In this document: one piece after another, positions 1 to 64,000 of the stretch | How the letters are laid out: the number at the start of each line of letters is the position of its first letter | How positions within the stretch are numbered: position 1 is the first letter of the stretch | Assembly: GCA_964389655.1 (NCBI GenBank) | Contig: CAYMED010000013.1 | Location: forward strand, 1 to 64,000 | Length of the DNA: 64,000 nt | Direction: 5' to 3' | From: an uncultured Candidatus Poseidoniales archaeon | Lineage (GTDB): Archaea; Thermoplasmatota; Poseidoniia; Poseidoniales; CAYMED01 | The notes under the pieces: model-generated | Database searches by the model: none | The model's input: the letters and a program-made list of their open reading frames with translations, nothing else | What the model was told of the DNA's origin: nothing | Made by a program: the position numbers and the translations under genes

Positions 1-68
1 TGTTGTCAATTAGGTCAACCCTATTGGTTTAAGGGAGATGAACTAGAGGGTACCCCCTGAACAACGCT

Positions 69-1133
69 TCAACGAGGAATTTTGCTCTTCATCCACCGTT
101 TCCAGATGGGCGGAAACAAACTCGGCCAGAACACGCCAAAGTAGCCACTGGGAAGCGTTGGAGCACCCTCATAGGGGCGCGATTTCCAGTATGGCTCGCT
201 TGCTTTGAGGTGGTGTGCGGGATGACGAGATAACTCAAGCAGTGCCCATCTCGACCATCGTTTCTCCGATTGCCATGAATGCATCACGGTTTGGCGCTCC
301 CCCTCTTTTCGGCGCAAGCCGTAGTGCTGGATGTAGTTGACATATTCGAGTAAGACGATCGAAAAGGCTGCTTGAATCGAGAATACAGCCAACACCCAAA
401 CGCCCAACCCATAACCGATGCCGATGAGCAGCAGGGCTTGGAGGACGAGCCCAATCAAGACTGGGTTTCGAATCCATGCATCCGATTTCTTTCTCTTTGC
501 AAGGCGCTTTTTCTCAATCTTCCATGTGCTCACATACTGCAACACAATGGCTTGTGCGACGTGTGTCCAAAGCCCTCGCCCTTCAGGTGCACTAACTGGG
601 TCGGCCGTTGTCGCAACATTGCGATGATGGTTGTAGTTGTGCTCGGTTGTGAAATGGGCATACATGCACAGTAAAAGATTGAAACGACCAAGCCACCATC
701 GTTTTGATCCAGGCTTTTTGTGTCCCAATTCATGGGCGACAATGATCCCTGAAATACCGGCAGCCACGCCGGTGCTCGCAGCCGCCGTCCATGTGGTCCA
801 CACGTTGCCATCGAGGAATGCACGCCAGCACAGTGTGGCGAGAATGACTGGGTTGAGAAGTCCGTGGGCAACTAAGATGGCCTCGTAGGGCATGCCATTC
901 TCAGGTATGGGCCGATTCGGATCTGCTTCCCCGAGCAACATATCAAGCAAGGGCCCAATCACAAATGTAAGAATGAGGGGTGCTACCGTCCACCATCCCG
1001 ACATGAGGTTGCCTAGGAGCACTGAGATGGGAATGACAAAGCCAAGCAAATGCCAAGCCCACGACTCGGGTTTTAGATCCCCCATCAGTTTGCGATGCGC
1101 ATCTCCTTGATCGTAATACCGCTTTATGTCCAT
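69..1133 (-). CDS. alkB: AlkB-like alkane 1-monooxygenase / membrane di-iron (fatty-acid desaturase superfamily) enzyme
   Basis: His boxes HELGHK, EHNYNHH, NYIQHYG (HYG motif) and RHPAHH; C-terminal APTLPSGY; about 6 hydrophobic segments. Confidence 0.8.
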   Translation of the reverse strand: MDIKRYYDQGDAHRKLMGDLKPESWAWHLLGFVIPISVLLGNLMSGWWTVAPLILTFVIGPLLDMLLGEADPNRPIPENGMPYEAILVAHGLLNPVILATLCWRAFLDGNVWTTWTAAASTGVAAGISGIIVAHELGHKKPGSKRWWLGRFNLLLCMYAHFTTEHNYNHHRNVATTADPVSAPEGRGLWTHVAQAIVLQYVSTWKIEKKRLAKRKKSDAWIRNPVLIGLVLQALLLIGIGYGLGVWVLAVFSIQAAFSIVLLEYVNYIQHYGLRRKEGERQTVMHSWQSEKRWSRWALLELSRHPAHHLKASEPYWKSRPYEGAPTLPSGYFGVFWPSLFPPIWKRWMKSKIPR

Positions 1134-1170
1134 GCGAAATGGCTATCACGCGGCCCACAATCCACCACCT

Positions 1171-1584
1171 ATGGAGCCCTACCTTGAGCATCTCAACATC
1201 ACCTCGACGGATGTCGACCAAACGATCGTTTTTCTCCAAACGGCAATGCCTGAATTCAGCATTCGAAGTCAAGGGACTGGCGAGATTTGCAAGCGATGGG
1301 TCCACATTGGGACAAATACGTCTTACATATCAGTCGAAGATCGAGGTGCAAGAAAGAAGGGTCCTCACCAGCCCTATATTCATCCAGGTCTCAATCACTT
1401 CGGGTTTGTCATACAAGACAGTGCAGCCCTCCTTGCTCGGATGCAGAAGGCAGGATTCCGAGAAGGCAAGCATGTTCTTGATCATCCGGCTCGACTTCGC
1501 TACTATTTTTTCGATCATGACGATAACGAATACGAGTTCGTAGAGTACACGAGTGACGTAATCGCCGAGCGAAATGCGCTCTAG
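1171..1584 (+). CDS. VOC (glyoxalase/bleomycin resistance) family protein
   Basis: LEHLNITSTD, GLNHFGF and RYYFFDHDDNEYEFV motifs; ATG 1171 preferred over 1126 to avoid overlap with alkB. Confidence 0.8.
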   Translation: MEPYLEHLNITSTDVDQTIVFLQTAMPEFSIRSQGTGEICKRWVHIGTNTSYISVEDRGARKKGPHQPYIHPGLNHFGFVIQDSAALLARMQKAGFREGKHVLDHPARLRYYFFDHDDNEYEFVEYTSDVIAERNAL

Positions 1585-1589
1585 CCTAC

Positions 1590-2984
1590 TCACTTGTTCC
1601 AGATTCCGAGTTCATCACGGAGTGCAGATTCGAGACTGGGATGGTGGTGTCTGAATCCTGAATCAAGCAATCTCTTCGGACGAACACGCTGGCCTTCAAG
1701 AAGAAGTGCACCTCCCATTTGGCCAAAGAGTGCTCGCACTGCAAATCCGGGCAATGGTGCAATGGTTGGCCGTCTTAAGACGCTGCCCAATTGCTTGGCG
1801 AATGCCTTCTGGGGCACAGGTTCGGGTGCCGTCAGGTTGTATCTTCCTTCACAGTCTTCACTCATCAACAGATGGTGGATCGCATAGACGGTATCGTCGA
1901 GCGAAATCCATGAAAACCATTGCTTGCCCGAACCCACTCTGCCCCCTGCTCCCATTTTGAATGGAAAGAGCATCTTTCCCAGCGCTCCACCACGAGCTGC
2001 GAGTACGATGCCAAAGTGGGTAAAGATCGTTCGTATGCCGGCTTTGCTTGCTGCATCTGCAGCCTCCATCCAGATTTTGCATACATCAGATAGGAATCCT
2101 TGCCCCCGTTCGCTACCCTCGTCGAGTTCTTCGTCTCCTCGATTTCCATACCATCCAATCGCATTGGCAATGAGGAATGCTTCGGGTGGCTGATCCAACG
2201 ATGCGATCGCATTTGCGAGTAATTCAGTGCCGGTTTTCCGGCTTTTGAGAATCTCTTCCTTGCGTTTTTTTGACCATCGCTTCTCTCCAATTCCAGCACC
2301 AGCAAGGTGGATGACCGCATCAAATCCTTGCAGGTCTTCCATCTCGAGGTGGCCATTTTTAGGGTCCCATTCAATGCATAAGTGCTCGGGAATTGTCCCA
2401 CGTTTTGTTGAGGGGCGCACAAGGTGGAATACTTCGTGTCCTCCTGTTGAGAGGAAAGCACACAGTTGCAGACCGATAAGCCCTGTTGACCCAGAAACCA
2501 AGATCTTCTTTGTTGCTGAAAACATGTTGTGCCGTGCAAGGTCTGTCTTCACTCGCAGCTCACGAGATCGAAACATTCGCTCGATGCGTTTGCGCACGCT
2601 TCGTCCGGCAACGAGCTGTCCTAATCCAGCAAGAGGTACGCGATATGCAACTTCATCTCGTATGGTACAACCCCCGCCCTCTCTTTTGACAAACCGATGG
2701 GTATGCTCCCATTGCTTGAATGGCCCGCGTATCATTCGCTCGGCAAACATCTCGCCTTCTTCGCATTCAGTGTGCTTAGCGATCCAGCGTGGTCGAAATG
2801 GACCGAGGGGAAACCGAAACACTCGGCGAATTCCGACATCTACCCCTGGGGCTCCTTCAACTTCGTTGATTGCGTCCCAAGACGGTGCCAATCGAGTAAA
2901 TGCTCCATTGCGAATGTACCAGTTCCACACATCTTCCCGCGCTGCATCGATATGGATTTCGCGGACAAAGTCCTGCTTGCCCAT
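1590..2984 (-). CDS. SRPBCC/START-like domain fused to TIGR01777 (YfcH-like) NAD-dependent epimerase
   Basis: N-terminal GPFKQWEHTHRF (SRPBCC); GSTGLIG Rossmann motif, HLAG, RWS..K, GSGKQWFSWI. Confidence 0.88.
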   Translation of the reverse strand: MGKQDFVREIHIDAAREDVWNWYIRNGAFTRLAPSWDAINEVEGAPGVDVGIRRVFRFPLGPFRPRWIAKHTECEEGEMFAERMIRGPFKQWEHTHRFVKREGGGCTIRDEVAYRVPLAGLGQLVAGRSVRKRIERMFRSRELRVKTDLARHNMFSATKKILVSGSTGLIGLQLCAFLSTGGHEVFHLVRPSTKRGTIPEHLCIEWDPKNGHLEMEDLQGFDAVIHLAGAGIGEKRWSKKRKEEILKSRKTGTELLANAIASLDQPPEAFLIANAIGWYGNRGDEELDEGSERGQGFLSDVCKIWMEAADAASKAGIRTIFTHFGIVLAARGGALGKMLFPFKMGAGGRVGSGKQWFSWISLDDTVYAIHHLLMSEDCEGRYNLTAPEPVPQKAFAKQLGSVLRRPTIAPLPGFAVRALFGQMGGALLLEGQRVRPKRLLDSGFRHHHPSLESALRDELGIWNK

Positions 2985-3037
2985 TGTGTCGGCGGGATCT
3001 GTTCATCTTGATAACACAGTGTTGCTCGCCACGCTTC

Positions 3038-4297
3038 ATGAGGCTGAGTATGTTCTATCGCTTCATGCGGCAAATTCTTCGAGATAAGCCAGCAGACCTT
3101 GATTGGATCCAATCTAAAGGCCTTTTATCGGTCAAACTCGCTCAGATATTTGCGTTGCGAGCGGACATGATTCCAGTTGAGAAATGCCAGCAACTCCAGC
3201 AATTGTATCGATCAGCCATTTCGATTCCAGTAGAAGATGTTCAGCGTATTCTCTCAGAACGAGCCCCTCCTGCATTTCACGAGAATCTCAAATCCTTTGA
3301 TGCCGATCCACTCGCAGCGGCGTCGGTAGGTCAAGTACATCGGGCACAACTCAAGGATGGAAGTGAAGTTGTTGTTAAGGTCATCAAATCCGATTTTGAG
3401 ATGCGATTTCGTCGAGATTTGAGGCGAATACGACGATGGATGCGGGTGGCAATGGTGCTCTCTCCTAAATTGCGCCGAGTTGGAAATCCAATGGGTCTTC
3501 TTGCCCATGTCGAAGATTATACACTCCGTGAACTCGATTTGCGCAATGAAATTCGCGGGGCTAAGCGATTGCGTGAATTGCAAATGGAAGTTGAATCCTC
3601 ATTTCCCATGGATCGAATGCGGCTGCCTCGGTATTGGGCCGAACTATCCAATGCACATGTCCTTGTCTCTGAGTACATCCCCTCGCGAACGCTGGATGAA
3701 CTCGTGCAGGATTCTGATCTATCATGGGAGGATCTTCTTGCTCTGTTTCGAATTCATGGTGCCTACATGTTTGGACTTGGTACATTTCACGGCGACCTCC
3801 ATCCGGGAAACTGCATTCTCGATGATGAAGGAAGATTCGTATTCATCGATAACGGATCTATTTGTGAAGCACCTGAACATGTCCGTTCTGCTTTATTCGC
3901 ATTTTTTGAGCATCTATCCCTACAACGTCTGCCGGAAGCCTATGATGCTCTCCTCACTCTTTCTCAGGAGAAGAAAAAGCCCAAGAGAATCAATCGCTAT
4001 CGATCCCGCATGTCTGAAATCTATGAGGACTTCGAAGCAAAAACTGCTGGCGAGCAAAGTCTGACGAAAACCATGATGGAAACGGTCAAGGCAGCCGTTG
4101 AGGATGCAGGGGCAAATTTTGGTGAGGAGGCCTTTCCCATTATTCGATCACTGATGTACATGGATGGCCTTGTCATCTCCGCTCATCCAGATGTCCGGCT
4201 TGTCCGCTCGATGGGCCCCTACCTTCAAGAATTCAGAGATGGTTTGGGAGTTGGAGATATTCCAGCGAACTTTGATGCTGGAACTGAGGAAACCTGA
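3038..4297 (+). CDS. ABC1/AarF/UbiB atypical kinase
   Basis: KLAQ, AAASVGQVH, VVKV, FHGDLHPGN and IDNG motifs; start chosen at ATG 3038, divergent from 2984. Confidence 0.88.
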   Translation: MRLSMFYRFMRQILRDKPADLDWIQSKGLLSVKLAQIFALRADMIPVEKCQQLQQLYRSAISIPVEDVQRILSERAPPAFHENLKSFDADPLAAASVGQVHRAQLKDGSEVVVKVIKSDFEMRFRRDLRRIRRWMRVAMVLSPKLRRVGNPMGLLAHVEDYTLRELDLRNEIRGAKRLRELQMEVESSFPMDRMRLPRYWAELSNAHVLVSEYIPSRTLDELVQDSDLSWEDLLALFRIHGAYMFGLGTFHGDLHPGNCILDDEGRFVFIDNGSICEAPEHVRSALFAFFEHLSLQRLPEAYDALLTLSQEKKKPKRINRYRSRMSEIYEDFEAKTAGEQSLTKTMMETVKAAVEDAGANFGEEAFPIIRSLMYMDGLVISAHPDVRLVRSMGPYLQEFRDGLGVGDIPANFDAGTEET

Positions 4298-5938
4298 ATG
4301 ACTGATCTTCATATGCGGAAAGTGAGTGGTCGAGATATGAGTATGGAATCACAGCCTCATGCCCTGATTATCGGTGCGGGACCCGGGGGGCTTGCGTGTG
4401 CCCTTCTTCTTGCTCAATCAGGCCTTAAAGTAACAATCTTGGAGAAGGATGACACGCCAGGAGGGCGAACAAAAACAATCACTAGAGACGGATTTACATT
4501 CGACCTTGGACCAACATTTTTCCATTATCCTCAAATCATTGCTGAAATTTTTCAAGCAATCGGCCGTGACGCCTACGAAGAGTTGGGCCTGACTCAACTC
4601 GATCCAAATTATCGCCTCGTGTTTGGTCTAGGTGGCTCGATTGATGCAACCAATGACCTTGACCGCATGGCAGAACAAATTCGGGAACTTGCAGGTGATG
4701 CAGATGCTGAGGGGTTTCAAGACTATATCATGGATAACCGACGCAAACTGAAATTGGCCAATGCATGCATGCAATCTCCTTGGAAGAGTCCGCTTGATTT
4801 GCTGAGCAAACGAGCCTTTCGTGTGTTGAGAGTTCTTCGTCCAACTCGAAGTGTTGCAAGCGACCTCGCCCGCCATTTCAAGGATGAGCGCACCCGCCTA
4901 GCGATGTCTTTTCAGACAAAATACCTAGGAATGAATCCATTTCAAGCACCTAGTTTGTTCACAATTCTATCCTATTTGGAATATGAACACGGCATTTTCC
5001 ATGCAAAAGGTGGGTTGGGAAGCATCACGAAACGAATGGCAGAAATTGCTGTTGAGATGGGTGTTGAATTACGTCTTGGAGAACCGGCTGAGGAGTTGTT
5101 AATGGAAGGTAAAACAGTTATCGGGGCGCGTACTGCGGGAGGTGAGGTGCGAGCAGCCTGCGTCATTGTAAATGCAGACTTTGCTCATGCAATGACGACT
5201 CTTGTTGATGATCAACTGCGGCATCGTTGGACCAAAGAGAAATTGGCCTCGAAATCCTATTCCTGTTCAACATTCATGCTCTATCTGAGCATGGATCGCG
5301 TCTATGACACGCCTCATCACCAAATCTATGCATCAACTGATTATGGCAAAAATCTCGATGATGTAGTCAAAGGAAAAGTTACTTGGGATGATCCCTCTAT
5401 TTACGTTCAAAACGCTTGTGTTACAGACCCATCTCTTGCTCCAGATGGGTGTTCAACCCTCTATGTTCTTGTCCCAGTCCCACATACAAGAGCTGACCTC
5501 GAGTGGAATGAAATCAGTCCAGATTACAGAGATGTCATCTTGTCTCAAATGGAAAAGCTTGGATTTGAAGATCTTGAAAAGCACATCAAGTCCGAGATGA
5601 TTCTTACCCCTGACGACTGGGCGAATTCATCGATTTACCGAGGTGCCGTCTTCAATCTAAGCCACTCCCTGAACCAAATGCTCTGGAAACGCCCTCAAAA
5701 TCGCCTCAAGGATTTCAATCAGGTCTATGTTGTTGGAGGGGGGACGCATCCGGGAAGTGGTCTTCCCACAATTTTTGAGAGTGCACGCATCAGCAGCAAA
5801 CTTGTATGTGCAGATCTTGGGATTAAACCGGATTGGAATGGTCAAGACACATGGTTTCCCGATGTTCGTTATCCCAAAGTGCGCAGAAAGCGCAGTGTTT
5901 CTCAAGGATCTCCGAGTCGTGAATCCCAATCCGTTTGA
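4298..5938 (+). CDS. crtI: Phytoene desaturase family (CrtI/CrtN-like) FAD oxidoreductase; start may be 4337 or 4343
   Basis: IIGAGPGG FAD motif, GFTFDLGPT, DPSLAPDG and C-terminal THPGSGLP. Confidence 0.85.
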   Translation: MTDLHMRKVSGRDMSMESQPHALIIGAGPGGLACALLLAQSGLKVTILEKDDTPGGRTKTITRDGFTFDLGPTFFHYPQIIAEIFQAIGRDAYEELGLTQLDPNYRLVFGLGGSIDATNDLDRMAEQIRELAGDADAEGFQDYIMDNRRKLKLANACMQSPWKSPLDLLSKRAFRVLRVLRPTRSVASDLARHFKDERTRLAMSFQTKYLGMNPFQAPSLFTILSYLEYEHGIFHAKGGLGSITKRMAEIAVEMGVELRLGEPAEELLMEGKTVIGARTAGGEVRAACVIVNADFAHAMTTLVDDQLRHRWTKEKLASKSYSCSTFMLYLSMDRVYDTPHHQIYASTDYGKNLDDVVKGKVTWDDPSIYVQNACVTDPSLAPDGCSTLYVLVPVPHTRADLEWNEISPDYRDVILSQMEKLGFEDLEKHIKSEMILTPDDWANSSIYRGAVFNLSHSLNQMLWKRPQNRLKDFNQVYVVGGGTHPGSGLPTIFESARISSKLVCADLGIKPDWNGQDTWFPDVRYPKVRRKRSVSQGSPSRESQSV

Positions 5939-5947
5939 GGTAGATGT

Positions 5948-6397
5948 ATGGATGATTTGATCGTAGCAATGTTTTGGATTGCATCGATTTGGATCATGCC
6001 GATGTGGTTCTTGATGATCGCTCTTCCATCTCATGCGATCACTGAGCGAGTGATGCATTCAACGTGGATCCTGTTCCCTCTCTTGCTCACGTATGCTGTG
6101 CTCGTGATTCCGGTTCTTCCTGAGTTACTAATTTCTTTTACAACTCAGATGCCTACTCCCGAAATGGTTGCCGATTTACTCTCAGATCCGCGTGGCCAAA
6201 CGCTTGCGTGGATTCACATGCTCGCCCTTGATACCTTCCTTGGAAGATGGGCATGGAAACGTCTCAAACAACGCCAGGCGCCTCTCTATCAGAGCGTCCC
6301 AATCCTACTTCTATGTATGATGGTCGCTCCATTAGGGCTGCTAGCAACACTTGCCATGACTGAATCTCTTCCATGGTTGGATGACGCACAGGCATAG
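5948..6397 (+). CDS. ABA4-like (DUF4281) membrane protein
   Basis: 4 TM segments; MPMWFLMIALP and AWIHMLALDTFLGRW resemble the ABA4-family WxHxLxxDLFxGRW signature. Confidence 0.8.
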   Translation: MDDLIVAMFWIASIWIMPMWFLMIALPSHAITERVMHSTWILFPLLLTYAVLVIPVLPELLISFTTQMPTPEMVADLLSDPRGQTLAWIHMLALDTFLGRWAWKRLKQRQAPLYQSVPILLLCMMVAPLGLLATLAMTESLPWLDDAQA

Positions 6398-6417
6398 AGC
6401 CGCGAACATCTATACTA

Positions 6418-6436
6418 ACTGGGACAAAGTCCCAGT
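6418..6436. promoter_or_regulatory. Perfect inverted repeat ACTGGGAC-AAA-GTCCCAGT just upstream of the 6440 ORF
   Basis: 8-bp arms read directly; function (operator, terminator or junction) unknown. Confidence 0.4.
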
Positions 6437-6439
6437 GTC

Positions 6440-6889
6440 GTGGACCAAGGGACGGTAGAGGTGGCAATTGGCTGCGTCGTGGCCATTTTCATTGTGGTGT
6501 TCATCTACATCTCCATCAAAAGCGAACTCCCCAAGATGATCGAAATGCTCAAACTCCCTGCCTTAGCGCAGAGGCCCGCCTTCCAGGACGGCTCGACACG
6601 GACCCTGCAGGCACAGATAGACGGCAAGGAGAAGGAGTTCAAGGTCACGACACTCGACAACCTCCTCACCAAGATGATGTCGACCAAGAAGAAGGGCATC
6701 CTCTATCTCGATGAAGACCGGAAGGGAGGGAGGAACATAGAGATGGAACTCACTTCAGACGACGAAGACGACTACATGCGTCTGAAGCTGCTGCACGGCG
6801 AGGAAACCCTCAGGGATCAGCAGTTCAACCTCGACAAGGACCTTATCGGTCCGTTCCAATTCGTATCCGAGGCCCTCGAGGATGTGTGA
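6440..6889 (+). CDS. Hypothetical protein with one N-terminal TM helix and atypical C/G-ending codon usage
   Basis: 149-aa ORF with hydrophobic N-terminus; codons dominated by ATC/CTC/AAG/GAC, unlike flanking genes. Confidence 0.7.
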   Translation: MDQGTVEVAIGCVVAIFIVVFIYISIKSELPKMIEMLKLPALAQRPAFQDGSTRTLQAQIDGKEKEFKVTTLDNLLTKMMSTKKKGILYLDEDRKGGRNIEMELTSDDEDDYMRLKLLHGEETLRDQQFNLDKDLIGPFQFVSEALEDV

Positions 6890-6952
6890 TTAGCCCTCCC
6901 TCGCAGTGGTATGCGCCCCCTATCTCGGACAGCACCCGGAGGGTGAGACTGG

Positions 6953-7012
6953 ATGGGTAACTGGATAGTATGGTTCACGGGGCTCTCAGGAGCGGGCCTT
7001 TTAGGTAACTAA
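6953..7012 (+). pseudogene. cysC: Truncated 5' fragment of adenylyl-sulfate kinase (CysC-like)
   Basis: GGAGGGTGA RBS-like site, then ATG reading MGNWIVWFTGLSGAG-LLGN*; matches the CysC P-loop WFTGLSGAGK(S/T) and breaks exactly before the Lys. Confidence 0.7.
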
Positions 7013-7033
7013 TCTCTAGGTGACCATTCAGGG

Positions 7034-8554
7034 CTACAGGATTGGCTGATTTGCTAACCAAGCAAGGTCTGACGTGTACAATTGACGGATGTCGTCAAGC
7101 CCCAGTACGAGCATGGCAAGCCGCTCAAGGCCCATTCCCCACGCAAGAACCGGAGCAATGCAATGGATGGGTTCGGTAACTTCGGGTCGGAAGATGCCTG
7201 CACCTCCTAATTCAAGCCAAGACCCTTTCCAAAGCACTTCGACTTCTAGACTTGGCTCGGTATAGGGGAAGTACGCGGGGCGAACACGCACATCGGGGAA
7301 TCCCATTCGCGTAAAGAATTCGGTGAGTGTTGTAACGAGCATCGTCAGACTTGCCCCGTCCTCCATGATAATCCCCTCAATCTGATGAAATTCGGGGAGA
7401 TGGGTTCGATCGATTGATTCCTTACGGAATACACGTCCGATGGAGAAAATTCGGCACGCTTTATCTGGATGCTTACGTAGGTACTGGATCGTTGCAACAG
7501 TTGTATGTGTGCGCAGCATTGCACGGCGTGAAACATCGTCACTGAATGATCCGCCCCATCCAGTTGAACCCGTATCTCCCCCATCCATGTGGATTGATCT
7601 CCACATCTCAATATCCTCTGGATCAATTTCGATTGATTCTGGCTCTTTGAGATAGAAGGTGTCCTGCATTTCACGTGCTGGATGGTCTTGAGGGATGAAA
7701 AGTGCATCCATGTTCCAGCCTGCAGATTGGACATAATCGCTTTCGATTTCAGAAAATCCCATTGCGACAAAAAGACTGCGTATTCGATCAATTAGACTCT
7801 GCATAGGATGTGGTCGACCCGAAGGGGCAATTGCTGCTTCCAATGAGACATCATAGGCCTTGATTTTGGCCTTCTTCCACTCCCCCCCTTGCAGAACTTC
7901 AGGTGTGAGTTCATTAAGAATAACAGTTTCAGAAAGGGCTACTTCATCGTACTCTCTTCCCTGTCGAGTGGCCTTCCATTGGATGGCCACAGTAGTTGAA
8001 ACTTCGACAAAGTGCTGGCGTGATTTGAAATGGCCAAGCAAATCTTCTCCAATCTCTGCAGAATCGATGCCCAATTCGCCCGAATCCGCAATCATCTTCA
8101 GACCCTGTTCACGTGTGGAAATCTCTGTTTCAGCATGAGCCAGCTTTTCATCCAAAAAGACGATTGCGCCACCTTCAATGCTCATCCCAAGTCGTTTGAC
8201 TTGACCGATCGCAGGTCCTGCTTCATGTGATTCTAGAATCCCACTCGTTCGCAAATCTGCCATTGTGCGACTGTCCACACTTGCTCCAGCATACCAATTT
8301 AGCACTCTTCGCTCGACAAGGCCATGTTCTACTGCACGAATCCCTTGGCTCCCAAGGCGAATGCGAGTTGACTCTTGACGATCGATTTCGATGAGTCCCT
8401 TTTCGGCAAGAAGTGTACCAGAACCTGAAGCATGTGCTTGATCTGTCCACTTGCAAGCACCCAGTACACCTTCCAAACCCATCCATTCAGTGGTCGAGCG
8501 CAGTGCTGAAAGCATACGGCGTTCAGGATTTGTCAGGTCCACGAATTTGCTCAT
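7034..8554 (-). CDS. pheS: Phenylalanine--tRNA ligase alpha subunit, archaeal long form
   Basis: HPAREMQDTFY, LRTHTT, THLPEFHQIEG, YFPYTEPS, AWGMGLERLAM; long N-terminal wHTH region. Confidence 0.97.
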   Translation of the reverse strand: MSKFVDLTNPERRMLSALRSTTEWMGLEGVLGACKWTDQAHASGSGTLLAEKGLIEIDRQESTRIRLGSQGIRAVEHGLVERRVLNWYAGASVDSRTMADLRTSGILESHEAGPAIGQVKRLGMSIEGGAIVFLDEKLAHAETEISTREQGLKMIADSGELGIDSAEIGEDLLGHFKSRQHFVEVSTTVAIQWKATRQGREYDEVALSETVILNELTPEVLQGGEWKKAKIKAYDVSLEAAIAPSGRPHPMQSLIDRIRSLFVAMGFSEIESDYVQSAGWNMDALFIPQDHPAREMQDTFYLKEPESIEIDPEDIEMWRSIHMDGGDTGSTGWGGSFSDDVSRRAMLRTHTTVATIQYLRKHPDKACRIFSIGRVFRKESIDRTHLPEFHQIEGIIMEDGASLTMLVTTLTEFFTRMGFPDVRVRPAYFPYTEPSLEVEVLWKGSWLELGGAGIFRPEVTEPIHCIAPVLAWGMGLERLAMLVLGLDDIRQLYTSDLAWLANQPIL

Positions 8555-10683
8555 GCATCATCCTCCAGAATGGCTTCCTCAATCGTTTCTTCGCCTCGAT
8601 CACGTGCTGAGACGGCAAACCATGTGGATATTCCTACAGCCACAAGGGTAACAAGTGCGGTAACTGAGACAAGTCCTGAATGCCCATCTAGATCCATCAT
8701 TGCCCCTGTTCCTTGAATGGACAAGATGGTCGGAAGCGAGCCAAGAATCGGTTCTCCACTTTCATCAAGGCCAGAAACTGCGCGGATTTCGACCATTCGC
8801 TCTCCAACTTCAAGCATTTGAGGGTTGAGTCGAATGGTCCAGTTGAAAGGACTCATTGCATCAGGAACTGTGCCATTTTCAGATTCATACGTTGCTTCCC
8901 CCCAATTGGATTGATCAATGCGAAATACAACTTGTTCGATTGACCCTACTTGAGCCCATGAACGCCCATGGATCGCAATTTCTGAAGGCGTCGTAGTGAT
9001 GCTATCCACGTGGGCTTGCAATGCAACATCAATGGAAGCAAGATCAATATTAGATTCATTCATATCCAGAACCAATTGAACGGCTGCATGCGCATCGACC
9101 ATCCCCCAGCCAAAATCACGATTCCAATAGGGGTCAACATTGGGTGCACTCGCCTCTCCGCGGCGCTCAGCAGTTGATTTGAGAATTTCCCGAATCACAA
9201 GTGGTTCTAGTTCTGGATTTGCTTCTATCATCAATGCTATGACCCCTGATACGGAAGGTGTTGCATACGATGTACCCGATCCGCGTGGTGTGTATCCATT
9301 ATCTGAAGCATCTTGCCCGAGGTTGTTGTTACAGCCTCCAGAAGTCACACAGGCCTCTGCTTGCACGATGTCTGTTCCCGGTGCCGATAGTGTGGGTTTG
9401 AGTTCATCAACTGGATTTGTATCTCCGTCGTCTCGTCTGGGACCTCTGCTGGAATAGTCTGCAACCACGTCATCCGTTCGGTTGATGGTATTGATGTCAT
9501 CAGTAGCTCCCACTGTGATTGAAAGATCAGATGAACCCATCCCAGAAAACCCATCATTGTCCGGGCCATCGTTTCCAGCAGCAACTGAAACCGTAATTCC
9601 AGCTTCTGTTGCAGTATCCAAAATTCGGCTATGCATATCTTGCCCATCGGATCCTCCGGCTTCGTGGCTGGTGATGCCCCATGAAAGCGAGATGATGTCA
9701 ATGCCATGGTTTGCTTCATCAATTCCAGACCAAGCCGTGTCCTTGTTTTCGATAATCCAGTCAATTCCATTCATCGCAGATTCGTAGAATTGCTGCTCAA
9801 TTGCATAGTTTTCAAACGGCCCAGCGCCAATGTCGGTTCCAATTCGAACATCGACAAGACTCGCATTTGGTGCTGCACCAGTGAAATTTGTCATCTGACC
9901 ACTTGCATCAAGACCTGTTGAAGCAGCCATGCCCATGCATGCAGTGCCGTGTTGATTTCCATCATCTGGATTGAAGGACCCATCAGTTTCTCTTGTGCCA
10001 GTTCCTGAAATTACGCAAGTTGGGTCTGTATGCAGGTAGCAGACAGCATCATAGCCGGCGACAAATTTTCCAGCAAGTGCTGGATGTTCATCATCTGCTC
10101 CAGTATCGACCATGGCAATGTTGACTCCTTCTCCGCTCACACCAAGATCCCATGCTCCAACGGGATAGAGAGCCGATGAACGTGCTTTGACCGCTGGCGT
10201 CTGCACATCTCCATAGAACGTGAGCACCCCGTATCTCTCAACCATCACTACACCGGGCAATTCTGCCAGTGAATTTGCCTGATGGGGCAGGATTGTTCCA
10301 ATTAGAATCACGTCTATGGATTCAATAATCACACGAGGCACATGTCCAACTTGAGCCAATCTTTCCACATCCTCTTCTGCCGGTTTGTGGTCATAGGAAA
10401 TGCCCACATTCACTGGGCCAGTTGCTTGAAGGATTGAGTCATGAATCTTATCGCGGTCTCTGTCAAGATTCGTTGTCTCCCACCATGGCCGATCATCCAT
10501 CGTGATTGGAATGCGGGAGGGTGGTGAGAGTGCATCCGCATTGTTGATTTTTTGTGCAGGATGAAGCGATTCGGGAGTTGAAGCCGCTAAGGGGGCTGCG
10601 ATCAGGATTTGTAACACAAGCAATCCTAGCAAGATCCCTGTTAATCGGCCACGTTGGCGATACTGCATTGGAATCTCAACCAT
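8551..10683 (-). CDS. Secreted, membrane-anchored S8 (subtilisin-like) serine protease
   Basis: Catalytic triad VDTG / HGT / GTSYATP, oxyanion AAGN; signal peptide and C-terminal TM; start 10683 or 10668. Confidence 0.92.
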   Translation of the reverse strand: MVEIPMQYRQRGRLTGILLGLLVLQILIAAPLAASTPESLHPAQKINNADALSPPSRIPITMDDRPWWETTNLDRDRDKIHDSILQATGPVNVGISYDHKPAEEDVERLAQVGHVPRVIIESIDVILIGTILPHQANSLAELPGVVMVERYGVLTFYGDVQTPAVKARSSALYPVGAWDLGVSGEGVNIAMVDTGADDEHPALAGKFVAGYDAVCYLHTDPTCVISGTGTRETDGSFNPDDGNQHGTACMGMAASTGLDASGQMTNFTGAAPNASLVDVRIGTDIGAGPFENYAIEQQFYESAMNGIDWIIENKDTAWSGIDEANHGIDIISLSWGITSHEAGGSDGQDMHSRILDTATEAGITVSVAAGNDGPDNDGFSGMGSSDLSITVGATDDINTINRTDDVVADYSSRGPRRDDGDTNPVDELKPTLSAPGTDIVQAEACVTSGGCNNNLGQDASDNGYTPRGSGTSYATPSVSGVIALMIEANPELEPLVIREILKSTAERRGEASAPNVDPYWNRDFGWGMVDAHAAVQLVLDMNESNIDLASIDVALQAHVDSITTTPSEIAIHGRSWAQVGSIEQVVFRIDQSNWGEATYESENGTVPDAMSPFNWTIRLNPQMLEVGERMVEIRAVSGLDESGEPILGSLPTILSIQGTGAMMDLDGHSGLVSVTALVTLVAVGISTWFAVSARDRGEETIEEAILEDDA

Positions 10684-12679
10684 CGACATTCGGTCGTGAA
10701 GCGACGAGGGCGTCGACGACTGTCGGGTCGGCCAGTGTACTGGTGTCGCCGAGATCCGAGACATCTCCTTCGGCGATTCGCCGTAGAATCCTCCTCATGA
10801 TCTTGCCGGAGCGAGTTTTGGGAAGAACTTGCGTAAAATGGATTTCATCCGGAGTTGCGATTGGACCAATCGTGCGGCGGACAATAGCAATCAATTCGCT
10901 GCGCATTTCGTCAGATGGCTCATTTCCTCCTTCTAGAGTTACGTAGCAATAGATTCCTTGACCCTTGATTGGATGAGGGAATCCCACAACTGCGGATTCG
11001 CAAACAGCTGTGTGTTCAACAAGTGCGGATTCAACTTCTGCAGTGCCTAGGCGGTGTCCACTTACATTGATCACATCGTCAATACGACCCATAATCCAAA
11101 AATCACCATCTTCATCGATGCGAGCTCCATCTCCGGTGAAATATGATCCCGGATGTTGACTTAGATAGGTCTCAATGAAGCGGTCATGATCCCCCCAGAT
11201 CGTTCGACACATACCTGGCCATGCCTGCCGACTTACGAGGTGCCCCCCTTCATTTGGTCCACAAGGACTTCCGTCAGGGCGAACGACTTCAGGGCGCACT
11301 CCAAAGAAAGGACGCGTTGCAGAGCCCGGCTTTGTCGTTGTAATGCCTGGGAGTGCAGTGATTTGGATTCCTCCAGTTTCCGTCTGCCACCAAGTGTCGA
11401 CAATTGGAAGTCTGCCTTCACCAGCAATTTCATGATACCAAATCCATGCTTCTGGGTTGATTGGTTCTCCTACCGTCCCTAGCACCCGCAGAGAACTTCT
11501 GTCCCATTGGCGAACAGGATCCATTCCATGCACCATCAATGCTCGAATTGCAGTTGGGGCAGTGTAGAATGTAGATGGGCGGTGCTTCTGCACCACTTCC
11601 CACAATCGCCCTGGATGTGGATAAACTGGCGTGCCCTCAAACATGAGCGTGTGCACCCCATTCAAAAGTGGACCATAGACGATGTATGTGTGTCCAGTGA
11701 TCCAGCCAATGTCTGCAGTACAGAAATGCAGATCTCGATCAGGATCAAGGTCAAAGACATATTTCGTTGTAGTTGCTGCATAAACCATGTAACCCGCTTG
11801 TGTGTGAAGAAGTCCTTTCGGTTTACCAGTTGAACCGGATGTGTAGAGGATAAACAAAGGATCTTCTGAATCCAATGGTTCAGGTTCGCATTCTGTGCTT
11901 GCAGCTTCTAATCCAGCATCCATATCCACATCTCGTCCATGAACCCATCCCTCTGCATTTGGTCCAACACCACTGCCTGCACGGTGATTGACCAAGCAGC
12001 ATCGCACAGTAACACCCTTTGATGCGGCTAATTCGATTGCATCATCAGCGATGCTCTTCAGCTCGATTACTCTGCCTCCTCGAATTCCAGCATCAGTGGT
12101 CATGAGTACATCTGAATCACCATCGACAATTCTCTGTGCAAGGCTATCTGCGGAGAACCCGGCGAATACAACGCTATGGACGGCCCCAATCCGTGCACAT
12201 GCTAGGAGGGCAAAGGCAAGTTCTGGGACCATTGGCATGTAGATGGTTACTCTGTCTCCTTTTCCAACGCCATTCGACCGAAGTAGGTTTCCCATTCGGG
12301 ATACCTGCCCCAAAGTCTGTGTGAACGTAAAGGTTCGAACTTCTCCATCATCTCCTTCCCAAGTGATTGCAGGTGCATCCCCTCGACCAGCGGCAATGTG
12401 TCGATCTAAACAGTTGACTGAGAGGTTGACTTTGGCTCCGTCAAACCACCGAATTTTCCCCTGTGAAAGATCACAATCCATGACTGTATGCCATGGTTCA
12501 AACCAATCAAACTCTTCAGCAATTGGCGTCCAAAATTGTTCTGGGTGGTCTACTGATTGACGCCACATGTTTTCGTATTCTTCTATGGAATTGAGCAGTG
12601 CATCGGACTTGATCCAAGCAGGTGGAGGGAAACGTCGATCTTCGATCAGGTGACTCTCGATCCCGGTAGCGTCGGTCAT
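10676..12679 (-). CDS. acs: Acetyl-CoA synthetase (AMP-forming)
   Basis: YTSGSTGKPKG, DTWWQTETGG, GHRLGTAEVES, PKTRSGKIMRR; start probably ATG 12679. Confidence 0.96.
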   Translation of the reverse strand: MTDATGIESHLIEDRRFPPPAWIKSDALLNSIEEYENMWRQSVDHPEQFWTPIAEEFDWFEPWHTVMDCDLSQGKIRWFDGAKVNLSVNCLDRHIAAGRGDAPAITWEGDDGEVRTFTFTQTLGQVSRMGNLLRSNGVGKGDRVTIYMPMVPELAFALLACARIGAVHSVVFAGFSADSLAQRIVDGDSDVLMTTDAGIRGGRVIELKSIADDAIELAASKGVTVRCCLVNHRAGSGVGPNAEGWVHGRDVDMDAGLEAASTECEPEPLDSEDPLFILYTSGSTGKPKGLLHTQAGYMVYAATTTKYVFDLDPDRDLHFCTADIGWITGHTYIVYGPLLNGVHTLMFEGTPVYPHPGRLWEVVQKHRPSTFYTAPTAIRALMVHGMDPVRQWDRSSLRVLGTVGEPINPEAWIWYHEIAGEGRLPIVDTWWQTETGGIQITALPGITTTKPGSATRPFFGVRPEVVRPDGSPCGPNEGGHLVSRQAWPGMCRTIWGDHDRFIETYLSQHPGSYFTGDGARIDEDGDFWIMGRIDDVINVSGHRLGTAEVESALVEHTAVCESAVVGFPHPIKGQGIYCYVTLEGGNEPSDEMRSELIAIVRRTIGPIATPDEIHFTQVLPKTRSGKIMRRILRRIAEGDVSDLGDTSTLADPTVVDALVASRPNVDG

Positions 12680-12800
12680 TGTATAGCAACGAACAGGTTC
12701 AAACATGAATGTGCCGCCTTGTCCGTGATGGTTGTATTCGACATTCAAAATTGGTATATCTCTCCTGATCTTTCATAACCTCTAGAACCCACCACGATTC

Positions 12801-14492
12801 ATGAAAAAGGCATATGGGGTAAAAAATAGGGGCCGCTTGGTGATTTTCACTCTGTTCGTGATGATCTTGTCAAGTGCTCCTTCAATTGCTGAGGATATCG
12901 AAACATCTGAACTTAATCTTGTAGAACTTTCAGCACAACATGATGAACAGAACCGTACTGTCGAAGTGCGAGCAGGCAGCAGCACGTTTCGCTTGCACTA
13001 TGGGTCCTCGACAGATGGCCATGGCATCGATTTGACTGCTGAGCAAACACGCTATTTTGGTGTCGCAAGAGTACACCGGGATGGCCATGGTGTATCTCAG
13101 GTGATGGGAATTCCCGTGAAGGAACTCTTCGTGCAGAAACTCGTTGGAGTGCTTGAATATCGAGATTTAGATGATGATGGGCTGTTTCGTGTTGATGGTG
13201 GGAATACAGCAGGTTCATTCGAAGAAATCTATTCATTCCATAAATCCACAGAACCAGTTGTAAAATGGATCGATTACCGCAACATCAATTGGGTACTTGA
13301 AAATTGGACAATTGAAGATCAGCGAGACGATCAGCACATCTTGAAGTTCAGGCTCATCGCAAATGATCTTTCATATGTGTTTGGAAATGGAACGAGCATC
13401 AATGAGACGGTTTCCCAAATTGGATACCAATTCCGGCTCAAGGCACGTACTTTTGATTCCAATTCGACAGATGTCCCTGTATTCGATGTCGATTACGATA
13501 CAATAAATGACCAAATCACTAATTCCAAGCGGCAGCAAGATGACCGCACTCTTTCGGGAAAAGTTGCTCGTAGCACTTGGAAGTATGACCAATTAATTTC
13601 AGGATGGGATCCTTTATCGCATGATAACGGAACAGTGCGTGATGATGTTCGATTGCATGTGGTAACAACATTGGGTCATGGTACGAGATTAGATGCAAAA
13701 GTTGGTCAATGGATGCATGCTCAATTTGGCGGCATGCCTTCACCCCAAGCATTTGTCGGCGAGCGAAATGATTCAAGAGATACCCTCACGCTTCCTTTGC
13801 CCAATCAACAGGGCCATGAATCACGTGATACGTGGGGGCGCCCTCTTGCTTGCGGACTGGCCTATGTGAGTGCAGAACACCATCCCTCATCGGGTAATCA
13901 CCCATCCCCCAAGAATCGAGCTCACCGTATGGCTCTCAAGGATTATCAAAATACAGCATGTGCACAAAATGGTGACCGCATTGCAGAAGGACACGCCCAC
14001 CCAGTCGCAATTCGGGCAGGTGCCATGCATTTCGCGGATGGAAATCACAATTTAGGATCACTTCGTTGGGTCTCCAATGCAACGACGGATGGATATGAAA
14101 CAGAGGTTCTCTTCCAAATTCATGGGGCAAGGCCAGTATTGTCTAGTGATTTGCGCACCAATGATGAACGAATTTACAGCGGGCTTCTTTCAGTTGGTGG
14201 CTACAACTACGCAGTCGCAGTCAATGAATCTATTCACGATCCTGAAACAGAATTTGAAGGAATGGTGTTTGATTCAATGGGGGAAGGGGTCCTGCCTTGG
14301 AATGGTGTTGATTCCAAATCATTGTTCCAACGTCCAGCAGTATTAGGTGCTGCAATTCTTGGACTAGTTGTAGTCCTGCTTGCAATTACACTGAGGCGCA
14401 AGGAATTGGTTGTTCCTTCTGCACCCGTCTTGTCTCAAGTCTCCGTTGCATCTTCCTCTCAAGGTGATGATTGGTCTGAATATGACAAATAA
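12801..14492 (+). CDS. Hypothetical surface protein (signal peptide, beta-rich ectodomain, C-terminal TM)
   Basis: N-terminal signal, EYRDLDDDG loop, HDP motif before a TM followed by RRK. Confidence 0.75.
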   Translation: MKKAYGVKNRGRLVIFTLFVMILSSAPSIAEDIETSELNLVELSAQHDEQNRTVEVRAGSSTFRLHYGSSTDGHGIDLTAEQTRYFGVARVHRDGHGVSQVMGIPVKELFVQKLVGVLEYRDLDDDGLFRVDGGNTAGSFEEIYSFHKSTEPVVKWIDYRNINWVLENWTIEDQRDDQHILKFRLIANDLSYVFGNGTSINETVSQIGYQFRLKARTFDSNSTDVPVFDVDYDTINDQITNSKRQQDDRTLSGKVARSTWKYDQLISGWDPLSHDNGTVRDDVRLHVVTTLGHGTRLDAKVGQWMHAQFGGMPSPQAFVGERNDSRDTLTLPLPNQQGHESRDTWGRPLACGLAYVSAEHHPSSGNHPSPKNRAHRMALKDYQNTACAQNGDRIAEGHAHPVAIRAGAMHFADGNHNLGSLRWVSNATTDGYETEVLFQIHGARPVLSSDLRTNDERIYSGLLSVGGYNYAVAVNESIHDPETEFEGMVFDSMGEGVLPWNGVDSKSLFQRPAVLGAAILGLVVVLLAITLRRKELVVPSAPVLSQVSVASSSQGDDWSEYDK

Positions 14493-14567
14493 ATAAAATT
14501 CCCAAATTCAATGGTGTATTTTCAAAGACTTTGCGGATCCTGCACACGCTATTGCCGGTGAGGAGAG

Positions 14568-15887
14568 GTGAGTCAAAAGCCGCCGAAGATTACGAATCAG
14601 GAGCGATTGCTTCTTGCTCTCGTCGATTCTCCTAGTTTAGTTAATGCATATGAATGGCCTTACCGACTATGTCAACAGGGTCTTGCAGACCGACTTGGAA
14701 CTGCTCAAGCACATATCAGCCGTGCCGCTTCAGGTCTTCTAGATCAAGGTCTAGTTGTGGCAAGAAGGCGTCGGGTGATCGGTCAGAAGCGTCGAGTGAC
14801 AACCTATGATTTGACTTCCAAAGGAATTGCAGAAATTGAGCGATTACGTTCTGAATTAGAGAATGCCTCTCTCCTGCAAATACAAGACTCAGGAGGCCAT
14901 TCCATCATTACAACATTGGACCTTAGAGCATCAGTTTCAGGTACTTTCCAACCTCCTTTGGATTTGCTTGAACTTGCCGATTGGATGACCCAATTGGAAT
15001 CCCATGAGGGCCTTCCCAAATTGCCCTCTATATTGAAAGAATTTTGGCCCGCAGATGATTGGACAGAAGATCCAACGAGTGAAGCCATTTTGTTAGCACT
15101 TGAACTCGCAGAAATCCGAGCAGGCCAAGGCCGTCCTGCTGAAGCTGCATCATTGCTTAGACGTGCAGCAAGCCAGCATAGGCGTGGAACACTCGGGAAT
15201 TCAAACCGAGATGCATTGCGATGTGAGGTTGCCGCAGCCGCTCTAGGTGATCCATCTTCATTTTCACAACTTATTGCCGAACCTTCTCTCCTCAATATTC
15301 TAGATGTTGATGAACACGAACACGCCCTTATCTTACTTGCTCGAGCCCTCGTATTATGCTCTTCAACTCAAGACTCTAGTTCACTGATGAGCGCCCTTGA
15401 GGACTTTGGCACAGCTGCTTGTGCAGTGGCTAGTTTGCGCATTGAAGTGGCCGCTGGAGACATCGATGAAGGCCTCGCCGAACGAATTATTGCTCGTGCA
15501 CCCCCTCCGCATCCAGCAGGTGCTCTTCAATGGCTTCAGTTACGTGTTGAACTAGAGGATGCAGGCGGTCCCTCTCCCATTGATCTTGTCGAGAGCGCGA
15601 TCGAATATGCGTTATTTCGTTCGGCCCCTCCCGACCTCCTTGCTCGGACTGCGGTTGCGATGGATGGCCGCAGTTGGATTCCTGAAGCGCACCTCCTTCG
15701 CTTGCTCGAAGCCGCTTGGAATGCCTCCCCCCCCATGCCTGAAATTGGACATGTTGGATTTCGTCTAGCGGCAAGGTCTGAAAAAAATAAGCGAAAGCAG
15801 ATTCTTCTTGAATTGGAAGAGAGGTTTGGGCGAGTTGGTGATATGAAAGGTGCCAACCTTGCTCGTCGTCTGGCCCATGATTCATGA
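14568..15887 (+). CDS. Winged-helix (MarR-like) DNA-binding protein with helical-repeat C-terminus
   Basis: LCQQGLADRLGTAQAHISRA...YDLTSKG wHTH; RBS-like GGTGAGGAG upstream. Confidence 0.7.
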   Translation: MSQKPPKITNQERLLLALVDSPSLVNAYEWPYRLCQQGLADRLGTAQAHISRAASGLLDQGLVVARRRRVIGQKRRVTTYDLTSKGIAEIERLRSELENASLLQIQDSGGHSIITTLDLRASVSGTFQPPLDLLELADWMTQLESHEGLPKLPSILKEFWPADDWTEDPTSEAILLALELAEIRAGQGRPAEAASLLRRAASQHRRGTLGNSNRDALRCEVAAAALGDPSSFSQLIAEPSLLNILDVDEHEHALILLARALVLCSSTQDSSSLMSALEDFGTAACAVASLRIEVAAGDIDEGLAERIIARAPPPHPAGALQWLQLRVELEDAGGPSPIDLVESAIEYALFRSAPPDLLARTAVAMDGRSWIPEAHLLRLLEAAWNASPPMPEIGHVGFRLAARSEKNKRKQILLELEERFGRVGDMKGANLARRLAHDS

Positions 15888-15891
15888 ATCG

Positions 15892-16254
15892 TCATTCCTC
15901 CTCCCATAGTTCAACTCCACATGAGGGACAAATATAGGACGCCGGACGAGGACCATTTCCTCTTGTGAGTGTTCCACATGCTCCACAAAGGACGGTTGTT
16001 TGTATTGGCTCATCTAGAGTTGTGTCCACTCGAAACATGATTTTTTCCCCGGCCCCAGGTGGCATTGGGTCGGCATCAGGTGCCCAGTGCTGAATTTGCA
16101 CATCAGTCATTCCATCCGTTCCCAGTGGTGAAACGATTGCTAGAATATGGAGGATTATCCCACCAACTGCCAATGGGGTTCCAATCGCATATGCTCCCAT
16201 TCCGAGAATGAAGCCGCTACCAAGCAATAGGCAAACCCAAGATGAGAGGAGCAA
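15892..16254 (-). CDS. Small 2-TM protein with C-terminal Zn ribbon
   Basis: Two hydrophobic helices; CGACG...CPSCG. Confidence 0.7.
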   Translation of the reverse strand: MLLSSWVCLLLGSGFILGMGAYAIGTPLAVGGIILHILAIVSPLGTDGMTDVQIQHWAPDADPMPPGAGEKIMFRVDTTLDEPIQTTVLCGACGTLTRGNGPRPASYICPSCGVELWEEE

Positions 16255-16275
16255 ATTAGCCCGAATGGTTCTCCC

Positions 16276-19221
16276 TCACTCAAAGTCACTTTGGCGAAAC
16301 TCACCGGGTGGGAGGGTGTGGGGCTCGCTAGTCTCTCCACCAATAAAACGCCCTTGGATCATAATGCCACGCTGCATGTCTGGGATCTGCACGTCGTCAT
16401 CCTCTCGCCGAAAAACACTGATTAGAATGGCTAATACCAACACGAGTACTAAGACACCCCCACTTGCAAGGATCACTTTCCCATTTGTTGACTCAAGAAA
16501 AGATGCAGCCACTTTGCTTGCGGATGTGGATGATGTGGTAATGGGAGGGCAACCATAGGGCTTTTGATTCGTATTCCCAGGTGAATTTGGGCATTGATCT
16601 GATTGATTCCCTACCGTGGAATCTCCGTATCCATCCCCATCCGAATCCTTCCACTGAGTTGAATCATAGGGAAATGCATCAGCAGTTCCATTTGGGTGTG
16701 CTGGCCATAGATTTGTGGGATCTGACCAGCCGTCAAAGTCACTATCTATGCACCCTTTTCGATCATTATTTGAGTAGCCTAGAACTCCAGGGCAATCGTC
16801 TATTCCATCAATCAATCCGTCATTGTCACTGTCTAGGGGTGGAATGTCAAGGCGTATGAACCGAACATCAGTATTGTTCAACTCATTGGTCTCTTGTGCA
16901 TCATTCTCGACATCCAAGTCCACAATTAGGAATGCTCCTTCTTCATTGATTTCTTGTGGGAGATCAATGTCGAGAATTTGAGATACCGAACTGCCTGAAA
17001 TAATCGGTAGAGCAACATGGGTTATCTTGAGGAGGATGACGTCATCACTGGAAACAAGTGAATCTGTAGAAAGGAGAATGTGCACGATGAATGGGTGATT
17101 CCATGTTGTACCTGAATTGCCCACATCCCATTCCATTACGATTGTTTCAAGGGGTTTAACAACACGCGGAGCACTGATGTTTTGGACAAAAAGGTCAGGT
17201 CGTATGGTTTCGGGGAGGTCCGTATGCACACGAAGTGTATAGGACGCACCATCCTCAACCCTTTTGACAATGAGCAAATGTCCTTCACCTCCACTTGAGG
17301 GGATGCGAAGTGAACCAATTCCTCCAGCGGTTGTATCTGAGACGGTCCCATTTCCTCCATTAGTCATAGTTACTTGGATTGCGGTTCTTGGGTCATCCAC
17401 CTCAATTTCAACTAGGATGTCGGCACCCATGGCCGCCGAAAATTGGTAGGCGTCTGCCTCATCAGTACTGTCGATACAACCACTGATGTCGAGATTTGGG
17501 TTTGCAACTAGATTCCGGGCAGTTTCTAGCAATGCACCGGGATCATTGAGATTTGCCGTTTGTGAGCACAAATGCTCAGGTACGGACAAAAATTGGAGTT
17601 GATAATCTCCCCTTCCAGCCACTCGATTAACTGCGAGATAGAGTGTGGAATCTGAATTTGTTCCAGATGGTGCGCGATAAGAGATCCCCCCTACTGTACC
17701 GTACATCCATGTATCGGTTGTTCGGCCCGCTTCATCGAGAAGTTCCAATTCAACCCGCAAGTCCCTCTGAATACTTGCATTTACTGCCATGCGCGTTCCT
17801 GATGTAAGCACAATTCGATAGAGGTCCTTCTCATCACCATCCTCTAGACACCCAATAATTGGCTGAATCGGATTTGGGTCATTCCCCAATGACCTTGCAC
17901 CGAACAAAGACGTAGCAGCATCTCCAGCTTCACCAGCATCTGACTGTGAACCACAGGGTACATTCGTATCTCCAACGTAAATTTTCTCTGTCGCATCGAG
18001 GACATTATTCATTTCATTTGTTTCTTGTACTTCTTCCAAAACATCTACTTCTAGAAGCAAATGATACCAGTTTGCAGTGATACCCAAGGGCACTGTAAAT
18101 GCGGGTTGGAAACTGAGGGATGCTGCTTTGTTTATACTTCCAATCCGCACTCTCCCAAGTGATATGTCAATGCCTTGCTGTAAGTTCGCATCAATTGAGA
18201 TCCACGCTTCAATTGACGAATTAACCGCAACAGCAGGCTCATTGTTGATTAGCGTAAAATCAACGAGCAAGACATCACCTCCTTTAACATGCCCTGAATG
18301 ACTTACTGCAGTTGGAATCAGGTCGGCGGGGGGTGCATTGAGTGCTGCAAGGATCTCATATTCGGGTGGTAGTGGGGTGTACCCGATCGAAACAGCCTCA
18401 ACAACGAGATATCCAACAGTGGGTGCATTTGCCCCAGTTGCATTAAGGCTGACTTGTGATGGTGATCCATAGGCCCTTGTTGCATCTGTTTGATTACCTT
18501 CATGATCCAATATTCTAGCATCGATGATCGTTCCCTCGGGTGGGAGAATTTGGAAATGTGTGGTATGATCTTCTGAGACTTCAAACCGGTAGGTATCGGT
18601 ACCATCCCCGGCTAGATCCGTACACCCAGTCCATCGACCAATAGGGTCATGCCCTAGATCAATGGCATTAGACATCTCCTCAGCGGCGTCACCTCCCGAG
18701 TCCGCATCATTTTGCGTGGAGGGACATGATGGGGGTGGTGAAGGGCTGGTAGTCGCCATAATCGAATAATTTCCTTCACCATCAACGAGCTTGACTTCGA
18801 GGTTGAGTGTTCCAGTCTTGCCCGATCGCGCAGTTCCTGATGATCCAACTTCCCACTTACCTCCCTTTTTGACCGCATCAGCAATCTTTGTTCCATCACT
18901 TGAATGCATCGTGATTGAGTGATTTGATCCTGGCGCAGAATCCATCACGATGACAAGATCTCGATGTGCAATTGTCAAATCAATTGCAAAAATATCGGTT
19001 GTATCTCCTGAATCAAGACAACCCCATAGGGGTTCTGTGAATGCAGGATTTTCAGCAACAAACCATGCTTCTGACTGTGTCGATGGCAGGTCTTTTCCCC
19101 GCCCTAAATCATCTTGATTCGCATCACAGGATGCTCTCCCAGAAACACTTGCAGATGCAGTTATTGGTGTAAAACTGAGCAAGAGCAGGGCGAGGACGGC
19201 GATGCAAGTGCGCTGGTGCAC
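16276..19221 (-). CDS. Large surface protein: 4 Cys-bracketed PPC-like repeats, 2 CARDB domains, TSP3-like Ca repeats, C-terminal TM
   Basis: GC.D..D..D.Y/F four times; PADL...ETNEMNN and PDL...ETNELNN (CARDB); DSDNDG/DSDGDG; start GTG 19221 (or 19260). Confidence 0.8.
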   Translation of the reverse strand: MHQRTCIAVLALLLLSFTPITASASVSGRASCDANQDDLGRGKDLPSTQSEAWFVAENPAFTEPLWGCLDSGDTTDIFAIDLTIAHRDLVIVMDSAPGSNHSITMHSSDGTKIADAVKKGGKWEVGSSGTARSGKTGTLNLEVKLVDGEGNYSIMATTSPSPPPSCPSTQNDADSGGDAAEEMSNAIDLGHDPIGRWTGCTDLAGDGTDTYRFEVSEDHTTHFQILPPEGTIIDARILDHEGNQTDATRAYGSPSQVSLNATGANAPTVGYLVVEAVSIGYTPLPPEYEILAALNAPPADLIPTAVSHSGHVKGGDVLLVDFTLINNEPAVAVNSSIEAWISIDANLQQGIDISLGRVRIGSINKAASLSFQPAFTVPLGITANWYHLLLEVDVLEEVQETNEMNNVLDATEKIYVGDTNVPCGSQSDAGEAGDAATSLFGARSLGNDPNPIQPIIGCLEDGDEKDLYRIVLTSGTRMAVNASIQRDLRVELELLDEAGRTTDTWMYGTVGGISYRAPSGTNSDSTLYLAVNRVAGRGDYQLQFLSVPEHLCSQTANLNDPGALLETARNLVANPNLDISGCIDSTDEADAYQFSAAMGADILVEIEVDDPRTAIQVTMTNGGNGTVSDTTAGGIGSLRIPSSGGEGHLLIVKRVEDGASYTLRVHTDLPETIRPDLFVQNISAPRVVKPLETIVMEWDVGNSGTTWNHPFIVHILLSTDSLVSSDDVILLKITHVALPIISGSSVSQILDIDLPQEINEEGAFLIVDLDVENDAQETNELNNTDVRFIRLDIPPLDSDNDGLIDGIDDCPGVLGYSNNDRKGCIDSDFDGWSDPTNLWPAHPNGTADAFPYDSTQWKDSDGDGYGDSTVGNQSDQCPNSPGNTNQKPYGCPPITTSSTSASKVAASFLESTNGKVILASGGVLVLVLVLAILISVFRREDDDVQIPDMQRGIMIQGRFIGGETSEPHTLPPGEFRQSDFE

Positions 19222-19288
19222 AAAACTCAGGTGTGCCTCTTTGCGATATAATGCACGCACCGAAATATCACCTTAATTTTGAGTTGTC

Positions 19289-20908
19289 TCATTTATGCTT
19301 CATCTCTTGATGATCTTCTTCTCTCCATCGGTCTAACATTCCTTCCAACTCATGTTTCTGATTTGCCTCTAAATCAGCACTTTCCGTCAATAAATGTTTG
19401 ACTTCTTCCTCATCGACCTGCCCATCTTCAAGTGCATCTTGGAGTGCCGAATGGATCGTAGAGGGTAAGTTACCAAGTACTTCTTCAGCTTCATTTTGTC
19501 TGGCAATACGCCTTGCATCCTCGATTTTTCGTTCGACTAATTGATATTGTTGTTCGTCAATTTTACCCTTCCGATAGTCTTCCGACACGCCTTCTTTCAT
19601 CCGATCAATTTGTGTTTCAAGTTCTTGCACATTTGATCCTAAACTCTCAACGATTTGATCGAGATCTTGGAGATAACCACGGACTTTTGCCCGCCTTTTC
19701 CGCAAGAGGAGCCAGCCAATCATTGATGCAAGAATTGCCAGCCCTGCAAGGATCAATTCCCCCCATCGTTCTAGAAATCCTTCCTCTTTTGTCGAGATAT
19801 CTACAGACTGTCCAAAATTCTCTAGTGTTGTGAATGAATATTGGTATGCTTGCATAGGATTTCCTGCCATGTCGGCGACTCCATCAATATGGACTGTGTG
19901 AAGCATTCCTGAAGCTAACATATTTTTTGGGATGAATCTGAATTCACTCTTGCTTCCAGCAAGGTTCGAAAATACATTCCCTTCTACATTCCCTTCAGCG
20001 GTTGAAACCGTAATTGATGCATGCTCTGAGACTTGCTCGCTGAGTCGAATGACAATTTCGGTATTGTTTGCGACATTCATAGCATCAACAGCAGGGTTTA
20101 TTTGATCAATCTCGATGCTTGGCGCTTTCGTATCAACTGTAATGTTGATGCTAGTTATTGATTCTTGATGTCCTAACCACTGATGTGAAGATGCTCGCAT
20201 ATCGAGGATTAGGGGTTGGTAACCTTCGTCAAGGTTTGTCCAACGAATTGGGCCTGTAGAAGTGTGCATTTTCATATTTGATGCACCTTGTTCATCGAAC
20301 ATATAGTGTATATGAGGCCCTCCAAGCTGAATTGAGTGATTCTCTACCACAAATGTCATCTCAATAGATGTTGAGTTCAGATATGCCCCTTCCGTTGGGT
20401 TTGTGATCAATATTCGAGCTACTCCTACCGTAAATGTCCATGTATGATCTGGTAACGGGTCTCCACTGCCATTAGTTACGCCAGATAGATGGGCTGTGAT
20501 TCTCTCACCTGATGGGCATAAATGGTAGACGTTTCCTTGTCCTGTGCTACAATCTCTTTTCGGCAAGGTGATTCGTACATCATCACTTATTCTCGAGATT
20601 TCAGTGCCTGAAATGACCCCTGTGAGGTCACTTGTCAAAGTGATATTTGCGGAATCAATATTTGGATCCTCTCCAGTAAATGACACTTTAAGATGCGTGT
20701 GTTCATGCCACGACACAACAGCTCCATCAAGTGGAGTAATGGTGTCCGATCGTGCTTCAATCGTGCTCTGATTTGAAGCGCTTGGGAGTATCGCATGGTG
20801 CTGCCTCAACCCACTTTCAAGATTACACCCATCTGCTAGGATGCACAGAATAAACCCAAGAAATAGAATCGGCCCGTACCGAGAAGGCCGCCGAATGTGC
20901 TCTGCCAT
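19289..20908 (-). CDS. Surface protein with Ig-like (Big_5-like) domains, TM anchor and cytoplasmic helical domain
   Basis: DTKAPSI...VADMAGNPM...YSFTT Ig-like pattern; TM followed by RKRR; start moved to ATG 20908 because the longer ORF runs antisense through the tRNA. Confidence 0.75.
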   Translation of the reverse strand: MAEHIRRPSRYGPILFLGFILCILADGCNLESGLRQHHAILPSASNQSTIEARSDTITPLDGAVVSWHEHTHLKVSFTGEDPNIDSANITLTSDLTGVISGTEISRISDDVRITLPKRDCSTGQGNVYHLCPSGERITAHLSGVTNGSGDPLPDHTWTFTVGVARILITNPTEGAYLNSTSIEMTFVVENHSIQLGGPHIHYMFDEQGASNMKMHTSTGPIRWTNLDEGYQPLILDMRASSHQWLGHQESITSINITVDTKAPSIEIDQINPAVDAMNVANNTEIVIRLSEQVSEHASITVSTAEGNVEGNVFSNLAGSKSEFRFIPKNMLASGMLHTVHIDGVADMAGNPMQAYQYSFTTLENFGQSVDISTKEEGFLERWGELILAGLAILASMIGWLLLRKRRAKVRGYLQDLDQIVESLGSNVQELETQIDRMKEGVSEDYRKGKIDEQQYQLVERKIEDARRIARQNEAEEVLGNLPSTIHSALQDALEDGQVDEEEVKHLLTESADLEANQKHELEGMLDRWREEDHQEMKHK

Positions 20909-21003
20909 TGATTTGCCCTGAAGGCTCTCGACCAATAATTTGCTCACTCCTTCCGATTCGTTTCGGATGGTTTCAAACGAGATGCAGCATCCGCAAGACC
21001 GAC

Positions 21004-21081
21004 GCCAGCGTAGCATAGCCCGGCTAATGCGACGGTTTTGTAAACCGTAGATCGGGGGTTCAAATCCCTCCGCTGGCTCCA
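21004..21081 (+). tRNA. tRNA-Thr(UGU), CCA encoded, no intron
   Basis: Acceptor GCCAGCG/CGCTGGC, D-stem GCAT/ATGC, anticodon arm ACGGT-TTTGTAA-ACCGT, T-loop TTCAAAT, discriminator T then CCA. Confidence 0.96.
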
Positions 21082-21135
21082 CAAAAATGTGTGAAATAGA
21101 GAAACACTCAATCATGGGACTCTTCTCGGTAGGAC

Positions 21136-21729
21136 ATGACGGACTTGTTTACACAGGATACTTACATCATACGTGAAAAATTCTTGAGAGTATTCGGGAA
21201 TGTCTTTTGGGTAACCACTCTTGAAGGCGAACATATTGCGTATTGCCGACAGAAGCGCCTCCGAATCAAGGAAGATATACGCCTTTATCCAAGTGAAGAA
21301 TCCTTCCGTTCGGGTGGGCAAGAACTGGTTGTCATCCGAGCTCGCAACATTATCGATGCTTGGGGTGGATATGACATATTTGATGCAGCAACCGGCCAAT
21401 CGGTAGGAAGTGCCCGACGAAAAGCTCTGAAATCACTTATCCGAGATAATTGGACCATTTTCGATGCTGCTGGGAATGAGATTGGAACTATGAAAGAAGA
21501 TAGCATGGGGAAAGCCCTTCTGCGACGATTGATACCACTCGGCACCTTGTTCCCCCAGCGCTTTGATTTTGAGATCCCGGGTCAAGCACCGATTCAACTT
21601 TACCAGTTGTTTAACCCCATCTTTCGACGTCTTCAGGTTCGAATTCCCCCAGAACACCCCATAGATCGCCGCTTAGTTGCAGGACTGGCAATTCTTGTCT
21701 CTGCTATAGAAGGCAGACAAAATAGATGA
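21136..21729 (+). CDS. LURP-one / scramblase / Tubby-C-like protein
   Basis: QKRLRIKEDIRLY, IIDAWGGYDI.D, RRKALKSLIRDNW pattern. Confidence 0.7.
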   Translation: MTDLFTQDTYIIREKFLRVFGNVFWVTTLEGEHIAYCRQKRLRIKEDIRLYPSEESFRSGGQELVVIRARNIIDAWGGYDIFDAATGQSVGSARRKALKSLIRDNWTIFDAAGNEIGTMKEDSMGKALLRRLIPLGTLFPQRFDFEIPGQAPIQLYQLFNPIFRRLQVRIPPEHPIDRRLVAGLAILVSAIEGRQNR

Positions 21730-22637
21730 TTGTGGCAAGATCGATGAAGGACCTACCCACCCGTGATACTGTGTCTGCCCGCGTTTTGGATGGAGTGGCA
21801 TGTGCTGCTAGCCTTGAAGAAATTCTGTTGAAGGATATTTCTGAACTGGGTCTAACTCCGCATTTGGCTGTAATCATAGTGGGTGATGACCCAGCGAGCC
21901 ACATTTATGTTGGTGCGAAAATAAGAGCATGTGAGCGATTGGGGATTCAGTCGACCCATGTCACTCTGCAATCAAGTGCGAAATGGGAGGAATTAGTTGC
22001 AGAAATTGAACGGATGAATTCTGATGATTCAGTTCATGGCATCCTAGTCCAATCTCCTCTGCCTGATCACATGGATGAAGAAAAACTAGCGAGTCTCATT
22101 AATCCAGCTAAAGATGTGGATGGCTTTCACCCTCAGAATCTGGGGCGTTTAATCCAAGGGAAAACCGATGGATTGGTTCCATGTACGCCTGCTGGCGTAA
22201 TGCGAATGCTTGAATGGGCCGAAATTGAAACGCGTGGGAAACGGGCAATCGTGTTGGGGCGAAGTCATAATGTTGGAATGCCCCAAAGCCTTCTTCTTGC
22301 AGCTAGAGGATCTGATGCTACAGTTACAATCGTTCATTCGCAAACGCAAGACACAGCAGGCATCTGTCAAGATGCAGACATAATCATCTCTGCAATTGGT
22401 CAGCCGGAAATTGTTAGACGAGAATGGATAAAGCCAGGAGCAGTTATCGTCGATGTTGGAATTAATCGCATAGAGGACCAATCAAGAGAGAAAGGGTGGC
22501 GCCTTGTTGGTGATGTTCATCCGGAAGTCGAACATGTTGCCTCTTGGCTATCTCCCGTTCCTGGTGGAGTTGGACCGATGACAGTTGCAATGCTGATGGC
22601 AAATACAGTGGAAGCCGCAAGGCAGCAATTTCAATGA
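21726..22637 (+). CDS. folD: Methylenetetrahydrofolate dehydrogenase/cyclohydrolase
   Basis: YVGAK, GILVQSPLP, KDVDGFHP, PCTP, GRS..VG, PVPGGVGPMT. Confidence 0.96.
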   Translation: MIVARSMKDLPTRDTVSARVLDGVACAASLEEILLKDISELGLTPHLAVIIVGDDPASHIYVGAKIRACERLGIQSTHVTLQSSAKWEELVAEIERMNSDDSVHGILVQSPLPDHMDEEKLASLINPAKDVDGFHPQNLGRLIQGKTDGLVPCTPAGVMRMLEWAEIETRGKRAIVLGRSHNVGMPQSLLLAARGSDATVTIVHSQTQDTAGICQDADIIISAIGQPEIVRREWIKPGAVIVDVGINRIEDQSREKGWRLVGDVHPEVEHVASWLSPVPGGVGPMTVAMLMANTVEAARQQFQ

Positions 22638-22707
22638 TATTGGTGTTCTTATACACCTACTTGCAATCAAATTATCAACCCCTCGTGTCGTGGGGGGAGT
22701 GACTCAT

Positions 22708-23304
22708 ATGTCCCGTAGGCGTCCTAAACTTGGTCTGTTGGCCCTAGCATTTTCTCTTGGTAGTGTTGTATTCACAATGGCAAACAACCGTGGACTTATT
22801 GATCCGGGGGGGAACAAAATATACCTCCTATACTTCATCCTGCAGAAACTCGATGGAGTCGATCGGATTGCGATCACATATCAGGAACCTGGTGGCTTAA
22901 GCCTGCAGGATTTTGGCATGCTTGGAATAGCAGGGATCGCGTTTATCGTTGCCTTTATCTGCCTACGAAAAATGCCCCATTTCGATCGTCTTTCGATCGC
23001 CAATGAAGCGACACAGCGTGCGACCCTCCAAGAGCGCCCAATTGAAGTTGATTCAGGAGAGGAAAAAGTTGCAAACCCGATGACTCGGGAAATCGTTGCA
23101 GGAATTGTTGGAGATGATGCACTAAGACAATCTGAAACACGACCTGAGGCAATAGCTGAACCCGCTTCAAGTAAAAAGGAAGGATCAGAAGAAGTGATTG
23201 CTCCGCCATCACTGGATGATCTCTTTGGTGGATCTGATGATGGTGATGATGATGAGGATGGTGATGACGCACCTGCGTTGCCCAGTCTCGATGATATATT
23301 TTAG
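22708..23304 (+). CDS. Hypothetical 2-TM protein with acidic disordered tail
   Basis: Two hydrophobic helices; poly-Asp tract; PSLDD(L/I)F twice. Confidence 0.7.
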   Translation: MSRRRPKLGLLALAFSLGSVVFTMANNRGLIDPGGNKIYLLYFILQKLDGVDRIAITYQEPGGLSLQDFGMLGIAGIAFIVAFICLRKMPHFDRLSIANEATQRATLQERPIEVDSGEEKVANPMTREIVAGIVGDDALRQSETRPEAIAEPASSKKEGSEEVIAPPSLDDLFGGSDDGDDDEDGDDAPALPSLDDIF

Positions 23305-23305
23305 T

Positions 23306-24277
23306 TCATCCAGTCCATTCAATCCATTCATTGAGGCCGACATCTAGCCAATACCATCGACCCCAATCATCTTGGTGCCATTGAACATCTTCACTTGTTT
23401 CTGAGGCAACTTGCTCAACTCCGGTATATGGGTCATGAGCGATTTGTTGCTGAGAATGCGTTGTATGTCCAGTTACAATTGCACCGCCGTATTCCTGCCC
23501 CCAAGTCTGTTGTTGGTATTGTTGTTGCACTTGTTGCTGATTTTGCTGCTCCCAAGTCCGTTGTTGGTATTGTTGTTGCACTTGTTGTTGATTTTGCTGC
23601 TCCCATGTTTGTTGGGCGCGCTGTTGCCATGTATCTTGTCTTGCTGTTTGAGCATAGGCATCATGGGATTGATAGCCTACTTGGGTTGTAGCGTGCTGAT
23701 CCCATGCTTGTTCTTGGGCTGCTTGCGCATAAGCACCCTGTTGTCCCCAACCACTGTAGTCTGAGGCATGCCCTTGACGTCCAGCGTGTATTTCCTGATT
23801 TCTCTGCGCCCAAGTTTCAGCAGCAACTTGGCGTTGCTCGTGGAGAACTGCCTGTTGGGCGGTGAATGAACCACTTGCGGCACCAGATGTCAATGGTACA
23901 AAATTCTGATTGCTTAACACATCAGAAATTAGAGACGTGGTCTGGTGACTCAATAGTTGCTGGTTTAAATCACCAACTGCTTGATCACTCATAGCCTGAC
24001 TTGGATCCCAAATTGCATCTTTCCAGTCGTGATCTATTTCGGGGAAAAGAGTCCGCCAAATTGAACTTGCATGAGGGGTGAGGAATAAGCCGGTTGCAAT
24101 CATCAAGGGGAGTGTTGACAGTGGATGTATCAAGAATAACAGGTCAAGGGAGCAACTCCCTCGTACACCCGAGCATTCAACTTGTGCGTTTCGGGCACCG
24201 AGATAATTGAGCAATAGAGCGCCAATACTTGCAACAATCAGCGCCGAGCCAGTGGCAATGCGCACTAGAGAAAGCAT
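23306..24277 (-). CDS. Hypothetical 2-TM protein with Gln-rich tail and Trp-rich C-terminal motif
   Basis: TM-loop(2 Cys)-TM; Q-rich repeats; ends WHQDDWGRWYW...NEWIEW. Confidence 0.7.
   Translation of the reverse strand: MLSLVRIATGSALIVASIGALLLNYLGARNAQVECSGVRGSCSLDLLFLIHPLSTLPLMIATGLFLTPHASSIWRTLFPEIDHDWKDAIWDPSQAMSDQAVGDLNQQLLSHQTTSLISDVLSNQNFVPLTSGAASGSFTAQQAVLHEQRQVAAETWAQRNQEIHAGRQGHASDYSGWGQQGAYAQAAQEQAWDQHATTQVGYQSHDAYAQTARQDTWQQRAQQTWEQQNQQQVQQQYQQRTWEQQNQQQVQQQYQQQTWGQEYGGAIVTGHTTHSQQQIAHDPYTGVEQVASETSEDVQWHQDDWGRWYWLDVGLNEWIEWTG
23500..23614. repeat. 51-bp tandem coding repeat (about 2.3 copies) encoding TWEQQNQQQVQQQYQQ(R/Q)
   Basis: Copies at 23500-23550 and 23551-23601 differ at 2 positions; partial third copy. 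Confidence 0.9.
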
Positions 24278-24387
24278 CCGCACAATTTGCGAGATGCAGA
24301 AGTATGCTTTGTCCATGACGGTTAATTGCATCTCATGAATCCCGCGCAGGATTCAAGCCCGATTGAAGAAAGCGCATCTTTGTTCTC

Positions 24388-25215
24388 ATGGGCCTTGAAG
24401 ATGGGGAAGCCCCGGTTTCTGACCTTGAAAAAGAGTTGGAAGTACTCTTTGATGCCCCTGCTGGCCGTTTATTGAGGCTTGCTGGCCATAGATTGCGACG
24501 GCGTTTAGGATTTCTAATGATCATGTTTGGACTATTGCTTGCAATTGGGATGCGTTTTTCGACAACTGTACTCTCATGGCTAATTGAGGGTTCTGGATTA
24601 GTTCCAAATGACGTTGAATTAGTGGTCTTATCTCCAATTGAAGTCATCTTGATCCGCCTCCGAATTGCAGTCGGTTTGGCAACATTTGTGTGTGTTTTGT
24701 TCATTGCATTAGATATCGCTTTAGTTGCTCGTCGTACCCCTGAAGTGCGTGCTTGGGCAGATGAAATCGATTTAGACCTTCATCCACCCCCTGCAATTGT
24801 TCTGTTTTGGATCTCCTTTGGAATTGTTCTAGCAATTGCAGGGTTAGTATATGCAATCAAAGTCCTCATCCCATTTGTTTTATCCTATCTGCACGCAGAT
24901 GCCCTTGCAGCAGATGTACTTCCGACATGGCGATTGGCAGATTTCATCGGATTTGTGGTTTCTCTTGGAATTGGATCAATGACTGCTTTTGAAGTTCCCT
25001 TAGTTACGCTGCTGATGCTACAGGGTGGTGCCCTTGACCCTAAGGAAGTCCAAGCGAATAGGCGACATGTATGGTTTATTGCCGCAGTGGCAGGGGCCAT
25101 GCTTTCTCCACCAGATCCTGTTTCAATGCTTCTCGTCAGTGCACCCATGATTATCCTATTTGAAGTTGCAATTTTTGCAGATAAATTGGTGAGGATGGTA
25201 CAAGATGAGAGGTGA
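24388..25215 (+). CDS. tatC: Twin-arginine translocase subunit TatC
   Basis: LSPIE, AFEVP, AMLSPPDPVSMLLVSAPMIILFE; about 6 TM. Confidence 0.88.
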   Translation: MGLEDGEAPVSDLEKELEVLFDAPAGRLLRLAGHRLRRRLGFLMIMFGLLLAIGMRFSTTVLSWLIEGSGLVPNDVELVVLSPIEVILIRLRIAVGLATFVCVLFIALDIALVARRTPEVRAWADEIDLDLHPPPAIVLFWISFGIVLAIAGLVYAIKVLIPFVLSYLHADALAADVLPTWRLADFIGFVVSLGIGSMTAFEVPLVTLLMLQGGALDPKEVQANRRHVWFIAAVAGAMLSPPDPVSMLLVSAPMIILFEVAIFADKLVRMVQDER

Positions 25216-26413
25216 TCCTGGTGCAGCATCCCCTGATCGGGAGGGGCCTATTGAGAATACTTTTCAGGCCATGGTTGAAGGTATCTCTCGCTTTGATGGG
25301 GTGGAGATGGATCTTCGGTTGACATCTGATCATGAGCTTGTTCTTTTTCATGACCGAATTCTTCCTCCCTTGCTGCATCAAAAAATTGGTGGGAGTCTCT
25401 ATCCCGAACATCATACGGCCGATGAACTTGAAACCGTTGGAATCTCCCGACTTGCTAGCATACTCGAAGACGCACGGTTTCGTGATACATGGGTAGAACT
25501 TCCTGTGTTAAATTCGCTTGAATTTAAATTGCCATATCCTGCATCTAGAGTTGCAGGCGGCTGGTTTTCTCGGCGTGGCCATAGGGAGCATCTTGCCAAA
25601 ATGTACTCTATTCTGAGGCCCATGCTCAAAGACTCAAGTATTCCAGATCACAATGTTGTTGTTACTGCATTTTCTCCTCATCTGATGAAAGCCCGCACTC
25701 AATCTGCGTGCGAATCACTCCCATCTGCCATCCTTCGACCGACGGTTCAGCCATGGGGTGGTCCCTTCATGGAGCGATTTTGGGCGATGCCTGCTTATGC
25801 ACTTCACCCATTCAGAAGGATGGTCTCAAAAAATAGGCGTGATGGAAGTCCATTTCTTCCAATGGCTCTTCACTATCTCCAACCTTTCTCTCGACGCATT
25901 GTTCTCGGAAGTCCTATCGGTTTTTTTGGCAAGGCTCTGCGCCGCTTTGAAGGACAGCGAAAAGAAGTTCCAGTACACATATTCCCGACACCATTGGATG
26001 TGGAATGGCGTCTTCGAGATATCGGAGCATCAGCCATAAGTGACCATGATCCACTTTACCGCCCGCTAGATGACGATGGCCGCGCGCGTTGGACCCAACC
26101 TGCGACTTATCCCATTGATGAATTAATGGAGGCAAACCTTCGCTCGTGTCACGGTGAGGATGCAAAAGAAAAGCGAAATCTCGCCATCAAAGAAAAAACA
26201 CCGTGGAATGAGATTTCAACTGGCGAGCGCCGTAAAATCATTGAAGGGTGGCGAAAACGTTGGCGTTGGCGGAGAGATCTCGATATGTTAATGGAAGAAG
26301 TTTCAGGAAACCAACTTCCATGGGAAGCAGTCCGCGTTACAGGTCATCGAGGTTGTGGGGAAAGCCATCGACCATTTTCACTCCCCCCCTCATTGTTAGC
26401 ATCGGGAGTCTGA
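25205..26413 (+). CDS. Glycerophosphodiester phosphodiesterase family protein, apparently circularly permuted
   Basis: ENT...GVEMDLRLTSDHELVLFHD at the N-terminus; LEFK; VTGHRG at the extreme C-terminus. Confidence 0.8.
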   Translation: MRGDPGAASPDREGPIENTFQAMVEGISRFDGVEMDLRLTSDHELVLFHDRILPPLLHQKIGGSLYPEHHTADELETVGISRLASILEDARFRDTWVELPVLNSLEFKLPYPASRVAGGWFSRRGHREHLAKMYSILRPMLKDSSIPDHNVVVTAFSPHLMKARTQSACESLPSAILRPTVQPWGGPFMERFWAMPAYALHPFRRMVSKNRRDGSPFLPMALHYLQPFSRRIVLGSPIGFFGKALRRFEGQRKEVPVHIFPTPLDVEWRLRDIGASAISDHDPLYRPLDDDGRARWTQPATYPIDELMEANLRSCHGEDAKEKRNLAIKEKTPWNEISTGERRKIIEGWRKRWRWRRDLDMLMEEVSGNQLPWEAVRVTGHRGCGESHRPFSLPPSLLASGV

Positions 26414-26420
26414 TTCAACA

Positions 26421-27944
26421 TTGAATCCAGTTCCTCATCCCCCACATGGAACATGGGCACTACATTCTAGAGAAGTTTCCGTACTTGATGTGAATGCAGT
26501 CTCACTTGGAATCTCCGTTTCAGATCTGATGGAGGCTGCGGGGACATTTCTTGCGGATCATGTGGAAGAGTTGGTTGATTCACGTTCTGGGCTCATCTTG
26601 GTAGCATGTGGCTTGGGAAACAATGGCGGTGATGGTTGGGTTGCAGCTAGAATTCTTGTTGAGCGCGGTTACAATGTCAGAGTATGGTCAGCTGGAATAC
26701 CTCGCACAGCAACTGCCTTAGAGGCGTATTCATCGGCACGAGACCTTGAAGTTCCTATTGATGATATAATTCCTGAATCTTTAGGTGTTGTTTGTGTGGT
26801 TGATTGTCTATTGGGCGCAGGCATGCGCTTGGGCCCTCTAAGAAAACCCATCTCCGAGTTATGCGATCGAATTTTGGAATTACTAGAAATTCATGATGCT
26901 AAATTGTTAGCTTGTGATGTTCCCACTGGAATTAGATGTGCAGGTGGTCTTTCGGCAGATATGACCGTTGTCTTTCACTCGGATCGCATTGGCTTTCGTG
27001 ACAAGGATGGCAATTATGTTCCAGAATTAGGTGATGTTCGTGTTGTTTCTCTGCCATGGCCAGATGGCGTGGTTGCACCAGGTCCTGGTGATGCGATTCG
27101 TCGTCCACCCCTCGATAAAAGTGCAAAGAAAGGTGAAAACGGCCGTTTGCTAATTGTAGGTGGGGGGCCTTATCATGGAGCTCCTCTGCTTTCAGGATTG
27201 GCAGCCCTACGCGTAGGTGCAGACCTTGTACACATTGCCATGCCAAAAGAAGCAGATGCACGTGTTACATGGCCAATGGATTTGCTACGCGTCCCCCTTT
27301 CTGATAAAGAACATCTGGGTGCACGAGGTGCTTCAGAGGTGAGTGACTTGTTGAACATGCCTCGGAAGCCCCATGCACTTCTCATTGGTCCCGGACTTGG
27401 GCGTGTTTCTTCTACACTTATGGCAGTTGAGAATATTCTTTCTATCTGCGCAAAAATGAATATTCCAGTTGTCGTTGATGCAGATGCAATTCATGCATTG
27501 CCATTTGGAATGTGGCCCCCGGGGTTGCAAGGGGTTGTAACTCCTCATGCAGGCGAATGTCGCGCTTGGCTCGGGACAGATGAACCAGACGTTTTGCCTC
27601 CTCAAAGCGACGACATTGAAATCAATGCGGAAGCACGAGTAATCATACGAACAGGATCTGTTGATCGAATTATAGGAACTAAAGGCCGCCTCACAGGTCT
27701 CTCAGGGGGACACCCACGTATGTCAATGGGTGGAACGGGTGATATCCTTGCTGGAATGGTTGCAGGCCTTCTGTGTCGTGGAATGCCGCCTTGGCCTGCC
27801 GCTCGTATGGCGGTTTGGGTCCTTCGAAAAACAGGATCCATTGTGGGTGAACGGCTGGGCGATGGTATGGTTCCCGAAGACCTTTTTGAAGCAATTGCGG
27901 AGACAATCGTTGAGGACGAACGTCTTTATTCATCAGTAACATGA
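26421..27944 (+). CDS. nnr: Bifunctional NAD(P)H-hydrate epimerase/dehydratase
   Basis: LMEAAG, GNNGGDG, DVPTG; KGENGR, GPGLG, DADA, TPHAGE, GGTGD. Confidence 0.93.
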   Translation: MNPVPHPPHGTWALHSREVSVLDVNAVSLGISVSDLMEAAGTFLADHVEELVDSRSGLILVACGLGNNGGDGWVAARILVERGYNVRVWSAGIPRTATALEAYSSARDLEVPIDDIIPESLGVVCVVDCLLGAGMRLGPLRKPISELCDRILELLEIHDAKLLACDVPTGIRCAGGLSADMTVVFHSDRIGFRDKDGNYVPELGDVRVVSLPWPDGVVAPGPGDAIRRPPLDKSAKKGENGRLLIVGGGPYHGAPLLSGLAALRVGADLVHIAMPKEADARVTWPMDLLRVPLSDKEHLGARGASEVSDLLNMPRKPHALLIGPGLGRVSSTLMAVENILSICAKMNIPVVVDADAIHALPFGMWPPGLQGVVTPHAGECRAWLGTDEPDVLPPQSDDIEINAEARVIIRTGSVDRIIGTKGRLTGLSGGHPRMSMGGTGDILAGMVAGLLCRGMPPWPAARMAVWVLRKTGSIVGERLGDGMVPEDLFEAIAETIVEDERLYSSVT

Positions 27945-29074
27945 ATGAACTTCGGTCGATATATTGGAACACCTTTTCCATTTCTCGCTCTTCTTTCATC
28001 TAGGATTTGCGCTCCGATACCAGCTGTTCTAGACCACCCAAAGAAAGTTGTGTATGTTTCAGGGTCTCTAAGTCCTACGGCATGAAGGAGTGTACCCGAA
28101 ACAAGGTCGACATTTGCATTTGGATTGCTAATTTTTGGGTTTTCTGCCAATACTTGACTTGCTACTTTACGTAATGTACACACAGTGCGGAAGTATTCAT
28201 CAGATGGGCATATGCGTTTTCCAACTTCAATTTGTAGGGTCGCTCGTGGGTCTTCTGCCCGTAATACTGCATGTCCGAAGCCATAGATCGGCCGTCCGGA
28301 TTCCAACTCCGACCTGACGAATGCCTCGACTTCATTTTCGTGATTACTTTTTACACGTCTTACAAATTCTAAGCATGATTGGTTGGCACGCCCATGAAGT
28401 GGTCCGGATAGTGCATGCATTGCTGAAGCCATGGCACTTGTTACATCTGCCTTTCCACTAGCTACTGCTTTAGCAGTGAATGTGGAAAGGTTCCCTCCTC
28501 CATGATCGAGATGCAATATGAAAAACGTTCGAACAATTTCTTTCATTCCCTCAATTTTTTCCAAAGGTGGTCCATAAGCGGTAACAAATCCTTCAACGAT
28601 CCCTCCTGATAAATCAGCAGAATCAACTGCACTGCGGCCTTCACGTAATCTCAAAATTGAGGCCATCAATGCGGGCATCCGTGCAAGTATCAGATAGACT
28701 TGTTCTTCAGCGTCTGCATGGGGCAGATCTGAAGCAATGATATCAATACAAGATGCAAGTGTTTTCATTGGGTGAGCAGACTTGGCAAGATGGGGTAAAA
28801 CATCCAATACAAGAGGTGGTAATTCAGAGTGCGCAGATAGATGATTCAGTAGTTTCCCAGCCTCCTCTGTATTCGGCAAATGCTTGTTTAGGAGTAAATA
28901 TATGACTTCTACTGGATTCATTCCTACAAGTTCGCTGATTGGCATTCCTACATAATGGACTCCAGTGTATGGATCTACACTACTTGTCCGGCAAGTTCCA
29001 ACAGGGATGCCTCGTAATCCTGAATCTAAATTTTCAGCAGTGACTGTGAAGAGGACTTCAGAGGGATCAGCCAT
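27926..29074 (-). CDS. gltA: Citrate synthase
   Basis: DHGGGNLST, GPLHGRAN, GFGHAVLR, NVD catalytic motifs. Confidence 0.9.
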   Translation of the reverse strand: MADPSEVLFTVTAENLDSGLRGIPVGTCRTSSVDPYTGVHYVGMPISELVGMNPVEVIYLLLNKHLPNTEEAGKLLNHLSAHSELPPLVLDVLPHLAKSAHPMKTLASCIDIIASDLPHADAEEQVYLILARMPALMASILRLREGRSAVDSADLSGGIVEGFVTAYGPPLEKIEGMKEIVRTFFILHLDHGGGNLSTFTAKAVASGKADVTSAMASAMHALSGPLHGRANQSCLEFVRRVKSNHENEVEAFVRSELESGRPIYGFGHAVLRAEDPRATLQIEVGKRICPSDEYFRTVCTLRKVASQVLAENPKISNPNANVDLVSGTLLHAVGLRDPETYTTFFGWSRTAGIGAQILDERRARNGKGVPIYRPKFIHVTDE

Positions 29075-29209
29075 GGGAATAGGTGTCGGAATGCATTCAA
29101 GTGTATAATTACAACGATGCCCGTTGTCGTACTTCTACGGGATTATTGCTAAAAAAATACTCTTCTATCGGTCATATTCATGACCCATCAACCCCACGGG
29201 TGTTTGAAT

Positions 29210-29785
29210 ATGGTGTCCCTACGAGCCGTGCGAAATACTGCCGGAATCCTAATATCGGTAATTCTTGTTGGCCTTTCTTTGACGAATTCCCTCATAGGAT
29301 CTCCCATAGATATTGCTGCACCTGGTTGTCCTATGGCCAAAGGTCATGTCGCATGGATGGACTTCATTGCCTCAGGTACACCTTGCGATGCTAAAGTTAA
29401 TCCAAATCAAGACCTTCCATATTTTACTGCTATCGATGTGGCAATGGCGCTTATTGGAGTCGCAATTGGTGGCATGGTGTTCATGAGTCGTCGTCGTTTT
29501 GGGTCATCAGGAGCTGGAAAAAGCCGAGATGCCCGGTCTCTATTGCGAAATGACACCAAATGGGAAAGCAGAATGACTTCGAGATATGAAAAATCAGGCG
29601 GTGACCAGATGGATGTATCGGTTATGACTCCTCCAGAACCAAAGACTGAATTGGATCCAGATCTTCTTATTTCAGATGGATTTAATCCTAATGAAAAAGT
29701 ACCACGACGAAAGCGCGACAAGCAGGATGGAAGTGCAGACCCTGCACCTTCTAGCAGCACTTTTGAAAACCCATTTGATTTTTGA
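29210..29785 (+). CDS. Hypothetical 2-TM protein with disordered tail
   Basis: TM-loop(2 Cys)-TM then SRRR; ends FENPFDF. Confidence 0.65.
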   Translation: MVSLRAVRNTAGILISVILVGLSLTNSLIGSPIDIAAPGCPMAKGHVAWMDFIASGTPCDAKVNPNQDLPYFTAIDVAMALIGVAIGGMVFMSRRRFGSSGAGKSRDARSLLRNDTKWESRMTSRYEKSGGDQMDVSVMTPPEPKTELDPDLLISDGFNPNEKVPRRKRDKQDGSADPAPSSSTFENPFDF

Positions 29786-29794
29786 GGATGATTT

Positions 29795-30253
29795 GTGAAA
29801 GAAGAACCATGGTGGTCTGCTGGCCTCCATTTCAAGTGCGAAAGTGACTGCGGCCGTTGTTGCTCCAATGAAGGGGGGCTTGTTTTCCTAGAAATCGAAG
29901 ATGCTAGGCGCATCTCAAATTACGAAGGCTTGCGCTTGCGTACATGGGCTAGATCACGTACTACCCGTTCAGCAGATGGTCGAATTGTTTTAGGCCACAG
30001 AAGCGATGGGGCTTGCACATATCTGAATCCTGATCAGTCATGCAAAATTTATGAGGTCAAGCCGACGCAGTGCAGTGCATTCCCTTGGTGGCAAGAAAAC
30101 TTGCGTAATGAAATCTCATGGGGCAAAGTCAAAGCGGATTGTCCTGGTATTGATGCAAATAGTGCACCGCTTATTTCGATGTCTGAAATCAGGAAGTGGG
30201 TGAGTGAAGATCGTCGCGCAACTCGTGGATTTCGTCGAATGCCGCGATCTTGA
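29795..30253 (+). CDS. YkgJ / CxxCxxCC Fe-S or Zn cluster protein
   Basis: CESDCGRCC, CTYL, CKIYEVKPTQCSAFPWW, CPG. Confidence 0.88.
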   Translation: MKEEPWWSAGLHFKCESDCGRCCSNEGGLVFLEIEDARRISNYEGLRLRTWARSRTTRSADGRIVLGHRSDGACTYLNPDQSCKIYEVKPTQCSAFPWWQENLRNEISWGKVKADCPGIDANSAPLISMSEIRKWVSEDRRATRGFRRMPRS

Positions 30254-30254
30254 C

Positions 30255-32102
30255 TTATTCATCAGGGGTGAGAATGCGAATTGGATAAAGGAATGCTTTT
30301 CCCTCATCCAACAATTCTTCAGCCTTTACCCGACTACGATCAATCATCCAAGGATCGGATGGTTCGAATTCATCCCATGTTCCTGAATCTAGTTCCTCAA
30401 TGTCTCCTTGAATGGAATCAAATCGTGATTTGACCTCTTCAACCTCTTCTTCATTTTCTGCACGTACCAAATCGAGTTGCATGCTTGATAATCCATCGCC
30501 AATTGTCTGTAATATCTCTGATTGTGCTTGTAATGTTCGTGCATGTAGTTCCAATGATTGAAGTGATTTCACCTCAATTGTGTCCTCATTTGCTACTTTT
30601 TCAGATATTGCCCGCCGTTCACGCAACTCATCAGCGAATCGACTTTCTCGACCTGGTACTTCCTCTAATTCTTCCACCACGCCCATGGACGTAGACTCTA
30701 GCGTTGCCTGAGTTGCTGCAATTGCATCTTCGGGCCACAAATTGGGAGTTGTCCATTGATCTTCAAGTTCAATTGAGTCGTCATATTCAATTTCAAGAGT
30801 GGGATCTAGAGTATCTGGCATGGTTCGATCAAGTCCATCTGTGACCATCCTTTCAATGTCAAGATCCTCTTTGAGCAATTCAATTTCTGCTGATGGTACG
30901 GGGGCTTCTCGTCCTTCGAGTAAATCGATCACGTCATCTCGTGCTGTTAGGATTGCACCTCCATCAATTTCATGAGCAACTCGATCGAATGAAGCCAAAG
31001 TAGTTCGAAGGTCCCCATCAGACCAGCGCTGAATTGCTTCAAGATGAGAATCAGTTAATGCTATGCTTCGAATCATTGCTCTTCGACGTAGTAATATAAT
31101 TCGGCTAGCAACTCCAAGTGGGTGAATCTTGATGGGAAGCGCACTGTGTGCAATACGTCCCATTCTGTCTTGATCTAGTTGCTCAGGGTTCCATTGAGCT
31201 GCGGTGAGTATGACTTGGACACCTAAATTAAGGGCGTGATCTAGAACATTACCAATTTGTGCGAGTACGCTTGCACCTCCAATTAATACATCGAGGTCAT
31301 CGACAATTAGCAATGATGTGGAGGACAGTCCTTCATTCCAGCCAAGCGGGATCTCATTGTTCTGCTGCAAAGTTTTTGCATCTATAATTCGAACGTCGTG
31401 AATTGGATCTCTGTGTGCCATTGATGCAGCAGCAGCCCATATGAGGTGGCTCTTCCCCGTTCCTTCAGTACCCACAATAACGAGGGGATTGATGCGGGTT
31501 GATGGGTGATCAAGGACATCTTGGACAGCACGTGTAGCTTCTGCATTTTCAGGTAATGCTGACCAGTGTCGAAATGTCATAGCTTCATTCAGTTGATGAA
31601 TAGGCGGCCAAATTTCTTTTTTTTCTGCGGAGGGTGAATAATGGCCTGTATTTGTCTGTTTTCTTCTCTGCTGGTCCAATACATCCTCCCAAACCATCCG
31701 ACCCGGGCCAGAAAAACCAATGATTTCACTGTTGACGTGCTGATTTAGGTCACTAGAGGTATCGTGTTGTCCATTTTCTTCTTTTTCGGTTGCCCTAGTT
31801 TTTTCTAATTCAATGGGATCTTGTAACCATTCGGGTAAATCTAGTGGCTCAGGAACATGTTTGAGGGTTGGCACATCAAGTGCACTGGCAGGTTCAATGA
31901 CTTGTTCAGTGGGCTTTCCTGCAGGCCGGTTGATCGAACCGATCATGTCGATGAGCCGTGAACCGGGTGGTGCTGGTGTAGGGTTTAATTGTGCCACTGG
32001 AGGACTTGCAAGGCGCTCGCCACGGCGAATTGCCTGTCGTAACTTTGTCCGCACCGGCTCGCTAAGCCGTGTCTTGGTTATCAACGACCCGTTTGCTAAC
32101 AA
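30255..32102 (-). CDS. DnaA/Hda-family AAA+ ATPase domain protein lacking DnaA domain IV
   Basis: LNEAMTF..N, NPLVIVGTEGTGKSHL, LLIVDDLD, QVILTA, GDLR sensor II; acidic coiled-coil-like tail. Confidence 0.8.
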   Translation of the reverse strand: MLANGSLITKTRLSEPVRTKLRQAIRRGERLASPPVAQLNPTPAPPGSRLIDMIGSINRPAGKPTEQVIEPASALDVPTLKHVPEPLDLPEWLQDPIELEKTRATEKEENGQHDTSSDLNQHVNSEIIGFSGPGRMVWEDVLDQQRRKQTNTGHYSPSAEKKEIWPPIHQLNEAMTFRHWSALPENAEATRAVQDVLDHPSTRINPLVIVGTEGTGKSHLIWAAAASMAHRDPIHDVRIIDAKTLQQNNEIPLGWNEGLSSTSLLIVDDLDVLIGGASVLAQIGNVLDHALNLGVQVILTAAQWNPEQLDQDRMGRIAHSALPIKIHPLGVASRIILLRRRAMIRSIALTDSHLEAIQRWSDGDLRTTLASFDRVAHEIDGGAILTARDDVIDLLEGREAPVPSAEIELLKEDLDIERMVTDGLDRTMPDTLDPTLEIEYDDSIELEDQWTTPNLWPEDAIAATQATLESTSMGVVEELEEVPGRESRFADELRERRAISEKVANEDTIEVKSLQSLELHARTLQAQSEILQTIGDGLSSMQLDLVRAENEEEVEEVKSRFDSIQGDIEELDSGTWDEFEPSDPWMIDRSRVKAEELLDEGKAFLYPIRILTPDE

Positions 32103-32117
32103 TGTGAATTATTCGAT

Positions 32118-34220
32118 TCAATCCGTGAGACCATCACGCCATACAGGGGGTCCTCGATATTGCTCCTTTTTGTGAGATGACCTCAAAATAGCGTCTTGCC
32201 CAATTTTTGGCGTCTCGGCTATTGGTTCAGAAGGAAGGTTAAGTGGCTCTACCGATTTTGCACTTTTAATCGCAGCTTTCCATTCTGCATGATCTGGTTG
32301 ATTCAAATCGATAATTCCGATGCCAAGATGGGGGGATGACCTTGCCTTGATTGCATCCATCTCCCTAGCAGGTGGCAAAATGGGGTCAATAACACCAATT
32401 TCCATTGGTTCTGTATTTTCGATATTTCCTTCATACAACCGTGGTCTTTCTGCATGAGTATGGATTTCTAAGTCCGGAATTTCAGGTGCACTCGCAGCAG
32501 CTGCACGCGACCCGCTCACCGTGATTTCATGTTCATCTAGCCCTTGTTTCACTCCCGAAGGACGGCGACCAGGCCGGTGATTGACAGTTGCAGCGATTGG
32601 AGTTTTGGGATGAACAGTTTCAATTTTCGTTTCAAGAGTGGCTATGTCTGTGAGATTTTCATGATCTTGTATGCTCTGATCAGAGCTTCCAATTTCTAGA
32701 GGTACTTCTTCTAGGATTACTTTTGGTGTTGGCTCAGATACCTGACTTTGTTCATTTTCCTGATCAGTTAATGGCTTGGAGGTTTCTTGAAACATCTCAA
32801 TTTCTTCAACGTTAATTTCCGAATTTAATTCACCAGTCATCGCGATTATTTCAGATTCGGCATGTTTTTTTGCCTCTAGAACTTTTGGAGGATCTGGAAC
32901 TGTTTCTCCATGATCGGCAAAAATAATTGATCGTACAAGATTTGGGTCAACGCGGCTTGCCTTTTCTTCAGATTGCAAAACTAGTGGCTCACTCTTTTCA
33001 TCCAATTGCGAGGAGGTTGGAGTGTGTTGAATAATCTCTTCAGGTGAACTTTTCTCAACTCTTTCATCCTGTACAGGTACTGGAGATTGAATTTGAGGCT
33101 CTTCTTCTCTTTGCGCATTACTGGATTCCTCGGTGCGTTCATCAACGGTCCATTTTGATGTTGCAAAACCGCTATCTAACGCACGACGGACCATTGCATC
33201 ACTCAGCAGGTCTAAAGTCCGCGTGATTCTCTTCCGCTCTTTTCTTTCCCATGCTTCAATATCGAGCGAAAGTAAGAGAATGTGGCCACCCACGCGAATA
33301 AGGTCTGATAGTTTTTCGATAGAATCTATGACACGGTTAGACCCATGCAGTCCTGCAACATGCTCAAGTCCATCTATGATTACCAAAGTTGGTTTGGAAT
33401 GCCATAGTTTGGCTTCTAAATGGTACATCATGCGCTCGGGTGAAGGGTCTAGCACTCCTTCATCATCACTACCTCGGCGGAGGCGATATATCTCACTTGG
33501 TGGAATACCAGCTGCATCTGAATCAGAAAGTGGAGTGCGTGAGATAACATGTACGTTTGCCACTTGTAGAGCTATTTTTGCCAAAGGCAAGAGGTCAGTA
33601 ATTTGTCCATCTTGAAGATAGGCTGAGCCCCATCTAATTTGGTCTCGTGATCGCATGGAGTCATCATCTAGCATTTCGTGCTGCGGGAAACGAAGCATTG
33701 CTGAGGGTTTCTGTGCGGGGAGTTCGACATTTCTTCTTGCAGCATCCTCATCCGTCATCCGTCGCCACCAATCTAGACTTAGTCGCTCAGAGGGCCCAAC
33801 CTTGTCGTCATGCTTTTCCTCTTTCCCACTAGAATTGTCGGCGGGAGTGAGTTGCTGATCAGAAATGGATGTGCTGAGTAATGACGGTGAATGTGCTAAT
33901 ACGGCTTCTGGCCAAACATCGAGGATACCTAATACGTCTATGTCTTCATGAATTGTAATACGGGTTCGCGGGTCAGAAAGGTCGAGGCGAATTCCTTCTA
34001 GAGCTTCAAAACCGGGTTCAAAGACTTCTTTATTTGTGCGCATGGCCAAAACAGCCTTCCCTTCTAAGAAGGCAATTTGACTTGTGATCTCTTCTCCCTT
34101 CAACTGCCCACGTAGATAACAGGTAATTCGCTCACGGATTGCCTTTTGGACCACTTTTTGCAAGGCATTTGGCCCCCCGGCACGCTCTTCGACGATGCGT
34201 CCCCGTGGCAATTCTCTCAT
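32118..34220 (-). CDS. DUF2226-like N-domain + DUF835 domain + long acidic disordered tail
   Basis: MRELPRGRIV start; VISR...LVIIDGLEH...KLSDLI...LLLSLD...ERK (DUF835 pattern); start 34220 or 34229. Confidence 0.7.
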   Translation of the reverse strand: MRELPRGRIVEERAGGPNALQKVVQKAIRERITCYLRGQLKGEEITSQIAFLEGKAVLAMRTNKEVFEPGFEALEGIRLDLSDPRTRITIHEDIDVLGILDVWPEAVLAHSPSLLSTSISDQQLTPADNSSGKEEKHDDKVGPSERLSLDWWRRMTDEDAARRNVELPAQKPSAMLRFPQHEMLDDDSMRSRDQIRWGSAYLQDGQITDLLPLAKIALQVANVHVISRTPLSDSDAAGIPPSEIYRLRRGSDDEGVLDPSPERMMYHLEAKLWHSKPTLVIIDGLEHVAGLHGSNRVIDSIEKLSDLIRVGGHILLLSLDIEAWERKERKRITRTLDLLSDAMVRRALDSGFATSKWTVDERTEESSNAQREEEPQIQSPVPVQDERVEKSSPEEIIQHTPTSSQLDEKSEPLVLQSEEKASRVDPNLVRSIIFADHGETVPDPPKVLEAKKHAESEIIAMTGELNSEINVEEIEMFQETSKPLTDQENEQSQVSEPTPKVILEEVPLEIGSSDQSIQDHENLTDIATLETKIETVHPKTPIAATVNHRPGRRPSGVKQGLDEHEITVSGSRAAAASAPEIPDLEIHTHAERPRLYEGNIENTEPMEIGVIDPILPPAREMDAIKARSSPHLGIGIIDLNQPDHAEWKAAIKSAKSVEPLNLPSEPIAETPKIGQDAILRSSHKKEQYRGPPVWRDGLTD

Positions 34221-34420
34221 ACCGATCATCCTCCGATTACACTGATGGGTCTTCAACAGCACGGATTGAAGTGGGTTGAAAGTGGCTGGTTTAGATATTC
34301 TGATGATTCGCCATGGAATAATCGAGCAAACGTTGTTTGGTAGAACCATCTCCCAAGTTCGTGGATCAGGAATATCTCGCCTCTGTGCCCCTCTCAATTG
34401 TATCTAATTGGCAGGATGGA

Positions 34421-35026
34421 ATGATCGTTTCGCGGGTAGGTGCACTGGTTGCATGTATTGCTTGTCCATTGTCTGTTATCTCCCTTGCCCTTGGACGTCT
34501 TGATCTTGCATTTGCTGAATTAGCATTGACGCTTGTTGCTGCCCCTAGCCTGCTTCGAACGCTGCGTTTACGCCGCGTTGGTTCCTCCATCCGTATCGGG
34601 AATGGCCACATGTGGATTGGGGGCGATGGCCAATCAAATGTCGGAGTGATGTTGAGGAATGGCCATTGGTCTTGGCTTGAAAAACCAGGCCGTCTCGAGA
34701 TATTGCATGACGATTTCCTCAATGAAGATTCACTCAAGTTCCGCTTCGGAGACGAGGAGTCCATCCTTGGAATTCCCTGTCATCAGGGTCGGACGGAGAG
34801 GCGCCTTTGGCTTGCTATTGCAAACACCTGTTTGGCCGAGATGCACCTGATGAGAGATGATGTTTTGCAAGAAGATCCATTCAGCAGTGCACGAGTGCGA
34901 GAAGATCTCGCCGAAGGATTGTTGGAGCGCAAGTGGGATCATACGGAGCCAGGTATATTATCAACATCTATCCGGTATCCCTTTCGTCGTCGACCAACTA
35001 CAACTGTTATAGATGGGGAGGAGTGA
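34421..35026 (+). CDS. Hypothetical 2-TM protein
   Basis: Hydrophobic hairpin then soluble domain; translationally coupled to the next ORF. Confidence 0.6.
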   Translation: MIVSRVGALVACIACPLSVISLALGRLDLAFAELALTLVAAPSLLRTLRLRRVGSSIRIGNGHMWIGGDGQSNVGVMLRNGHWSWLEKPGRLEILHDDFLNEDSLKFRFGDEESILGIPCHQGRTERRLWLAIANTCLAEMHLMRDDVLQEDPFSSARVREDLAEGLLERKWDHTEPGILSTSIRYPFRRRPTTTVIDGEE

Positions 35027-35637
35027 GTGTGCAAAAAATGGGTAGTTCTGACCACTCATCTCAACTTGAATCCTTAGGTAAATATGCAGGTGGGTCTTTA
35101 TCAGCGAGTTTTGCACGTTGGCCTCTTTCTTTGTCCCAGCCCCCGATAATTGCGGCACTTTATGCCCTTTTGATTGGGTTAGCCACTTTTTTGCCTTTAG
35201 GTGTTCAAGTTGGCTTTCAATTTGACATGTGGGTCTATATTTGGGCTGTTGAAACTTCAGCATTCATGCTAGTTTGCGCGTTTGTTGGCAGTGTGTCCCA
35301 GTTTGTGACATCAATGACCATCCGCCCGCCCATCAAAATATCGAAATGGTTGCTTTTTACAGCTCCTTTTGTGGGTATTGCTTTGCGAACAGTTGTGGCT
35401 ACGGGAATGATACCGAGTACGGGCTTTCTTCATATCTCGATTATCCTGTTAATTGGACCTGGACTTGCTTATGTTTGGTTCATATGGGCTCCAAGATGGC
35501 GCATGCTTCAGCGAATGGAAGAAGGGAAATCACCAATTGAAGGCCTTGGGGAGTCAAGTGTTGCTGTGGAACATCACAGGACCGAAGATCTCCATCAAGT
35601 TCTTGATTCGATGGATATTTTGGATGACGATGAGTGA
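35023..35637 (+). CDS. Hypothetical 4-TM membrane protein
   Basis: GTGA start/stop overlap; four hydrophobic segments. Confidence 0.65.
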   Translation: MSVQKMGSSDHSSQLESLGKYAGGSLSASFARWPLSLSQPPIIAALYALLIGLATFLPLGVQVGFQFDMWVYIWAVETSAFMLVCAFVGSVSQFVTSMTIRPPIKISKWLLFTAPFVGIALRTVVATGMIPSTGFLHISIILLIGPGLAYVWFIWAPRWRMLQRMEEGKSPIEGLGESSVAVEHHRTEDLHQVLDSMDILDDDE

Positions 35638-35644
35638 ATCTTAC

Positions 35645-36826
35645 CTAAATCAACCCAACTTCTCGCCCTGCCAATTCATAGCCCTGAAGAATCATTTGTA
35701 TGTCATCTTGGCTCAGTCCCGAACTGACTTGATTTCGTACCCTTGATTTATCTCGAGCAACCATTGGAAATACGATTGCACTGGCAATTACATTTTTTTC
35801 TTGAAGTGATTTTGAAAGTGATTTTGCAGTTTTTGAATCACCACACATGACCGGAATGATTGGGGTCGTGCTGACTCCTGTGTCGAATCCCAGTGATTGT
35901 AACTCAGAGCGCAAATATTCGGTATTTTCCCACAACCTTGCATGATGTTCAGGTTCTTTTTCAAGAACTTCAATCGCTGCGCGTTGTGCTGCAGCTACAC
36001 CCGGTGGCTGACTCCCTGAAAGTAACCATGATCGGCTATGATTCAGTGCGTGAAGTCGAGTGAGTTCAGAACCTGCAACAATTCCTCCTTGCACCCCTAG
36101 TGCTTTTGAGAATGAGCCGATTTCAAAATCCACCCTCCCTTGTAACTCAAAATGATCTACTATCCCCCTTCCACCCTTACCAAGGACTCCTTCACCATGA
36201 CAATCATCAACATAGACCATTGCAGCATGATCTTCAGCGAGTTCTGTAATTACATCGAGAGGTGCAATATCCCCATCCATGCTGAATACTCCATCCGTAA
36301 TTATCAATTTTCGCTCTTTATCGGTATTTGATCGCAAAATCTGTTCCAAACCCTCCATGTCATTGTGCGGATAAACTGCTCGACTTGCTTTTGTCAGGCG
36401 CACCCCATCGATAATTGAGCCATGATTCAACTCATCTGAAATGATCAGGTCACGGGTGTCCCGTACAAGAGTTGGGATAAGTCCTACATTTGCGGTATAT
36501 CCTGCAGAATATATCAATGCGGCTTCTGCACCTTTGAATTTTGCAACTGCGGCTTCCGCTTCAAGATGAATTTTCATTGTTCCAGCAATTGCTCGAACAC
36601 TTCCAGATCCCGCACCGTATTTTCTAGTTGCGCTAATCATGGCTTCGATGACCATTGGATGGGTTGTGAGGTTGAGATAATTATTTGCTGAAAGCATAAT
36701 ACATTTTTCACCATCAATCGTAACAAGTGCCTCATTTGCTCCTTCTAGGGTTGGCGGATCCCAATTGAGATTATGTGACGTCAACTCATCGTGGCGGATG
36801 CGCATCCAGTCTACCTCTTTCGTCAT
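35645..36826 (-). CDS. kbl: Glycine C-acetyltransferase / 8-amino-7-oxononanoate synthase family PLP enzyme
   Basis: ANNYL, SDELNHGSIIDG, DGVFSMDGD, DDCHGEG, SFSKALG (PLP Lys). Confidence 0.85.
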   Translation of the reverse strand: MTKEVDWMRIRHDELTSHNLNWDPPTLEGANEALVTIDGEKCIMLSANNYLNLTTHPMVIEAMISATRKYGAGSGSVRAIAGTMKIHLEAEAAVAKFKGAEAALIYSAGYTANVGLIPTLVRDTRDLIISDELNHGSIIDGVRLTKASRAVYPHNDMEGLEQILRSNTDKERKLIITDGVFSMDGDIAPLDVITELAEDHAAMVYVDDCHGEGVLGKGGRGIVDHFELQGRVDFEIGSFSKALGVQGGIVAGSELTRLHALNHSRSWLLSGSQPPGVAAAQRAAIEVLEKEPEHHARLWENTEYLRSELQSLGFDTGVSTTPIIPVMCGDSKTAKSLSKSLQEKNVIASAIVFPMVARDKSRVRNQVSSGLSQDDIQMILQGYELAGREVGLI

Positions 36827-36912
36827 GAATGGTGGTTTCGCGTCTAGATCATCAAACCTCGCTTGACACGATCCCCACAAACTCTGATGGCTGAATACAC
36901 TAGACGCCCATT

Positions 36913-37350
36913 ATGGAATTGTCTGGCCGAGTTGCCTCGGGACTAGGGCGCGCTCACATTTTCATGGCCCAAACCCATTACCAAGGGCAATTTCGGGAGG
37001 TTCTTGGCTCAACTGCCTGGCCAGGGACTCTCAATGTAGAAGTTGATAGAAAGTCTGTTGATTTGTGGGATTCTTTGCGAGCGCTATGCGGGTTACCTGT
37101 TGCTGATTCAACACCATTATTGGACTCCCCGCCTGTAATCCGAATACATGGGTTTGAACGAGACGGACGGGCGTTTGGTGGTGCGAATGCGATTTGTGCT
37201 GACTTGCGGATTCTTGATGAGATTGAAGCATGTGCAGTTCTAATTCCAGATTTAACTAGGCATACTGATGTGATTGAAATCATATGCCCCATTTTTCTCC
37301 GAGAATCATATCAGCTTGTAGATGGAGATCACGTACAAGTAATCATCTAA
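36913..37350 (+). CDS. ribK: CTP-dependent riboflavin kinase (archaeal, stand-alone)
   Basis: GRVASGLGRA, WPGTLN, R.FG, IEII...LR...L.DGD. Confidence 0.9.
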   Translation: MELSGRVASGLGRAHIFMAQTHYQGQFREVLGSTAWPGTLNVEVDRKSVDLWDSLRALCGLPVADSTPLLDSPPVIRIHGFERDGRAFGGANAICADLRILDEIEACAVLIPDLTRHTDVIEIICPIFLRESYQLVDGDHVQVII

Positions 37351-38233
37351 TTTGCAACGATTCCTTTCTCCACTCGTGAGCAATCTTTGTGCGCAATTGT
37401 TGAGCCAAGTGCCTTCTCCGTAAGTGATGTGGGCCTTCAAGATCCCAATTTGGCCAGTCAATGTAGTTACCAGTATGTTTTGGAAGGTTCTCATTTTCAG
37501 GGTCATTTATCCTCCAAAGAGTCAGCCATTCTGCTTCAGCAGTAATACCTGGCGCAACGGTATTGCTAGAGAGGGCATTTGTAATCTGTCCAGCGCGTTG
37601 ATAATCGTCTTCTATGGCATAAAATGCGCCTGCGATTCGGCGAACCATTTGGCGAAGAAAACTGGTCCCTTCTATCTCAAAACCGATTATCACACCTTCA
37701 TACTTTAGTGGATCTATTCGCAATACTTCTCGCATGGGGTCCCTGTTCCGCTCTATCTTGGCAAACGCAGACCAATCATGCATTCCAATGAATAATTCAC
37801 TCACTTCCCTAAATGCATCTATGTTTGTTGATAAACACCCTTTACCCCAATATTCATGTCCGGAGAGTAGATATCGATATGTTCGAGACCTCATCCATCT
37901 TGGATTTGATGTAAATTCTGTGGCAGTCGTGTTCAAAATGCTAATGTCATTGCTAAAATGCTTGGCTAAGACTCGTGCTAGACCATCGCTCTTGAGCTCG
38001 TTCCATGCAGAGGATGGTATGCTATATTGGACAAGGTTTGTGGCTGCATGTACTCCTGCATCTGTACGACTTGCAAATATGGGTAGGGGTAGGTCAGATG
38101 TCCTCAGACTTGCATTCTTGAGAGCAGCGACAAGATCACCCTGCACTGTTCGCAGGTTCGGTTGTATTTGGCTACCATGAAACTTGTCTCCAAGATAGCC
38201 AATTGTTGACCGGAGGGCGACATGGCCCTCCAA
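37343..38233 (-). CDS. truA: tRNA pseudouridine(38-40) synthase
   Basis: YLG..FHGSQIQP, SRTDAGVHA, RTYRY, SFLRQMVR. Confidence 0.9.
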   Translation of the reverse strand: MEGHVALRSTIGYLGDKFHGSQIQPNLRTVQGDLVAALKNASLRTSDLPLPIFASRTDAGVHAATNLVQYSIPSSAWNELKSDGLARVLAKHFSNDISILNTTATEFTSNPRWMRSRTYRYLLSGHEYWGKGCLSTNIDAFREVSELFIGMHDWSAFAKIERNRDPMREVLRIDPLKYEGVIIGFEIEGTSFLRQMVRRIAGAFYAIEDDYQRAGQITNALSSNTVAPGITAEAEWLTLWRINDPENENLPKHTGNYIDWPNWDLEGPHHLRRRHLAQQLRTKIAHEWRKESLQIR

Positions 38234-38242
38234 TGATCTCCC

Positions 38243-38755
38243 TCATGAATTGAGGAGGCTACTTGCCTCATCGGGGCTAAATCCTAGTCCACCAACAGCC
38301 CAAGTCAATGCTTGCTTAATCCATGGGCCGACCATCGGGTTTTTTCTTTCAGGATCAATTCTCTCAATTGCTTCAACAATTAATCTGCTGGCGTCAAAAA
38401 GAGTATCTTCGACAGGTATCTCCTCAAGGCCAGCCATCTTCTCAAGCCGTTGATATTCCTTGATCGCCATGGGTATCCTGCCACAGTCAAGGCAGAAATT
38501 TGCGAATGATGATACATATCCCAAATTATTCTCGTCGAGGTCCATCGCCTTCTTGTAACCACGCATAATGAGGGCCGCTGGTACATCTTCCTCCATGTCC
38601 ATCGAAAGTCGCATGAAAGCCGCTTCGGCCCATCCATACTGTGCCTCTGCATTGTCCTCATCATTTTGACGAACTTCATCAAACAGGTTCATTGCTGCGG
38701 TGAAATCACCTGAACCCATTGCCACTGCTGCATCCTGCATCTTCTCTGAACTCAT
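38243..38755 (-). CDS. TPR-like helical repeat protein
   Basis: Repeated A...Y.KAMDLD..N TPR-like pattern. Confidence 0.7.
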   Translation of the reverse strand: MSSEKMQDAAVAMGSGDFTAAMNLFDEVRQNDEDNAEAQYGWAEAAFMRLSMDMEEDVPAALIMRGYKKAMDLDENNLGYVSSFANFCLDCGRIPMAIKEYQRLEKMAGLEEIPVEDTLFDASRLIVEAIERIDPERKNPMVGPWIKQALTWAVGGLGFSPDEASSLLNS

Positions 38756-38791
38756 CTCAGTCCCTCAGGTGCCGCTACAGGGTAGGGTTTT

Positions 38792-39910
38792 TCATCCCTG
38801 CGAAACCATCTGCTGCATGGTGTCTTTGAGTTCCTGCATTTTCTGAGCCGGGTCGTGTGCTGCTTGTTGCTCAGATATCTGATCGTATGCCTTCTGTGGC
38901 GAACGAATGCCAAAGAAGCAAATGCTAGGATTCTGTGTGACTCCTCGGCTTTTGCGCTGTAATGTGGCAAGGATGATGAATATTTTCAGGAATTTGATAA
39001 CCGGATTCGATTTCTTATCGCCAGCTGCAACATCCACTGCAGCAGTCGCCGCAGCCGCTTCTACAGCACCGCTGCCCGAATCCTCAAGCCCTAGTCCTGA
39101 TGCCGTTAATGGGATGACATTACCAAAACGAAACATCGTCCCAAAGAAACCCTGTTCAAGATTAATGTCTGAGATTTGATCATAGAGGATTCTTCGTTGT
39201 GACCTGCTCATCATGAAGTCTCGCTTGAAAATTAATGCACGATTTGAGATTGCATAGGTAAATGATCTGCGGTAATATTCGACCATGAGCATCAAAAGGG
39301 CAAACCATACAATTCCGAGCATTAAGTAAGAACTACCACCCCATGTGAGGGGTATAATTGGGTCTGCATATAGATCGGGTAAAATTCCAAACATGAAGCC
39401 AGCCATCCCATCAACCTCGCCTCCGGATAAGCCATTGTCAAGAATGATGACTAAAGGAAGGATACCCATAAAGAGGAGCGAAAGTGTATACCATCGGCCA
39501 GATGTAGATACATTCAGGAAACGGTTGAACCAAGCCAACAGAAACATCGCTAAGACAAACCCAGAAACGCCTAATATGTCTACAAATGTGTTTATCCCCA
39601 CTTGCCAACCAGGCGCTCCATCATCAGGGTCGCTAAAGTCATACATCCAAAATAAGAGGTGAATTACTAGAACCCCTATTGCTACCAAATATTTCGATGT
39701 GAATGAAAGTATAGCTGGACGCATAATCCCGGATTCTAATTTTTCGCCGCTTGTAAGGCTGAACCTCTTGGCCAGTCGCTCATTTTTTGCCTCATTTGGG
39801 TCAACGGCAGGTGTGGCGGCAGGAGCGCTTTCCGCTGCTGGAACAGTTTCTTCTTCTGCTGCAGGGGGCTCTTCGGCCTGTGCGCCCTCATCTGTGGATT
39901 CGTCGGTCAT
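38792..39910 (-). CDS. Membrane protein with bacterial PH (bPH_2) domain
   Basis: 4 TM then YAISNR...ILYDQISDINLEQG..G.MF.FGNV. Confidence 0.75.
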   Translation of the reverse strand: MTDESTDEGAQAEEPPAAEEETVPAAESAPAATPAVDPNEAKNERLAKRFSLTSGEKLESGIMRPAILSFTSKYLVAIGVLVIHLLFWMYDFSDPDDGAPGWQVGINTFVDILGVSGFVLAMFLLAWFNRFLNVSTSGRWYTLSLLFMGILPLVIILDNGLSGGEVDGMAGFMFGILPDLYADPIIPLTWGGSSYLMLGIVWFALLMLMVEYYRRSFTYAISNRALIFKRDFMMSRSQRRILYDQISDINLEQGFFGTMFRFGNVIPLTASGLGLEDSGSGAVEAAAATAAVDVAAGDKKSNPVIKFLKIFIILATLQRKSRGVTQNPSICFFGIRSPQKAYDQISEQQAAHDPAQKMQELKDTMQQMVSQG

Positions 39911-39978
39911 GCTGCGCCATGTTCATGGTCTGCCTTTGACGGTTTTGTTGTTTACTACTACTTGGAACTTTGATTCCT

Positions 39979-41130
39979 TCAATGAAGAAACCCCCACGCT
40001 TGTTCTGCATTACCCCTGATCCAGGTCCAATTTTGGCGGTTTCGCGTGCCAATTTCATCTCTGATCTGAAGTGATTGTACGGTCAGCGGATATTCATTAT
40101 AGGTAAAGTGACTCAACATGCCACCCCGTGCGGGTTGATCAAAGGTCCAATTTGCGCGAGAAACAGCTTTAGTAACAACTTTGATCTTTGTTCTTCCATT
40201 GGCAAGGTGAACTGTAAATACCGGTAGTGCATTCTGATGGCTTCCTTGTGGGTCAACACTAATTTTCACGATGGAGAATCGCTCCGATCTATTGCGTTCA
40301 GCATCGATCCATAACGCACCTTCTCCGGTGGCAATACTACCCGCCATGTCGATAAAAGACCACGATTTGTTTGATCTGCGAAGAGCACGCCCACCAATAT
40401 GTGGTTGAAACCAGTCTAGATAGGACCCATCAGAAAAATGTAGCACGCCCCAGAACCAAGGTGCTGCAGGTGAATGGACCGCAACTTTTTGAAAATATGC
40501 AGTGCCAATAACTTCTTCACCGTCAATTGTTGCAATAGCATGTGCATGGCGAAGTCTTGAGATTTCATATCCGAATCCACCAGGCCATTTTCGAACTCGG
40601 TTCGAAATTCTTGAACCCAAATCTGTAGATGGCTCAATCTGGACGTTGATATTTTGAGGACCTGTCTTTCCCATTGAGCGCCTAGCATCGATCCAAAATG
40701 AGGTTAGATCAGCACTCATTCCAGTGGACAATCTTTTTTCCCAAAGAGGAACAACTGCACCTGCAACTCTGTGTGATTTTTCCACCAAAGCAATGCGCCC
40801 ATTTTCAAGAACCCATGGCTCATGCATTGTGTTTCCATCAAACCACCAAGAGGCAACGACACCATCGAATACTCGTGCCCCATTGTAGCTTTTTGAGGGA
40901 GAATAGTTCCGTTTCCAAACCTCTCCTGCGATATCAATTTTTTCAGTATCTTTGGTTGACCATAGGACCATCAATTGCCGGCCGGGATCATCCTCTCTTT
41001 TGCCTGGTAGCATAATTAGCCACCACCACCACCACCAAGAGAGTCCACGTGCAGGTGCTTTCCCCCCAATCTGCCATAGATTCGATACGTCTCCTCCAAA
41101 TGTGCTGGGATGTCCCCTGCTTGTCATCAT
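39979..41130 (-). CDS. Hypothetical Trp-rich beta protein, possibly tocopherol-cyclase/CrtC/AttH-like fold
   Basis: SWWWWWWL; GTAYFQKV...PWFWG motif. Confidence 0.5.
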   Translation of the reverse strand: MMTSRGHPSTFGGDVSNLWQIGGKAPARGLSWWWWWWLIMLPGKREDDPGRQLMVLWSTKDTEKIDIAGEVWKRNYSPSKSYNGARVFDGVVASWWFDGNTMHEPWVLENGRIALVEKSHRVAGAVVPLWEKRLSTGMSADLTSFWIDARRSMGKTGPQNINVQIEPSTDLGSRISNRVRKWPGGFGYEISRLRHAHAIATIDGEEVIGTAYFQKVAVHSPAAPWFWGVLHFSDGSYLDWFQPHIGGRALRRSNKSWSFIDMAGSIATGEGALWIDAERNRSERFSIVKISVDPQGSHQNALPVFTVHLANGRTKIKVVTKAVSRANWTFDQPARGGMLSHFTYNEYPLTVQSLQIRDEIGTRNRQNWTWIRGNAEQAWGFLH

Positions 41131-42284
41131 GCGAACTCCTTTGATGTTAGTATAGAGCGACCAATAAGCAAAACCGTTGGAATAAATACTAGCAAGACCA
41201 TGATGGAAGCACCCACTGATGCCAAAGCTCCCATCTCACCAAATCCGGGTGCACCCCATGACTCAGATGCTGCTTGTGAAATTTCTCCGTCAGGAATTTG
41301 TACATCCTCGATTGCTGCAATAAAGGTAGGGTGATCAGGCCAAGCAAGCATAACTGAAGCATCAATGATTTTGTTTGACCAACTCACTAAACTGAGTCTT
41401 GTGATCGCAGATGAACCCCCTCCAATCGTGATTGCCGCCATCATTGCTTCCCACAAACTTATGCCAATTGCTCCAACCATCCCAAAGCGATGAATGATTC
41501 CAAAGATGCAGAATAAGCAGGCATAGGCTGTTAGAAGTAACATTCCCGCACCTGCGATCGCTAGCCACATAGGTGCATCTTGTATGCGTATGAATCCATC
41601 ACCTGGTGCGATTAAACTGATGATGAACCCTTCTAAAATCACCATGATTGCGAGGTATGGGGCAGTAACTGCAAGAAACCCAAGTAATCTACCCACAAGG
41701 ATTTCTGAACGATCAAGTGGCTTGCCTGCAATGTAATGTATTGTTTCTCGTTCAATTTCGTCCCTAACAAGCCCTGTTGCCAAAAACAGGGCGAGAATTA
41801 ATGGGATTAGGAATGCCAATACGATTTTTCCGAAAGTCAAAACAAAACCGCGATGAATGGATTCTGACTCTAAGAATTGCTCATTTGGATCTTCATCAAC
41901 TAGTCTATCAGCGTACCGTTGAATTCTCCCATCCTCGACTGGAATTTCTCTCACTCCACAGTCAATTCCGTCAAGGTTTGCATCCCTCTGACTCCGTAAG
42001 GTTTGATTGGTACAATCATGATCCTCATCACCTCCACCGATTCCATCTTCACTAAATCGCCCATCCCCATCGTTATCAACTAAAGGAATTGCTTCCGCTT
42101 CACGAATTGCTTGACTATAAATCAAAGTGACCAATAGAACCACAAGCAAGCAAGTGGAAAGAACAACCCAAGTTGACAGCCGCTTACGTAACTGTCCTGT
42201 AGTAAACTCAATGATCGCTAATGCTTTGCGATCAAGGCGTCGCCAAACTCCCGTTCCATCGAGTCGGTCACCAGCCCCATTCAT
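41127..42284 (-). CDS. ABC-2 type permease with extracellular DxDxDG loop
   Basis: DEIERETIHYIAGKPLDRSEILVGR; multiple TM. Confidence 0.85.
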   Translation of the reverse strand: MNGAGDRLDGTGVWRRLDRKALAIIEFTTGQLRKRLSTWVVLSTCLLVVLLVTLIYSQAIREAEAIPLVDNDGDGRFSEDGIGGGDEDHDCTNQTLRSQRDANLDGIDCGVREIPVEDGRIQRYADRLVDEDPNEQFLESESIHRGFVLTFGKIVLAFLIPLILALFLATGLVRDEIERETIHYIAGKPLDRSEILVGRLLGFLAVTAPYLAIMVILEGFIISLIAPGDGFIRIQDAPMWLAIAGAGMLLLTAYACLFCIFGIIHRFGMVGAIGISLWEAMMAAITIGGGSSAITRLSLVSWSNKIIDASVMLAWPDHPTFIAAIEDVQIPDGEISQAASESWGAPGFGEMGALASVGASIMVLLVFIPTVLLIGRSILTSKEFA

Positions 42285-43225
42285 CTTCGCCCCTCCATGA
42301 GGTACTCGATGATTGACTCTAAATTGTCATCTGGATTATCAATTCCTGTAATGCGCACACCACTCTCTGAACAAATTTTAGGAAGATCTGAGTGGACTGA
42401 GTTGAGGTCTCTCGTGCGTAACATGAGCGAGTCATCCTCAAACTCTAGACCCACAACATCGTTGCGGTCTAAAAACCCGGTTGCGAGTTTTCGTGGCTCG
42501 GGAGTACTAAGGCAGATACGATGGGGATGTTTGTCAAGAAGTTCTCGAATCGCATGAATATTACCTAGTGCAAGAAGTCTCCCATTATGCAAAATGATGA
42601 TTTGCTCTGTGATTCGTTCAACTTCTTGTAGAATATGACTAGTTACAATTATTGTTCGCCCTTCGGCACCCAATTTCCTAACAAGGTCCATGATGATCGT
42701 GCGGGCTAGGGGATCACAACCTTGTAGAGGTTCATCAAGTATCAGAAGCTCAGGGTCATTGACAAGGGAATGTGCTAGTTTTACTCGTTGTCGCATTCCT
42801 TTGCTGAAGCCACCAATTTCTCTATCCATAGCTTCTCTCAAGCCAACAAAATCTAACATGTCTGTGGCACGCTCTCCTGCTTCCTCTCGGGTATATCCGT
42901 ACAAGCGTGCAAAAGTAGATACAAAGGAATGGGCAGTCATCCAGTCATGCATTTTTTCCGATTCAGGGCAATACCCCACGCGAGCATAAGGCGCGGGGTT
43001 TGTCCACGGATCAATGCCAAACAATCTAATCGTGCCCTTGTTAGGTTTTAGGCGCCCTACTGCCATCTTCAAAAAGGTACTTTTTCCAGCACCATTGAGG
43101 CCTAACAAACCGGTCACACCTCCGCGAATTGCAACAGAAACATCGTTTAATCCAATAATTTGTCCATACCACCGGCTCACGTTCTCAAACATCAAAGCTG
43201 GAGTAATGGGGGCTGAAGCGGTCAT
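42281..43225 (-). CDS. ABC transporter ATP-binding protein
   Basis: GLNGAGKS, FSKGMRQR, LILDEP, TSH. Confidence 0.95.
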   Translation of the reverse strand: MTASAPITPALMFENVSRWYGQIIGLNDVSVAIRGGVTGLLGLNGAGKSTFLKMAVGRLKPNKGTIRLFGIDPWTNPAPYARVGYCPESEKMHDWMTAHSFVSTFARLYGYTREEAGERATDMLDFVGLREAMDREIGGFSKGMRQRVKLAHSLVNDPELLILDEPLQGCDPLARTIIMDLVRKLGAEGRTIIVTSHILQEVERITEQIIILHNGRLLALGNIHAIRELLDKHPHRICLSTPEPRKLATGFLDRNDVVGLEFEDDSLMLRTRDLNSVHSDLPKICSESGVRITGIDNPDDNLESIIEYLMEGRR

Positions 43226-44238
43226 TCTCTAGTCACTTCCATGCTTGTAATTCGTACAGCAACCACATAGAGCGATATAGCATTCATGAGCACCAATGAT
43301 ACTAAACTCCATGTCCAAGAGTGGCTATAATTTCCTTCAATTCCCATCATGACTTGTGCAATATGGGCAACAACGTCGTAGGGTGAAAGCAGCAAAAAGA
43401 TACTCCTTTCGAACAATTCTCGGACGATTGTGCCAATAAGACGTGTGCCCAAGAGCAATCCTATGAGTGCAACGGCAGGCATGAAGCGACCCTGTGACAC
43501 AGATGAAAATGCTAGACCGAGGCTCGTATACGTTATGACCATCAATGAACCAGCAACCAAGGCCTTGACGAAAATCGGAAAAGTATCAAGCAAGTAGTTC
43601 CACCCTTCACCAGTAAGCAATATTGCTCCTGAGTAATACATACAGAGAGTGAATAACATTACAATTCCTAGAATGATGGCCATTGAGAGAAATTTCATGG
43701 CAGCATAATCGATTCGAGACACTGGGCGTGAAAAATAAATGGCTGAAAGCCCATATCGTCTATCTTCGCTAATCATGCCACCGGCCAATATCGCAGCAAC
43801 CAGTGGGAAACAAAATGCATTTCTCGGAAAATATCCAAGGACATGTGCGTAGAGGTTTGACCGATTGACACCCCACATCTCCATCAGTTCGCTAATCCCG
43901 CTTAGGGATGCGATAAATACCATCAGCAAGTCCGTTAATGAACCTAGAAACATGATGAGGATGACCAATCTTGTGGGCATGGACCAAGGGCGATGCCCTT
44001 TGGAGAATATCCCATAAAGGTGGTGACGGAGCATAGCATAATTTCTTGCCCAACGCCCACCGAGTCCACCTTCCCATGGTCGATAGATTTGTTCAAAAAT
44101 AGTCCCTGCAGATGCAGTGGACGCGGCTTCACTATCCCCCGACCATGCAGACTCTATGCGTGATGTGCCACCAATACGTCCTCCCGATTGCCCAAATACT
44201 TCCGTATCTGCGGTATCCATGACATCCTCATCGTTCAT
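43222..44238 (-). CDS. ABC-2 type permease
   Basis: ISEDRRYG...YFSRPVSRIDY; 6 TM. Confidence 0.85.
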   Translation of the reverse strand: MNDEDVMDTADTEVFGQSGGRIGGTSRIESAWSGDSEAASTASAGTIFEQIYRPWEGGLGGRWARNYAMLRHHLYGIFSKGHRPWSMPTRLVILIMFLGSLTDLLMVFIASLSGISELMEMWGVNRSNLYAHVLGYFPRNAFCFPLVAAILAGGMISEDRRYGLSAIYFSRPVSRIDYAAMKFLSMAIILGIVMLFTLCMYYSGAILLTGEGWNYLLDTFPIFVKALVAGSLMVITYTSLGLAFSSVSQGRFMPAVALIGLLLGTRLIGTIVRELFERSIFLLLSPYDVVAHIAQVMMGIEGNYSHSWTWSLVSLVLMNAISLYVVAVRITSMEVTRE

Positions 44239-45218
44239 GTGATCACCCTCCCATTAGAACCCGAATCAGGCGCCATTTCTCCTATCCCATAGCCAAGCCG
44301 GTCCATTATTGCGAGGAAGAGATCTTCAAGGCTGGCTTCATGATCAAACATCCTACGAATTTGTACTTCTTCGGCGGCAGCAGTACCTAGGATGATCTTC
44401 ATTGTGTCCTCATCATCTCTACGGATTCGCAATACTCGGCCCGACCTTCGAACAAGCATCCCAGTGCGCTTGAGTGCGCGTTCAAGTTTTTCCGTCCCAC
44501 CCCAGACATGAACTTCGATTTCCCGATCAATTGCCTTCAAATCCTCGATTTTACCACGTGCAATCACTTTTCCCTTGTGTATCATGAGAATGCTATCACA
44601 TATCTCTTCAACATCATCCATCAAGTGACTAGACATCAGAAGACTTCGCTTCCCTTCGGAAAGAATTTGCTTCATTGTGTTGAGCATAAACTCCCGGATT
44701 TGTGGATCAAGGCCATTTGTAGGCTCATCACAAACAATTAGATCAGGATCGTGTATGAGGGCACAGGCGAGTTTTGTAGATTGCTTCATTCCCGTACTGA
44801 ATGTCTCAATTGCTCGATATCGTTGCTCGCGCAATCCCACATATTCGAGTACTTCGTGTGCTCGTTGCTGAGCAACAGATGGATTCATTCCTAATAATTC
44901 ACCAGAGTAGGTGACTTGGTGGATTGCCTGCAAACCTCCGTGCAGGCAGTCATATTCAGGCATGTACCCTATCCTACTACGAATTGCAGCACCCTCTGTG
45001 GATATATCATGTCCAAGTACGTCGCCGGTTCCTTCGGATGGTTCAATCAAACCTAGCAGACACTTAATCAGAGTTGATTTCCCACTACCATTAGGCCCGA
45101 GTAAACCTGTAGCTCCTGCGGCGATTTCAAAGTCTACTGAGTCAAGAGCACGTGTGGTTCCATAGTCCTTTGTGAGACCTTTGGTGCGGATGACCCATGA
45201 GTCTGACATGGCACTCAC
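44235..45218 (-). CDS. ABC transporter ATP-binding protein
   Basis: GPNGSGKS, FSTGMKQ, VCDEP, SSH. Confidence 0.95.
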   Translation of the reverse strand: MSAMSDSWVIRTKGLTKDYGTTRALDSVDFEIAAGATGLLGPNGSGKSTLIKCLLGLIEPSEGTGDVLGHDISTEGAAIRSRIGYMPEYDCLHGGLQAIHQVTYSGELLGMNPSVAQQRAHEVLEYVGLREQRYRAIETFSTGMKQSTKLACALIHDPDLIVCDEPTNGLDPQIREFMLNTMKQILSEGKRSLLMSSHLMDDVEEICDSILMIHKGKVIARGKIEDLKAIDREIEVHVWGGTEKLERALKRTGMLVRRSGRVLRIRRDDEDTMKIILGTAAAEEVQIRRMFDHEASLEDLFLAIMDRLGYGIGEMAPDSGSNGRVIT

Positions 45219-45242
45219 TCGTGTGCATGAGAGGGGGGCGGT

Positions 45243-47321
45243 TCAAGATTGTTCATCTGTTGTGATTCCATCACGGACTCGTACAACCATACCACGACGC
45301 CCACCTAATGCCTCAACCGAGGTGCTTTCAGCAGTGCCATGCCCTACCAATTCATCATTTGGTCCAATTACAAGACATGGCCATCCTGGGATGAGAAAAC
45401 CCTCGACATTCTCTACGAATCCATGAAACACAGAACGTCCTTCGCGGACAAAAGGAACAGCATCGGAATGTATATTCACACGCGGTAGTCCGATCCATCT
45501 TTGTCCACTAACAGGAGCATTAGCAAATAGTTTGGCTCCAGTTGCAGTAAGACGTAAACCCCCATCATTAAGGCGCATTGATGCGAGATGTATTCCATCT
45601 GAATCGAGTAAGTTTGTGAGTCTACCCGTTCGACTCCATCGCCCGCGCGGGTTTGGGATTATGTTTCTTAGTAAATCCCCCTGAATTCCACAAAAAAAGG
45701 CTAAACGATCAATGACTGAACTCCATGTATCTTCGTCGAGAGGCGCATCTTCGTGGGGTTTTTCCCGTCGTGGAAGATCTTCAAGGTCGGTTTGAGGTGG
45801 GGCATCTAAGTATGCCCATGGCACGCTTTTCAGACCTAATTCATCTAACTCGTGCTCGATCTCTCTTTGAGATTCCATTTTGTCTTCCAACCAATTCGGA
45901 GCCTGAATTTGAGACCAAGGTGCTACATCTTCAAGCGATGCTGGTAGTAAACCTAGGGGCGTTGCGATAAGTGCTGTTGAATCACCAATTTCTGATTTTA
46001 ACTGGACTAATGACCGCCTATGGGGTGGGCGAGAACCTCGCACTACTCGAATAGAGTTAACATTCTTTGTACACCAGCGTTCTCGAAGTAGCCGGCGTGC
46101 TGCTAGATGCTCGGGGCGGTATCTCACCCATTCGCTAGTCCAAAAAACACCTCCAGTGCGTGTAGGGCGCGCATCATCAACAAGACGTGAAGTAAATTGG
46201 TCCCCATCTTTTTCTTGTAATCTATCAATTACGTAATCAAAAGCTTCCACCAAACGTGGATGCCCGCGCATCCTTTTTTCCACTAATTCCCACAACCTTT
46301 TGCGCCTGACTGCATCACGAACGAGACTGACTTCGTGTATACTCACTTCCAAGTTGATCCTTGCAATCACTTTCTCACGTTCATCTTTGGCGCAACTCCG
46401 CAGAGATTTCGGGGATGCTTGTGCAGCAGTGGGAGATAGACTGGGCCAAACATCAATCTCATCAAGTCGAAATGTTCCTTCAGGGGATAGGATTCGGTCG
46501 TCTCTCGCAAAAATCGCATAAGCAGCGGAATCGAATAAGTCTGCCCCTAATGCTACACCTAATGCGAAAAGGTGTGGGTGTCCGCATCCGAATAGATGCA
46601 CAGGTCTTCCAGGGGGGATTTGTGGTCGTACTGCAGCGATGATTTGGACTAGTTCTAGATAGCGCTGTTGCTCCATCAAAGGTACAATGCCACCTATGGG
46701 GTGAACAGTGAATCCGTGCTTTCTCATTTCTCGCGCAGATTTTTGCCGAAGATCGGTATGCAGGCCACCTTGAATAGGGCCGTTGAGCAACATCGTTGGC
46801 TGACCATTTTCCTCCGCTGCTGCCTTGAGTGCGGCAGGAGCACGCTCGGCAGTCAATGAAACTGCATCTTGAATTTCTTCACGTGACATATCTGGCCGTC
46901 CAAATACATCGAGCATTGTTCCAATGTCGACGCCGATTGTTCTTTGGAATTTTACAATTTCAACAGGATCTATTTCGAGATCTCCATACATATAGGATTG
47001 GAACGTTCCAGAATCTGTCATAACAGCCCCTGGGAAATTCAACAATTTATGGATGCCAAGTGTTTCAGCCTCCTTGCGTAACTCATCCGAGCGTTGTATG
47101 ATGTAGGCATTTGTGATCAAAGCATCTATCTCTAATTCATTCCACATCTCGCTGGGTTCAACAATTCTCAAATTTGGATTTACCACAGGAAGCAATGCGG
47201 GTGTACGAATAATTCCGTGTCTTGTGTGCATCCGGCCCATGCGCCCTAACCCATCTCCGCCAATTCGCTCAAAGGCGCCCACATCGCCTTCGCGACACGG
47301 CGTTGGAACTGGGCGGCTCAT
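45243..47321 (-). CDS. tgtA: Archaeosine tRNA-guanine(15) transglycosylase with C-terminal PUA domain
   Basis: TPALLPVVNP, MTDSGTFQ, PIGGIVPLME, HLFGCGHP, DLFDSAAY; PUA-like C-terminus. Confidence 0.93.
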   Translation of the reverse strand: MSRPVPTPCREGDVGAFERIGGDGLGRMGRMHTRHGIIRTPALLPVVNPNLRIVEPSEMWNELEIDALITNAYIIQRSDELRKEAETLGIHKLLNFPGAVMTDSGTFQSYMYGDLEIDPVEIVKFQRTIGVDIGTMLDVFGRPDMSREEIQDAVSLTAERAPAALKAAAEENGQPTMLLNGPIQGGLHTDLRQKSAREMRKHGFTVHPIGGIVPLMEQQRYLELVQIIAAVRPQIPPGRPVHLFGCGHPHLFALGVALGADLFDSAAYAIFARDDRILSPEGTFRLDEIDVWPSLSPTAAQASPKSLRSCAKDEREKVIARINLEVSIHEVSLVRDAVRRKRLWELVEKRMRGHPRLVEAFDYVIDRLQEKDGDQFTSRLVDDARPTRTGGVFWTSEWVRYRPEHLAARRLLRERWCTKNVNSIRVVRGSRPPHRRSLVQLKSEIGDSTALIATPLGLLPASLEDVAPWSQIQAPNWLEDKMESQREIEHELDELGLKSVPWAYLDAPPQTDLEDLPRREKPHEDAPLDEDTWSSVIDRLAFFCGIQGDLLRNIIPNPRGRWSRTGRLTNLLDSDGIHLASMRLNDGGLRLTATGAKLFANAPVSGQRWIGLPRVNIHSDAVPFVREGRSVFHGFVENVEGFLIPGWPCLVIGPNDELVGHGTAESTSVEALGGRRGMVVRVRDGITTDEQS

Positions 47322-47383
47322 GTATGGCGGGCAAGGTTCTTCATCCATGACGCTACCGTTTCGATCGAGCAAATGACTAGAAA

Positions 47384-47803
47384 TCAGACATCAACAATCT
47401 GAACATCGCCTTCAGCCTCAAACCAAGCCCTCACAATTTCAGGCATTGCAGAAATCGCCGTTCGAGAAAAGGAAACAGAAGCAATTTGGGCATCGGCCTC
47501 AAGATCGTCTCGAATGGCAATTAATGTACCTGGTGATGCTCCACAAGCGAGGCACGCTCCTTCAAGGTCTAGAACAAGATGAATTCCTCCCTCTTGCATT
47601 TTCGCATCTAGTACCTTCATCCCTCCCTCATGTGATACTAATGATGCACGTACTGGACCTAGGCGCTCCATTAATGCACCAAGAAATTGGGTCCCCTTGC
47701 TTTCTCCATTATTGCACACAGCCTCAAGGTCAAGTGCAAGCAATCTGATTCTTTCTTTCGGATCAATGGTTGTGGCAAGTAGGCTTTCAACTTCTTTTTC
47801 CAC
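47384..47803 (-). CDS. NifU/Nfu-type Fe-S scaffold domain protein
   Basis: VRASLVSHEGG...LEGACLACGASPGTL (Nfu CxxC); divergent from sufC. Confidence 0.75.
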   Translation of the reverse strand: MEKEVESLLATTIDPKERIRLLALDLEAVCNNGESKGTQFLGALMERLGPVRASLVSHEGGMKVLDAKMQEGGIHLVLDLEGACLACGASPGTLIAIRDDLEADAQIASVSFSRTAISAMPEIVRAWFEAEGDVQIVDV

Positions 47804-47884
47804 AGAAAGTCTTGTTTCCGCGCGATACGCCTCGGCCAGTTCATCCCTGATTATCCCGCCTCCTGTCCTTCCAATGTTTACACT

Positions 47885-47893
47885 CCTTCATAA
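47885..47893 (+). promoter_or_regulatory. Candidate TATA-like element (TTCATAA) about 25-30 nt upstream of the sufC ATG, suggesting a leaderless transcript
   Basis: Similar TTCATAA/TTGATAA elements lie at about the same distance upstream of ATG 12801 and ATG 3038. Confidence 0.4.
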
Positions 47894-47916
47894 GGTGGAC
47901 TTGACCCCATCGGTCT

Positions 47917-48663
47917 ATGAGTGCGGTATCTCGATTGATCATCGAGGACCTCCATGCATCCGTAGGCGATATCGAAATTCTACGTGGCATAGATCTCAAT
48001 ATTTCATCAGGCGAGGTACATGCGATAATGGGCCGAAATGGCAGTGGAAAATCGACTCTAGCAAATGTGTTGATGGGTCATCCTGGATATACAGTAACCT
48101 CTGGCCGTATTCTTTTGGATGGAAAAAACCTGCTTGAAAAGGAGGTTCACGAAAGAGCACGTGCGGGCGTTTTCCTCTCATTTCAACATCCTGTTTCAGT
48201 ACCTGGCGTGCAAGTTGGTAATCTGCTTAAGCGTTCCATGACTGCCCTACGCGGTAAAGTTGTGCCTGCTCCTGAATTTCGGAAAGAAGTGCGCGAAGCA
48301 ATGGAAATTCTCGACATGGACCGAAGCTTTTTGTCACGTACAGTGAATGATGGATTTAGCGGAGGCGAACGCAAACGTATGGAAATTTTGCAGTTAATCT
48401 TGGCTAAACCACGCTTAGCCATTCTAGATGAAGCCGATTCAGGTCTTGACATCGATGCACTTCGAGCAGTTGCTACAGGAATTAAATCCATTTCCAGTGA
48501 AGCAGCAACATTAGCAATCACTCATTATCGGAGAATTCTCGATCATTTGCAACCTGATTGTGTGCATGTGCTGATGGATGGCCGAATTGTGGAAAGTGGA
48601 GATGCAGAACTCGTTGATCGGCTAGAGAATGAAGGATATGAATGGATCAATGAAAACCTATAG
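47917..48663 (+). CDS. sufC: Fe-S assembly ATPase SufC
   Basis: GRNGSGKST, FQHP, NDGFSGGERKR, LDEADSGLDID, ITHY. Confidence 0.96.
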   Translation: MSAVSRLIIEDLHASVGDIEILRGIDLNISSGEVHAIMGRNGSGKSTLANVLMGHPGYTVTSGRILLDGKNLLEKEVHERARAGVFLSFQHPVSVPGVQVGNLLKRSMTALRGKVVPAPEFRKEVREAMEILDMDRSFLSRTVNDGFSGGERKRMEILQLILAKPRLAILDEADSGLDIDALRAVATGIKSISSEAATLAITHYRRILDHLQPDCVHVLMDGRIVESGDAELVDRLENEGYEWINENL

Positions 48664-48671
48664 GTGATTGA

Positions 48672-50090
48672 ATGACAGAAGAAGCAACCATTAGTGCATC
48701 AGAGATTGTGGGTGATTACAAGTATGGTTTTCATGATCCTGAAGACGCCATGATCCGCTTTGACAAGGGTTTGTCAGAAGATGTTGTACGTAACATCTCT
48801 GAACTTAAGGAAGAGCCGGAATGGATGACTGAATTGCGTCTTTCCGCCTATCGCCATTTTCTGAAGCGTCCGATGCCAGAGTGGGGTGCTGAAGAGATGC
48901 TAAAGTCGATTGATTTTGATTCTATTACCTATTTCTTGCGATCATCTGAAAGAACAGAAAATGATTGGGAAGATGTTCCCGAGCGCATCAAGAATACCTT
49001 TGACCGACTCGGGATACCCCAAGCGGAGCAAAAATGGCTGGGTGGAGTTACTGCACAATATGAATCAGAGGCGGTTTATCATAGCATTCGGGAGGACCTT
49101 GAATCACAAGGAGTCATCTTTCGAGATATGGATGCTGGATTGAGAGAGTATCCTGAAATTGTTAAGAAATGGTTTTGTAGTGTAATTCCTTATACAGATA
49201 ACAAATTTGCCGCGTTGAATACTGCAGTTTGGTCCGGTGGATCATTTCTATACATCCCTAAGGGTGTACATGTTGAATTGCCAGTTCAAGCCTATTTCCG
49301 GATAAATGCGGAGCGAATGGGTCAATTTGAGCGTACATTGATCATTGCCGATGAGGGCTCCAGCATCCATTATGTAGAAGGATGCACGGCTCCTAATTGG
49401 TCCTCAGATTCCTTACATTCTGCAGTTGTTGAACTCGTGGCACTCCCTGGTTCAAGCATTAGGTATACGACGGTTCAAAACTGGTCTACAAATGTATACA
49501 ATCTTGTAACCAAACGGGGCATTGCTCATGAGCATTCAACGATTGAATGGGTAGATGGAAATCTTGGCTCACGTTTGACGATGAAGTATCCTGCTGTGAT
49601 TCTCAAGGGGGAAGGGTCTCACGCTGAGATCATATCAGTGGCATGGTCGGGCGAAGGTCAGCATCAAGATGCAGGAAGCAAAGTGCATCATCTTGCACCA
49701 AATACGACAAGCCGGATTTTGTCAAAATCGATCTCAAATGGGGGTGGCCGTTCTTCTTACCGTGGCTATGTACGCATCACCCCAAATGCCATTGGTGCGC
49801 GCTCTAGTGTTGTTTGTGATGCCCTCTTGCTCGATGAAGATAGCCGTTCAGATACATACCCAACAAGCGAAATTGATACTCCAAACTGCACATTTGAACA
49901 TGAGGCGACGGTATCAAAAATCAGTGATGATCAACTCATTTATTTGATGTCTAGAGGCCTTTCAGAGGAAGAAGCACTGGGAATGATTGTGAATGGATTT
50001 TTTGAACCGTTTACGCGAGAACTCCCTATGGAATATGCGGTTGAGCTTAACCGCCTTCTCGCCCTAGAAATGGAAAATAGCATTGGTTGA
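48672..50090 (+). CDS. sufB: Fe-S assembly protein SufB
   Basis: [44 protein letters not shown]. Confidence 0.97.
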
Positions 50091-50099
50091 GGTATTCCG

Positions 50100-51173
50100 A
50101 TGCCAACTACTGAATCTCTTATCCCGTGCCCAGACCCTGGACGTGCCAATCACCTTTGGCGATACTCCCCATGGTCAAGAGTACACCCAACTGGAGATAT
50201 TTCCCAGGTGCCTGATTGTTTAAGCGCTGATGTACGGATCGATAGCACATTGGACTATCATAATAATGCAGAATCTGCACCCATTGCTACAGAACTTCTG
50301 GAAGTAGGTATGGACCCTGCTTCTACACTGCTGGCGATCATGACCCCAGTAACTCATCGGATAAATATCCCCAAAAACACGATTTTACAGGACCCCGTGC
50401 GTGTATCTGTTTCGGCAGCAGGTAAGCGATCTGCTGGACGTCTTGATATTGAGGTTGGTTCTGCCTCACATGTTCGAGTAGAGATTGATATTGATGTTGG
50501 GAATGGATGGCTTGGTTGGATGCTATGTGCAAACTTGGGCATGAATTCGGGCTTGGAATTGTGGACGCGTGTTCTTGGCTCTCCAAGTGGTCTCCTCCTT
50601 CGCTCTGAAGGGATGCAAGTAGCAGAGAATGCTCGTGCAACTTCGGCATCACTAGTTGCAAGCAGGGGGAAAGTGAAGGCAGATCTCCGTGCATCTCTCG
50701 ATGGACTCAATGCCTCCTATGACCTTGGGGTTGCTGTTGATGGGTCCATGAAATCTCACTGTGATCATCACCTAAGGCTCGTCCATGGAGCACCTCACAC
50801 TCAAGGAAGACTTCGCTTGCATGCTGCCTGTGCTGATCAATCTCACAATATTGGCACAGGAAGATTAGTGATTGAGAAAAATTGCAGTGGAGCCGATGGG
50901 GGGCAAGTGTATCGATCTCTGATCTTGAGTGATGATGCTCAATCTGATTCGATTCCTGAACTTGAAGTTCTAACCGATGACGTACGTGCATCACATGGCG
51001 CTGCAAGTGGCCCAGTAGATCCGGAACAAATTCACTATTTGATGAGCCGTGGTCTAGAACTAGAAGAAGCAAAGCGAGAGATTATCAGGGGCTTGTTCGT
51101 AACCGCATTGGACCCCTGTGGTCTCATGCCTTTGCCATGGCGCAGTGAATTGGGAATAATAGAGGGCCTCTGA
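50100..51173 (+). CDS. sufD: Fe-S assembly protein SufD
   Basis: WRYS, PELEV..DDVRASHGA, YLMSRG. Confidence 0.85.
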   Translation: MPTTESLIPCPDPGRANHLWRYSPWSRVHPTGDISQVPDCLSADVRIDSTLDYHNNAESAPIATELLEVGMDPASTLLAIMTPVTHRINIPKNTILQDPVRVSVSAAGKRSAGRLDIEVGSASHVRVEIDIDVGNGWLGWMLCANLGMNSGLELWTRVLGSPSGLLLRSEGMQVAENARATSASLVASRGKVKADLRASLDGLNASYDLGVAVDGSMKSHCDHHLRLVHGAPHTQGRLRLHAACADQSHNIGTGRLVIEKNCSGADGGQVYRSLILSDDAQSDSIPELEVLTDDVRASHGAASGPVDPEQIHYLMSRGLELEEAKREIIRGLFVTALDPCGLMPLPWRSELGIIEGL

Positions 51174-52426
51174 TGGGTGATAATTCCTCCGAATATGACC
51201 CTTCTTCAGCGCGCAGTGATGTACCTATTTTGTCCAGAATATTGCCAAATGGGCGCTCGCTTGTGTACCTAGATAATGCAGCAACAACGCAGAAGCCTCA
51301 TCAGGTGATTGAGGCTATAACAGCCTACTATGAATTACACAATTCAAATGTTCATCGAGCGCTTCATACCCTTGCCCATGAAGCGACAACTGCCTATGAG
51401 GGTGTACGTGATCGTCTTGCTACATGGTTTGGTGCTGTGGATCGTGACCATCTTATCTTCACGTCTGGCACGACAGAGGCTCTGAACCTAGTTGCACGTG
51501 CTTGGGGGATGGTAAATCTGTCTTCAAGCGATGTGATTTTGTTGACTGAAATGGAGCATCATTCAAGTCACGTCCCCTGGCAGATGGTAGCTGCCAGCAC
51601 AGGGTCGGAGATTCGACATATACCCGTTGATGAAACGGGCGCTAACCTTGACCTTGCAAACCTCGATGAGTTGCTGGATGATGTCCGTGTGGTCGGTTGT
51701 GTCCACACATCAAATGTGCTGGGCACACGCAATCCTGTAGAGGAAATCATTGCCGCAGCTAAGAAACGTGGTGCCAAGGTTGTGATCGATGCAGCCCAAG
51801 CAGCAGCTCATGAGCGAATTGACGCATCTGCATTAGGGTGCGATTTTCTTGCAGCATCATCGCACAAAATGTTCGGACCTACAGGGGTTGGATGCCTTGT
51901 GGTCTCTCCGGGATTATTTGATGAAATGCAGCCTTTTCTTGGAGGAGGGGATATGATCAAAGAAGTATTTCTTCAACATTCTTCTTATGCGGAGAAAGCA
52001 CATCAATATGAGGCGGGAACTCCTAAAATCGCTGAAGTTATTGGATGGGGTGCTTCAGTTGAATGGCTCAGGCAATTTGATTTTGAGGCCGTTCATAGAC
52101 ACACCCTTGGTCTTGCTCGAAGAGCCGCGAATGGCTTAGTAGAAAGAATTTCAAATGTGCGTATATTTGGAGATCATTCAGACGATGAAAATGCAGGGAT
52201 TGTGTCTTTTCTTCACCCCATGATCCATGCGAATGACCTTGCAACTCTTCTCGACACATATGGAGTGGCAGTACGCAGTGGGCATCATTGCGCTCAGCCC
52301 CTGATGCGTCGTCTTGGCGTATCTGCAACAAGTCGCGTCTCCTTTGCTCTGTACAACAATCATGATGATGTTGATAGGTTTCTTGATGCGATGACTGATA
52401 TCGATTCTCGCTTCAGTTCAACTTGA
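51173..52426 (+). CDS. sufS: Cysteine desulfurase SufS
   Basis: YLDNAATTQKP, SSHKMFGP, EAGTP, RSGHHCAQP. Confidence 0.95.
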   Translation: MGDNSSEYDPSSARSDVPILSRILPNGRSLVYLDNAATTQKPHQVIEAITAYYELHNSNVHRALHTLAHEATTAYEGVRDRLATWFGAVDRDHLIFTSGTTEALNLVARAWGMVNLSSSDVILLTEMEHHSSHVPWQMVAASTGSEIRHIPVDETGANLDLANLDELLDDVRVVGCVHTSNVLGTRNPVEEIIAAAKKRGAKVVIDAAQAAAHERIDASALGCDFLAASSHKMFGPTGVGCLVVSPGLFDEMQPFLGGGDMIKEVFLQHSSYAEKAHQYEAGTPKIAEVIGWGASVEWLRQFDFEAVHRHTLGLARRAANGLVERISNVRIFGDHSDDENAGIVSFLHPMIHANDLATLLDTYGVAVRSGHHCAQPLMRRLGVSATSRVSFALYNNHDDVDRFLDAMTDIDSRFSST

Positions 52427-55400
52427 TTGAAGTGGGAGTTGATTTGTCCTTAGGAGCATTTGATCTCCACTTTTGGTCCCGTAATACGCATCCGGTTTAG
52501 CAAACGATGGCTGAATCGAGCAAGTGTTTGGTGGGTCATATGTTGGTTGTTTTTCTCCTACTGAGGATGGAGCAATCGGAATCAATTCATGAAAAATAAG
52601 CCAAGATTCCATGCGTATCTCCGGGTGTGTTCCTGATCCAGTCCATGTTGGTGAGTAATCTTGTCCGTTGTATAGGCCTCTATACGAGATGAGGTGATCA
52701 GTGCCTGCAGTTACGTGATTGGATACATCGAATGTGAATGGTTTGACATCCATTCCAGCGCACCACCCTGCTCGACCAAATGGCCAAGATCCAAATTGAT
52801 TGGCAATACCACCTTTGTCAGTTAATTTTCTGCATCCTTCGCGATCACCAGAACCTGTAGCATTCCCCACCATAGGGTGTGCTTCTGTAATTGACCACCC
52901 GTCTTCAAAGGTGAAGCGATGCTCGTGGTTGCAAAATTCGGCGCAATTAGCAGCATCCTTTCCGAACCCATGGCCAGTTACTACAGAGTATAATATCGAT
53001 ATATCAGCATCTAAGGGTACCGAAATTGTGAGGTCTCGGATATATTTGCTGAGATTATTGTAATCTTCATCGAAGTTCCCTCCTGTAAACAATTTGGCAC
53101 CACTCATGGGCCGAGTATTTTTGTCAGGATGATCTGAAAGAATTGCGACGATGTCTAGTCCGTAGCCATTCGCTCCTTGATAACGGAAGCCTTGTGCACC
53201 TCCATCTTTTAACAGAAATAGGAGTTCTGATACATCCGTCAGCCACCTTCCTTCGCGCCCATATGTGGTTATATAGCGAACCAGCTCATTGCATGTCGAT
53301 CCATTCCAAGGATTATCACATGCATGCAAGTAAGCAAGATAATCCCATTCATGGCACCCCCCGTAGCGGTCAGCCTGTCCATCTCCATTGTCATCGATCC
53401 CATATCGGTCTCTATGCTCCGTGCATGGGTTGTATGCATAGATTTCCAGCGTATCATAGTTGAGCATTTCTGAAGCATTTGGAAATGTAGCATTCCAACG
53501 GCTTGTATAGCCACTTTGCCATCCCCCGCTATGCCATTGCCCCGTTTCTGTAATTGGGACCAAACGCACACTTGGGTCTGCCATTCGCTGAACTGATTCA
53601 AATTCATATTCGTACATTTTTCCTTCTTCAGCAAGATAATCTAGACGATAATTTGGATCCGTTGTGTATTTCCGTGCCCAATTGTAAAATGATCCGATTT
53701 CTCTCCATTGCTGATATCGATCAATTCCAAATCCAAACGAATTCCATGCTTGAATGACATCACCAAAACTTCCTCCAATTGCCCCTCCCTGAGTTGTGAT
53801 GTAATGAATTCTCCCGCTTAATGCCGTTTCTTCAGTAGTACTGAGTGCCTGATAGACACGGTTCCGCATTTCTTTCACATCAGAGTCTGCTGAGGAATCA
53901 TATGATCCAAATAGAATATGCGTGTTTTCAGGAAGGTTGAGCAAAAATGAGCGTGGGTTTTGGCCCCATACTTCCGAATTCATTGAAGATCCATCATACT
54001 TGAACCAGAATAGAAATGTTGCATTACCGTCCCAGTGATCTGATAGACGAAATGTCCCGTCAGTTGTGCTTACGCTAAAATCATCAGCCCGCCCCAGTCG
54101 TGCACTGGAGTAAGGTCCTGTAGCATTCCATGGAATGCCCCATTGACTCGCCTCACAGCCATTTTCATCAACACCCCACCCACGTTTCGAATTGGGGCAC
54201 AAATCTCGTGAAGCAGAAACTCCATCAAAATCTAAATCTGTGCATCCGTCTGCGTCTACAACTGCACCTTGGGGTGTATTTGGGCATAAATCATGATCCG
54301 CATAGACCCCATCTTCATCAAGGTCAGAGCAACCACGAGAATCAATTGTGGCATTAATGGGTGTTGAAGGGCATATGTCTTCTGAGTCGTTGATATGGTC
54401 ACCATCAGAGTCACGCTGCGAGGGGCCACATCCATCTACATTGACCGATGAGGTTTCGTTGGAAGGCGTGTTTGGACATGCATCAGCATCTTGACGAACT
54501 CCATCTTGATCAAGGTCTGGGCAGCCACGTTCATCTACACTGGCATTAAGAGGTGTTTCCTGGCATAAATCATCGAAGTCTCCAATGCCATCTCCATCAT
54601 CGTCGATGTCTTCGTATCTGTCATGGCACCCATCATGATCCTTGTCTTCAGAATTACCCGCAACTAGTGGGGCTTCAGATTTTGGGCAATTATCATCGGA
54701 GTCATTGAGTCCGTCCCCATCATCATCGGGATCTTCGGAATCAGTGCATCCGTCATGGTCGTGATCTTTTCGATTTGAACTTGAACCAACTTCTCCACGG
54801 GGGCATGAATCTTCGTCATCGAGAAGTGTATCACCGTCATCATCATCATCTTCAATATCATCAATGCAGCCATCTCCATCGAGGTCTGTAGTTGAATTTG
54901 CTATGATCCCTATTGGCCCTCTTGGGCATTCATCCACGAGGTCAAGCCGCCCATCTCCATCATCATCCTCATCCTCTATCGTATCATGACATCCATCAGA
55001 ATCTCGATCTGTTTCAGCACCAGACATCCAATCTCGCAGTCCATCTATGCACAAATCCCGGTCATCTTCGACACTGTCGCCATCAGAATCAATCACTGTG
55101 TGCCCTCCATCTATTGTCTGATTTAGCAATATTTTGATTTCACTCCAAGTCGTTTTTGGCTTCTCAACACCACATGTAATTCCAACAACAAGAGTAAAAC
55201 TTGCTTCAACCCTACCGGTTTCGACCAGCAAGCGAGTCCCTCCATCCAGTAGAGTTGATGCTAATTCATTGTCACCTTCATCGGATGCAGTTGCCGTACA
55301 ACTCCATGTCAATGAATGTTCGACTCTTCCATCAATTAGTAATGAATCACCAGCATCAGCAATCCATTCTCCCCGCATATCAAGGATGGGCTTGTGGTCA

Positions 55401-55864
55401 ACTTCAGATACGTGAATCGTGATGGGCTTTGAGATGGTGATCCCCTCTCCAAGGTTCAAAGCAACATCAAATGTATGCACTCCAGGGGGTAACATGCTGA
55501 ATGAAATCTGTAATGAATCTTGACTTACAGTGCCAAGGACCGAGTCACCAACTTGAGGCACATTTTCGGGAAATAGATCTTGGCTATTCCAGTGTTTGCC
55601 ATCAGGGTTTAAACTCTCCCTTAGGATTGCGAAAAACGTCATTTCAGAATCCAATTCAGCCCCAGTTAGACTTCCACGTATGAGCAATCTATCTCCTACA
55701 ATCATACATGCAGCGCCTTCAATCTCACAATTAGGAATTTCAAGAATGAATTCAGGCTGAGCACCTTCCTCTATGTCTTCATCCGAGCTAAATGGTGCTG
55801 TGCAGCCCGCTAGGGTTTGTCCGGCAAACAGGATAAGAATCAGACTTGCCATTCTCTGATGCAT
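52418..55864 (-). CDS. Lipoprotein with TSP3-like Ca repeats and C-terminal peptide-N-glycosidase F-like domains
   Basis: LAGC lipobox; many DxDxDG..D..D.CP repeats; EWDY, ELVRYIT, TGHG...CAEFC, RAGWC. Confidence 0.82.
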   Translation of the reverse strand: MHQRMASLILILFAGQTLAGCTAPFSSDEDIEEGAQPEFILEIPNCEIEGAACMIVGDRLLIRGSLTGAELDSEMTFFAILRESLNPDGKHWNSQDLFPENVPQVGDSVLGTVSQDSLQISFSMLPPGVHTFDVALNLGEGITISKPITIHVSEVDHKPILDMRGEWIADAGDSLLIDGRVEHSLTWSCTATASDEGDNELASTLLDGGTRLLVETGRVEASFTLVVGITCGVEKPKTTWSEIKILLNQTIDGGHTVIDSDGDSVEDDRDLCIDGLRDWMSGAETDRDSDGCHDTIEDEDDDGDGRLDLVDECPRGPIGIIANSTTDLDGDGCIDDIEDDDDDGDTLLDDEDSCPRGEVGSSSNRKDHDHDGCTDSEDPDDDGDGLNDSDDNCPKSEAPLVAGNSEDKDHDGCHDRYEDIDDDGDGIGDFDDLCQETPLNASVDERGCPDLDQDGVRQDADACPNTPSNETSSVNVDGCGPSQRDSDGDHINDSEDICPSTPINATIDSRGCSDLDEDGVYADHDLCPNTPQGAVVDADGCTDLDFDGVSASRDLCPNSKRGWGVDENGCEASQWGIPWNATGPYSSARLGRADDFSVSTTDGTFRLSDHWDGNATFLFWFKYDGSSMNSEVWGQNPRSFLLNLPENTHILFGSYDSSADSDVKEMRNRVYQALSTTEETALSGRIHYITTQGGAIGGSFGDVIQAWNSFGFGIDRYQQWREIGSFYNWARKYTTDPNYRLDYLAEEGKMYEYEFESVQRMADPSVRLVPITETGQWHSGGWQSGYTSRWNATFPNASEMLNYDTLEIYAYNPCTEHRDRYGIDDNGDGQADRYGGCHEWDYLAYLHACDNPWNGSTCNELVRYITTYGREGRWLTDVSELLFLLKDGGAQGFRYQGANGYGLDIVAILSDHPDKNTRPMSGAKLFTGGNFDEDYNNLSKYIRDLTISVPLDADISILYSVVTGHGFGKDAANCAEFCNHEHRFTFEDGWSITEAHPMVGNATGSGDREGCRKLTDKGGIANQFGSWPFGRAGWCAGMDVKPFTFDVSNHVTAGTDHLISYRGLYNGQDYSPTWTGSGTHPEIRMESWLIFHELIPIAPSSVGEKQPTYDPPNTCSIQPSFAKPDAYYGTKSGDQMLLRTNQLPLQSS

Positions 55865-55939
55865 ACCACTCCCAATAGGCACAAGTGCATGAAGGCTTGC
55901 AGACACGCCTTCATAGGTGTGAAGGCAGTGCAACACTGT

Positions 55940-56251
55940 ATGGATTCCTCAGTTGTCCGGCAAGCGATTGCAGAAGTCATTGATCCTGAGCTCGAAATTT
56001 CGGTTGTTGACCTTGGCCTCATCTATGGGATTCGTCTTGAACTGCGCGATGATGAAATGCATGCAGAAATTGACATGACACTTACGTCTCCTGGATGTCC
56101 TGTAGGCCCAGAGCTGATGGCAGCAGTTCACCGTGCGTCTCTTACTGCCAAAGGCCTGGAAAGTGCACATGTAAATCTCGTATGGACCCCTCGCTGGGAT
56201 CCAAAAATTCATGCAACAGAGGATGCACAATTTGAGATGGGTATTTTTTGA
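55940..56251 (+). CDS. sufT: SufT / DUF59 metal-sulfur cluster assembly factor
   Basis: VIDPELEISVVDLGLIY, MTLTSPGCP, VWTPRW. Confidence 0.88.
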   Translation: MDSSVVRQAIAEVIDPELEISVVDLGLIYGIRLELRDDEMHAEIDMTLTSPGCPVGPELMAAVHRASLTAKGLESAHVNLVWTPRWDPKIHATEDAQFEMGIF

Positions 56252-56265
56252 AGATTCATGTTCAT

Positions 56266-57381
56266 CTACCTGCGAATGATAATGGTGAGTAGATCTCCAT
56301 CCATTAATTCATGATCCAACCCGATCCGCTGCCAATCAAATTTGGCAGAAGGTCCTTTCACCCTAGCATAGCGGAATTTACGAACAAAATCTCGGTGAAG
56401 TGTCATGCATACTTGCTCAACACTAGATCCTGTTTTGACGATTAATGGTTCCACCAAATCAGCTTCTTGGCCCTGTGGCTTGAGATATATTGACATAAAT
56501 CCTAGATTGTCATAAATGAAATCCTTCATTTTATCCAACCCAGTCCCTTTGAATGCAGAAATATGCATGATTGGCCAGCCCTTTGGAAGCGATGAACGAA
56601 TTCTCTTGAGATCTTGCTTCGTTGCCAGATCAATCTTGTTGATGGCAATGACTGCTTCGGAATAGATTCTATTTCCTGCCAATGTATCTACAATCATATC
56701 TGCAGTTGCAACAACTCGTAGAGTAACTACAGCAGAAACATAGCCAAAGTCACGCACAATATCTGCGATCTCACTTGCATTGAGTAGAGTTTGCTCAACC
56801 GTAGAACGAACAATGATCCCTCCACGGTTCGTTCGTTGAATGAACACAGGGGGTTTTTGCTGATTTAGGCGCATGCCCGATAATTCTAGTTCTCGATGAA
56901 GTACTTTGAAATGTGCTTCTTGAAATGGATCTACGATAAAAAGGACCATATCGCATGCACGGATCACATTGAGGATTTCTTTTCCACGTCCTTTGCCTGC
57001 TGATGCGCCCTTGATAAGGCCGGGCAAATCTAAAATCTGGATTTTTGCCCCACGGTGCTCCATTACCCCTGGTATGCAGGTCAGTGTTGTGAATGCATAT
57101 CCTCCTGTTTCTGAATGTGCATCTGTAACTTTTGAGATGAGTGTTGACTTTCCAACAGAAGGAAAACCAACCAATGCAACACTTGCATCTCCTGATTTCT
57201 TGACTTCAAACCCATCACCTCCGCCAGATGCTTTTGCATGCGCTGCTACTTTTTCTTTGCGCGCCTTGAGTGCAGCAATTTTTGCTTTTAGGCGGCCAAC
57301 ATGATGCTCAGTTGCCTTGTTTTTTTGTGTTTTATCGATTTCTGCTTGAATGGCAGCAATCTGTTCATCAATCGTTGCCAT
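56266..57381 (-). CDS. DRG-family (Obg superfamily) GTPase with TGS domain
   Basis: KNKATEHH, GFPSVGKST, FTT, DLPG, NKID. Confidence 0.95.
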   Translation of the reverse strand: MATIDEQIAAIQAEIDKTQKNKATEHHVGRLKAKIAALKARKEKVAAHAKASGGGDGFEVKKSGDASVALVGFPSVGKSTLISKVTDAHSETGGYAFTTLTCIPGVMEHRGAKIQILDLPGLIKGASAGKGRGKEILNVIRACDMVLFIVDPFQEAHFKVLHRELELSGMRLNQQKPPVFIQRTNRGGIIVRSTVEQTLLNASEIADIVRDFGYVSAVVTLRVVATADMIVDTLAGNRIYSEAVIAINKIDLATKQDLKRIRSSLPKGWPIMHISAFKGTGLDKMKDFIYDNLGFMSIYLKPQGQEADLVEPLIVKTGSSVEQVCMTLHRDFVRKFRYARVKGPSAKFDWQRIGLDHELMDGDLLTIIIRR

Positions 57382-57463
57382 TCAAGCATCACCTACTTGT
57401 TAATTTAGGGCAGCGGTGGATACGCATCAACTTCGTGGCGATTGTAAACCGCATTTGTGCAGT

Positions 57464-57865
57464 TTAGAGTTCTCCCGAAGCGGCCAACGCTCCGATGAGA
57501 ACTGCATAAAATATGATGCCAACGATTGATAACCCTGTGATGATCCATGCGATCACTAATGCGGCTTTCGCCGTTCCTTCATCTGGGTGGCCAGGATATG
57601 TTTTTGTGATTTTAAGGGCATTATTTGCCATGATAATTCCGGGAATTGAAAGAAAGCAACCACCGCAAAATACTGATAGTATGCTGAGGACAAGTGCAAT
57701 TGTGGCAGAAGTTTGTGGAACGCCAGCATACATCGGTTGACCCACCATGGCTGTATGTGGAGTCATCACAGCGGGCTGGCCCATCAAAGCAGGCTGGGGC
57801 GCCACTCCGGGTTGTTGGGCAGCCCCAATCACGACCGTCGGAGGCTGTTGGTCCATTGGTTGCAT
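57464..57865 (-). CDS. DUF4190/CD225-like 2-TM protein with Pro/Gln-rich N-terminus
   Basis: ATIALVLSILS...GTAKAALVIAWI. Confidence 0.7.
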   Translation of the reverse strand: MQPMDQQPPTVVIGAAQQPGVAPQPALMGQPAVMTPHTAMVGQPMYAGVPQTSATIALVLSILSVFCGGCFLSIPGIIMANNALKITKTYPGHPDEGTAKAALVIAWIITGLSIVGIIFYAVLIGALAASGEL

Positions 57866-57926
57866 AGCATCACATTGAGGCAAAGATGATGATAGTTGTG
57901 ATGTGTGAAAAATGGCAAATGCGCAT

Positions 57927-58418
57927 TCAGTTTTTCAGCAATTGTCCCCTAGCATCCACGGCATGATCATCCGTGAGGATGATGATCCCCTCAATTAATC
58001 CCCAAATGGCAGGGATAAACGCACAAATACCCAAGCTGAGGACCGAAATGAGCAATTGTGTGATTCCTTTTCCTGTATACCCTAAGTAGAAATTGTGAAT
58101 TCCTAGTGCACCGACTAGAACCCCTAAAAGGCCGGCTGCAAGTTTTGATTTTTGATTTGGTATCATCATCACTCCTGGCTGAGCAATCCCCGCCATTGGC
58201 TGTCCCATCACCATTCCCGGTTGAGCAACTCCGATCATAGGCTGCCCTAGGACCATTCCTGGTTGAGCGACACCCATCACTGGTTGCCCAGCGACGATCC
58301 CTGGTTGAGCGACACCCATCACTGGTTGGCCAGCGGCCATCCCTGATTGGACAGGTACTCCTCCTTGCTGAGGCGCCCCAATTACAACTGTTGGTGGCAC
58401 CTCTTCATCTGGCTGCAT
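57927..58418 (-). CDS. TM2 domain protein with repetitive N-terminus
   Basis: KSKLAAGLLG..GALGIHNFYLG...WGLIEGI. Confidence 0.88.
   Translation of the reverse strand: MQPDEEVPPTVVIGAPQQGGVPVQSGMAAGQPVMGVAQPGIVAGQPVMGVAQPGMVLGQPMIGVAQPGMVMGQPMAGIAQPGVMMIPNQKSKLAAGLLGVLVGALGIHNFYLGYTGKGITQLLISVLSLGICAFIPAIWGLIEGIIILTDDHAVDARGQLLKN
58171..58340. repeat. 42-bp degenerate tandem coding repeat (about 4 copies), GQP(V/M)xGxAQPGxV
   Basis: ctggttgagcgacacccatcactggttg occurs at 58259 and 58301; peptide periodicity of 14 aa. Confidence 0.85.
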
Positions 58419-58553
58419 GGATCGTGATTGAAGTATAGGTGATGATGTTTTCCTCAGCCATTGTTTCCAGACTCTCTGCGTATTCTTCCGAATGTATCTA
58501 AACTTCTACAACTGGTATTGTGATGGCCTTCAAATGTATGGGTTTTTGCTCAC

Positions 58554-59426
58554 TCAGAGCGTGAAGCACTCTCCCATTATGCCAATTCCCCATCCATGAG
58601 ATTTCACCTTTGCTCTCTCAGTACTCTCTGGATCGTGTAGAGGATTCGTGTGATTCAAATGGATGAAGCGGATGTCGGGGTCGTTTGGTACTTTTTCTCC
58701 TAAGAGTGCCAATGTGTCCTCCACAAAGGGGTGTGGTATCTCAGATAGGTCTCTATCGATTATCTCATCACGACTCCAAAATGTTCCATCGATAAGCGCA
58801 ATATCGATATTCATGGCTAAAAGCCATTCTCGCAGACGTGTTCCTCCTATGACCTCGTCCCATCGATCAAGGTCGGGCATAAACAAGAGGTTTTGAGTTG
58901 TACCTTGAATGAGAAGTGCGTGATTATCTGATAATTCAGCCCTATGGGCTACTGGAACTGGAACTACCCTAAATCCGCAATTCGGGCTGGGCTCAAAACT
59001 AGAATTTGCAGACCACACGTTGAGCTGTATGGCACCCTGTTCAAGCATTATCTTCCAAACTGGGTTTTTCTCAATCAATTTCGCTAGGGATTGGCTACAA
59101 TGAACCACCATACCTTGTGAGTTCATGACTTCACGACCAAATAAGCCAAGTCCATCGATATGGCCTAAGTGCGCATGTGTGAGGCAGAGACTGGATATGG
59201 GTCTCGAACCTAGATCCTTCCAAATCTCAAACTGACGCCCCATCTCCCTACTTGCTTCGATCAGATGAGGTGAACCATCACTGCCAATGATTCCAAGAGC
59301 CACTGGATAACTGGCAAGATGGGTTTTATCTCGAACTCGCATGCAACATGTTTTGAAACAACCGACTTGAGGAAATCCGCCATCTTGCGCTGAACCCAAC
59401 AAAGTAACTCTTACGACTGGATTCAC
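58554..59426 (-). CDS. PqqB/PhnP-like metallo-beta-lactamase-fold hydrolase
   Basis: LGSAQDGGFPQVGC...CC, THAHLGH, DGTFW, FIHLNHTNP. Confidence 0.82.
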   Translation of the reverse strand: MNPVVRVTLLGSAQDGGFPQVGCFKTCCMRVRDKTHLASYPVALGIIGSDGSPHLIEASREMGRQFEIWKDLGSRPISSLCLTHAHLGHIDGLGLFGREVMNSQGMVVHCSQSLAKLIEKNPVWKIMLEQGAIQLNVWSANSSFEPSPNCGFRVVPVPVAHRAELSDNHALLIQGTTQNLLFMPDLDRWDEVIGGTRLREWLLAMNIDIALIDGTFWSRDEIIDRDLSEIPHPFVEDTLALLGEKVPNDPDIRFIHLNHTNPLHDPESTERAKVKSHGWGIGIMGECFTL

Positions 59427-59489
59427 AACCTAGGGGGGAAAGGTATCTGCCATGAATCCTCGGAACCAGTATGTTGTTGGATACTAGAT

Positions 59490-62102
59490 TTACTGTGTCT
59501 TTAGACGAAGCCGTGTTTCAGCAATAAATGAGAGCAGATAGATGGATCCGATCCATAGTGCTGACCTTCGAATGAATGATTCGCCCCCTAATCCCCTAAG
59601 TGCTTGATCAAGAGTGACATCACCTGCAAGAGTTGTTAGTGCAATGATGAGTGCAAAGAAAAGCAATGTTACAAAATCAAGGCACCAGCGCATCCCTGCA
59701 AGAACTTGGCGGCTTGATGTTTGCATTTGCTTGAACTCTGATTCACTGATCATTGATGTCAGTCCCGAGACCCCCGCTTTAAGTCGTCCAAGAAGGGTGA
59801 TGTCTTTTTGGATCACCAATCTCCCGAGCCGGAATCTGTTAACAAGTTCAATGACTATGAAAAGCCAAACCCACACTAGGGCAACTTCGAGGAGTAAATC
59901 AGCGCCATGAAGGTTTAACCCTTGAGAACGGCTACTCCACCAAAACAGAATTGCCAACCATATGGCTAAGCCATATTGTATTTGGCGAGCGAATTTTCCA
60001 ATTTTCTCTTGCATCTTTGCGTCGTGTCCAAGAAATGCTTCAAGGGCAATGATGAGTAAAACACCTCCCGTGATTACAACTCCGAGTAGCAATATCCACC
60101 AATCTAGGGCACCAGATTGCCATTCAAGCAGCAAAGCAATCATAGTCCAGGCAAGAACAATCGCTGATGCGAGATTCGTTGCACCTTGCATGATGTATAG
60201 CGGGTCAGAACCATCTTTGAGCACAGATAACCCCCCCATTAGGCGCACCTCAAATGCATCATCTTGTGTATCTACACCTGCTGCCGCTGCCGCCATCGCC
60301 CCTCCAGCTGCGACAATGGATTTTGGAGCAGTGGGCTCTGGCGTACTGGCTGCGCGCTTTGTCTTTGGAGAGGCCGCTTTTTCTTCAGCCCAAGCGCGTA
60401 CAACATCAGTCGTGTGTTGTTCAACATCATCTTCTGAAAGTGGGGCGCCATGATCTGTATACAACCACCTACATTGCAATGGCAATGGGTCAGGGGACAC
60501 ATCAGGTGCAATCAATTGAAACTGACCGGCAGATAATGTTGGTAAGTCCTCAACAAGACTAAGGTCACTTCCACCAACTTTGAGCAAATCTCTGACGCGA
60601 TCAATGTCTTGTGGCTGATTGAAGCGCCCAACACATAGAGTGTTGGCTTGAGCAAGTATTTTGTAATCCACATCTGAGACATTTTGGGTAGCGAGTACAC
60701 AAGCAACACCATATTTCCGAGCCTGCTTGAAGATCAATTTGACAAGATCCTTCGCAGGCGGGTTGCGTGGGTGAGGTGGAAGGTAAGGAGCAACTTCATC
60801 CATGAAGAAAAGAAGGTTAAGGACACCATCTGATGCTTGTTGACGCAACATCCAATCATACAGTGCTCTTGCAATCTCCTGCACAAAATACTGCTTTTGC
60901 GCATCAGATTGTATTGTGTTTAGGTATACAACATTGATTGGGACCTTTCCATCTTCAGCAGGTTCACAAATCGCGTCAATATCAATGGCTACTCCATTTG
61001 AAAACAACAATTGGTTTACTCCAGAACTATATGCGGAAATCCGTCGTGATGCTTCTTCTCGGCGAGCCTTTGGCAGCATTGATTCAAAATCAGGCAGATT
61101 GTAATCCGCTGAGATGTCATCCCAAGTAGGCGCCTCATTTTCTTCATCGAAAACGGGCATTAGTTGTTCGATAAATGCGTAGTGAGGATCCCGGATCGCT
61201 TTCGCAAGACTTTGGAAATCCCCGACGTTCAAGCCTAGGCGATGTGCATGGGTAATGATTTCATAGAGTGCTGATTTGACCTGTTTTCCATCAGCCTTTT
61301 CAAGGTCATAATCGGCTAGGGTTGTGAATCCAGCAGCGATCATATCCCATGCAGTAATGCTTTCTTCTGTATCCAAGCCTTCGGGTGGTAATTCAAAGGG
61401 GTCGATGCACATTGGAATTCCCTTTGACCGCAGAGGTGTCCAAATACGAACTTCTGCAGAATCAGCAAAAGCTTGTGCGCGCTTTGCATCACCTTCCTTT
61501 TCTGCAAGCTCTCCGAGATCCGCTCTAAGGCACAGGCGAGCAATATCGCCTTGAGGATCAAGAATAAGGCTTGGAATTCCAGCTATCGTTGCTTCCTCGA
61601 TGAGTGCCTTGGCCATGACCGTTTTTCCAGATCCTGTTGACCCAAGCATTGCGGCATGTCTTGCCAATACAGAAGGATCAATGCGAATATCTGAACCATC
61701 ATCACGGTGTGATCCAAGAAGCATTCCCTGTGTAACTTCCTTGTTCTCCCCGACAACCTCGTTAGATTGACTCGGAGAAGAAGAGGGTTCGTCTTCAACT
61801 ACGATGGATTCAGTTGTGTCGGGCAGGTGAGTTGAATCACCTTTACCGGCATCACTCTCAACCGATTCATCTTCATCATGGTCGATTTCCTCTGTTTCTT
61901 TGGCTTCATCATCTTCGTAACTTGCATCAGATTCAGTGTCATTAGAGGTTTCTTCATCAGTATCTTCGCTGCGAAGTGCATCGATTTGGTCTTGACTCCA
62001 GCCGACTTCAAGCAATTGTTCATCAGTGTAAATATTCATGTCAGATGCCATATCCGTACTCGCTTCGGGCGCACCCTCGGCTCCATTCTCTTCATCCGTC
62101 AT
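59490..62102 (-). CDS. HerA/FtsK-superfamily (DUF87/DUF853-like) ATPase with C-terminal multi-TM domain
   Basis: HAAMLGSTGSGKT, ILDPQGD, FFMDE, ARKYGV..VLATQ; about 6 C-terminal TM. Confidence 0.85.
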   Translation of the reverse strand: MTDEENGAEGAPEASTDMASDMNIYTDEQLLEVGWSQDQIDALRSEDTDEETSNDTESDASYEDDEAKETEEIDHDEDESVESDAGKGDSTHLPDTTESIVVEDEPSSSPSQSNEVVGENKEVTQGMLLGSHRDDGSDIRIDPSVLARHAAMLGSTGSGKTVMAKALIEEATIAGIPSLILDPQGDIARLCLRADLGELAEKEGDAKRAQAFADSAEVRIWTPLRSKGIPMCIDPFELPPEGLDTEESITAWDMIAAGFTTLADYDLEKADGKQVKSALYEIITHAHRLGLNVGDFQSLAKAIRDPHYAFIEQLMPVFDEENEAPTWDDISADYNLPDFESMLPKARREEASRRISAYSSGVNQLLFSNGVAIDIDAICEPAEDGKVPINVVYLNTIQSDAQKQYFVQEIARALYDWMLRQQASDGVLNLLFFMDEVAPYLPPHPRNPPAKDLVKLIFKQARKYGVACVLATQNVSDVDYKILAQANTLCVGRFNQPQDIDRVRDLLKVGGSDLSLVEDLPTLSAGQFQLIAPDVSPDPLPLQCRWLYTDHGAPLSEDDVEQHTTDVVRAWAEEKAASPKTKRAASTPEPTAPKSIVAAGGAMAAAAAGVDTQDDAFEVRLMGGLSVLKDGSDPLYIMQGATNLASAIVLAWTMIALLLEWQSGALDWWILLLGVVITGGVLLIIALEAFLGHDAKMQEKIGKFARQIQYGLAIWLAILFWWSSRSQGLNLHGADLLLEVALVWVWLFIVIELVNRFRLGRLVIQKDITLLGRLKAGVSGLTSMISESEFKQMQTSSRQVLAGMRWCLDFVTLLFFALIIALTTLAGDVTLDQALRGLGGESFIRRSALWIGSIYLLSFIAETRLRLKTQ

Positions 62103-62168
62103 ACGAATTCAAAATGAGGGTGCAAACATGATCTTGTTGGATAGATTATTTCTCCAATGTTGAACTAT

Positions 62169-64000
62169 TTAGGCCAAATTTCGCTTTCTCTGTCGCATTA
62201 TGGCTATAGCGGCACCACAGATGAAAAGGACAACGAGGGCCCCAAATACTGCAATGATAATTGACAATGTGCTGGTCTTCATTCCTAATAACGATCCTTT
62301 GTCTGAATTGGTTGAATTTACGGATTGATTCCCATCTGTAAACAATTCTGCGGATCCACAACGCGTTTCTTCTCCATCAGGAATACCATTTGCATTTGCA
62401 TCCAGTTCGCGTACGACATATTTGACATCGATCCCTATTGCAACTGCCCAAGCCTGCTCAATAGAATCGCTAATACAATCCCCATCCGTATCAAATGACC
62501 GGGGGTTTGAACCGATTCGATATTCATCCCATGCATCTAACCCATCACCATCGTGATCTGTTTCATTCTCAGTTTGATTGAATATTTGATCAACCGCATG
62601 AGTGCGGTTGAATCCATGCTCAATTTCCCAATAATCTGGCAAATGATCCCCATCTGAATCAGTTTGATTGTCGAGGCGGTACCAATCATCCTCAAACTGA
62701 ACCGCATACCAATCATGAAGGTCTTGGGAACGTATGGCCAAGCCGTATTCTCGATTACGTAACATCGAGGATGAACCCCAATTGATTGACGAAATCAGGC
62801 TCCATTCACCATCAATCAACATTCCTTTGTCATGTAACTTTGTGATTTGTTCGGAAGGGCTCATCAGAATTGCTGTTGCATCTAAGCCACCACTTCGATT
62901 CCACTCATCATTAAACATTGTCAATGCCTCATTCAGTCTTGGATCCGTGAGATAATAGCCATTGAGGACGAGCCGTAAACGAACTCCCCGTACTGCAGCA
63001 TCGTGTAATGCAGAGATGACCGGATTGGTCCCCCAACCATTATCCCAATCTGGGTCGAGATATTGAAGGCTCAAATCAATCGATTTAGAAGCATTATCTA
63101 TTAATTCGACTAGGCCAGTTACACAGTCATCTGGGCATGTGAGAAGACGGCCATCAGCAGACCCATCTGAAATTAAGGTTGTATTTCTCTGGCCGATGCG
63201 CAGATAATCTGCAGTGGGCCTTTCCCACCCATTGGGCCGATTTGTTTCGGGATCAGAGGGGTCAAATGGATTTGAATAGAGATTTGACGTCTTTGCATCC
63301 CATGCCAAACGAGCTGAGACCAATGTGCTTAATTCAGCAGATTCGATGATCAATCCCCGCTCTCGGTTTCCACTTCGACCATCGTACGGGAAGGAAGAAT
63401 GCTTCCAATTCCCTGATCCAATCCACACACTTTCAGCATCTCGCACGCCAATTTTGGCGTGAAGATAAGTGTATGGCGCAGCAGGGAGGTTTTCACCTTT
63501 GGGCGCACCAATCCAGAGAACGTGTGCACCAGCATCGTGTAAATCTGCAGCCATCCCACGAATTTGGAGTAGGTCTTCTAGTTCATCGAGAGGATCTTCT
63601 TCAAGGAGTATCGTAACATTGACTCCTGCCGAAACCCGTCCAATAAGTGCATCGACGATTTCTGCACCCATCAACTCATACATGGCAACACTGAGATTGA
63701 ATTGGGCATTTTCGATCCAATCAATTAGAGGGCCAAGTGAGGGCGTGTTAGGCGCAGCCATAGGCAAAAATTGAGCCGGGCCTGAAAATCCCCCGCCATC
63801 ACAGAACTGAGATGCACCAAGCCTCGACCATCTGTATTCCCAATCAGGAGCTGAATCGGTGTCGGGTCCGGTTCCACAGCCAGTTCCACGTGAAAGAACT
63901 AGGCCCTCAATTGCAGTCCCTGGGAGTTGAATGGATCGTCCATTCCATCCCTCTACCTGTTCTTCAGTTTCCCCGTATGCAACTGTATCGATCACACGGC
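62169..64000 (-). CDS. Membrane-anchored surface phospholipase D-family protein with two HKD motifs; 5' end lies outside the window
   Basis: LHAKIGVRD+GSGNW, LHDKGMLID+SSINW, DxDGD repeats, C-terminal TM followed by RQRKR. Confidence 0.88.
   Translation of the reverse strand, partial: RVIDTVAYGETEEQVEGWNGRSIQLPGTAIEGLVLSRGTGCGTGPDTDSAPDWEYRWSRLGASQFCDGGGFSGPAQFLPMAAPNTPSLGPLIDWIENAQFNLSVAMYELMGAEIVDALIGRVSAGVNVTILLEEDPLDELEDLLQIRGMAADLHDAGAHVLWIGAPKGENLPAAPYTYLHAKIGVRDAESVWIGSGNWKHSSFPYDGRSGNRERGLIIESAELSTLVSARLAWDAKTSNLYSNPFDPSDPETNRPNGWERPTADYLRIGQRNTTLISDGSADGRLLTCPDDCVTGLVELIDNASKSIDLSLQYLDPDWDNGWGTNPVISALHDAAVRGVRLRLVLNGYYLTDPRLNEALTMFNDEWNRSGGLDATAILMSPSEQITKLHDKGMLIDGEWSLISSINWGSSSMLRNREYGLAIRSQDLHDWYAVQFEDDWYRLDNQTDSDGDHLPDYWEIEHGFNRTHAVDQIFNQTENETDHDGDGLDAWDEYRIGSNPRSFDTDGDCISDSIEQAWAVAIGIDVKYVVRELDANANGIPDGEETRCGSAELFTDGNQSVNSTNSDKGSLLGMKTSTLSIIIAVFGALVVLFICGAAIAIMRQRKRNLA

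What the first reader, a model, noticed from the sequence alone, without database searches (positions are those of the whole stretch)
30255..34229. Candidate new archaeal module: DnaA-type AAA+ ATPase without a DNA-binding domain, in an apparent operon with a DUF2226-like/DUF835 protein
Seen: the 615-aa ORF follows bacterial DnaA domain III motif by motif: LNEAMTF..N (~LNPKYTF..N), NPLVIVGTEGTGKSHL, LLIVDDLD, QVILTA (sensor I), DRMGRI (box VII-like), SRIILLRRRA and GDLR (sensor II Arg). Domains I and IV are replaced by a Pro/acidic N-terminus and an acidic coiled-coil-like tail. The gene starts 15 bp after a co-directional gene with a DUF2226-like domain, a DUF835 domain and a long disordered tail. 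Established: archaea initiate replication with Orc1/Cdc6, not DnaA, and DnaA/Hda domain III forms ATP-dependent oligomers. Inference: this is a repurposed DnaA-clade oligomerising switch paired with a P-loop-derived partner for signalling, polarity or cell-cycle control, rather than an initiator.
Basis: partly seen in the sequence, partly recalled or inferred. Interest (0 to 1): 0.78.

Follow-up and report, generated by a model that had tools for sequence, protein, structure and literature searches.

The report
Degenerate DnaA-like gene trio, Poseidoniales
A marine group II archaeon carries a conserved three-gene unit built around the ATPase core of the bacterial replication starter DnaA, but the core has no DNA-binding domain and has lost key catalytic residues, so it is probably a scaffold or nucleotide sensor and not a replication initiator.

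Summary
Window 30255-32102 (-) encodes a protein whose centre is a true DnaA-type AAA+ domain III, shown by HMM scores, fold and tree. It has no DnaA domain I or IV. It follows a co-directional DUF835 (inactivated KaiC) gene at 32118-34229 (-).

The pair is adjacent in all 29 Poseidoniales loci examined. It occurs in 97 of 151 genomes of the order and is missing from the same small-genome genera. A CxxCxxCC gene (29795-30253, +) shares that distribution genus by genus and abuts the DnaA-like gene in 28 of 29 loci, so the unit is a trio.

Other Thermoplasmatota fuse an intact DnaA core to DUF835 in one protein, which links the two domains independently.

- the arginine finger is absent in 26 of 26 family members;
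- the Walker A lysine is replaced in 12 of 26;
- the initiator-specific insertion is shortened.

The "DUF2226-like" label is not supported.

The genome keeps two Orc1/Cdc6 genes elsewhere, and trio-less relatives keep theirs too, so this is not an initiator.

I found no paper on the family. This scan has noted the family before on other DNA, in at least 38 genomes, including this same Poseidoniales trio. Its function remains unknown.

The parts
30255..32102 (-). DnaA-like gene. Maximal ORF is 615 aa from TTG 32102. Alternative in-frame starts are TTG 32084 and GTG 32054, the last giving the 599-aa database form P0003.
30903..31625 (-). DnaA-type AAA+ domain III with lid (residues about 160-400). 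Walker A is GTEGTGKSH, Walker B is LLIVDD, and the sensor II Arg is present. The arginine finger is absent and the initiator-specific insertion is shortened.
   Evidence: match at 30906-31622; pLDDT about 90
31626..32102 (-). N-terminal region, predicted to be mostly disordered. It carries short family-conserved motifs: a helix LxxAIxxxRxxL, GRxxWxxVLDxQR, and WPP at the domain boundary.
30384..30734 (-). C-terminal acidic region predicted as long helices (P0003 residues 441-557). It is followed by the conserved tail motifs DEFxPxxxW and ILxP..E. No HTH or DnaA domain IV is present.
32118..34229 (-). Partner gene (703 aa from ATG 34229; orthologues suggest the Met at 34220). It has a small N-domain, a DUF835 domain and a long tail of low conservation.
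33912..34199 (-). Partner N-terminal alpha/beta domain of about 95 aa, confidently modelled. No family could be assigned (DUF2226 and PatA_N are leads only).
33171..33629 (-). DUF835 domain with a RecA/KaiC-like fold and no Walker A motif (inactivated KaiC).
   Evidence: (match at 33216-33575)
32118..33065 (-). Partner C-terminal tail of about 315 aa. It is Pro/Glu/Ser-rich and poorly conserved, with a few conserved islands in orthologues. It was not modelled.
29795..30253 (+). CxxCxxCC (YkgJ-type Cys-cluster) gene, convergent with the DnaA-like gene and ending 1 bp from it. It is the third member of the co-inherited unit.

Best explanation
This is the Poseidoniales (marine group II) version of a Thermoplasmatota-wide module that couples a DnaA-type AAA+ core to an inactivated KaiC-like DUF835 domain. 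Here the module is split into two adjacent genes, DUF835 protein first and DnaA-like protein second. A CxxCxxCC cysteine-cluster gene accompanies them, and the three are inherited and lost together.

The DnaA-like protein keeps the fold and the DnaA-specific N-terminal signature of domain III. It has lost what makes DnaA an ATP-driven filament: the trans-acting arginine finger, Asp269 and part of the initiator-specific insertion. In about half of the lineages the Walker A lysine is gone as well.

I infer that it acts as a non-hydrolysing scaffold. In copies like this window's, which keep GKS, DD and the sensor II Arg, it may at most sense bound nucleotide. I infer that it forms a complex with the dead-KaiC partner, and that the disordered tails with conserved short motifs recruit other proteins. 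It is a regulatory or assembly adaptor, not a replication initiator.

Shown: homology, motif states, linkage, co-loss, fusions elsewhere. Inferred: complex formation, loss of ATPase activity, adaptor role.
For: DnaA-clade identity:
- HMM scores.
- The family profile scores bacterial DnaA at 107-131 bits, against Hda 29, DnaC 20 and Orc1/Cdc6 4.5 or less.
- In the tree the family is monophyletic (100%) inside the DnaA radiation, and Orc is split off at 100%.
- The AF2 model's best fold matches are DnaA domain III: 2z4r (E 3.8e-13, TM 0.79) and 8bv3 (TM 0.82).

Motif decay:
- Arg finger 0/26, Asp269 1/26, Walker A Lys 14/26 (Arg 8, Thr 2, Cys 1, Gly 1).
- The initiator-specific insertion is gapped in 24/26.
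- 14 other Thermoplasmatota homologues keep all of these motifs.

Linkage:
- The partner lies directly upstream in 29/29 loci, mostly with overlapping stop and start.
- The genus-by-genus presence pattern is the same for the DnaA-like and CxxCxxCC genes (97/151). The partner is absent from the same genera (89/151 with a single query).
- CxxCxxCC abuts the DnaA-like gene in 28/29 loci.

Fusions and adjacency elsewhere:
- HEAT-DnaA-DUF835-Zn ribbon (1223 aa) and X-DnaA-lid-DUF835 (743 aa).
- An Atlas cluster of 115 archaeal proteins carries Bac_DnaA and DUF835 together.
- A DnaA-like gene is followed by a DUF835 gene in L070.

Partner: DUF835 has a RecA/KaiC fold without a P-loop (FlaH Z 13.1). 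It is described as the 'iKaiC' output domain of archaeal response regulators (PMC5847659).

Not an initiator.

Maintained: an intact ORF without stops in all 97 genomes.
Against: - No direct evidence shows that the proteins bind each other or that ATPase activity is lost.
- This window's own copy keeps an intact P-loop, Walker B DD, a sensor I Thr/Ser and the sensor II Arg. It could therefore still bind, and perhaps slowly hydrolyse, ATP.
- Wider synteny around the locus is also conserved (citrate synthase, GDPD, TatC, aminotransferase), so adjacency alone is weak evidence. The co-loss pattern involves related, streamlined genera and may amount to few independent events.
- The tree does not resolve whether the family descends from the fused Thermoplasmatota form. 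One clade is not rejected (p-AU 0.71), but that does not demonstrate it.
Confidence: 0.55

Rival explanations
1. This is an active ATP-dependent oligomerising switch. The protein binds ATP, self-assembles like DnaA domain III and signals through its partner.
For: - This window's copy keeps GTGKSH, LLIVDD, a sensor I Thr and the sensor II Arg.
- Fused relatives in other Thermoplasmatota keep every catalytic motif (13-14 of 14) and plausibly work this way.
Against: - The arginine finger that completes the DnaA ATP site in trans is replaced by Leu, Ala, Val, Ile or Phe in 26 of 26 members.
- Asp269 is lost in 25 of 26.
- The Walker A Lys is replaced in 12 of 26 orthologues that are otherwise conserved and still linked to the same partner, so the conserved function cannot depend on it.
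- The initiator-specific insertion that shapes the DnaA helical filament is shortened.
Confidence: 0.2
2. It is a replication-linked regulator, an archaeal analogue of Hda that modulates Orc1/Cdc6, MCM or PCNA.
For: - It has domain III only, as Hda does.
- It shares Hda-like traits: a short initiator-specific insertion, and GxGRSHL in several orthologues, which matches E. coli Hda.
- Hda structures are the second-best fold matches.
Against: - The family profile gives Hda only 29 bits against 107-131 for DnaA.
- Hda keeps its arginine finger; this family does not.
- None of 20 members has a PIP-box-like motif.
- In the closed MG-II genome the locus is 308 kb and 818 kb from the two Orc1/Cdc6 genes. 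Genomes without the trio keep both initiators.
- The partner domain belongs to signalling architectures (REC, PAS, HisKA_7TM, V4R).
Confidence: 0.1
3. It is a regulator of type IV pilus or archaellum-type (T2SSE ATPase) surface machines. The FlaH-like DUF835 domain would dock on such an ATPase.
For: - In another Thermoplasmatota genome a DnaA core is fused to a T2SSE ATPase inside a pilin/T2SSF locus.
- The best structural match of the DUF835 domain is the archaellum protein FlaH (Z 13.1).
- All 15 trio-bearing genera carry 2-4 T2SSE genes, and 5 of 7 trio-less genera have none.
Against: - Two trio-less genera keep a T2SSE gene.
- The correlation is confounded by genome streamlining and relatedness.
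- No T2SSE, pilin or archaellum gene lies near the trio in this window or in the 29 loci.
- RecA and KaiC score nearly as well as FlaH.
Confidence: 0.1
4. There is no functional unit: a decaying horizontally acquired DnaA fragment merely sits in a syntenic block.
For: - Catalytic motifs have decayed.
- The surrounding synteny is also conserved.
Against: - Intact ORFs occur in 97 of 97 carrier genomes spanning 25-50% identity.
- Non-catalytic residues are invariant (W, WPP, NPL, G, DD).
- Stop and start overlap.
- All three genes are co-lost.
- The same two domains are fused independently elsewhere.
Confidence: 0.03

Closest known systems
Bacterial replication initiator DnaA, domain III (Pfam PF00308; TIGR00362; PDB 2Z4R, 8BV3, 8BTG, 2HCB/3R8F)
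   Same: - AAA+ fold with lid, and the DnaA-specific N-terminal signature (TF..W/F...EN..A...NPL..G..G.GK[ST]HL).
- Walker B is 'DD' rather than 'DE'.
- The box VII first Arg and the sensor II Arg are mostly kept.
- These are the best sequence and fold matches.
   Different: - No domain I and no domain IV HTH.
- The arginine finger and Asp269 are absent.
- The initiator-specific insertion is about 7 residues shorter.
- The Walker A Lys is variable across the family.
- TIGR00362 scores 70 bits against a cut-off of 344.
- The host is an archaeon with Orc1/Cdc6 initiators.
Hda, the DnaA-inactivating paralogue (TIGR03420; PDB 5X06, 3BOS)
   Same: - A DnaA-derived protein with domain III only.
- A short initiator-specific insertion.
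- E. coli Hda has GAGRSHL, as in several orthologues of this family.
   Different: - Hda keeps the arginine finger and the 'DR' Asp.
- By established knowledge Hda has an N-terminal beta-clamp-binding motif and acts on DnaA-ATP. None of these applies here.
- TIGR03420 scores 52 bits against a cut-off of 195, and the family profile gives Hda 29 bits.
Uncharacterised Thermoplasmatota DnaA-core/DUF835 fusion proteins (for example L071, 743 aa; L066, 1223 aa; an ESM Atlas cluster of 115 members with PF00308 and PF05763)
   Same: - The same two domains in the same phylum.
- No DnaA domain IV.
- Zinc-binding or Cys-rich elements are associated.
- A single clade with this family is not rejected (p-AU 0.71).
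   Different: - They are fused in one chain in the order DnaA then DUF835, whereas here DUF835 comes first and in a separate gene.
- Their Bac_DnaA scores are 200-242 bits and all catalytic motifs are intact.
- They often occur in several copies per genome.
DUF835 / 'iKaiC' output domains of archaeal response regulators (Galperin et al. 2018, PMC5847659) and FlaH/ArlH (PDB 4YDS)
   Same: - The partner's DUF835 domain has the RecA/KaiC-like fold (Z 13.1 to FlaH).
- It lacks a P-loop.
   Different: - There is no REC, PAS or HisKA domain here.
- Instead it has an unassigned 95-aa N-domain and a tail of about 315 aa.
- It is paired with a DnaA-like protein.
Bacterial tandem Bac_DnaA-Bac_DnaA proteins of about 650 aa (for example P0045, next to a PatA_N-TPR gene)
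   Same: DnaA domain III is used outside replication initiation, without domain IV.
   Different: - They are bacterial.
- They have two intact AAA+ modules in one chain.
- They have no DUF835.

Membership tests
DnaA clade of AAA+ (Bac_DnaA, PF00308) | Domain III sequence profile above the family threshold, and closer to DnaA than to Orc1/Cdc6, DnaC/IstB or RFC | tested here: met
   - PF00308 scores 41.9 bits against a cut-off of 23.
- The family profile scores DnaA at 107-131 bits, Hda 29, DnaC 20 and Orc 4.5 or less.
- Tree and fold matches agree.
Chromosomal initiator DnaA (TIGR00362 equivalog) | Full-length score above the equivalog cut-off | tested here: not met
   70.3 bits against a cut-off of 343.9
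Chromosomal initiator DnaA (TIGR00362 equivalog) | Domain IV helix-turn-helix that reads DnaA boxes (PF08299), and domain I (PF11638) | tested here: not met
   Neither gives a hit at E<=1. The C-terminus is modelled as long helices. True bacterial DnaAs in the same search carry both domains.
Chromosomal initiator DnaA (TIGR00362 equivalog) | Box VII arginine finger (E. coli R285) and Asp269 | tested here: not met
   0/26 and 1/26 in the family. The window has Ile and Gln/Ala-type residues at these positions.
Chromosomal initiator DnaA (TIGR00362 equivalog) | Walker A GxxGxGK[ST] and Walker B hhhhDD | tested here: met
   The window has GTEGTGKSH and LLIVDD. Across the family Lys is kept in only 14/26 and DD in 24/26.
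Hda (TIGR03420) | Score above the cut-off, an arginine finger, and a clamp-binding motif | tested here: not met
   51.9 bits against a cut-off of 194.8. The arginine finger is absent. No PIP-like motif occurs in 20 members. The bacterial beta-clamp motif is not applicable to an archaeon.
Orc1/Cdc6 (TIGR02928) | Profile match | tested here: not met
   It is not among the NCBIfam hits at E<=1. The genome's two true Orc1/Cdc6 genes lie on contigs C1 and C8. A 100% branch separates them in the tree.
IstB/DnaC helicase-loader clade | Profile match above the cut-off | tested here: not met
   IstB NF038214 scores 17.1 bits against a cut-off of 200. The family profile gives E. coli DnaC 20 bits.
DUF835 / iKaiC (PF05763), for the partner | Profile match, and a RecA/KaiC-like fold lacking the P-loop | tested here: met
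   - 33.5 bits against a cut-off of 33.1.
- 18/20 orthologues match, best E 1.3e-19.
- hhalign gives 99% probability to a bona fide DUF835 protein.
- FlaH Z 13.1.
- No GK[ST] follows strand 1.
DUF2226 (PF09987), for the partner's N-domain | Profile match | tested here: inconclusive
   No hit at E<=1 in 20 orthologues. The family was not found in 121 genomes of the phylum. The only support is an ESM-feature lead of 0.87, with PatA_N at 0.84. The N-domain could not be fold-searched on its own.
CxxCxxCC / YkgJ (PF03692), for the third gene | Profile match | tested here: met
   43.4 bits against a cut-off of 23

The most novel reading that the evidence does not exclude
Thermoplasmatota archaea use the bacterial-type DnaA ATPase core, coupled to a dead KaiC domain, as a general ATP-driven assembly switch. 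Poseidoniales, among the most abundant planktonic archaea, keep a catalytically dead three-protein derivative: pseudo-DnaA, pseudo-KaiC and a Cys-cluster protein. This derivative acts as a pseudo-enzyme regulator of T2SSE-type surface-filament machines or another cell-surface or cell-cycle process. That would be a new, non-replicative biology for the DnaA fold in archaea.
Probability: 0.15. Interest if true: 0.8.

Novelty: new variant of a known kind. Interest (0 to 1): 0.6.

Why it matters
DnaA domain III is textbook bacterial replication machinery. Finding it conserved in single copy across most Poseidoniales, and in intact fused forms across other Thermoplasmatota, shows that the fold has a second, non-replicative use in archaea.

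The Poseidoniales branch offers a natural series from Lys-type to Arg/Cys/Gly/Thr-type P-loops, all without an arginine finger. This series could show how an AAA+ switch turns into a pseudo-ATPase while keeping its partners. Because the trio is dispensable in streamlined genera, it marks an accessory physiology of marine group II archaea that nobody has characterised. I found no paper describing the family in the searchable library.

Tried and rejected
- **Complex prediction:** Complex prediction of the partner (A4, 387 aa) with the full DnaA-like protein (A1, 599 aa) gave no verdict (score 0.00, controls not run). I do not use it either way.
- **Sequencing runs:** The look-up of sequencing runs listed only marine metagenome DNA holders and no RNA holder, so expression and co-transcription could not be examined.
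- **Partner N-domain:**
  - Pfam found nothing.
  - DUF2226 was absent from 121 phylum genomes, so no profile-profile test could be built.
  - hhalign of A4 against the fused protein L071 and against the L070 DUF835 protein aligned only the DUF835 part.
- **Related loci:** The search for related loci with alignment A2 failed because no stretch was conserved enough. With P0003 it found nothing. A third query served only to name the order.
- **Origin proximity:** rejected by positions in the closed genome.
- **PCNA-binding PIP box:** none found.
- **T2SSE co-occurrence:** only partial.
- **Divergent 229-aa neighbour as a fourth component:** inconclusive. It was detected in 16 of 61 genomes with one query, always next to the pair.
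- **Neighbours of the fused homologues:** heterogeneous (HEAT, TPR, STAND, Zn ribbon, GNAT, housekeeping genes), with no consistent functional clue.
- **Literature:** searches on DnaA with MGII, Thermoplasmatota or Euryarchaeota, on Bac_DnaA with archaea, on KaiC-like with DnaA, and on Poseidoniales with Orc1 found no description of this family. The 'DnaA-like' archaeal proteins in the literature are fusellovirus or mobile-element ATPases, a different matter.

Full report
**What is there**

Two co-directional minus-strand ORFs fill 30255-34397.
- The upstream ORF (32118-34397 maximal; orthologues indicate a start at 34229 or 34220) is the partner.
- The partner's TGA stop is at 32118-32120. 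A TTG follows 15 nt later at 32102. In-frame alternatives are TTG 32084 and GTG 32054, and the database representative P0003 (599 aa) uses the last.
- A third gene, 29795-30253 on the plus strand, converges on the DnaA-like gene and ends 1 bp from it. It is a CxxCxxCC (PF03692) protein at 43.4 bits.

**Is the AAA+ domain really DnaA-type?** Yes.
- Pfam Bac_DnaA scores 41.9 bits against a cut-off of 23. NCBIfam DnaA scores 70 bits and Hda 52 bits. IstB, RFC and ZapE score about 17, and Orc/Cdc6 does not appear.
- The Pfam model also rings in three archaeal control genomes, so I tested further.
- A profile of 26 family cores (A2) scores 19 bacterial DnaAs at 107-131 bits, E. coli Hda at 29, E. 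coli DnaC at 20, and 13 Orc1/Cdc6 proteins from this genome and phylum at 4.5 or less.
- In an IQ-TREE of 84 cores, Orc1/Cdc6 is split off by a branch with 100% support. The family is monophyletic (100%) on a long stem inside an unresolved bush of bacterial DnaA and other archaeal DnaA-like cores.
- The AF2 model has pLDDT of about 90 over residues 150-385. Its best fold matches are DnaA domain III (2z4r, E 3.8e-13, TM 0.79; 8bv3, TM 0.82), then Hda, then RFC and Orc.
- No DnaA domain I or IV is detectable. The N-terminus is predicted to be disordered with short conserved motifs, and the C-terminus forms long helices.

**State of the ATPase site**

I aligned the family to E. coli DnaA.

| Feature | Poseidoniales family | This window's copy |
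|---|---|---|
| Arginine finger (R285) | 0/26, always hydrophobic | absent |
| Asp269 | 1/26 | absent |
| Initiator-specific insertion around V211 | gapped in 24/26 | shortened |
| Walker A Lys | 14/26 (Arg 8, Thr 2, Cys 1, Gly 1) | kept (GTGKSH) |
| Walker B DD | 24/26 | kept (LLIVDD) |
| Box VII first Arg (R281) | 16/26 | kept |
| Sensor II Arg | 17/26 | kept |

Whatever function is conserved across the family cannot require the P-loop lysine or trans-activated hydrolysis.

**Distribution and linkage**

The genome belongs to Candidatus Poseidoniales. A relative from the same order search is CM001443.1, 'uncultured Ca. Poseidoniales archaeon MG-II'.
- The DnaA-like gene is single-copy in 97 of 151 genomes sampled from the order: 74/74 in one family and 21/75 in another.
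- It was not found in seven genera with 1.3-1.6 Mb genomes, although those genomes are about 86-97% complete.
- The partner follows the same genus pattern and is almost always on the same contig and strand, just upstream.
- In all 29 loci that I extracted, an upstream co-directional ORF abuts or overlaps the DnaA-like start. This includes a genus where the partner is too divergent for BLAST.
- The CxxCxxCC gene abuts the 3' end in 28 of 29 loci. It is co-directional with a 4-bp overlap in one family and convergent in this window's lineage.
- Its presence pattern equals that of the DnaA-like gene genus by genus, 97/151.
- The unit is therefore three genes that are inherited and lost together. 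Because the losses lie in related streamlined genera, they may represent few events.

**Beyond the order**

Searching 301 genomes of the phylum with A2 found 85-120-bit matches in many other Thermoplasmatota families, often several per genome.
- These proteins have very strong Bac_DnaA domains (200-242 bits), no domain IV, and all catalytic motifs intact.
- Their architectures include HEAT-DnaA-DUF835-Zn ribbon (1223 aa), X-DnaA-lid-DUF835 (743 aa), and DnaA-T2SSE inside a pilin/T2SSF locus. A 471-aa DnaA-like gene is followed by a DUF835 gene.
- An ESM Atlas shape search from the partner model returned a 115-member archaeal cluster that carries Bac_DnaA and DUF835 together.
- These fusions are independent evidence that the two domains work together.
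- Constraining Poseidoniales and other Thermoplasmatota cores to one clade is not rejected. The constrained tree had the higher likelihood, with p-AU 0.71.
- In the 1.84-billion-protein library, the next-best hits after the family are bacterial tandem Bac_DnaA proteins of about 650 aa. One sits next to a PatA_N-TPR gene. True DnaAs follow.

**The partner**

AF2 models two confident domains.
- Residues about 200-352 are DUF835 with a RecA/KaiC fold (FlaH Z 13.1; Sso2452, RecA, KaiC and Elp4-6 follow) and no P-loop. This fits its published description as 'iKaiC', an output domain of archaeal response regulators (PMC5847659).
- The Atlas shows DUF835 combined with REC, PAS, HisKA_7TM, V4R and HTH domains.
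- The 95-aa N-domain is well modelled but unassigned. 'DUF2226-like' has no HMM support, and DUF2226 and PatA_N remain language-model leads only.

**Not an initiator**
- The genome has two canonical Orc1/Cdc6 genes on other contigs.
- In the closed MG-II genome the locus lies 308 kb and 818 kb from them. A trio-less closed genome keeps both.
- No PIP-like motif occurs in the family.

**Most likely mechanism (inferred)**

I read the unit as a hetero-complex of a catalytically dead or merely nucleotide-binding DnaA-type AAA+ protein with a dead-KaiC protein and a Cys-cluster protein. Conserved short motifs in the long disordered tails would serve as docking sites. That makes it a regulatory or assembly adaptor derived from an ATP-driven switch that is still intact in other Thermoplasmatota.

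A link to T2SSE-type surface machines is a weak lead. It rests on one fusion, the FlaH-like fold and partial co-occurrence. Complex prediction gave no verdict, and no RNA data were available.

**Novelty**

I found no paper on this family. This scan's earlier notes record the family in at least 38 genomes, including the same Poseidoniales trio. I re-derived the main points independently before or after reading them.

I class the finding as a new variant of a known kind: the DnaA-clade AAA+ domain in an undescribed archaeal, non-initiator, partly pseudo-enzymatic setting.

Noticed in passing
window 34337-35026 (+) and 34933-35637 (+): Two ORFs with no Pfam family (229 and 234 aa) are transcribed divergently from the partner gene. 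Homologues of the first are fast-evolving. One query detected them in 16 of 61 order genomes, always beside the pair and never in trio-less genera. It could be a fourth component or simply a syntenic neighbour.
   Followed up: partly
G000 contig C15:684-1649 (locus L082): The same genome has a second, stand-alone DUF835 protein of 321 aa (Pfam 36.7 bits). Similar paralogues of about 290-320 aa occur in many Poseidoniales genomes.
   Followed up: partly
L068:4856-7297 (another Thermoplasmatota genome, G169): An 813-aa protein fuses an intact DnaA domain III to a type II/IV secretion (T2SSE) ATPase. It sits in a locus with an archaeal pilin, DUF7289 and two T2SSF genes.
   Followed up: partly
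P0044, P0045, P0048 and about 80 more: A large family of proteins of about 650 aa carries two tandem Bac_DnaA domains and no DNA-binding domain. One lies in a clearly bacterial context, directly upstream of PatA_N-TPR genes. IMG labels them 'chromosomal replication initiator', which is probably wrong.
   Followed up: partly
L064, L077, L078 (family f19 genomes): A short form of about 414 aa (unknown 120-aa N-terminus, intact DnaA domain III and lid) sits in conserved synteny with an FMN-dehydrogenase-like gene, an RDD membrane protein, TtuA and a methyltransferase. It was found in 23 of 24 genomes of that family.
   Followed up: partly
order-wide: Five Poseidoniales genera with 1.2-1.6 Mb genomes gave no T2SSE (pilus/archaellum ATPase) match at all, whereas all larger-genome genera have 2-4. 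These same genera lack the trio.
   Followed up: no
L026:28-2892 (G016): One orthologue of the DnaA-like protein is extended to 955 aa. The extra C-terminal part is Cys-rich (zinc-finger-like), followed by a long (EP)n repeat and a Lys-rich tail.
   Followed up: no
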